Source of the DNA: Eledone cirrhosa
Lineage: Eukaryota
NCBI GenBank assembly: GCA_964016885.1
Contig: OZ024751.1
Coordinates: 19,034,001-19,098,000 of the forward strand
DNA: 64,000 nucleotides
Direction: 5' to 3'
Both the position numbers and the translations under genes were made by a program. This document shows positions 1-64,000 of the stretch, one piece after another. Position 1 is the stretch's first letter. Every line of letters starts with the position of its first letter. The notes below the pieces were generated by a model. The model was not told the origin of the DNA and made no database searches. It saw only the letters and a program-made list of their open reading frames with translations.

Positions 1-15000: not shown

Positions 15001-16440
15001 TACTATCACCAGCACCAACACTACTATCATCACCACCATCCCTACTATCACCAGCACCATCACTACTATCACCAGCACCAACACTACTATCACCAGCACC
15101 ATCACTACTATCACCAGCACCAACACTACTATCACCAGCACCATCCCTACTATCATCACCACCATCCCTACTATCACCAGCACCATCCCTACTATCACCA
15201 GCACCATCACTACTATCACCAGCACCAACACTACTATCACCAGCACCATCACTACTATCACCAGCACCATCACTACTATCACCAGCACCAACACTACTAT
15301 CACCAGCACCATCCCTACTATCATCACCACCATCCCTACTATCACCAGCACCATCCCTACTATCACCAGCACCATCACTACTATCATCACCACCATCACT
15401 ACTATCACCAGCACCAACACTACTATCATCACCACCATCCCTACTATCACCAGCACCAACACTACTATCACCAGCACCAACACTACTATCACCAGCACCA
15501 TCCCTACTATCACCAGCACCAACACTACTATCATCACCACCAACACTACTATCACCAGCACCATCCCTACTATCACCAGCACCATCACTACTATCACCAG
15601 CACCAACACTACTATCACCAGCACCAACACTACTATCATCACCACCATCCCTACTATCACCAGCACCATCCCTACTATCACCAGCACCATCCCTACTATC
15701 ACCAGCACCAACACTACTATCACCAGCACCAACACTACTATCACCAGCACCAACACTACTATCACCAGCACCATCCCTACTATCACCAGCACCATCACTA
15801 CTATCATCACCACCATCACTACTATCACCAGCACCAACACTACTATCACCAGCACCAACACTACTATCACCAGCACCATCCCTACTATCACCAGCACCAT
15901 CCCTACTATCACCAGCACCAACACTACTATCACCAGCACCAACACTACTATCATCACCACCATCCCTACTATCACCAGCACCATCCCTACTATCACCAGC
16001 ACCATCCCTACTATCACCAGCACCAACACTACTATCACCAGCACCAACACTACTATCACCAGCACCAACACTACTATCACCAGCACCAACACTACTATCA
16101 TCACCACCATCCCTACTATCACCAGCACCATCCCTACTATCACCAGCACCATCCCTACTATCATCACCACCATCCCTACTATCACCACCACCATCACTAC
16201 TATCATCACCACCATCCCTACTATCATCACCACCATCACTACTATCACCACCACCATCACTACAATCATCACCACCATCACTACTATCATCACCACCATC
16301 ACCACCATCACTACTATCACCACCACCATCACTACTATCATCACCACCATCACTACTATCATCACCACCATCACTACTATCACCACCACCATCACTACAA
16401 TCATCACCACCATCACTACTATCATCACCACCACCACTAC
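12030..16440. repeat. 21-bp minisatellite, about 210 variant units
   Basis: Unit is (CATCCC|CATCAC|CAACAC)TACTAT(CACCAG|CATCAC)CAC. It explains the five overlapping ORFs longer than 1300 aa. Confidence 0.95.
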
Positions 16441-17070
16441 TACACCAACACCACCACATCACCATCCAACACCACCACCACCACTACTACACAAACACCA
16501 GCACCACACCACCATCCACCACCACCACCACCACTACTACACCAACACCACCACATCACCATCCAACACCACCACCACCACTACTACACAAACACCAGCA
16601 CCACACCACCATCCACCACCACCACATCACCATCCAACACCACCACCACCACTACTACACAAACACCAGCACCACACCACCATCCACCACCACCACCACT
16701 ACTACACCAACACCACCACATCACCATCCAACACCACCACCACCACTACTACACAAACACCAGCACCACACCACCATCCACCACCACCACCGCTACTACA
16801 CCAACACCACCACATCACCATCCAACACCACCACCACCACTACTACACAAACACCAGCACCACACCACCATCCACCACCACCATCACTACTACACCAACA
16901 CCACCACACCACCATACAACACCACCACCATCACTACTACATCAACACCACCACACCACCATCCAACACCACCACCACGTCTATTCCACCAACACCACCA
17001 CCACACCACCATCCAACACCACCACCACCACCACTACTACACCAACACCACCACACCACCACCACTACTA
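16440..17070. repeat. CAC-rich tandem repeat with a unit of about 90 bp
   Basis: Recurrent ACTACTACACCAACACCACCACATCACCATCCAAC and ACTACTACACAAACACCAGCACCACACC blocks. Confidence 0.85.
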
Positions 17071-17181
17071 CACCAGTCTATCAACCACAACACTTTATCC
17101 TACGGCTATTTCGCCAGATGGCTCTTGTAACCGATTATATACACACACATACACACACACATTGACATCTCTCTCTCTCGC

Positions 17182-17212
<31 letters not shown>

Positions 17213-17241
17213 CTTTCTCTCCCTTTCTCTTTCTCTCTCTT

Positions 17242-17286
<45 letters not shown>

Positions 17287-17424
17287 CAAACACACTCTCA
17301 TACACACAAATTCACATAAGCACACACATGCAGAATGTTCCCCTTTTTCTCTCAAATACAGATACACATACGCGTACACACTCACAAATACATACATACA
17401 TACATACATACATACATACATACA

Positions 17425-17548
<124 letters not shown>

Positions 17549-17607
17549 TATATATGCACGTACATAGACATACGCGCACACATATACATACGCACACACA
17601 TAAGCAT

Positions 17608-17647
<40 letters not shown>

Positions 17648-17649
<2 letters not shown>

Positions 17650-17777
17650 CGAAGGAAATATGGTAAGGAACCAGATGGACCATAACGCACCAAAGTACTC
17701 AATACTTAGGGTAGTAGAGTGGGTAATAGGAACGAGTAAGACCCCGACGGCTGAGCTCAAGCCGTTTCGACGGCTAT
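17648..17777 (-). mobile_element. TA-anchored short element, family B (probable Penelope-like 3' end) with the 3' half of a hammerhead
   Basis: Homologous to copies at 23655, 28126, 41291 and 54875. Minus strand reads GAAA-CGGCTTGAGCTCAGCCG-TC-GGGGTC...CCTTCGTTA then (TA)n. Confidence 0.7.
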
Positions 17778-18605
17778 TCATTTCATTTATTGATTTATTG
17801 ATAATTTATCTGAGTGGCCCGAATCTTCCATATCGAACTTTTCGGTTATTTGGTTGATTGTAGACATATTCTACGTGTGACGGTATTTTAACGATAGTTA
17901 TAGCTCTAATTTATTTGAATTATAGAGCCCTCTGCCGATCATCTCGAATTTTGTTTATCGTGAACTCGTGCGCCGATTTTTCGATACTCGATTATTCTAC
18001 TATATTTAGCTCTAGACTTAGCTATTGACCAGTTAATTTTATTGTTCATTTTTTGTCGATTCTATTAAATGATGAATAGCCCCTGTTTATTTTAACATGT
18101 CTATTGAGCACTCTTATTCGATATGTGTTTTTGTCACATTTTTCCGAATATTTTTGCGGATATAAAGGTTATCTCCCTTGCTGAAATCCATGTGCGTATT
18201 TTTAGCCTGGGTCTTATCTTTTTATCCATTCGGACGAAGCTCGTTGATGAAGTAACTCCAGTCCCCCGATTATCTGTAAGGCTTATATTTTTATATGAGC
18301 TGATAGATGACGGTTTAAGGATTTACAGAAACCCAAGAAGCTAGATATTCCATCTCTCTAGTGGGTCCGGGTATGCATTTTACATTCATTTCATTTATTG
18401 ATTTATTGATAATTTATCTGAGTGGCCCGAATCTTCCATATCGAACTTTTCGGTTATTTGGTTGATTGTAGACATATTCTACGTGTGACGGTATTTTAAC
18501 GATAGTTATAGCTCTAATTTATTTGAATTATAGAGCCCTCTGCCGATCATCTCGAATTTTGTTTATCGTGAACTCGTGCGCCGATTTTTCGATACTCGAT
18601 TATTC

Positions 18606-18611
<6 letters not shown>
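17777..18611. repeat. Identical direct repeat of about 227 bp (17777-18003 and 18386-18611) around about 380 bp of unique sequence
   Basis: TTCATTTCATTTATTG...CGATTATTCTACTATAT occurs twice. Confidence 0.9.
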
Positions 18612-18668
<57 letters not shown>

Positions 18669-19026
18669 TCGCGAAAACAAACCTACAATTCCCCTCGAAG
18701 GCGTTTTTCTGACTAACATCCTCACACTAAACATACATTGACGGATTTGACCATCCCGATGTAGCTACTCGCGTTGTACAATACATCGAGGTTTAAAGGA
18801 TGCTAAATATCCAGCCATTTTGTTTTTTGAAAGACGGTACTGTATTGATTGTTAGAGAGAGATGTGATAGAGTGGGGTGAACTAGAGAGAGGGAGGGGGT
18901 GGGAACTGATCACTATGTAGATTAAGCTAAACTCAGTTCACGAAAGGATTTCAGTGTCTAAACATACTTTTTTTTTTATTTAGAGTAATTTGAACATTTA
19001 AGGGGTGCAATTTGAAAATAATGATA

Positions 19027-19160
19027 ATGTGGACATCCATGAGCTTGGCTGGTCACGCTTGGGGATCCAGCCGGATAAGTTGGTAACGATTGCTTCTGAC
19101 AGGACACGATGGAAGGAGTGTTTGAGGACTCTGTCCCCACGACCCCCGACCCCCTGAAAA
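19027..19160 (+). mobile_element. RTE-clade LINE 3' fragment
   Basis: Translates to DIHELGWSRLGIQPDKLVTIASDRTRWKECLRTLSPRPP, which resembles the RTE C-terminus (LAW.RLGI....L..VA.DR..W...L..LPPRP). Confidence 0.7.
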
Positions 19161-19457
19161 AGAAGAAAAATGTCCGTGTGTGCAAACTCCACAAAACATT
19201 ATCAAATACAGTAATGTTGTTAAACAAACAGTGTCTTGAGTATCACTGAAATCGATATTATGTGAAGAAGAAGAAGAAGAAGAAGAAGAAGAAGAAGAAG
19301 AAGAAGAAGAAGAAGAAGAAGAAGAAGAAGAAGAAGAAGATGGAACAAGGGGCAGCAATTTGATGATTTGGGGTGGAATGCCGATGGTACCGACTCCAAT
19401 ACTGATAACAGAATGTGGACGGAACTTGTCATTTAACTTTCTCATTAGTGGTGATTA

Positions 19458-19865
19458 GGGAGATGGATTTGTAATATCAGTAGAGCGTTGGACTAGGCAT
19501 GTCAAACATGCGGCCCGTGGGCTGCATATGGCTCTTTACAAGCACACCTACGCCCCACACAAAGGTTTTTACAGTGCGAGGATTTTTAATCTTCGGAATA
19601 TAACATTTAAAAAAATTAGTTGTAATGTGAGCAATTAGTTGTCATGTGTCAGGTGGCCCTCAGGTGGCCCTCAGGTGGCCCTCAGTTTGACATGCCTGCG
19701 TTGGACAACATTTTTCAGGCAAAGTTACAACCCTTTATATTCTGAGCTTTGCCTTTCATCTTTACGAAGTCGATAAAATAAAGTACTAGTAACACACAGG
19801 AGCCGATTTAATCAACTTTCTCTCTTCTCTGAATATTGCTTTCCTTGTTCCAAAAGTAGAAGCAA
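19458..19865 (+). mobile_element. Degenerate family A SINE interrupted by a hAT MITE
   Basis: The head lies before 19493. GCCTTTCATC...GTCGATAAAATAAAGTAC and the CCAAAAGTAGAAG tail lie after 19706. Confidence 0.7.
19494..19698. mobile_element. hAT (Charlie-like) MITE
   Basis: TIRs TAGGCATGTCAAAC / GTTTGACATGCCTG, with an 8-bp target site duplication CGTTGGAC at 19486-19493 and 19699-19706. Confidence 0.85.
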
Positions 19866-20472
19866 TTACTACTAGTGTTTGGAACAAATCTGAACAAAGG
19901 TGCTTACATAAAATTATGATGGGAAGCTTTAAATGTGTTTTGTACCGTAGAACCAGTGAGGTTTTTTGACGGCTTCTTGTCAAACGTGATAAGTGGCGAG
20001 AGCAGAACTGGTTAGCGGAACGTGAAGGGAAGTTAGCGGAAATTCTTTGACCTGAATGGAATCGAAACTGCGATATATTCACGGTTTGTTTCCGTCTCAC
20101 CGTTGTTCTCTCCGTCGTTCGCGCGTTAGCTTCACGAATAAATAATAGATGACTTTAATGTGAGATACATGTGTATGCGGAACAGTTTGTGTGGGTCTGT
20201 GTATGGGAATTTGTTTGTGACTTGTATGTGTTTGTATGGGTGTTTATGTAAAACTGTGTATGCGTGTATTTCTGCGTTTCTGTGGGTATACTTTATATGT
20301 GGGTGTGTGTTTCTGACTGTGTGTGTATGCGGAAGAGTTTGTATGGATCTGTGTAAGTTAATATCTGTGTCTGTGTTTGTTTGTGACGTGTGTGTGTGTG
20401 TGTGTTTGTATGTGCGTTGATGTAAAATTGTGTATGCGTGTATGAGGACGCGCGCGTGTGTGTGTGTGTGCA

Positions 20473-20504
<32 letters not shown>

Positions 20505-20733
20505 TGTGTGTGAGTGTGCGTGGGTGTATTTCTGTGTATGATTGTACGCCGAAGTGTTTGTATGGATCTATGTAAGTTGATATCTGTGTGTGGGTGTCTG
20601 CTTGTGACGCATGTGTATGTATGTGCGTTTATCGAAAGCTGTGTAGACGTGATTTATGAGTATGCGTGTGTGTGTGTGTACGTGTGTGTGTGTACGTGGG
20701 TGTGCGTGAGTGTGGGTGTGTGTATGTGTGTGT

Positions 20734-20776
<43 letters not shown>

Positions 20777-21093
20777 GGTGTGCGTGGGTGTGGGTATGTG
20801 TGTGTCTGTGAGTGTCCTCATTATATATTTCTTTTGAAGATATGGTCACTTAATTATTCCGTCTCTACTGAAAACGCTACAACCTGTGGTGTGAAGTGTA
20901 ACACTCACGCATTCACACTCACACACATACACACACACACACATTCAGAACGCAACTACACACACACACACACACACACACACAGAATCACACAATCACA
21001 CATGCAAACATGCAGAACATCACAGGAATATCTGCAGCTGAATGTATGTGAATACAACCAGATATGTACATACACACACACACATATATATAT

Positions 21094-21271
<178 letters not shown>

Positions 21272-21392
21272 AGAGAGAGAGAGAGAGAGAGAGAAGTCGA
21301 ATGAAAGATAGATAGATACAAATACACATACACGCACAGATAGATAGATAGATAGATAGAAAGATAGAAAGATAGATAGGAGAGATATTAAG

Positions 21393-21431
<39 letters not shown>

Positions 21432-21500
21432 ATTGTAATTGTACATAATATTAAACATGTATATATTGTATATATTGTATATTTTAATATTCTATTCAAC

Positions 21501-21547
21501 ACATTTACGTTTATATATAGACATACTTAAATAAATACATATATACT

Positions 21548-21613
<66 letters not shown>

Positions 21614-21656
21614 AGTATATATGTATTTATTTAAGTATGTCTATATATAAACGTAA

Positions 21657-21660
<4 letters not shown>
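21501..21660. repeat. 160-bp palindrome centred on an (AT)n tract
   Basis: The 50-bp arms 21501-21550 and 21611-21660 are reverse complements. Confidence 0.9.
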
Positions 21661-21691
<31 letters not shown>

Positions 21692-21763
21692 CAACTATTA
21701 AATACATTTTATACATTACTTATATACTATAAATATATTTATAATTTTATTATATACTATTAC

Positions 21764-21837
<74 letters not shown>

Positions 21838-21872
21838 TATATATATCTATATATATATATATTTATATATAT

Positions 21873-21906
<34 letters not shown>

Positions 21907-22425
21907 ATATTTATATATATTACATATACAGAAACCGTATTAAAACAACTACAACACCACACAATTCCAACCATTTTTTTTTCTTATCTTCTTTCAATTC
22001 AATGTATTATTGCTTGAATATATAAAACTGACATTAAAATGATTAAAATTGAAATTTCTATTCGAAATGTCTGCTTTCTAGTTGAACACGTTAAAATACA
22101 AACTTACTGTTTCCTTTTGTGTTTGTTGCATTTGTGTTATTTTATTATTACTTGTTTTATTTGTTTTCTGTGATTTGTTCTTGATTTGGTTTTGTTTATT
22201 TTTTGTTGTTTTTCTTGTTTGTTTCTTTTTCTTTTTTTTTTTTGATTTTTGGTTTGTGTGTGTGTTTCTTTTTTTTGCATTTTTGTTGTTGCTGTTGTTG
22301 TTGTATGTATTAAACTGTTGAAGTGAACATAAAGGTGTATAGTCATCATCATCATCATCATTATCCTCATTATCATTATCATCATTATCATCATTATCAT
22401 ATACCCAACCGCCACCCTTATTATT

Positions 22426-22474
<49 letters not shown>

Positions 22475-22703
22475 ACATCAGCATCAGTTGCATCATCAAC
22501 ATCATTATCACCATCATCATAAACATCATTATCACTATCATCATCATCATCATCATCATCTTTATCATCATCATCATCATCATCATTATTGTTAATATAT
22601 TTGTTGCTGTATTTGTCTAAGATCATGGTGGTGGTGGTGGTGGTGGTAGTGGAGATGGTGGTGGTGGTGGTAGTGGAGATGGTGGTTATGGGGTGGGGTG
22701 TGG

Positions 22704-22858
22704 GGTGGTGGTAGTGGTGGTGGTGGAGATGGAGTTGGTGGTGGTGATGGTGGTAGTGATGGAGTTGGTGGTTGTGGTGGAGATGGTCGTGTTAATGGAG
22801 GTGGCGAGAGTACTTATTTGTTTGGTTTTTTTATCAAATGCACAGAGTTATGCCTTGC

Positions 22859-22926
<68 letters not shown>

Positions 22927-23080
22927 GCAAGGCATAACTCTGTGCATTTGATAAAAACCAAACAAATAAGTTCTCTCGCCACCTCCATTAACACGACCAT
23001 CTCCACCACAACCACCAACTCCATCACCACCACCATCACCACCACCAACTCCATCTCCACCACCACCACTACCACCACCA
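22704..23080. repeat. Long inverted repeat centred on (TA)n
   Basis: Arms of about 155 bp (...CACAGAGTTATGCCTTGCAT-(TA)n-ATGCAAGGCATAACTCTGTG...) with a few mismatches. Confidence 0.9.
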
Positions 23081-23317
23081 CCACCACCACCACCACAACC
23101 ACCATCTCCACTACCACCACCACCACCACCACATATATACATGACGTATGCGTGTGTATTTGTATGTCTATTCATGCATATCTCTATATATATATGCTCA
23201 AAAATGGCTGATTGAATACTAACGTGTTTTTTCTCATAAAATATTTTTGGTTATTTTTTCCATTTCTTTCTCTTCTCACTCTCTATCCTTCTATTTCATT
23301 TTTCAATCTTTATTCTA

Positions 23318-23353
23318 TCTTCTGATGATGGACTATTCTCCGAAACAGCAAGA
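23318..23353 (+). ncRNA. Degenerate hammerhead motif
   Basis: TCTT-CTGATGA-T-GGACTATTCTCC-GAAA-CAGC-AAGA; it lacks the U of the cleavage triplet. Confidence 0.4.
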
Positions 23354-23450
23354 CTATTTCCCTACTATATCAAGCGTTAAACTAACGTATCTCTTCATTG
23401 TACTGTGTCGTTTGATTTATATCTGTTTAACTTTTGTGTGTGTCTGTGTG

Positions 23451-23485
<35 letters not shown>

Positions 23486-23508
23486 GTATATATATATATA
23501 TATGTATG

Positions 23509-23640
<132 letters not shown>

Positions 23641-23654
23641 CACACAGATTGAAA

Positions 23655-23868
23655 AACGAAGGAAATGTGGTAAGGAACCAGGTGGACCATAACGCACCAA
23701 GGTACTCAATACTTAGGGTAGTAGAGTGGGTAATAGGAACGAGTAGGACCCCGACGGTTGAGCTCAAGCCGTTTCGACGGCTAATTTGATTTAGTCCAGA
23801 ATGATTTAGTCCAGAATTAGCCGTCGAAACGGCTTGAGCTCAGCCGTCGGGGTCCTACTCGTTCCTAT
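23655..23868. mobile_element. Family B element with fold-back inverted repeat
   Basis: Arms 23733-23786 and 23815-23868, each carrying a GAAA-stem III-GTC half hammerhead. Confidence 0.75.
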
Positions 23869-23876
23869 ATATATAT

Positions 23877-24003
23877 AATTGAATATGAAAGAAAAACAAA
23901 CACAGATATATACGTAAATGTGTTCATCTTAGCGAATCAGTTCCCTTGCGATTTGAACACATATATGTATATATCTGTGATTGTTTTTCCTTTATATTCA
24001 ATT
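23877..24003. repeat. Imperfect inverted repeat next to a TA run
   Basis: AATTGAATATGAAAGAAAAACAAACACAGATATATAC...TGTGTTCA versus TGAACACA...GTATATATCTGTGATTGTTTTTCCTTTATATTCAATT. Confidence 0.8.
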
Positions 24004-24104
24004 GTAATATACGGCTCGGACAAATCTCTTTCCTAGAGCTATTTTATTGTAAGAGACTATTTTCAGTTTCTAACTCAATATATACCTTTGACATATATAT
24101 ATAT

Positions 24105-24595
24105 GCCACAGCTTGAGATCGGTGTGGAAGTCGGACCTTCGTAGAGACCTGAAAATCCGCCTCTGCATTGCTGTAGTGGAGTCTGTGCTGCTGTATGGGT
24201 CTGAGACTTGGACACTGACCAAGAAACTCACTCAGATTGTGGATGGATGCTACACAAGAATGCTGAGGATGGCTCTGAACATTAATCAGTATACACTGAG
24301 GATGAAAAACTCAGAGCTGTATGGGAGCATCCTAAGAGTCAGCTCAAAAGTGACACAGAGGAGACTGAGGTTAGCTGAACATGCTCACCGACATCCAGAA
24401 TTGACATTGCACTCAGTACTCCTTTGGGAACCCCTACATGGACACACTGGAAGAGGAAGACCAAGGTTAACGTATGTTGATGCCCTAAGGACAGACACTG
24501 GTCCATTGGAGACGCAGGACATGGCAGCGATAATGAGGGACAGAGACCGCTGGAGAGAACTCGTCCATGGATCTCGGGAATTTTACCCGCCTTAG
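24105..24595 (+). mobile_element. 5'-truncated RTE/RTE-X LINE, C-terminal ORF fragment
   Basis: ORF 24113-24595 has ESVLLYGSETWTL, DGCYTRMLR, RRLRLA.H, LLWEP.HG...RGRP..TYVD and DRDRWR motifs typical of the post-RT region. Confidence 0.9.
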
Positions 24596-24844
24596 ATAGA
24601 TAGATATATATATACAGGTACTTAAATTACGTGACATATACAGGTACTTAAATTACGTTAGGTTCTGGACCCCAACTCATTCAGCTTGTCATAAGAAAAA
24701 TAAATGACCCCAACGAAACTTGTACCTGTACATGTCACTGTTGTAAATATTTCTACTAAACTCTTCCTGTTGACCGAGTGCTTTTACCCTTGGATATTTC
24801 TACCAAATTTTACTACAATGTATAAATAAATAGATATACGTATG

Positions 24845-24929
<85 letters not shown>

Positions 24930-24940
24930 TTATTTAATTA

Positions 24941-25132
24941 TTTATTAAAATAGCAGGCTAAAGTTTAAGCAAAGAACCGCTGCTTTCACCCTTAGCGGTA
25001 TTTTCAGGGATTCTTTGCTTAAACATTAATCTCTGATTTTAATAAATATTTGCTCTAGGGTTCTTATATATTTGATATATATTTAGCCTTATCGAGCCCT
25101 CTTTGTATTTTAGTCTTCACATTTATTATTAT

Positions 25133-25137
<5 letters not shown>
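24941..25137. mobile_element. TA-anchored short element, family C, with inverted 5' part
   Basis: Homologous to copies at 45580, 54758 and 56810. GTTTAAGCAAAGAA / TTCTTTGCTTAAAC is inverted around a hammerhead-like core. Confidence 0.7.
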
Positions 25138-25222
<85 letters not shown>

Positions 25223-25519
25223 TATATAAAATTAACGACTAGCTCACTCAATAAATTTGCTGAATTGCTGTAATGGAGTTGTAATCACCATTTTAGAGTG
25301 CACACATTTATTTTTAGCAGACGCAGTGGCGTTGTTTAGGTAGAGTGAAAGGTGAAATTCTCATCCCTTGGACGATATCGTTTCTGTGCAACATATCTTC
25401 AAAGATGCAGATATAGATCCTTAATGTTCAGAAAATCACATAAAACGTGCAGACATTTTCGCAACCGAGCTGTTACACTCATCAGCAAAGAGGCCCAAGT
25501 CATACGATAGTTCCGTACA

Positions 25520-25580
<61 letters not shown>

Positions 25581-25641
25581 AAAACAAGATGGCGTAGGAC
25601 AGAACAAAGGAGAGGCACAAAAACAAAGAAAAGAATCTCCA

Positions 25642-25684
25642 GTCACTGAAGTGGTCACAGATTGTGTGACGAAAGAACTTTGAC
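25642..25684 (+). ncRNA. Near-complete hammerhead motif
   Basis: GTCA-CTGAAGT-G-GTCACAGATTGTGTGAC-GAAA-GAAC-TT-TGAC; A9 is substituted. Confidence 0.5.
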
Positions 25685-26080
25685 AATATATGAACAACCG
25701 TCCGGTTGTGGAAAAAATTCTTAAATTTATAAATTTAATTTATAATAAATTGGAGTGAAAGCAACTGGTGCGTGTTTTTCTTATTAGCAACATGACCCTC
25801 CCAAAGCATAACAAAATCGGTTTCAACACACGTTTTCAGATAAAGAATCTTGCTAAACAAATTCAGAAACGAAATATATATATATATATAAAATTTGGTT
25901 GTTTTGGAAGCCTCAACAATGCAGATGGGTAAATCTCCGGGTAACAGAATCCGGTGGCGAAGAGAGAGATGTAAGAGGAAATGTAGATTGAGATGTATAG
26001 TGTGTAGAGGAACGTAGGAAAGAGCGTAAAACTAAAAATAATAACACGAGATAGAGTTACCTTGGGAGAGATTTACTTGT

Positions 26081-26115
26081 CCCTATATTTCGGATTTCGT
26101 ATCCATCAACTGGGG
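26081..26115 (-). ncRNA. Degenerate hammerhead motif
   Basis: Minus strand reads CCC-CAGTTGA-T-GGATACGAAATCC-GAAA-TA-TA-GGG, with two core substitutions. Confidence 0.35.
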
Positions 26116-26178
26116 TGTTTTCCGAGGGGAAAAGTTAGTTATCTATCGGAGAGGAACGTTATGTGGCATCTGTTGTCC

Positions 26179-26220
<42 letters not shown>

Positions 26221-26267
26221 CTTCGGTTGACTGGATCGACGTGAAATAAAAAAGAAAAATACATCTG

Positions 26268-26385
26268 AAGGGTCTTGTTCGACGTAACAGTAGAGCACAT
26301 GGTACCGAGGGAATCGAACACAAAACCATACGACCTGACGATCATGAGACTAACACCCTAACCACTAGGACGTGTACGTTCATCT
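26268..26385 (-). mobile_element. Degenerate tRNA-headed CORE-type SINE
   Basis: GGGAATCGAAC...CCCTAACCACTAG is the reverse complement of tRNA B and A boxes. Confidence 0.5.
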
Positions 26386-27022
26386 TAACTGCTTAACACT
26401 GCTGAAAATGACATTAAACTCCGTCTTAGCACTGTTAGTCGTATAATTGGCCAACGGCCCAATGGAAAGAAAGCGTCAGCTTTCAAATGTCAAATGATTC
26501 AAATTATTTATGGAATGTGAATCACATTAAGTAAGAAGTAGAAGTGACTCCATTGCAGTCGATAGTGTTAGTAGGAGAATATAATAGGTAACAAGATCAC
26601 ATATATACACAGATACATACATACATACATACATGGTGGCTGCCAACTCGTTTTCGAGTACGGCCCCTACTTTATATCCATGTAGGAGAACTCCTACCGA
26701 TGCGCTAAACGAGTGTGACATACATACATACATACATACATACATACATACATACATACATACATACATACATACATACATACACTTACATAAACACACT
26801 TACTGACTCACATACTCAAACACACATTCATAAACAAGACAACACACACATAAATACACATACATACATACATACATACATACATACATACATACATACA
26901 TACATACATACATACATACATACATACATACATACATACATACATGATGATGGCTGCCCCCTCGTTATCGAGTATGGCCATTGCACGAGAAGAAAAAAAT
27001 AAAATAAAATAAAATAAAATAA

Positions 27023-27055
<33 letters not shown>

Positions 27056-27320
27056 AAAAAAAAAAAATACATACATACATACATACATACATAAATAGAC
27101 ATACACACATACATACATACATACATACATACATACATACATACATACACACTTACACTTACATATACACACTTACTGACTCACATACTCAAACACACAT
27201 TCATAAACACGACAATACACACATAAATACACACACCCGCTCACACACATAGGCACACACATAGGCACACACATATACACACACCCACGCGCATATATAT
27301 GCACAAAAGACAACAGAGAC

Positions 27321-27387
<67 letters not shown>

Positions 27388-27589
27388 ATGTATGTATATA
27401 TGTATATACACATATATGCGTGCATGTATAATCCCGTAACTCCTGATAGAGTCGTAGGGACGCCGTAATGGCATTTCTGGCCATTTTGAAGCCTGGCAGA
27501 GCCCATCCCTCTCCAAGGCTGAATAAGCAGATTTCTTCCGGAGAATGAAAGTGAGAGAAGGTAGTGAGACAGAGATATATAGGAAGAAT

Positions 27590-27745
27590 CAACCCCAGTA
27601 CTAAACTGGTACCTTTTTTTTATCGACTTCGAAAGGATGACTGGTAAAATTGACCTCGGCATGATTTGAACCGAGAGAGGAGAAAGACAGAACAAATACT
27701 ACAAAGTATTCCATCCGACGGTCTATCGGCTCAAATATTTCGCAG
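27590..27745 (-). mobile_element. Degenerate family A SINE
   Basis: ACTGGTACC...TATCGAC...AGGATGA...GACCTCGGCATGATTTGAAC. Confidence 0.65.
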
Positions 27746-27809
27746 CCTATATACATATATATATATTATATATATACACACATATATACACACATATGTA
27801 TATAAATAT

Positions 27810-28013
27810 GACATCCAGAGTTGACATTGCACTCAGTGCTCCTGTGGGAGCCCCTACACGGACACACTAGAAGAGGAAGACCAAGGTTAACGTATGTTGA
27901 TGCCCTAAGGACAGACACTGGTCTGTTCGAGACGCAGGACATGGCAGCGATAATGAGGGACAGAGACCGCTGGAGAGAACTCGTCCATGGATCTCGGGAA
28001 TTTTACCCGCCTT
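27810..28013 (+). mobile_element. Second, shorter copy of the RTE/RTE-X 3' end
   Basis: Nearly identical to 24390-24593. Confidence 0.9.
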
Positions 28014-28015
28014 CG

Positions 28016-28237
<222 letters not shown>

Positions 28238-28466
28238 TGTTCTTTTTATATTATATTTATGAACCCCTAACTGCTGTCAGAATCTTACGGGCGCCATTGT
28301 GAGATACACTATTTCTTGGGCATTTTCAACAGGCCAGAACCCATCACCTCCCACAGACGATCTCTTGTAGTAAAGCATAAAGCAAAGAAAGAGTGAGAGA
28401 GAATAATTGAAAAAGAGATTTTGAAGAATCTAGCCTAGTACTGCACTGGTATTATTATTATTATTA

Positions 28467-28836
28467 GGGCAGGGGATTGGCAGTATCGGTAGAGAGTCGG
28501 ACACCATGCTTTGAAGCATAGAGTTACGTCCCTTTATGATCTGAGTTAAAATCCCGCCGAGGTTAACTTTGCCTTTCATCCTTACGGGGTCGATAAAATA
28601 AAGTACCAGTAATGTACTGGATAATTGCTGGCCTTGTGCCTAAAGTAGAAACAATTATTAGGGCGGTGTATTGGCAGTATCGGTAGAGGGTCGGACGCCA
28701 TGCTTTGACGCATAGAGTTACGGCCCCTGCCATTCTGAGTTCAAATCCCGCCGAGGTTAACTTTGCCTTTCATCCTTACGGGGTCGATAAAATAAAGTAC
28801 CAGTAATACACTGGGTGTGGCAAAAGTAGAAACAAT
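28467..28836 (+). mobile_element. Tandem dimer of family A SINE
   Basis: Two head-to-tail copies (28467-28656 and 28661-28836) within (ATT)n. Confidence 0.9.
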
Positions 28837-29537
28837 TATTATTATTATTTTTTTTTTATTGTCAACCTCGAAAGAATGAAAAGCAACTTTGACGATGACA
28901 GGTTAAAAGATACGAATATCACAAATATCCGACGATCTAACGATTCTGTCAAATCGCTGATTTCATTTTATATTACTATTAATATGGTTATGTCATGGTC
29001 TAAATACTTCTTGAAAGGCGGGGATTCCTACTGTGAAGACCTTCTGCTGTCCAGCTCTCCTGAAATATTCTTACCACTTTAAGTCATGACAAGATTATTG
29101 GTGGACTTATCAAACCTATTTAATGTATTTTTATTGAACTTTATCCTATTAACTACTAGTTCAATGATTATATATACCTATGTAAACTTAATAAGTGTAA
29201 ACTAATGCTCATATAACTTAGGATTAAATCAACGTAAAGAAATAACTAATGTGTAACAAGTCGATCAGTTATTCTCCTAAATGATAATAAATGTAACAAA
29301 TGACATCACTCCCAGTTAACCATTCTCTCCTCTGAATAACACTCCTGGAATATCATTTCGAATATCATTTCGATAGATATAGTCATCAAATTTTCTCTAA
29401 ATGCCATATTTTATCGAAATGTTAACGACTTTTCGCTGTGTGCACCTGTTTAAAATGATGACCATATCTATCCAACTATCGCATTTATTGTAGTATCTTC
29501 TAGACAGTGATATGTAAATAATATCTTTTCTTTATTT

Positions 29538-29660
29538 TTGGCTCTGATGAGGGCGCTGAATATTGTATTGGTTTTCACTAAGTTTATCGATTTTAGGATC
29601 GGTAAGCATTTACTCGATGTCAAATTAATCTTTCGGCTTCCGAAATAAATTGTCAGCCAG
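29538..29660 (+). ncRNA. Hammerhead motif with long stem II insertion
   Basis: TGGCT-CTGATGA-GGGCGCTGAA...TTCGGCTTCC-GAAA-TAAATTG-TC-AGCCA; GUC triplet. Confidence 0.75.
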
Positions 29661-29713
29661 TAAATATACCTATTAAAACATTTCTTGTTCTTTTCTCTGA
29701 CATATAACACATG

Positions 29714-29794
<81 letters not shown>

Positions 29795-29869
29795 TTTATA
29801 TACAGTGAGTGTGTTCTGTCATTAATTCTGGCAATATTATTACAACAATATGACCCTCCCCAAGTATAA

Positions 29870-29905
<36 letters not shown>

Positions 29906-29958
29906 ACGATAGTTAGATAGATATATATAGCTAGATAGAGAGATAGATATATAGATAG

Positions 29959-30061
<103 letters not shown>

Positions 30062-30166
30062 CAGATGGATAAATTAAGATTCATCAAAATCAATCAAACT
30101 TCAGAAACGATTGTAAAACAACGAACTGGTTAAGCACCAATCTTTGCCTTTTGTATTCATTGATCA

Positions 30167-30208
<42 letters not shown>

Positions 30209-30418
30209 TAGTGAGTGTGTGTAAGTGTGTGAAAATTTATATATAAATCTCACTCCCTAAACACATACACATACACAGAATCACCCAAACACAATCATCC
30301 AAACACAGACACAGACCCACAATCACAATACAACGATATACGACAAAACTCTGTTACGGATCTAATGTGGATCTGCTTCGTTGGTTTCCTGCAGCGACGG
30401 TGATTCCCAACAGACAAT

Positions 30419-30489
<71 letters not shown>

Positions 30490-30858
30490 AACATACATAG
30501 AAATATATATATAATTATATATATACATATACACTGACACACACTCGTGCACACTAACTGACCCACCCACATGCACTCACGTATATAGATGCATATATAT
30601 ATATATATATATATACACATAAACATATATATATAAATATTTATATATATATATATGTATGTATATATGTTTGTGTGTATATATATACATATATACATAT
30701 ATACATATATACATATATATAAATATATACATACATATATACATATATATATATATACATATATACATACATATATACATACATATATATACATATATAC
30801 ATATACATACATACATACAAACATACATACATATATATACATACATACATATATATAG

Positions 30859-30902
<44 letters not shown>

Positions 30903-30954
30903 TGTCTTTCTGTGGAATATATACATATATACATACATATATATATACATATAT

Positions 30955-31097
<143 letters not shown>

Positions 31098-31539
31098 ATA
31101 TATATATATATAATATTTGTCTTTCTATGGAGTTGCTAGAAGAATATAAAGAAATTGTTTCTCATTTGTTAGGCATCAGCAGGCAAAGGGGTGGCGAGAG
31201 GGGCGGGGGAGGAGGGGTGCCTCTGTGTGTCTGGTCCCTTTGATGATGTACACAATATGGTTAGCTCGATTAACAATACAATTATCTGTGGCCAGCGTTG
31301 GTCGAAAACTGAGAGAGGCGGCTGTCACAACGCCATTTTAGTTTGGCTTTTTTTTGCCTTTTCTCTATATAATTATTTTTTTGCCGTATTTATTTTTGTT
31401 GTTGTTCTTCTTGTTGTTGTTGTTCTTGTTGTTGTTGTTCTTCTTGTTGTTGTTGTTGTTCCTTTTTGCCGAATGAACCGACCAAAAAAAGATATATATA
31501 TATATATATAAAATTATGCTTGTATGTTGTTGTTGTTGT

Positions 31540-32692
31540 GGAGGTGGTGCTGGTGGTGGGGGGTATAGGTGGGGGTGGTAGTGGAGGTGGTGGTGGTGGT
31601 GGTCGTGGTGGTGGTGGTGGTGGTGGTGGTATTGGTGGGGGTGGTAATCGAGGTGGGGCTGACAGTGGAAGTGGGGGTGGTAGTGGAGGTGGTGCTGGTG
31701 GAGGGTATAGGTGGGGGTGGTAGTGGAGGTGTGGGGGGTAGTGGAAGTGTGGGGGGTAGTGGAGGTGGTGGTGGTGATAGTGGAGGTGGTAATGGTGGTG
31801 GTGGTGGTGGTGGTGGTGGTATTGGTGGGGGTGGTAATCGAGGTGGGGCTGACAGTGGAAGTGGGGTGGTGGTGGAGGTGGGGTGGTGGTAATGGTGGTG
31901 GTGGTGGTGGTGGTGGTGGTTGTATTGTTGTTGTTTCTGTTGTTGGAACGTGGTGGCGATGGTGGTGGTAGTGTTGTGGTGTGGGTGGTGGTGGTGGTGG
32001 TGGTGGGGATGACGATGGTGGTAGCGGAGGTGGGAGTGGTAGTGGAGGTGGGGCTGGTAGTGGAAGTGAGGGTGGTAGTGGAGGTGGTAATGGTGGTGGT
32101 GGTGGTATTGTTATTGTTTCTGCTGTTGGAACGTGGTGGCGATGGTGGTGGTAGTGTTGGTGGTGTTGGCGGTGGTGTTGGGGATGGCGATGGTGGTGGT
32201 AGCGGAGGTGGGAGTGTTGGTGGGAGTGGTGCTGAGGTGGTGATGGTGGTCGTTGGAACGTGTTGGCGTTGGTGATGGTGGTGGTGGCGGTGGTAGTAGT
32301 AGTTGTAGTAGTAGTGGTGGTAGTGGTGGTGGTGGTAGTAGTAGTAGTAGTACTACTAGTAAAAGTCAACAACTACAATCACAACACAACAACAATAACA
32401 ACTAAATACTCCATCAATAGCAGCCACAACGCGCCACCACCGACACCACAACCACCGCCATCACCAATATCACCACCATCACCAATAACACCAGCAACAC
32501 CAACACAGTACAAGCAACAACAATAGCACCAATAGCAACTACAACAAGCCCCCACCAACACTACCAACACTATCATTTCCACCACCACAACAACAACAAC
32601 ACCAACACCACCGCCAACAACAACAGCAGTTATAACAACAATAGCCAGTACAACACTCCACAACCGACACCACAAGCACCACCACCACCACC

Positions 32693-32744
<52 letters not shown>

Positions 32745-33305
32745 TCACCAACAACAACAACAACAACACCAACACCAACAACACCAACAACACCAACACC
32801 AACACCAACAACAACACCACCAACAACAACACCACCAACAACACCAACAACACCAACAACAACAACACCAACACCAACAACAACAACACCAACAACACCA
32901 ACAACACCAACAACACCAACACCAACAACAACAACACCAACAACACCACCAACAACACCAACAACAACAACACCAACAACAACAACAACACCAACACCAA
33001 CACCACCAACAACAACAACACCAACAACAACACCAACAATAACAACAACACCACCAACAACAACACCAACAACAACACCAACACCACCCCCAACAACAAC
33101 AACACCAACAACAACACCAACACCAACAACAACAACACCAACAACAACAACACCAACACCAACAACACCAACAACAACACCAACAATAACAACAACACCA
33201 CCAACAACACCAACAACAACAACACCAACACCACCACCAACAACAACACCAACAACAACAACACCAACACCAACAACAACAACACCAACAACATCACCAA
33301 CAACA
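31540..33305. repeat. Degenerate (GGT)n region followed by a (CAA/CAC)n array
   Basis: Trinucleotide-derived low-complexity sequence with internal duplications. Confidence 0.85.
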
Positions 33306-33852
33306 AGAGCAATACTGCGAACAGATTTCAAAGCAGAGTAACAAGCCTTCTTCGTTCAGTTGAAAATACCTTAATGAGACTATGTAGTAAGTCGACAATG
33401 AAAGCGAGGCTAAAGCAGCAACAACGACAGTGTCTTAGAGTGTGCAGCTAAGCTGCATTAGAAAGCAACACCAGGAAACCATTAACGTAATTGCTTGACG
33501 AAGGAAACCCACCGTGCTTCATGTTTCTGCAACTTGCCAAGCTGTAATCTAGTTACTGCACCACTTATGGTGTACAAGGCTTGTAGATGGAGATTTTGTT
33601 TGATAGAGGGGGGGGGAAGTAGAATGAGAAGAATGAAGAGAAGAATGAGTAAAAGAGGGGGAGGAGGGTGAGATGAGACGGGAAAGAGGTGGAGGGTGGG
33701 AAAATAGAGAGGAAAGAAGGGGAGGGGAGAGGCGAGGAGAGGAGGAAAGAAAATCAATTCAGACTATTTGTGTAGGTACTTATCTTACGTATCTATCATC
33801 CGCGAGTATACGTATATATATATATATATACATATACACATACATATATACA

Positions 33853-33939
<87 letters not shown>

Positions 33940-34068
33940 CATATATATATATACACATATATATACATAATATATATACATAAGTATATATATATATATA
34001 CACACACAGACATATATATATATATATTGTATATATATAAATATTTAGGTCAGTACTGCAACATACAA

Positions 34069-34149
<81 letters not shown>

Positions 34150-34204
34150 TACATATATATACATATATATATATTTAGGTCAGTACTGCAACATACAAAC
34201 ACAC

Positions 34205-34239
<35 letters not shown>

Positions 34240-34301
34240 TATACATGTATATATATATACATATATATATATACATAAATATACATATATATACTTATAT
34301 A

Positions 34302-34409
<108 letters not shown>

Positions 34410-34651
34410 TGAGGGGGGAGATGCATTAACATACATCACGTCTTCCATTAAAATCACTTTTTAATCAACTCTAACACCAACTCCAAACCCGATTATTTCT
34501 CCATATTTTCCCATTTTGTTCTGTCTGTGACATCTTCATTTCTACCGACAAGTCGTTCTTGATACGACAACACACTGAGCATCTTGTTGTGAGGAATGTC
34601 TGCAATGACCCCCATCCTTGTCACCACCAACGACGGTGGATTGGCATTAAA

Positions 34652-35014
34652 GGCGGTGGATTGGCAGTATCGGTAGAAGCTCTGACGCCATGCTTTGCAG
34701 CAAAGTGTTACGGCCCTTTACGGTCTGACTTCAAATCCCGCCGAGGTGATCTTTGCCTTTCATCCTTACGGGGTCGATAAAATAAAGTACCAGTAATGTA
34801 CTGGGATAATTGTTGGCCTTGTGCCTAAAGTAGAAACAATTGTCGGTAGAAGATCTGACGCCATGCTTTACAGCAAAGTGTTACGGCCCTTTACGGTCTG
34901 AGTTCAAATCCCGCCGAGGTGATCTTTGCCTTTCATCCTTACGGGGTCGATAAAATAAAGTACCAGTAATGTACTGGGATAATTGTTGGCCTTGTGCCAA
35001 AAGTAAAAACAATT
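34652..35014 (+). mobile_element. Tandem dimer of family A SINE
   Basis: Two copies sharing diagnostic variants (CAGCAAAGTGTTACGG, GGTGATCTTTGCC). Confidence 0.9.
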
Positions 35015-35404
35015 ATCACCAACAACACCACCATCACTACCATCACCACCAACACCACCATCACTACCATCATCACCAACACCACCATCACTACCGTCAT
35101 CACCAGCACAACCATCACAACCATCACTACCACCACCACCAGCACCACCAGCAACACCATCACTACCATCACCACCATCACTACATCCTCACTATCACTA
35201 CCGTCATCACCATCATCACCATCACTACCATCACCACCAGCACCACCAACACCACCATCACTACCGTCACCACCATCACTATCATCACCACCATCACTAC
35301 CCTCATCACCATCACCACCATCACAACCACCACTACCATCACAACCATCACAACCACCACAACCACCACAACCATCACCACCATCACTACCATCACCACC
35401 AGCA

Positions 35405-36750
35405 ACACTTGTATGTCGTAGTGAGGAATGACTGCCATCAACACCATCATTATTACCATCAACATAAGAGTGGTGGATTGGCAGTATCGACAGAGAGTCG
35501 GTCACCATGCTTTGCAGCACAGAGTCACGGCCCTTTACGGTCCGGGTTCTAAACATTTATATGTCGGTGTGAGGAACTGCTGCCATCACAACCAGCACCA
35601 ACCTCCCCACTATCACCACTACCACCAACACCACTAGCACCACTACCACCACCAGCACCCCCTTTTATATCGATGTGAGGAACGCCTTCAATCACCACCA
35701 ACATCACCATCATCATTATCACTACCATCACTACCAGCATCACCAACAACACCAGCACCATTATCACCACCAACACCACCTGTATATCTTTATGAGAAAT
35801 GACTGCCACCATCATCACCATCATCATTATTACAATCATCACTATCAGCACCACCGACACCACCATCCCCACCTGTATATAACGTTGGGAGGAATGCCTT
35901 CAATCCCCACCACCATCACCATCACCACCAACACCACCAACACTTCCAACACCTCCAGCACCACCAGCACCACCATCACCACCATCACCACTATCACCAC
36001 CATCCCCACCTGTATATCGTTGGGAGGAATGCCTTCAATCCTCACCACCATCACCACCATCACCACCAACACCACCAACACCTCCAGCACCACCAGCACC
36101 ACCATCACCACTATCACCACCATCCCCACCTGTATATCGTTGGGAAGAATGCCTTCAATCCCCACCACCATCACCATCACCACCAACACCACCAACACCT
36201 CCAGCATCACCAGCACCACCATCACCACTATCACCACCATCCCCACCTGTATATCGTTGGTAGGAATGCCTTCAATCCCCACCACCATCACCATCACCAC
36301 CAACACCACCAACACCTCCAGCACCACCAGCACCACCAGCATCACCATCACCACTATCACCACCATCCCCACCTGTATATAACGTTGGGAGGAATGCCTT
36401 CAATCCCCACCACCATCACCATCACCACCATCACCACCAACACCACCATCACCACTATCACCACCATCCCCACCTGTATATCGTTGGGAGGAATGCCTTC
36501 AAACCCCACCACCATCACCATCACCACCATCACCACCAACACTTCCAACACCACCAACACTTCCAGCACCACCAGCACCACGATCACCACTATCACCACC
36601 ATCCCCACCTGTACATCGTTGGGAGGAATGCCTTCAATCCCCACCACCATCACCATCACCACCAACACCACCAACACTTCCAGCATCACCAGCACCACCA
36701 TCACCACTATCACCACCAGCACCACCTGTACATCGTTGTGAGGAATCCCT
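35405..36750. repeat. Tandem array (about 100-135 bp period) of a conserved core with variable CAC-rich linkers
   Basis: Core CCCACCTGTATATCGTTGGGAGGAATGCCTTCAATCCCC recurs about 12 times and is more diverged towards the left. Confidence 0.9.
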
Positions 36751-37124
36751 GAGCTGCCATTCACACCATCAATAACCTCCTCACCATGATCACCACATTC
36801 GCAACCATCACCACCATAATCACTAGCACTACCAACACCATCATCATCATCAATGGCAAGGCTTTAGAATAAATATATCTTAAAGTATTGTATTCTATTC
36901 TCGACTGTCTAGTCTCGTCTCGTAGGTCTTGGACATTATTTGAATACCCGCCGTTGTTTATATGGGTGCTTGATGCCTACTAGGATCGCTAAAATACGTT
37001 CCAGTAATATATATATAAGACTAATATGGATCCTGAGCCGTCCATCTGTGAAACGTTCGTAACTGTGTCAAGTCAACAAAAACCTCAACGTGAAACGTTT
37101 CTCTTCTTTTTATTATATACTTAT

Positions 37125-37262
37125 TAGTACTTTATTTTATCGATCCTGTATGGATAAAAGGCAAAGCTAACCTCGACCGAATTTGAACTCAGACCGTAAA
37201 CCATCTAAACTCTCTGTCTCGAAGCATGGTATCCGACACCCTTCCAATATGGCTAATCCACT
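37125..37262 (-). mobile_element. Degenerate family A SINE
   Basis: GTACTTTATTTTATCGATCC...AAGGCAAAGCTAACCTCG...ATTTGAACTCAG. Confidence 0.75.
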
Positions 37263-37284
37263 TCCTTATAGGTTCTAACCAATA

Positions 37285-38245
37285 AACTCAAAGATTACTA
37301 TTGATATTAATTTACACATTGTTGAATTCTTCAAGTATTTACACAAATTAACTACCAGATAGATATTATCGACTTAGAAAATCAAATAAGAATTTACAGT
37401 GCATAAATATAGATCACACTTACAAATCTTGATTTATATTAAACCCGTTAGAAATATTTGTTAGTATTTATCTAGTATTTCCTTTGATATATCTTCCTTT
37501 AAGTAAGAGGTCCCTTACTATGATGAAGCGCTTTAAACGATAACATCAATTACATAAGAATAATGGCATTTTATTCTCCTATACATGAAAACCGAAAACG
37601 AAAAGTGTTATGTTATAATCCTCCATGCGTTCTTAATGTACATATAATCATCTCTAAACATTTCTTTCATTTAATACATAAAAGTTCTCCTCATAATAAC
37701 TGAAATAATAGGATCTTCAACAAGAATAATATTATATAATTAAGTTTCAGTTGTTGACAATATTTTGCTACAGAAATATTTCATATTAATTGTAAATTTC
37801 TTAGACCTCTATCAACGCATAATCTTCCATTTACGAAATTGTATTAATCCAGATAAGTGCCCCTAAATAGATTATGTCTTTCGAATTCCATCGCTTATTG
37901 CACTACAGTATTCACAGCTAATGATTCAGTATCTTAAGATTATATTCGTTTGGCTGAAACTCCTTTGAAATTAAGATATATTCAACAGAGAAACACTTAG
38001 ACAACCTGAAAGACAATCCGCGACAGTATTATCTAAATACATTTGGTTACTGAAGGAGCAGAATATTACAAATTTTAAAACAATTTAGAATACATTAAAG
38101 CATACCAAATCATATACTCAAGGAAGTAATTATTGTATGCTTTACGCCTCTGTTACACTTAATATTGCATTTCTGTTCTTAATACTCGTTCTAAGTTGAT
38201 ATATTTTTGTTGCTATAAATTCAGACTTACATTTAAAATATTTCA
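37285..38245 (+). pseudogene. Decayed Penelope-like retroelement ORF (RT C-terminus, Cys linker, GIY-YIG endonuclease; possibly Naiad-like)
   Basis: Manual translation across stops and frameshifts gives LKITIDINLHIVEF; PYYDEAL; RKRKVLCYNPP; RIFNKNNI.KLSFSC; NCINPDKCP.NRLCLSNSIAYCTTV; YIRLAETPLKLRY; TVLSKYIWLLK; LNTRSKLI. These are colinear with the PLE motifs IIWFNPP, CPL.G.CL, YIG and T.LSKYIW.LK. Confidence 0.8.
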
Positions 38246-38467
38246 AAATACCCACCAGATAAACCCCAAATCCTGGTGTATAAAATAAGCAAACTCTACT
38301 AACCAATCAATTTATGAAATTAGTACTTCACGGTGGAATGTAGACAAATCAAAACAGATGTTTATATCTCTCCGCGAGAAGAAAATATTCTGATTAGTGT
38401 CATCCTTGTTTGGAGATTAATTATAGAATAAATAACCCCAGTTTCTGTATATATATATATATATATG

Positions 38468-38508
<41 letters not shown>

Positions 38509-38519
38509 ATATATATATG

Positions 38520-38572
<53 letters not shown>

Positions 38573-38574
38573 CA

Positions 38575-38815
38575 CCTTGACCAACTAGTCTGTCGGGCGC
38601 CAGTCGGCGCCGCTGGTCACAGCACGTCGTGGTGTTTTAGCCATAAGATAACGCCATCCCACTGGCTGGGCGGGCAGGCCGGTACTCATTTCTACAGCTG
38701 AGTAAACTGGAGCAACGTGAAATAAAGTGTCTTGCTCAAGGAAACAACACATCACCCGGTCCGAGAATTGAACTCACAACCTTTCGATTGCAAGCCCAAT
38801 GCTCTAACCATTTAA
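38575..38815 (-). mobile_element. CORE-type tRNA-derived SINE
   Basis: Minus strand has a tRNA head, then CCTTGAGCAAGACACTTTATTTCACGTTGCTCC and CAGCTGTAGAAATGAGTACC. A second copy lies at 56703. Confidence 0.75.
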
Positions 38816-38851
38816 TTGATCGAATGAACATCTATTTTATTAATATTTGTA

Positions 38852-38907
<56 letters not shown>

Positions 38908-38930
38908 TATACATATGAAAAATATGTATT

Positions 38931-39036
38931 GCGTATCGACCTGTTACCCGCGTTTCGCAGAGGATTGGGTCAAGGTGACCCATAGGAGTTACGGACCCGA
39001 CTCCAGTATCGATCTGCTTCTCAGATTGGTGATGCG
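38931..39036 (-). ncRNA. Degenerate hammerhead with branched stem II
   Basis: Minus strand reads CTGAGAA-GCAGA...TCTGC-GAAA-CGCGGG-TA, with internal hairpins GGAGT/ACTCC and TGGGTCA/TGACCCA. It is flanked by TA tracts. Confidence 0.45.
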
Positions 39037-39037
39037 A

Positions 39038-39075
<38 letters not shown>

Positions 39076-39237
39076 CATTTTCCGTAGTGAAATGAATGAC
39101 AGTTGATAATAACATTGAAATATTGAATGTCTGCATAACTAATACTTTGTAGATAGCAGCTGTTTTCAGGTTATGTAACTGTTATAGAAACACGTGTCAA
39201 TAAATTCCTTTTAACTAAACTATATCCATTAAAATCC

Positions 39238-39279
<42 letters not shown>

Positions 39280-39954
39280 GTCCAATCTCTTTCGACACTC
39301 CAAGACAGGAAGGATATATTTGATAATGTAGCCCTAGATACACTATAGCAACAAAGACAGCGTGGTTACGTATAGAACGTATCGATTATGGTTCTGTTCG
39401 ATCCGGGCTTAAGAATAACAATAAGAATAACAACAACCACAGTGACGTAACTACTCGACCCCACCTCATACCCTGAAATATATGGTCTACAACCCCAGCC
39501 CTAAACTCAGCACATAGCCTACATTTCCCATCACAACTTCATACCTGCACGGAATCCCTACGCCACCGCTTCTCACATCCACACATGTCCTGCTCCATCC
39601 CACAACACACCTCCACACGGTCTACACGACACCTACCACACACCACCCCACTGCCTTGCATACGGCCTATCTCAGATCCACCACACCCACACACCTCCAG
39701 CAGGGAATACACAAGCGCCACATCCCACTTAAACACAAGACCTTCTCTACCAACACCAACTTGCATGGGTCAAGCCCATTCCACCTTACACAGCTTTAAA
39801 TCATCACCGCCACCACATCCACCTTACAAGACTTAAACCATCACCGCCACCACATCCACCTTACAAGACTTAAACCACAACCAATACAAACACCACAAAC
39901 AACAGCAATTCAGCCATTTTACATATCTTATAACAGCTTATGACTACTAAACTA

Positions 39955-40535
39955 ATAACACCACCAGCTAACCACCACCACCACAACGACCAACACCACC
40001 AACACCACCACCATCACAGCCACCACCACCACCACCACCACCAATACCACCAACACCACCACCATCACAACCACCACCACCACCACCAACACCACCACCA
40101 TCACAACCACTAGCACAACCACCACCACCAACACCACCAACACCACCACCATCACAACCACCTGCACAACCACCACCAACACCACCAACACCACCACCAT
40201 CACAGCCACCAGCACAACCACCACCACCAACACCACCACCATGACCACCACCACCACCACCATCACAGCCACCAGCACAACCACCACCACCACCACCACC
40301 ACCAACACCACGAACACCACCACCATCACAGCCACCAGCACAACCACCACCACCACCACCACCACCACCACCACCACCACCAACACCACCACCATCACAG
40401 CCACCAGCACAACCACCACCATCAACACCACCACCACCACCAGCACCACCAACACCACCACCACGACCACCACCACCAACAACAACAACAACATGACTAC
40501 CACCACCACCATCACCACCACCACCACCACTAACA
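39955..40535. repeat. (CAC)n-derived minisatellite
   Basis: Recurrent ACCACCATCACAGCCACCAGCACAACC units. Confidence 0.85.
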
Positions 40536-40710
40536 TCATCTAAACGTCATCTAAATGTCACGTTAATCAGCCATCACTATAGACGTAGACCATAAGATGT
40601 CATATAAACACTTAAGATATTCTCTAATAGTGTTTAAAATATAGCTTATTACCTCTTAACACTTATTGCCCTCCTTAGATAGAGATGTTTTCTTCCAGCG
40701 TGATGTCTAC

Positions 40711-40766
<56 letters not shown>

Positions 40767-41001
40767 AGTATATATATGTATATACATATATATGTGTGTG
40801 TGTGTGTTTGTATGTATATATATATATACATGTATATATATATATGTGTACATATTTATATATGTATACATACATAAATATATATATATATATACACACA
40901 TACATATATATACATATATATATGTATATATATATATATATATACATATATATGTATATATACATAATGTATATATACATAATGTATATATATACATAAT
41001 G

Positions 41002-41039
<38 letters not shown>

Positions 41040-41137
41040 CACATACATAATGTATATATACATAATGTATATATATATATATTATGTATATATACATTAT
41101 GTATATATATATATATATTATGTATATATACATTATG

Positions 41138-41199
<62 letters not shown>

Positions 41200-41290
41200 C
41201 CAGTAATGCTCTAGATTAATTGCTGGCCTTGTGCCTAAAGTAGAAACAATTATATATATATATACATAATATATATATATATAAATACAT

Positions 41291-41413
41291 AACGAAGGAG
41301 TTGTGGTAAGGAACCAGATGGACCATAACGCACCAGAGTACTCAATACTTAGGGTAGTAGAGTGGATAATAGGAGAAAGTATGACCCCGACGGCAGAGCT
41401 CAAGCCGTTTCGA
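41291..41413 (-). mobile_element. Family B element
   Basis: AACGAAGG...CAAGCCGTTTCGA, truncated just past the GAAA motif. Confidence 0.7.
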
Positions 41414-41511
41414 TATATACATATATAGTTTAATAAATGAACAGAGAACAAAAAACAGAGGGGCAGTACAAATGATATAAGTATTATATATACACACATA
41501 ATATATATATA

Positions 41512-41570
<59 letters not shown>

Positions 41571-41621
41571 TACCGTATATTTTGGTAGATTTATCTACAT
41601 TTTGAAACCCTTAATGAGGTA

Positions 41622-41711
41622 TCCCCTTGATAAGTCGGCAGACCTCACAAAAATTATATATCTCTGTGATGTATTGTTTTTGATTATGCCACGAAACTGC
41701 GTAGTCGAGGA
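41622..41711 (+). ncRNA. Hammerhead motif with U3-A8 core and long stem II loop
   Basis: TCCCC-TTGATAA-GTCGGCA...TGCCAC-GAAA-CTGCGTAG-TC-GAGGA. Confidence 0.6.
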
Positions 41712-41807
41712 ATTTAGAAGCAGTTTAGGTATTATACATCTTATTACTAATTATATCTAACGTTTCTTCTCTCTTCATAATGTACTATATATATATATAT
41801 ATGTGTG

Positions 41808-41918
<111 letters not shown>

Positions 41919-42102
41919 TTATATATATGTATATATATATAATATATATATATATATACACACACACACAGAGTGGAGGAAATGGAGGCAGAAGGGAGAA
42001 GAGTAAGTTCGATAGTGATTAGGAAAAGTGTGTTGATATAATAATAGTCAAGAGAAAATTGGTACACACACACGTACACACTCACACACATGTATATATA
42101 AG

Positions 42103-42192
<90 letters not shown>

Positions 42193-42473
42193 CGTCTGTG
42201 TCTCTCTGTGTGTGTGTGTGTCTGTGTGTGTCTGTGTGTGTCTGTGTGTGTCTGTGTGTGTCTGTGTCTGTGAAAAATGGAAGAAAAATATAGAAAGAAA
42301 GAATGTAGAAAGAATGATGTGTCTGTGAGTGTTTAACTAAAATCATACATGTATCGATAGAGAGATGGTGTGATAGATAGATTGATAGATTGATGATAAA
42401 TTGATTGATAAATTGATTGTTCGATAGAAAGACATAATAACATAATTACATTACATATATACATATATGTATG

Positions 42474-42508
<35 letters not shown>

Positions 42509-42643
42509 GTATATATATATGTGTGTGTGTATGTATAGAGATATATATGGGATAACAAGTTGTCGGTTTTTGTATTTAAAGTCAGGTGACTCAACTTCGA
42601 GTGATTAGCGGCATTTAGACTCACCTGATCAATGAAACAATTG

Positions 42644-42762
<119 letters not shown>

Positions 42763-42827
42763 CGTGTGTGTGTGTGTATGAATGTATATATGTATGTATG
42801 CATATGTATGTATTTGTATTTAATAAC

Positions 42828-43003
42828 GGTTTCTACTTTAGGCACAAGGCCAGCAATTATTTCAGTGCATTACTGGTACTTTATTTTATCGACCCCGTAC
42901 GGATGAAAGGCAAAGCTAACTTCAGCGGGATTTGAGCGCAGACAGTAAAGGACCGTAACTCTATGCTGCAAAGCATGGCGTCCGACCCTCTGCTCATACT
43001 GCC
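42828..43003 (-). mobile_element. Family A SINE
   Basis: Tail, central domain and B-box match the other copies. Confidence 0.85.
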
Positions 43004-43175
43004 TAGCATATAGGTCAGAACCGTTGTGCACATGCCGAAGTATTGGGGTCAGTAGGTATATATGGTACGCTCTCATCAGATAAAATACAAAGTTTGTTTT
43101 ATAAACTAACCAGGAAAAACTTGAACCGTTAAGATCTTCTTCCTGGATATGTCAATATTTATAAAACAAACTTTG

Positions 43176-43236
43176 TATTTTATCTGATGAGAGTGTACCA
43201 AAGGTTTGGTACCCTTGAAATATATATAATAGAATA
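43176..43236 (+). ncRNA. Minimal type I hammerhead ribozyme motif
   Basis: TATTTTAT-CTGATGA-GAGTGTACCAAA/TTTGGTACCCTT-GAAA-TATATA-TA-ATAGAATA. Confidence 0.75.
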
Positions 43237-43358
43237 AATATGGTTTTATAAATATAGTTTCCATTTATTTAATATCATTGATATAAATATATATATAATA
43301 GAATAAATATGGTTTTATAAATATAGTTTCCATTTATTTAATATCATTGATTGATATA

Positions 43359-43434
<76 letters not shown>

Positions 43435-43772
43435 GACGACAACGAAAACGACGACGACGACGGCAACAATAAAAAACAAAAACAATTTGTTTTGATAATT
43501 GTCAGATGGGATTTGAATGAAATTTGACTGGCGTTTCGAGTAAATCAAGCTTAAGCGAGTATGTAGAGGCCCCAACATGTTTTGCACTGATTCCAGAAAT
43601 ACCAGACACACCAGGGAGAATACCAACAGAATAAAATGCGATTTTGTAACGTTTATTTCTGACTTTTTATTAGACTAGACAATCTGAGAAATAAAATAAT
43701 TCCCCACCCACCAAAAAACGTTAAATAAATATAAAAAAAAAGCTTTAAAATCAACAATAATGTAAACCGTAT

Positions 43773-43803
<31 letters not shown>

Positions 43804-43959
43804 AACAACAATAACAGCAACAATTATATTGGGTCGTCAAGTATGATATTTGTAGAAATTTGTTTTTTTTACAAATTTGTACAAATTTCATACTTGATGA
43901 CTCAATAGAAAAAAGCAAAAAAAGAAAAACCTGGAACATACACGGACACACGCACATGA

Positions 43960-44578
43960 AAATAAACATACTTAGATATACCGTGTCACACACACACACA
44001 CACACACATGACCATAAACATACTTAGATATACCGTGCCACACACACACACACACATGACCATAAACATACTTAGATATACCGTGTCACACACACGCACA
44101 TGACCATACACATACTTAGATATACCGTGTCACACACACGCACATGACCATACACATACTTAGATATACCGTGTCACACACACACACACGTGACCATAAA
44201 CATACTTTGATATACAGTGTCACACACACACACACACACATGACCATAAACATACTTAGATATACCGTGTCACACACACACACACACATGACCATAAACA
44301 TACTTAGATATACCGTGTCACACACACACATGACCATAAACATACTTAGATATACCGTGTCACACACACACACACATGACCATAAACATACTCTGATATA
44401 CCGTGTCACACACACACACACATGACCATAAGATTACTTAGATATACCGTGTCACACACATGACCATAAACATACTTTGATATACCGTGTCACACACACA
44501 CACACATGACCATAAACATACTTTGATATACCGTGTCACACACACACACACATGACCATAAACATACTTTGATATACA
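43960..44578. repeat. Minisatellite of CATGACCATAAACATACTTAGATATACCGTGT plus variable (CA)n
   Basis: About 13 tandem units. Confidence 0.9.
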
Positions 44579-44892
44579 GAAGCACAAGGAAATACACACG
44601 TAAACACAGACCAAATCACGCAGATACCAACTGATAAAAACAAGAATACGCACATGCACACAAATGTCACAGACACACACACACAGACACACTCACACAT
44701 ACACACACACACATATACACATCTAGATAAACAGTCTCTGAATGATAGACATATGCACAGATATTCTGACAGCCTAATATACACATACACCCATACACAC
44801 ACACATGTGCACGCTAACAAACACACATTCATGTTTACATATATATCTAGAGAAATTACCACATAATCATATATATGCACACTCTTTCTGAC

Positions 44893-44955
<63 letters not shown>

Positions 44956-44956
44956 T

Positions 44957-45014
<58 letters not shown>

Positions 45015-45046
45015 GCATATATATATATATATTCCGAGAGAGAAAA

Positions 45047-45128
45047 GCCTTCTGACGAGGATCTCTTTCTCAATGGAAATCCGCTTGGATTATCTATTTG
45101 TTTTGGGATCTGAAACCGTGGTAAAGGC
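45047..45128 (+). ncRNA. Hammerhead motif with extended stem II loop
   Basis: GCCTT-CTGACGA-GGATCTC...GGGATCT-GAAA-CCGTGG-TA-AAGGC; GUA triplet. Confidence 0.8.
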
Positions 45129-45200
45129 ACATATAGTAAGTACAGTGAATTTTTTGAAATTTATTTTAAAATTGTTTCTTTATTTGCTTTTCCTTGATTT

Positions 45201-45280
<80 letters not shown>

Positions 45281-45514
45281 ATATATATCTTTATATATTA
45301 ATAATAAATGAGAAGACTAAAATCCGAAGAGGGCTCGATAGACACACGTGTGTCTGAGTGTGTGTATGTATGTATGTGTGTGAGTGTACGTGTGTGGGTG
45401 GGTATATCGGTCAGTCAGAATGCGTGTACTTATGTCTAGTTGGATGGTAGTCTCTGTAGATGTGTATATATGTATGTGTGTAAGTCTGGTGTGAGATTAA
45501 ACTTTAATCTGTTC

Positions 45515-45579
<65 letters not shown>

Positions 45580-45583
<4 letters not shown>

Positions 45584-45780
45584 ATAATAATAAATGTGAA
45601 AATCGAAAGAGGGCTCGATAAGGATAAATATATATCAAATATATAAGAACCCTAGCGCAATTATTTATTAAACTAACAGATTAAAAATTAAGCAAAGAAT
45701 CGCTGCTTTTACCCTTAACGTTAAGGGTGAAAGCAACGATTCTTGGCTTAAACTTTAATCTGTTATTTTAATAAATAAAT
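45580..45780. mobile_element. Family C element with fold-back palindrome
   Basis: Palindrome 45661-45780 centred on ACCCTTAAC|GTTAAGGGT, with TA tracts on both sides. Confidence 0.75.
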
Positions 45781-46289
45781 ATATATATATGTATATATAT
45801 CATAAAACATGTCTATAGAATCACAAGATAAAATATATACTATTTCCTCTCCTAATTAGCATAATTAACCATATAAAAAATCGAATAGACCAGGCTATAA
45901 GAATGAGGCTTCTATGAAGAAATCTCCGACAAATAACCGAAACTAGCGCTTGGCGTCGGCCGTAGCGGAATATTTATCGAATATTTCGACAGCGTAATCG
46001 CCCAGATACAGTCAACTAAACAGAATTAGGTGTAAAATAAACTAGGAGAAAATAGAATACATTTAAATACCTATATGTATATATATATATTTACTTGATA
46101 CTTGCTCCATGTGTTCTCTCTGCTGTCGAGCACCATAAATTGAACGGTATAGGCTGCCATTTCTAGCAGCTTGATCTGTTCATATCACCAGTCACTACCA
46201 CGTGCATGTATTTCCCTTCTCTTTACACGTGCGACAGGTTATTTACTATAGTTCTCTCTTTAGTAGTGCGGACAATATCGGTCTTTGCA

Positions 46290-46350
46290 CATGCTGATGA
46301 CCCACTAAGCCGAATTGGAACCCACTATATGGCGAAACAATCGCCCAGGA
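46290..46350 (+). ncRNA. Degenerate hammerhead motif
   Basis: TG-CTGATGA-CCCA...TGGC-GAAA-CAATCG-CC-CA; the triplet is mutated and the stems are weak. Confidence 0.3.
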
Positions 46351-46380
46351 ATTCTCATTTTAATTTATACTTTTAATTAT

Positions 46381-46530
46381 AATTGTTTCTACGTTAGGCA
46401 CAAGGCCAGCAATTACCCAGTGTATTACTGGTACTTTATTTTATCGACCCCGTAAGGATGAAAGGCAAAGTCAACCTCGGCGGGATTTGAACTCAGATCG
46501 TAAAGGGACGTAACTATGCTGGAAAGCATG
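46381..46530 (-). mobile_element. 5'-truncated family A SINE
   Basis: Near-identical reverse complement of 46962-47110. Confidence 0.9.
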
Positions 46531-46729
46531 AATGTTTTTCCTATACCTCTCTTAGCTTATATTCTCTTCACGCTGGTGGTTTAACATCCTGTAAATGAAA
46601 AAACACACTGTCCTGTTCTTTTCCCCCTCTATATATTGAATATATATATATATATGTGTGTGTGTGTATGTGTTTATGTGTGTGTGTGTGTGTGTATGTA
46701 TGTATATATATATATATGTATATATGTAA

Positions 46730-47188
46730 CGGCATTCTTCTAGGAGAAGGCAACTCAGGAAACTGGGATAACTCCGACATAAAACCTGCGGCTCAGTAGT
46801 TACCGATGACGACGGCTTACAGCTACTGTCGCTCAGAGAGTGGGATTGGCTCAGTGCACAGCTTTTCCTCACTTTAAAGAAAATCTTCACGCACAGGCAT
46901 TGCACGGTGGCATTAATTGATAAGGGCGGTGGATTGGCAGTATCGGTAGAGGGTCGGACGCCATGCTTTCCAGCATAGTTACGTCCCTTTACGATCTGAG
47001 TTCAAATCCCGCCGAGGTTGACTTTGCCTTTCATCCTTACGGGGTCGATAAAATAAAGTACCAGTAATGCACTGGGTAATTGCTGGCCTTGTGCCAAAAG
47101 TAGAAACAATTAATTGATAATTATTCATAATGCTATATCGTGCAATGGCCATACTCGATAACCGATAACGAGGGGGCAGCCATCATAT
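46730..47188 (+). mobile_element. Short non-autonomous RTE-derived element, interrupted by a SINE
   Basis: An uninterrupted copy lies at 59340-59611 on the opposite strand. The head CTAGGAGAAGGCAACTC resembles RTE 5' UTRs, and the tail CTCGATAACGAGGGGGCAGCCATCAT also occurs at 26945-26985. Confidence 0.6.
46924..47108 (+). mobile_element. Full-length family A SINE with TSD
   Basis: Flanked by ATTAATTGATAA at 46912-46923 and 47109-47120. Confidence 0.92.
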
Positions 47189-47202
47189 ATGTATGAACGC
47201 AT

Positions 47203-47239
<37 letters not shown>

Positions 47240-47265
47240 CATATATATAAACACACACATACAGG

Positions 47266-47320
<55 letters not shown>

Positions 47321-47983
47321 ACAAACGCACTCACAAACTCACACAACAGACTCTAATATTTGAACAATACTGCTATATATTGGAAGTGTTATCTTTACGT
47401 CTAATGTACTCTTGTGGTTTGGTTGCTAAGTGCCATTCTAAGATGGCGGTCTGATGTTTGTAAGTGTGTGACGACGAGTCTGCAATATACTGTATCATGC
47501 TGAGACGATTTAGGCGGCAATTGATGAGAAACATAGGAGAAATTAATTAGAAATTGTGGCTATTTGCAAAGGCTATTAGCTGTGGCTATTTGCTGTGGCT
47601 TATTAGCTGTGGCTGTGAGCTGTAAGCTGTGTTTATATTCTGTAAGATATTAGCTATGTCCATTGACTGCTTCTTTGTAGTATGTTCTACATACAGCGAC
47701 CAAATATTATGTCATTGCTTGACGTATCATTATTATATGTACAATTATTAATTTCACTTTAAGACGGCCATGTTCAAGAAGCAATGAGAACAGTGATGAA
47801 GTAGAAAGAACGGAAGAGTGAGAGAGTGAGGGACAGAGTGAGAGAGAAGAGAGAGAGGTGGAGAAAGGAGAGAGGGTGAAAGCAGGGTGAAAAAAATGTA
47901 AGATCGACAAGAACAGAGGGAAAGACGAAGCAGAGAATGTGTTTGCTTGAAAGAGAGAGAGTGACAGAGAGAGAGAGAGAGAG

Positions 47984-48042
<59 letters not shown>

Positions 48043-48263
48043 CAGAGAGAGAGAGAGAGAGAGAGAGAGATGGGGGGGGGGGGGAGAGAGAGAAAGGGGG
48101 ACAGAGAGAGGTGGATAGAAAGCAAGATGGAGGAAAGGGAAAACGAATGATACGATATTTTCTTATAATTTTAACACATTTTTTTAGAAATAGCTTCGAA
48201 GGTTACATGTTTCAAACAAGCCAATCCCTGTTGAACTATATATACGATTATTAGATACAAGTA

Positions 48264-48482
48264 GGCGGTGGATTGGCAGTATCGATAGAGCGTCGGACAC
48301 CATGCTTTGCATCACAGAGATACGTCCCTTTACGGTCTTAGTTCAAATCCCGCCGAGGTTAATTTTGCCTTTCATCCTTGCGGAGTCGATAAAATAAGTA
48401 CCAGTCACGCACTGGGGTCGATTTAATCGACTTTCCTCTCCTCCAAAATTTCTGGCTCTGTGCCTATATGAGAAACTATTAT
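48264..48482 (+). mobile_element. Family A SINE (longer subfamily)
   Basis: Same head and central domain plus a GGGGTCGATTTAATCGACT segment. Confidence 0.85.
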
Positions 48483-48607
48483 TAGAGACAAGTGTGTGTG
48501 TGTGTCTGTACAACCAGAGTGGAGCCAACACCACGAAGGATATTTTTGTTCGAACGTCTCACTCAATCGATTTTATCATTGATATATAAGTATGGACCCT
48601 TAATTCC

Positions 48608-49260
48608 TGAAGGAATTATAACGGCGACGACGCGACATCCATGAAGGAATTATAACGGCGACGACGCGACATCCATGAAGGAATTATAACGGCAACGACG
48701 CGACATCCATGAAGGAATTATAACGGCGACGACGCGACATCCATGAAGGAATTATAACGGCGACGACGCGACATCCATGAAGGAATTATAACGGCGACGA
48801 CGCGACATCCATGAAGGAATTATAACGGCGACGACGCGACACCCAGTGTCTTGGGTGTTTCAAATCTGGCAGATTTTATCCCTTCCTGAAGGAATTATAA
48901 CGGCGACGACGCGACACCCATGAAGGAATTATAACGGCGAAGACGCGACACCCATGAAGGAATTATAACGGCGACGACGCGACATCCATGAAGGAATTAT
49001 AACGGCGACGACGCGACACCCATGAAGGAATTATAACGGCGACGACGCGACATCCATGAAGGAATTATAACGGCGACGACGTGACATCCATGAAGGAATT
49101 ATAACGGCGACGACGCGACACCCATGAAGGAATTATAACGGCGACGACGCGACACCCATGAAGGAATTATAACGGCGACGACGCGACATCCATGAAGGAA
49201 TTATAACGGCGACGATGCGACATCCATGAAGGAATCATAACGGCGACGACGCGACACCCA
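48608..49260. repeat. CpG-rich 34-bp minisatellite (7 + 11 units)
   Basis: Unit TGAAGGAATTATAACGGCGACGACGCGACA(T/C)CCA. The 41-bp interruption at 48846-48886 repeats the right flank. Confidence 0.95.
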
Positions 49261-49409
49261 GTGTGTCTTGGGTGTTTCAAATCTGGCAGATTTTATCCCT
49301 CTCTGAACACAGCCGATTTCTTCCAGAGAAGGAAAGAGACGGACACACAAAGAGAGTTGGGTGGAAGTGAGAAAGAGATGGAGAAGAAGAATCCACTATT
49401 GGACTGTTA

Positions 49410-49543
49410 CATTTTTTTTTATCGACCTCGAAAGGATGAAAGGCGAAATTGACCTCCGCGGGATTTGAACTCAGAACGTCAAGAGCTATAACTAAATATC
49501 ACAAAAACATTTTGTCTGACGCTCTACCAATTCTGTCCATCCA
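49410..49543 (-). mobile_element. Degenerate family A SINE
   Basis: TTTATCGACC...AGGATGAAAGGCGAAATTGACCTC...GGGATTTGAACTCAG. Confidence 0.75.
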
Positions 49544-49593
49544 TTCCCAGCCAGTGAAATGTAAGACAACGTCAATCATGATTTGCACACACA

Positions 49594-49930
49594 GTGGTGG
49601 TGGTGGTAGAGGTAGTGTTGGTGGTGGTAGAGGTAGTTCTGGTGGTGGTAGAGGTAGTTCTGGTGGTGGTAGAGGTAGTTCTGGTGGTGGTAGAGGTAGT
49701 GTTGGTGGTGGTAGAGGTAGTTCTGGTGGTGGTAGAGGTAGTTCTGGTGGTGGTAGAGGTAGAAGTGGTGTTGGTGGTGGTAGAGATAGTGCTGGTGGTG
49801 GTAGAGACAGAGGTAGTGTTGGTGGTGGTAGAGGTAGTTCTGGTGGTGGTAGAGGTAAAAGTAGTGCTGGTTGTGGTAGAGGTAGGGGTAGTGCTGGCGG
49901 TGGTGGTAGAGATAGTGCTGGTGGTGGTCG
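49594..49930. repeat. 21-bp GGTGGTGGTAGAGGTAGTTCT minisatellite
   Basis: Direct tandem units. Confidence 0.9.
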
Positions 49931-51501
49931 AGGCGGCGCTGTTTCGTGATGGAGGAAGTGATGGGATATAATGGCGATGTTGCAATAGTGAGTTCTGCAT
50001 AACAAGAAGAAAGCTCCCGTCGTGCAACGTTTGCAAGTCGGTTTCGATTTCCGGTGGAGGACATTTCGTTTCAAATGCGCCATCTTGTATCCCCGAGGAA
50101 ATCTATCTATCGATACCATAACATGTAATTTTCATTTCCTTATGAATTTTGGGAAGAGGCTACGTAATGTTAGCCCTTTGCCCATACCAACCTCACTGCC
50201 ACCATCGCCATCAAACATCATCATCATCATCATCATCATCACCACTGCCACCATCATCATCACCATCGTCGTTATCATTATTATCATCTCTTTTCAAGAC
50301 TGATGGCTAACATCTAAGAAATTAATAAAAGATATAAGAAATTATCACCATCATCATCATAATAATAATAATAATCACCCTCATTGGCCTCCGCCATCAC
50401 CATCATCGTTAACGTCACCGCCACAACAACCACCACCACCATCATCATCCTCATCATTATTATTAGCATTCACCATCATCATCGTTATCATACCACCACC
50501 ACCACCACCATCATCATCACCATCATCATCATCACCATCATCATTGTCACCACCATCATCATCACCATCATCAACAACATACCATCATCATCATCATCAT
50601 CATCATCATCACCATCAACAACATATCACCATCGTCATCATCGTCATCACCATCATCATCATCACCACCATCACCATCATCACCATCATCATCATCAACA
50701 TATCACCATCGTCACCGCCATCACTATCACCACCATTCTCCTCGTCATCAACATCATCATCATCATCATCATCACCGCCATCACCATCATCACCATCACC
50801 ATCATCATCATCAACATATCACCATCGTCACCGCCATCACTATCACCACCATTCTCCTCGTCATCACCATCATCACCATCATCATCATCAACAACATATC
50901 AACATCATCATTATCATCATTATTATATTTTAAATGTTTATTGTCTCATTCATTGTAATTGTTATTGTTATTTTATCAATTTTTAACATTTAAAAAGAAA
51001 AATTGCTTTTTTTTTGTTTTCGTTCGTTTACTGTTATGTTTTTTTTTTGTTGTTTTTTTGCCATTGTTAGTTTTTGGTGATGTTCTTCTAGCAATCTCAA
51101 GTTGTAGTTGTTTCATGTATATTCGTGACCTCTTCAAACATTTTAATAAATTTGTTGTTTCTGTTCTGTTCAGTTAAATTTCACTTTCAATAAACACCCC
51201 TGCTCTCCACACACACACACATACAAAAAAAAAAAACGGTTAAAAAGTAAATTAGATTTATTATGACAAAATTACAAAATGGTTGCCAATAAATAATTAA
51301 CTTCCGGTCTCTCAAAGTTTCCCTTTGATGAATTTCAATTGTTACATACGAAGCAGTAGAAAGAAAAACGCTGTACTGCGCAACGAAATAGCAGGGAAAA
51401 CCGAGAAAGGAGATAGAAAAATGGAAGCAAATTGAAAAACCTAAAACGTTTTACATGAGAAAATAATTATATGTTGTTGTTGCTGATATTATTATTATTA
51501 C

Positions 51502-51550
<49 letters not shown>

Positions 51551-51738
51551 GGGCGGTAAATTGGCAGTATCGGTAGAGGGTGGGACGCCATGCTTTGATG
51601 CATAGAGTTACGGCTCTTGCCATTCTGAGTTCAAATTCCGCCTAGGTTAACTTTGCCTTTCATCCTTACGGGGTCGATAAAATAAAGTACCAGTAATGCA
51701 CTGGGGTATTTGCTGGCCTTGTGCCAAAAGTAGAAACA

Positions 51739-51741
<3 letters not shown>
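51551..51741 (+). mobile_element. Full-length family A SINE within (ATT)n
   Basis: Head, central domain and tail are all present. Confidence 0.9.
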
Positions 51742-51807
<66 letters not shown>

Positions 51808-51809
51808 CT

Positions 51810-51955
51810 TTGAGTCTCAGTCATTGATGTTATTTAACTGGAAAGTTTGTTGAAATGAATATCAAGCCACTACCTGCAGCCTCAGATATTCAGGACGTAT
51901 CGGAGGGTTCTTGCTGTTCCCAGCAAGCATGCCTTTTGAAGTGTTCCAAAAAGCG
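51810..51955 (-). mobile_element. Dong/R4-type LINE 3' fragment
   Basis: Minus strand encodes QKACLLGTARTLRYVLNI*, resembling the R4 C-terminal QK..LLGTARILR.VL. It is followed by (CAA)n/(TAA)n. Confidence 0.65.
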
Positions 51956-52703
51956 GGGCTGGACTAATCTTCTTTCTGCTGTTGTTATTGCTCTTCATGT
52001 TCATGATGATGATGATGATAACGATGATGATGATGATAATGTCTATGTTATTGCAGTCGTTGTTGTTGAATGATGATGATGAAGACCAATAACGATGATG
52101 ATGGTGGTGGTGGTGGTGGTGGTGCTGGTGGTGGTTATGGCGGTGACGATAACGATGATGGGGGGGGCTATGATGATGATGATAGTGATGGTGATGCCAA
52201 TAAGGGTGATTATGATGATGATGATGATGACTATAACGATGATGATGGTGGTGGTGGTTATGGTGGTGACGATAACGATGATGGCCATGGTTTGGGGGGG
52301 GGGGCTACGTTGATGATGATGATGATGACTATAACGATGATAATATTCATGTTATTGCTGATGTTATTGCTGTAGTCGTTGTTGTTGTGGTCGTCGTTGT
52401 CGTTGTTTTTCTAGCACCATTTAAGACACCAAACGATCAGGTCCATTGCTTGTGTCAACGTCATTGATGTGACACCGGGATCAACCCTGATGGAGCAGCA
52501 GCCATTTTCCTCATGCATCATTGCAGCTATGGTGTAACATCCGGTCAGCCATGATCAGGCAGACATATTGTACTTCCCGCTGAAGTTGAGTTGTGACACA
52601 GACGTAGTTCACAACTATTTCCATTCAGCGTTCTTCTTTGAGATTTCTTTCATATATATTTTTTATTTAAAAAAAAAAAAAAAAAAAGCCGCCATTGTTG
52701 TTG

Positions 52704-52738
<35 letters not shown>

Positions 52739-53443
52739 GTTCTCATCATCATCATCATCATCATATCATCGTCATCATCGGCAGCAGCAGCAGTAGCAGC
52801 AGTATTATAATCATCATCATCACAATCATCATCATCATCATCATCGTCATCGCCACCACCATCATCATAGTCAACATCATCACAATCATCATGATAATTA
52901 TCATCATTATCAACATCATCATTATCATCATCATCATTGTCAACATCAACATAATTTTCATCATCATCGTCATCATTGTCATCATCATCGTAACCATAAT
53001 CATCATCACCGCTGTCATCGTTTGTCGCCATCGATGAACGCTAGCGTCACTGTACACACACAAACACAAACACACAGGCAAACATTTGCACATACACACA
53101 CATATACACACCGACACACATAGACATACACATACACACATACACACACATACACACACATATACACACCGACACACATACACATACACATACACACAAA
53201 CACACACATACACACACATATACACACCGACACACAGACATACACATACACACAAACACACACATGCACACACATATACACACAGACACACATACACATA
53301 CACATACACACAAACACACACATACACTCCCAAACACGTCAACATCCGTCTGGAAGATAATTCAAAGTCAATAAATAAATAAATAAAAATTATAAGCCAA
53401 TTAAATCAAACAAAAAAAGAAATGTCGTCTAAAAGAGACTGCC

Positions 53444-53487
<44 letters not shown>

Positions 53488-53769
53488 GTGGGTGTGTGTA
53501 TGTATGAATATATATATATATGTGTGTGTGTGAGTGGGTGTGTTTGTGTACATACATACATACATACATACATACATACATACACACACACATACATAAA
53601 TACATACATACATGCATGCATGCATGCATACATACATACATACATACATACATACATACATACATACATACATACATACATACATACATACACGGTTACT
53701 GATGCTCCACGCCCGTGCTATGTGAAGTGTGTCGGCGACAGAGAGACAGGGACGGGGGCGGAGATAGAA

Positions 53770-53865
<96 letters not shown>

Positions 53866-54158
53866 AAAGACAGACAGAAAAGAAAGAAAAGAAAGAGGGA
53901 AAGCGAGAGAATTGGGGAGACATTGTTCACTTGAAATGGCGGCTTGTGTTTTGGTGACCATGTGTTGCAAAATTGTGAGCTGTAAGTTGAATGCAAATAA
54001 CGAAACGGCTTTGAAAGGCAAACAATTGTAGGATGGGATAGCAATGAATCCATGCCAACTAGAGTATTGTTTGTGGATGACAAGGAATGTCCTAATATTA
54101 CAGTCTTATTATAGTATACAAGAGTCTATCACTCTCTCTCTTTCTCTCTCTTTCTCTC

Positions 54159-54191
<33 letters not shown>

Positions 54192-54442
54192 TTCTTTCTC
54201 TATGTCTCTCTCTCTTTGACTCTTTCTTTCTCTCTGTTCTCGCTCTGTCTCGCTCTGTCTCGCTCTGTCTCGTTCTGTCTCTCTCTAACCACACACTCAC
54301 TCACCTTATTCATACATGCATATATATATATTCTTATATATATATATATATATATGGGGGGGGGTGCCCTTCCCAAAATAAACTAAAATTAAGAGAAAGA
54401 GAAATCACACACGCACACAACACACAAATATATATATATGTA

Positions 54443-54537
<95 letters not shown>

Positions 54538-54548
54538 ATACATATATA

Positions 54549-54717
54549 GGGGGGGGGTGCTGAAACGTTCCTGAGTTTAGGCAAAAGAAAATACAGTTAT
54601 TTATGATTTTATTCAACAGATTCACATATTGTCGCGATCCTACCTCCACTGTAAAAGTATCGCAAAAGCTTACCCTTTTGCGATACCTTTAAACCCAGGA
54701 ACTTTTCAGCGCCCCCT

Positions 54718-54720
<3 letters not shown>
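54549..54720. mobile_element. Tc1/mariner MITE
   Basis: TIRs GGGGGTGCTGAAACGTTCCTG / CAGGAACTTTTCAGCGCCCCC with TA flanks; internal hairpin GTATCGCAAAAG/CTTTTGCGATAC. Confidence 0.75.
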
Positions 54721-54757
<37 letters not shown>

Positions 54758-54759
<2 letters not shown>

Positions 54760-54860
54760 AATAATAGTAAATTTGAAGACTAAAATCCAAAGAGGGCTCG
54801 ATAAGGATAAATATATATCAAATATATAAGAACCCTAGAGCAAATATTTATTAAAATAAT
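54758..54860 (-). mobile_element. Family C element fragment
   Basis: GAAGACTAAAATCCAAAGAGGGCTCGATAAGG...GAACCCTAGAGC. Confidence 0.7.
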
Positions 54861-54874
54861 ATATATATCAGATA

Positions 54875-55065
54875 GGGTGTGCCAAAAACCAGGTGGACCA
54901 AAACCTGCCAGAGTACTCGATACTTGGGGTAGTAGAGTGGGTAATATGAAAAGATTCAGGACCCCGACGGCTAAGCTCCGGCCGTTTCGACAGCTAGATC
55001 CGAACTCGGAGTTCCGATCTAGCTGTCGAAACGGCCGGAGCTCAGCCGTCGGGGTCCTGAATCTT

Positions 55066-55066
<1 letters not shown>
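54875..55066. mobile_element. Family B element with fold-back inverted repeat
   Basis: Palindrome 54950-55066, each arm carrying GAAA-CGGCCGGAGCT(C/T)AGCCG-TC-GGGGTC. Confidence 0.75.
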
Positions 55067-55121
<55 letters not shown>

Positions 55122-55891
55122 TATGTGTGTGTGTTTTCTTCTTTTCAGCACCACTTACCTCCCTTTCATAGCCTCTCTATTCCGCATTCTTAAATGACAG
55201 AAAATTTGAGAAGGTAATTTTCAGTCTCATCCAACAAGCCACTGACTACTCCATCTTGCCACCACATCAAGTGACAAACTATCGTCACCACCACCTCCAC
55301 ACATACACCCGCACACGTCTTCCCCTGTATCTCTGCCACCCCACCCCCCACATGCACAAACACACGTCTTCCCTTCTACTCCTACCTTCCAACACACTCA
55401 TAAACTTGCACAAACACACAAACACCTTCAAATTCATGTTTCCACTTAAACTTACAGCCACATTGGACTCACATATGCACACACACACACAAGCACCCAC
55501 ACGCGCACACACACACAAACACACAACGACTCACATATGCCCCCCCCCCCACACACACACACAAGGATCCACATGCACACACACACACAACAACATACAT
55601 AAACACACACTCCCGCCTCACGTCAACAGACAAACTTCAAAGTGATATTTGATGTACCCTTATTTCTGATTGACACATCAGTTATAAGGGTGTGTTGGGC
55701 TAAAGGGTGCTTTTCTTTCCTCCCAACCCCACCTTTTATATCTATTTTGTTGCTAATATTTTATCATCATCATCATCATCATCATCACTATCATCATCAT
55801 CACCACCACCACCACCATCACCATCGTCATTGAAGTTTTGGTTTTTTATGTCCAACTATTCACGTATTCGTTCCGTATTTTAATATTTATC

Positions 55892-56000
<109 letters not shown>

Positions 56001-56070
56001 AAAAAGAAATGAAATCGAAAATGCAACTGAAGTCTTATTTTTTTTTTAAAATATATATATTTATTTGGTT

Positions 56071-56108
56071 CCTTTACCGGTTTCGCAGTTCTTCTGCTTT
56101 TCAAAAGG
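56071..56108 (-). ncRNA. Minimal hammerhead with U3-A8 core (minus-strand twin)
   Basis: Exact reverse complement of 56163-56200. Confidence 0.7.
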
Positions 56109-56162
56109 TGAGTTGAGATGGAGGGTCTGTGGTTTTTCTCACAGACCCTCCATCTCAACTCA

Positions 56163-56200
56163 CCTTTTGAAAAGCAGAAGAACTGCGAAACCGGTAAAGG
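56163..56200 (+). ncRNA. Minimal hammerhead with U3-A8 core
   Basis: CCTT-TTGAAAA-GCAG-AAGAA-CTGC-GAAA-CCGG-TA-AAGG. Confidence 0.7.
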
Positions 56201-56333
56201 AACCAAATAAATATATATATATTTTTTTTTAAAATAAGACTTCAGTTGCATTTTCGATTTCATCTCTTTTTCTTTATACTTTCACTCGTGTAGGACACCT
56301 CGGTTATTTTTCATTTTGTAAAAAAAACCTCAC

Positions 56334-56416
<83 letters not shown>

Positions 56417-64000: not shown

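What the first reader, a model, noticed from the sequence alone, without database searches (positions are those of the whole stretch)
56071..56200. Twin hammerheads with a compensated U3-A8 core on opposite strands of one palindrome
Seen: CCTT-TTGAAAA-GCAG AAGAA CTGC-GAAA-CCGG-TA-AAGG with all three stems perfectly paired, once on each arm of a 285-bp inverted repeat. The core differs from CUGANGA only at positions 3 and 8. Known: C3 and G8 form a tertiary Watson-Crick pair in the active hammerhead, and U3-A8 is a tolerated covariant. Inference: this is a compensated variant that standard CUGANGA searches would miss, rather than decay. A transcript from either strand would carry one ribozyme together with its antisense.
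Basis: partly seen in the sequence, partly recalled or inferred. Interest (0 to 1): 0.75.

Follow-up and report, generated by a model that had tools for sequence, protein, structure and literature searches.

The report
Penelope retroelement stub with inverted hammerheads
This palindrome is two short end-pieces of a very abundant Penelope-type jumping gene joined head to head, each carrying an already published variant of a self-cutting RNA motif that is predicted to be locked inactive at this site, so it is an ordinary insertion by-product rather than a new ribozyme.

Summary
The motif is real on both arms of a 285-bp inverted repeat, but helix III is a 6-nt palindrome that can pair only between two same-strand copies. 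The repeat is a head-to-head pair of 5'-truncated pseudo-LTR ends of a Penelope-like element; parent copies with RT plus C-terminal GIY-YIG lie elsewhere in the genome. U3-A8 is the fixed family state, not decay: about 13,000 core copies, no C3-G8. There is no covariation within the family. U3-A8 cores and opposite-strand twin hammerheads in Penelope elements were published in 2014 (PMC4209133). Any transcript through this copy is predicted to fold as one long hairpin with no hammerhead. Across copies, 59 of 63 pairs have one short and one tailed arm, arms share subfamily bases, and 121 of 231 arms start at one site upstream of the ribozyme, so most templates were uncut RNA. Five of 58 shorter arms start exactly at the predicted cut, a weak hint of cleavage in vivo. 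The scan has noted such stubs before on other DNA. New member of a known kind; low interest.

The parts
55994..56143 (-). Left arm: 5'-truncated pseudo-LTR end of the Penelope-like element, short 3' end (no tail), running into (TA)n
   Evidence: same end type as 90 of 238 sampled arms
56071..56108 (-). Minimal type I hammerhead motif, U3 at 56104, A8 at 56099, predicted cut between 56075 and 56074
56128..56143 (.). Inversion junction: 4-nt complementary overlap around an 8-nt loop, at the family's 5'-end hotspot (likely RNA start)
56140..56346 (+). Right arm: 5'-truncated pseudo-LTR end with tail, running into (TA)n
   Evidence: same end type as 140 of 238 sampled arms
56163..56200 (+). Minimal type I hammerhead motif, U3 at 56167, A8 at 56172, palindromic helix III 56190-56195, predicted cut between 56196 and 56197
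56279..56346 (+). 68-nt tail; in full-length copies this stretch leads from the pseudo-LTR into ORF1
55948..55993 (.). Left (TA)n target tract
56347..56413 (.). Right (TA)n target tract

Best explanation
The palindrome is a head-to-head pair of short 3'-end copies of a Penelope-like retroelement inserted in a (TA)n tract, and it likely arose when the element's enzyme nicked both target strands and reverse-transcribed one uncut RNA twice. Shown: the family link to RT/GIY-YIG parents, the fixed U3-A8 core, the two fixed 3' ends, the 5'-end hotspot, and shared subfamily bases between arms. Inferred: the two 3' ends are two internal reverse-transcription start sites 68 nt apart; both cDNAs ran to the RNA's 5' end about 70 nt upstream of the ribozyme cut and were joined through a 4-nt complementarity. 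The hammerhead is the element's normal minimal motif, predicted to cleave slowly and only as a dimer of two same-strand copies (tandem elements or two RNAs). At this locus it is predicted to be silent, because any read-through RNA would fold into a roughly 138-bp hairpin.
For: Parent elements: the same end follows a 775-aa ORF with RVT_1 and GIY-YIG matches and precedes a 409-410-aa ORF1 in full-length copies. 59 of 63 adjacent head-to-head pairs have one short and one tailed arm, 0 have two of a kind, 4 were unclassified. The same two ends with TA-repeat loose ends appear in 4 of 4 laid runs. 121 of 231 arms start at reference 336-350. Arms of a pair agree at subfamily sites (46 of 47, 46 of 47, 64 of 68, 68 of 72) and differ by 3.0% against 5.7 +/- 0.25% for shuffled partners. 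In L031 the tailed arm is the inverted one while the ORF-bearing arm is short, which a plain fold-back of one cDNA cannot give. Helix I and II pairing probability is 0.0 in both palindrome transcripts, against about 0.21 and 0.59 in a single pseudo-LTR; two sense copies co-fold with helix III paired across copies at -20.3 kcal/mol. Published parallels: two RT start sites define the tail, both strands are nicked and extended, uncut RNA is the main template (PMC11167929); inverted truncated copy plus one-sided tail (PMC8557442, PMC3846280).
Against: No RNA data and no cleavage assay. The RNA start site is inferred only from DNA ends. Arm concordance could also come from gene conversion within the palindrome. 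About 43% of arms in pairs (48 of 112) carry a helix I variant that loses the fourth pair, so the motif is not perfectly kept across subfamilies. No sister family was recovered to show stem covariation. The clade rests on motifs, not on a tree.
Confidence: 0.85

Rival explanations
1. Fold-back self-priming: one cDNA snaps back on itself at the small junction hairpin and copies itself, giving the palindrome.
For: A 4-nt complementary overlap sits at the junction; arms share subfamily bases; self-priming was proposed for Penelope palindromes in PMC3846280.
Against: Fold-back cannot add a tail to the copied arm, yet in L031 the inverted arm is tailed and the long ORF-bearing arm is short; solo copies exist with either end; junction positions of the two arms vary independently.
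Confidence: 0.1
2. A self-spreading non-autonomous hairpin element (MITE-like or retrozyme-like) whose twin ribozymes process sense and antisense RNA.
For: Many near-identical palindromes exist: 40 scored copies at 95-100% identity to the right arm, most with an inverted partner.
Against: Junctions and spacer lengths vary from copy to copy, from a few bases to kilobases of parent sequence; which arm carries the tail varies; the hairpin abolishes hammerhead folding; the sampled copies are dispersed, not tandem units.
Confidence: 0.04
3. The motif is a decayed, non-catalytic relic kept only because it lies in the copied end of a successful element.
For: Most inserts came from uncut RNA (179 of 231 arms start at or after 336, but 121 of these start upstream of the motif); the helix I variant is common; ribozyme mutants did not impair insertion in vitro for another element (PMC11167929).
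Against: All core positions, G10.1-C11.1, the 3-8 pair and the palindromic helix III are intact, and 24 of 24 motifs found in 11 ORF-bearing loci have the full 4-bp helix I (loci chosen by likeness to one ORF); 5 of 58 short arms start exactly at the predicted cut.
Confidence: 0.2

Closest known systems
Minimal type I hammerheads of metazoan Penelope-like elements, including the U3-A8 variant of Schistosoma mansoni Cercyon elements (Cervera and De la Pena 2014, PMC4209133)
   Same: Location in the pseudo-LTR, 4-bp helix I, palindromic helix III needing a dimer, U3-A8 core, twin motifs on opposite strands a short distance apart, most copies from truncated elements.
   Different: Helix II is 4 bp rather than 7-8 bp; no extra unpaired base before helix II; helix III has a 6-nt palindrome as in their rotifer, shrimp and Drosophila-type variants; about 13,000 near-identical copies in one young family.
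C-terminal GIY-YIG Penelope-like elements with inverted 5'-truncated copy and one-sided tail (PMC8557442; PMC3846280), Neptune/Nematis type by the CX2-5CxxC linker
   Same: RT then GIY-YIG, DKG motif, C-X4-C-X2-C linker, two cysteines inside GIY-YIG, inverted truncated copy, tail on one end, (TA)n targets.
   Different: Tail is 68 nt rather than 30-40 nt; this locus keeps only about 150 and 205 bp of the element and no ORF. Clade not tested by a tree.
Poseidon element PAc of Anolis carolinensis (Frangieh et al. 2024, PMC11167929)
   Same: Two fixed 3' ends bounding a tail downstream of the hammerhead; AT-rich targets; uncut RNA as main template.
   Different: PAc has a C3-G8 core overlapping its start codon and belongs to the Penelope/Poseidon clade; here the motif lies upstream of ORF1 and the ends fall on TA-like words.

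Membership tests
Penelope-like elements (EN+, C-terminal) | RT domain followed by a C-terminal GIY-YIG endonuclease in the parent | tested here: met
   L031: RVT_1 E 5e-07 and GIY-YIG E 7.6e-05, both above cutoff; L247: GIY-YIG above cutoff, RVT_1 28.7 bits just under 29.6
Penelope-like elements (EN+, C-terminal) | Pseudo-LTRs, direct or inverted, flanking the ORF | tested here: met
   Direct copies flank the ORFs in L032, L245, L247; inverted 5' copies in L031, L033, L244, L248, L251
Penelope-like elements (EN+, C-terminal) | Optional tail on one end of the insertion | tested here: met
   59 of 63 pairs have one short and one tailed arm; tail 68 nt, longer than the published 30-40
Penelope-like elements (EN+, C-terminal) | CCHH motif with two cysteines between GIY and YIG | tested here: met
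Neptune/Nematis clades | CX2-5CxxC linker before the endonuclease | tested here: met
   C-X4-C-X2-C in P0001 (definition)
Neptune/Nematis clades | RT phylogeny placing it in the clade | not tested
   No named reference elements were in hand; homologues carry no clade names
Minimal type I hammerhead of Penelope-like elements | Core 3-9 with a 3-8 Watson-Crick pair, GAAA, U16.1, H17, G10.1-C11.1, helices I and II | tested here: met
Minimal type I hammerhead of Penelope-like elements | Palindromic helix III able to pair only in a dimer | tested here: met
   Hexamer self-duplex -8.3 kcal/mol; dimer fold pairs it across copies; prediction only
Minimal type I hammerhead of Penelope-like elements | Self-cleavage as a dimer | not testable with these tools
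   Needs an assay; the genomic 5'-end hint is inconclusive
Non-LTR retrozymes | Tandem protein-free units each with a same-strand type I hammerhead | tested here: not met
   This copy is an inverted pair; sampled short copies are solo or inverted, and same-strand pairs flank ORFs; definition

The most novel reading that the evidence does not exclude
The ends of thousands of dead stubs form a fossil map of the element's RNA: its start, two reverse-transcription start sites, and a minority (about 2% of arms) that begin exactly at the hammerhead cut. That would be genomic evidence that a natural U3-A8 minimal hammerhead of a Penelope-like element cleaves in the germ line, which RNA-seq failed to show for the Anolis element.
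Probability: 0.35. Interest if true: 0.5.

Novelty: new member of a known kind. Interest (0 to 1): 0.22.

Why it matters
As found, little: the variant core, the opposite-strand twins and the inverted-end structure are all in print. The family is young and very abundant (many intact 775-aa ORFs at 98-100% identity), which makes it a good natural data set for the open question of how Penelope-like elements make inverted ends. The strict one-short, one-tailed rule and the shared subfamily bases support double priming on one RNA. If the excess of ends at the cut site holds up, it would bear on whether these ribozymes cut in vivo.

Tried and rejected
Rfam: no hammerhead hit; the weak hits over the palindrome are microRNA-precursor models matching a long hairpin, all below gathering score. 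Sister families with C3-G8: a looser pattern with the same helix III gave 2 hits against 140 for the reversed control, and a 66%-identical outside protein returned only this family, under a stricter first look, so cross-family covariation was not shown here. RNA: no RNA holder listed; the laid runs are contigs of unrecorded kind, and no splice joint at the candidate intron was listed; this is no evidence either way. Cut-site pile-up by genome-wide patterns: 213 hits at the cut against 146 and 129 at two upstream control sites; 10 of 30 inspected cut-site hits were internal indels or duplications, and by eye the controls also hold indel variants; TA microhomology at the cut confounds it; the downstream control (17 hits) was stricter and not comparable. 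The wider 8-nt window after the cut was enriched in the first sample (7 of 25) but not in the second (2 of 33). A test of which arm carries the junction loop failed (36 of 36 unclassified). Arms from different parent copies: not seen. Lunse et al. (RNA Biol, dimer cleavage) and Przybilski and Hammann 2007 were not held; I saw only their titles in reference lists.

Full report
Observation. The window is microsatellite-rich DNA from a 3.0-Gb genome. The 38-nt motif stands at 56163-56200 (+) and 56071-56108 (-) inside an inverted repeat spanning 55994-56278, with 81 perfect inner pairs around an 8-nt loop. Helices I and II are 4 bp each. Helix III is a self-complementary hexamer; the monomer fold forms only helices I and II and is no more stable than shuffles (z -0.94). 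The right arm continues 68 nt beyond the repeat, and both ends run into (TA)n. Rfam gives no hammerhead hit.

Family and core. A 33-nt pattern with positions 3 and 8 left free has 6,275 exact matches (control 0); the 100 listed are all U3-A8. Of these, 9 are C3-A8 and 2 are U3-G8. Without helix I the count is 12,999, with no C3-G8 copy. In run X1 no other letter was listed at position 3 or 8 at the 1% threshold. So U3-A8 is the inherited family state.

Parent element. Divergent pairs with longer spacers contain more of the parent. L031 has a 770-aa frame with RVT_1 and GIY-YIG above Pfam cutoffs, a DKG motif, a C-X4-C-X2-C linker and two cysteines inside GIY-YIG. By the definitions in PMC8557442 (passages) this is a C-terminal-endonuclease Penelope-like element of Neptune/Nematis type; no tree was built. 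Full-length copies read pseudo-LTR with hammerhead and tail, a 409-410-aa ORF1 without Pfam match, an overlapping 775-aa RT-EN frame, and a second pseudo-LTR. All 89 scored ORF matches were 98-100% identical, so the family is young. Same-strand hammerhead pairs about 4.7 kb apart occur in L245 and L247.

Anatomy of the stubs. Positions below count on one genomic copy (L032, 559 nt; core at 381, predicted cut after 410). I sampled arms by a downstream 22-mer (17,244 matches): the first 100 hits on contig C1, then 90 hits of three rare variants. Of 238 arms, 90 end near 490, 140 near 558 and 8 elsewhere. Of 63 adjacent head-to-head pairs, 59 have one of each end, none has two of a kind and 4 were unclassified. 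After dropping 7 internal deletions, 121 of 231 arms start at 336-350, 52 start further upstream and 58 at 351-470. Loose ends in laid contigs agree. In 72 pairs, the arms agree at subfamily sites (46 of 47, 46 of 47, 64 of 68, 68 of 72) and differ by 3.0% against 5.7% for shuffled partners; the T/A run at 437-442 is often discordant and was left out of that divergence.

Mechanism. PMC11167929 (parts 1-2 of 4 read) shows for an Anolis element that both target strands are nicked and extended, that two internal start sites define the tail, and that uncut RNA is the main template. My data fit this. I infer that each target strand primed at one of the two start sites on the same RNA, both cDNAs ran to the RNA's 5' end near 338-346, and they joined by short complementarity, here 4 nt. 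The likeness to twin priming of L1 is recalled, not from a call. Plain fold-back (proposed in PMC3846280, passages) cannot explain L031, where the inverted arm has the tail and the ORF-bearing arm lacks it. Gene conversion between arms is not excluded.

Ribozyme state. Folding the 352-nt insert gives one long hairpin (-218.5 kcal/mol); helix I and II pairing probability is 0.0 on either strand, against about 0.21 and 0.59 in a single pseudo-LTR. Two sense copies co-fold with helix III paired across them. The two motifs at this locus are on opposite strands and cannot be that dimer. Against strict conservation, 48 of 112 arms in pairs carry a variant that loses the fourth pair of helix I and could gain a fifth.

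Does it cut? Position 411, the first base after the predicted cut, is the commonest single start among the 58 short arms (5; 3 of 25 and 2 of 33; P 1.2e-3, 0.031 and 1.3e-4 under a uniform null). The null is too simple: 354 and 419 have 4 each, the wider window did not replicate, and genome-wide patterns gave 213 hits against 146 and 129 at control sites, all mixed with indel variants. I count this as a weak hint; at most about 2% of arms.

What is known. PMC3088659 (passages) reports natural U3-A8 covariation and cites in vitro activity. PMC4209133 (parts 1-2 of 4 read; 2 of 3 supplement files searched) reports U3-A8 minimal hammerheads in Schistosoma Penelope-like elements (about 1,300 hits), twin motifs 100-700 bp apart on opposite strands, no monomer activity and low dimer activity. 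PMC8557442 describes inverted truncated copies and one-sided tails. PMC6765202 (passages) reviews the dimer model. bioRxiv 10.64898/2026.07.22.740005 (part 1 of 5) gave the retrozyme definition. One search (listing only) showed no title on genomic 5' ends at the cut site; that is a thin basis for absence. Earlier scan notes describe like stubs in this and other genomes; they are unchecked and not counted as support.

Verdict. A new member of a known kind, with a well-supported structural origin and untested catalysis. Interest 0.22.

Noticed in passing
window 56194-56293 (+); L032 6218-6056 (-): Candidate 5'-UTR intron: a strong polypyrimidine tract and AG acceptor at 56293, with possible donors inside helix III (56194, two bases before A17) or just after the inferred RNA start (which would put the whole hammerhead in the intron). 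The acceptor region was close to invariant in 62 sampled arms. No RNA data to test it.
   Followed up: partly
L245, L246, L247, L248 (ORF1/ORF2 overlap, e.g. L247 3992-4079): ORF1 and the RT-EN frame overlap in a -1 relation with a T6A slippery-type heptamer near the start of the overlap, suggesting a programmed frameshift.
   Followed up: partly
window 43040-43245: A different hammerhead-like motif with a canonical C3-G8 core and palindromic helix III at 43184 (+), preceded by a partial inverted copy and followed by a short duplication and (TA)n; probably another Penelope-type stub.
   Followed up: no
window 3338-3382 (+): Canonical-core type I hammerhead-like motif with short helix III.
   Followed up: no
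window 56825-56992: Element with 17-bp inverted ends between microsatellites; the minus strand shows a helix II and GAAA-like stretch cut off inside the core, possibly a stub of another family (by eye).
   Followed up: no
window 57171-57290: Imperfect 120-bp palindrome next to (TA)n and (CT)n tracts; family unknown.
   Followed up: no
L220, around 1460-1526: A copy with a deletion that removes almost exactly the hammerhead between the two helix I strands.
   Followed up: no
window 2799-3175, 28460-28814, 34670-35014: Two-copy tandem units of 173-194 bp with related consensus, likely one SINE-like family.
   Followed up: no
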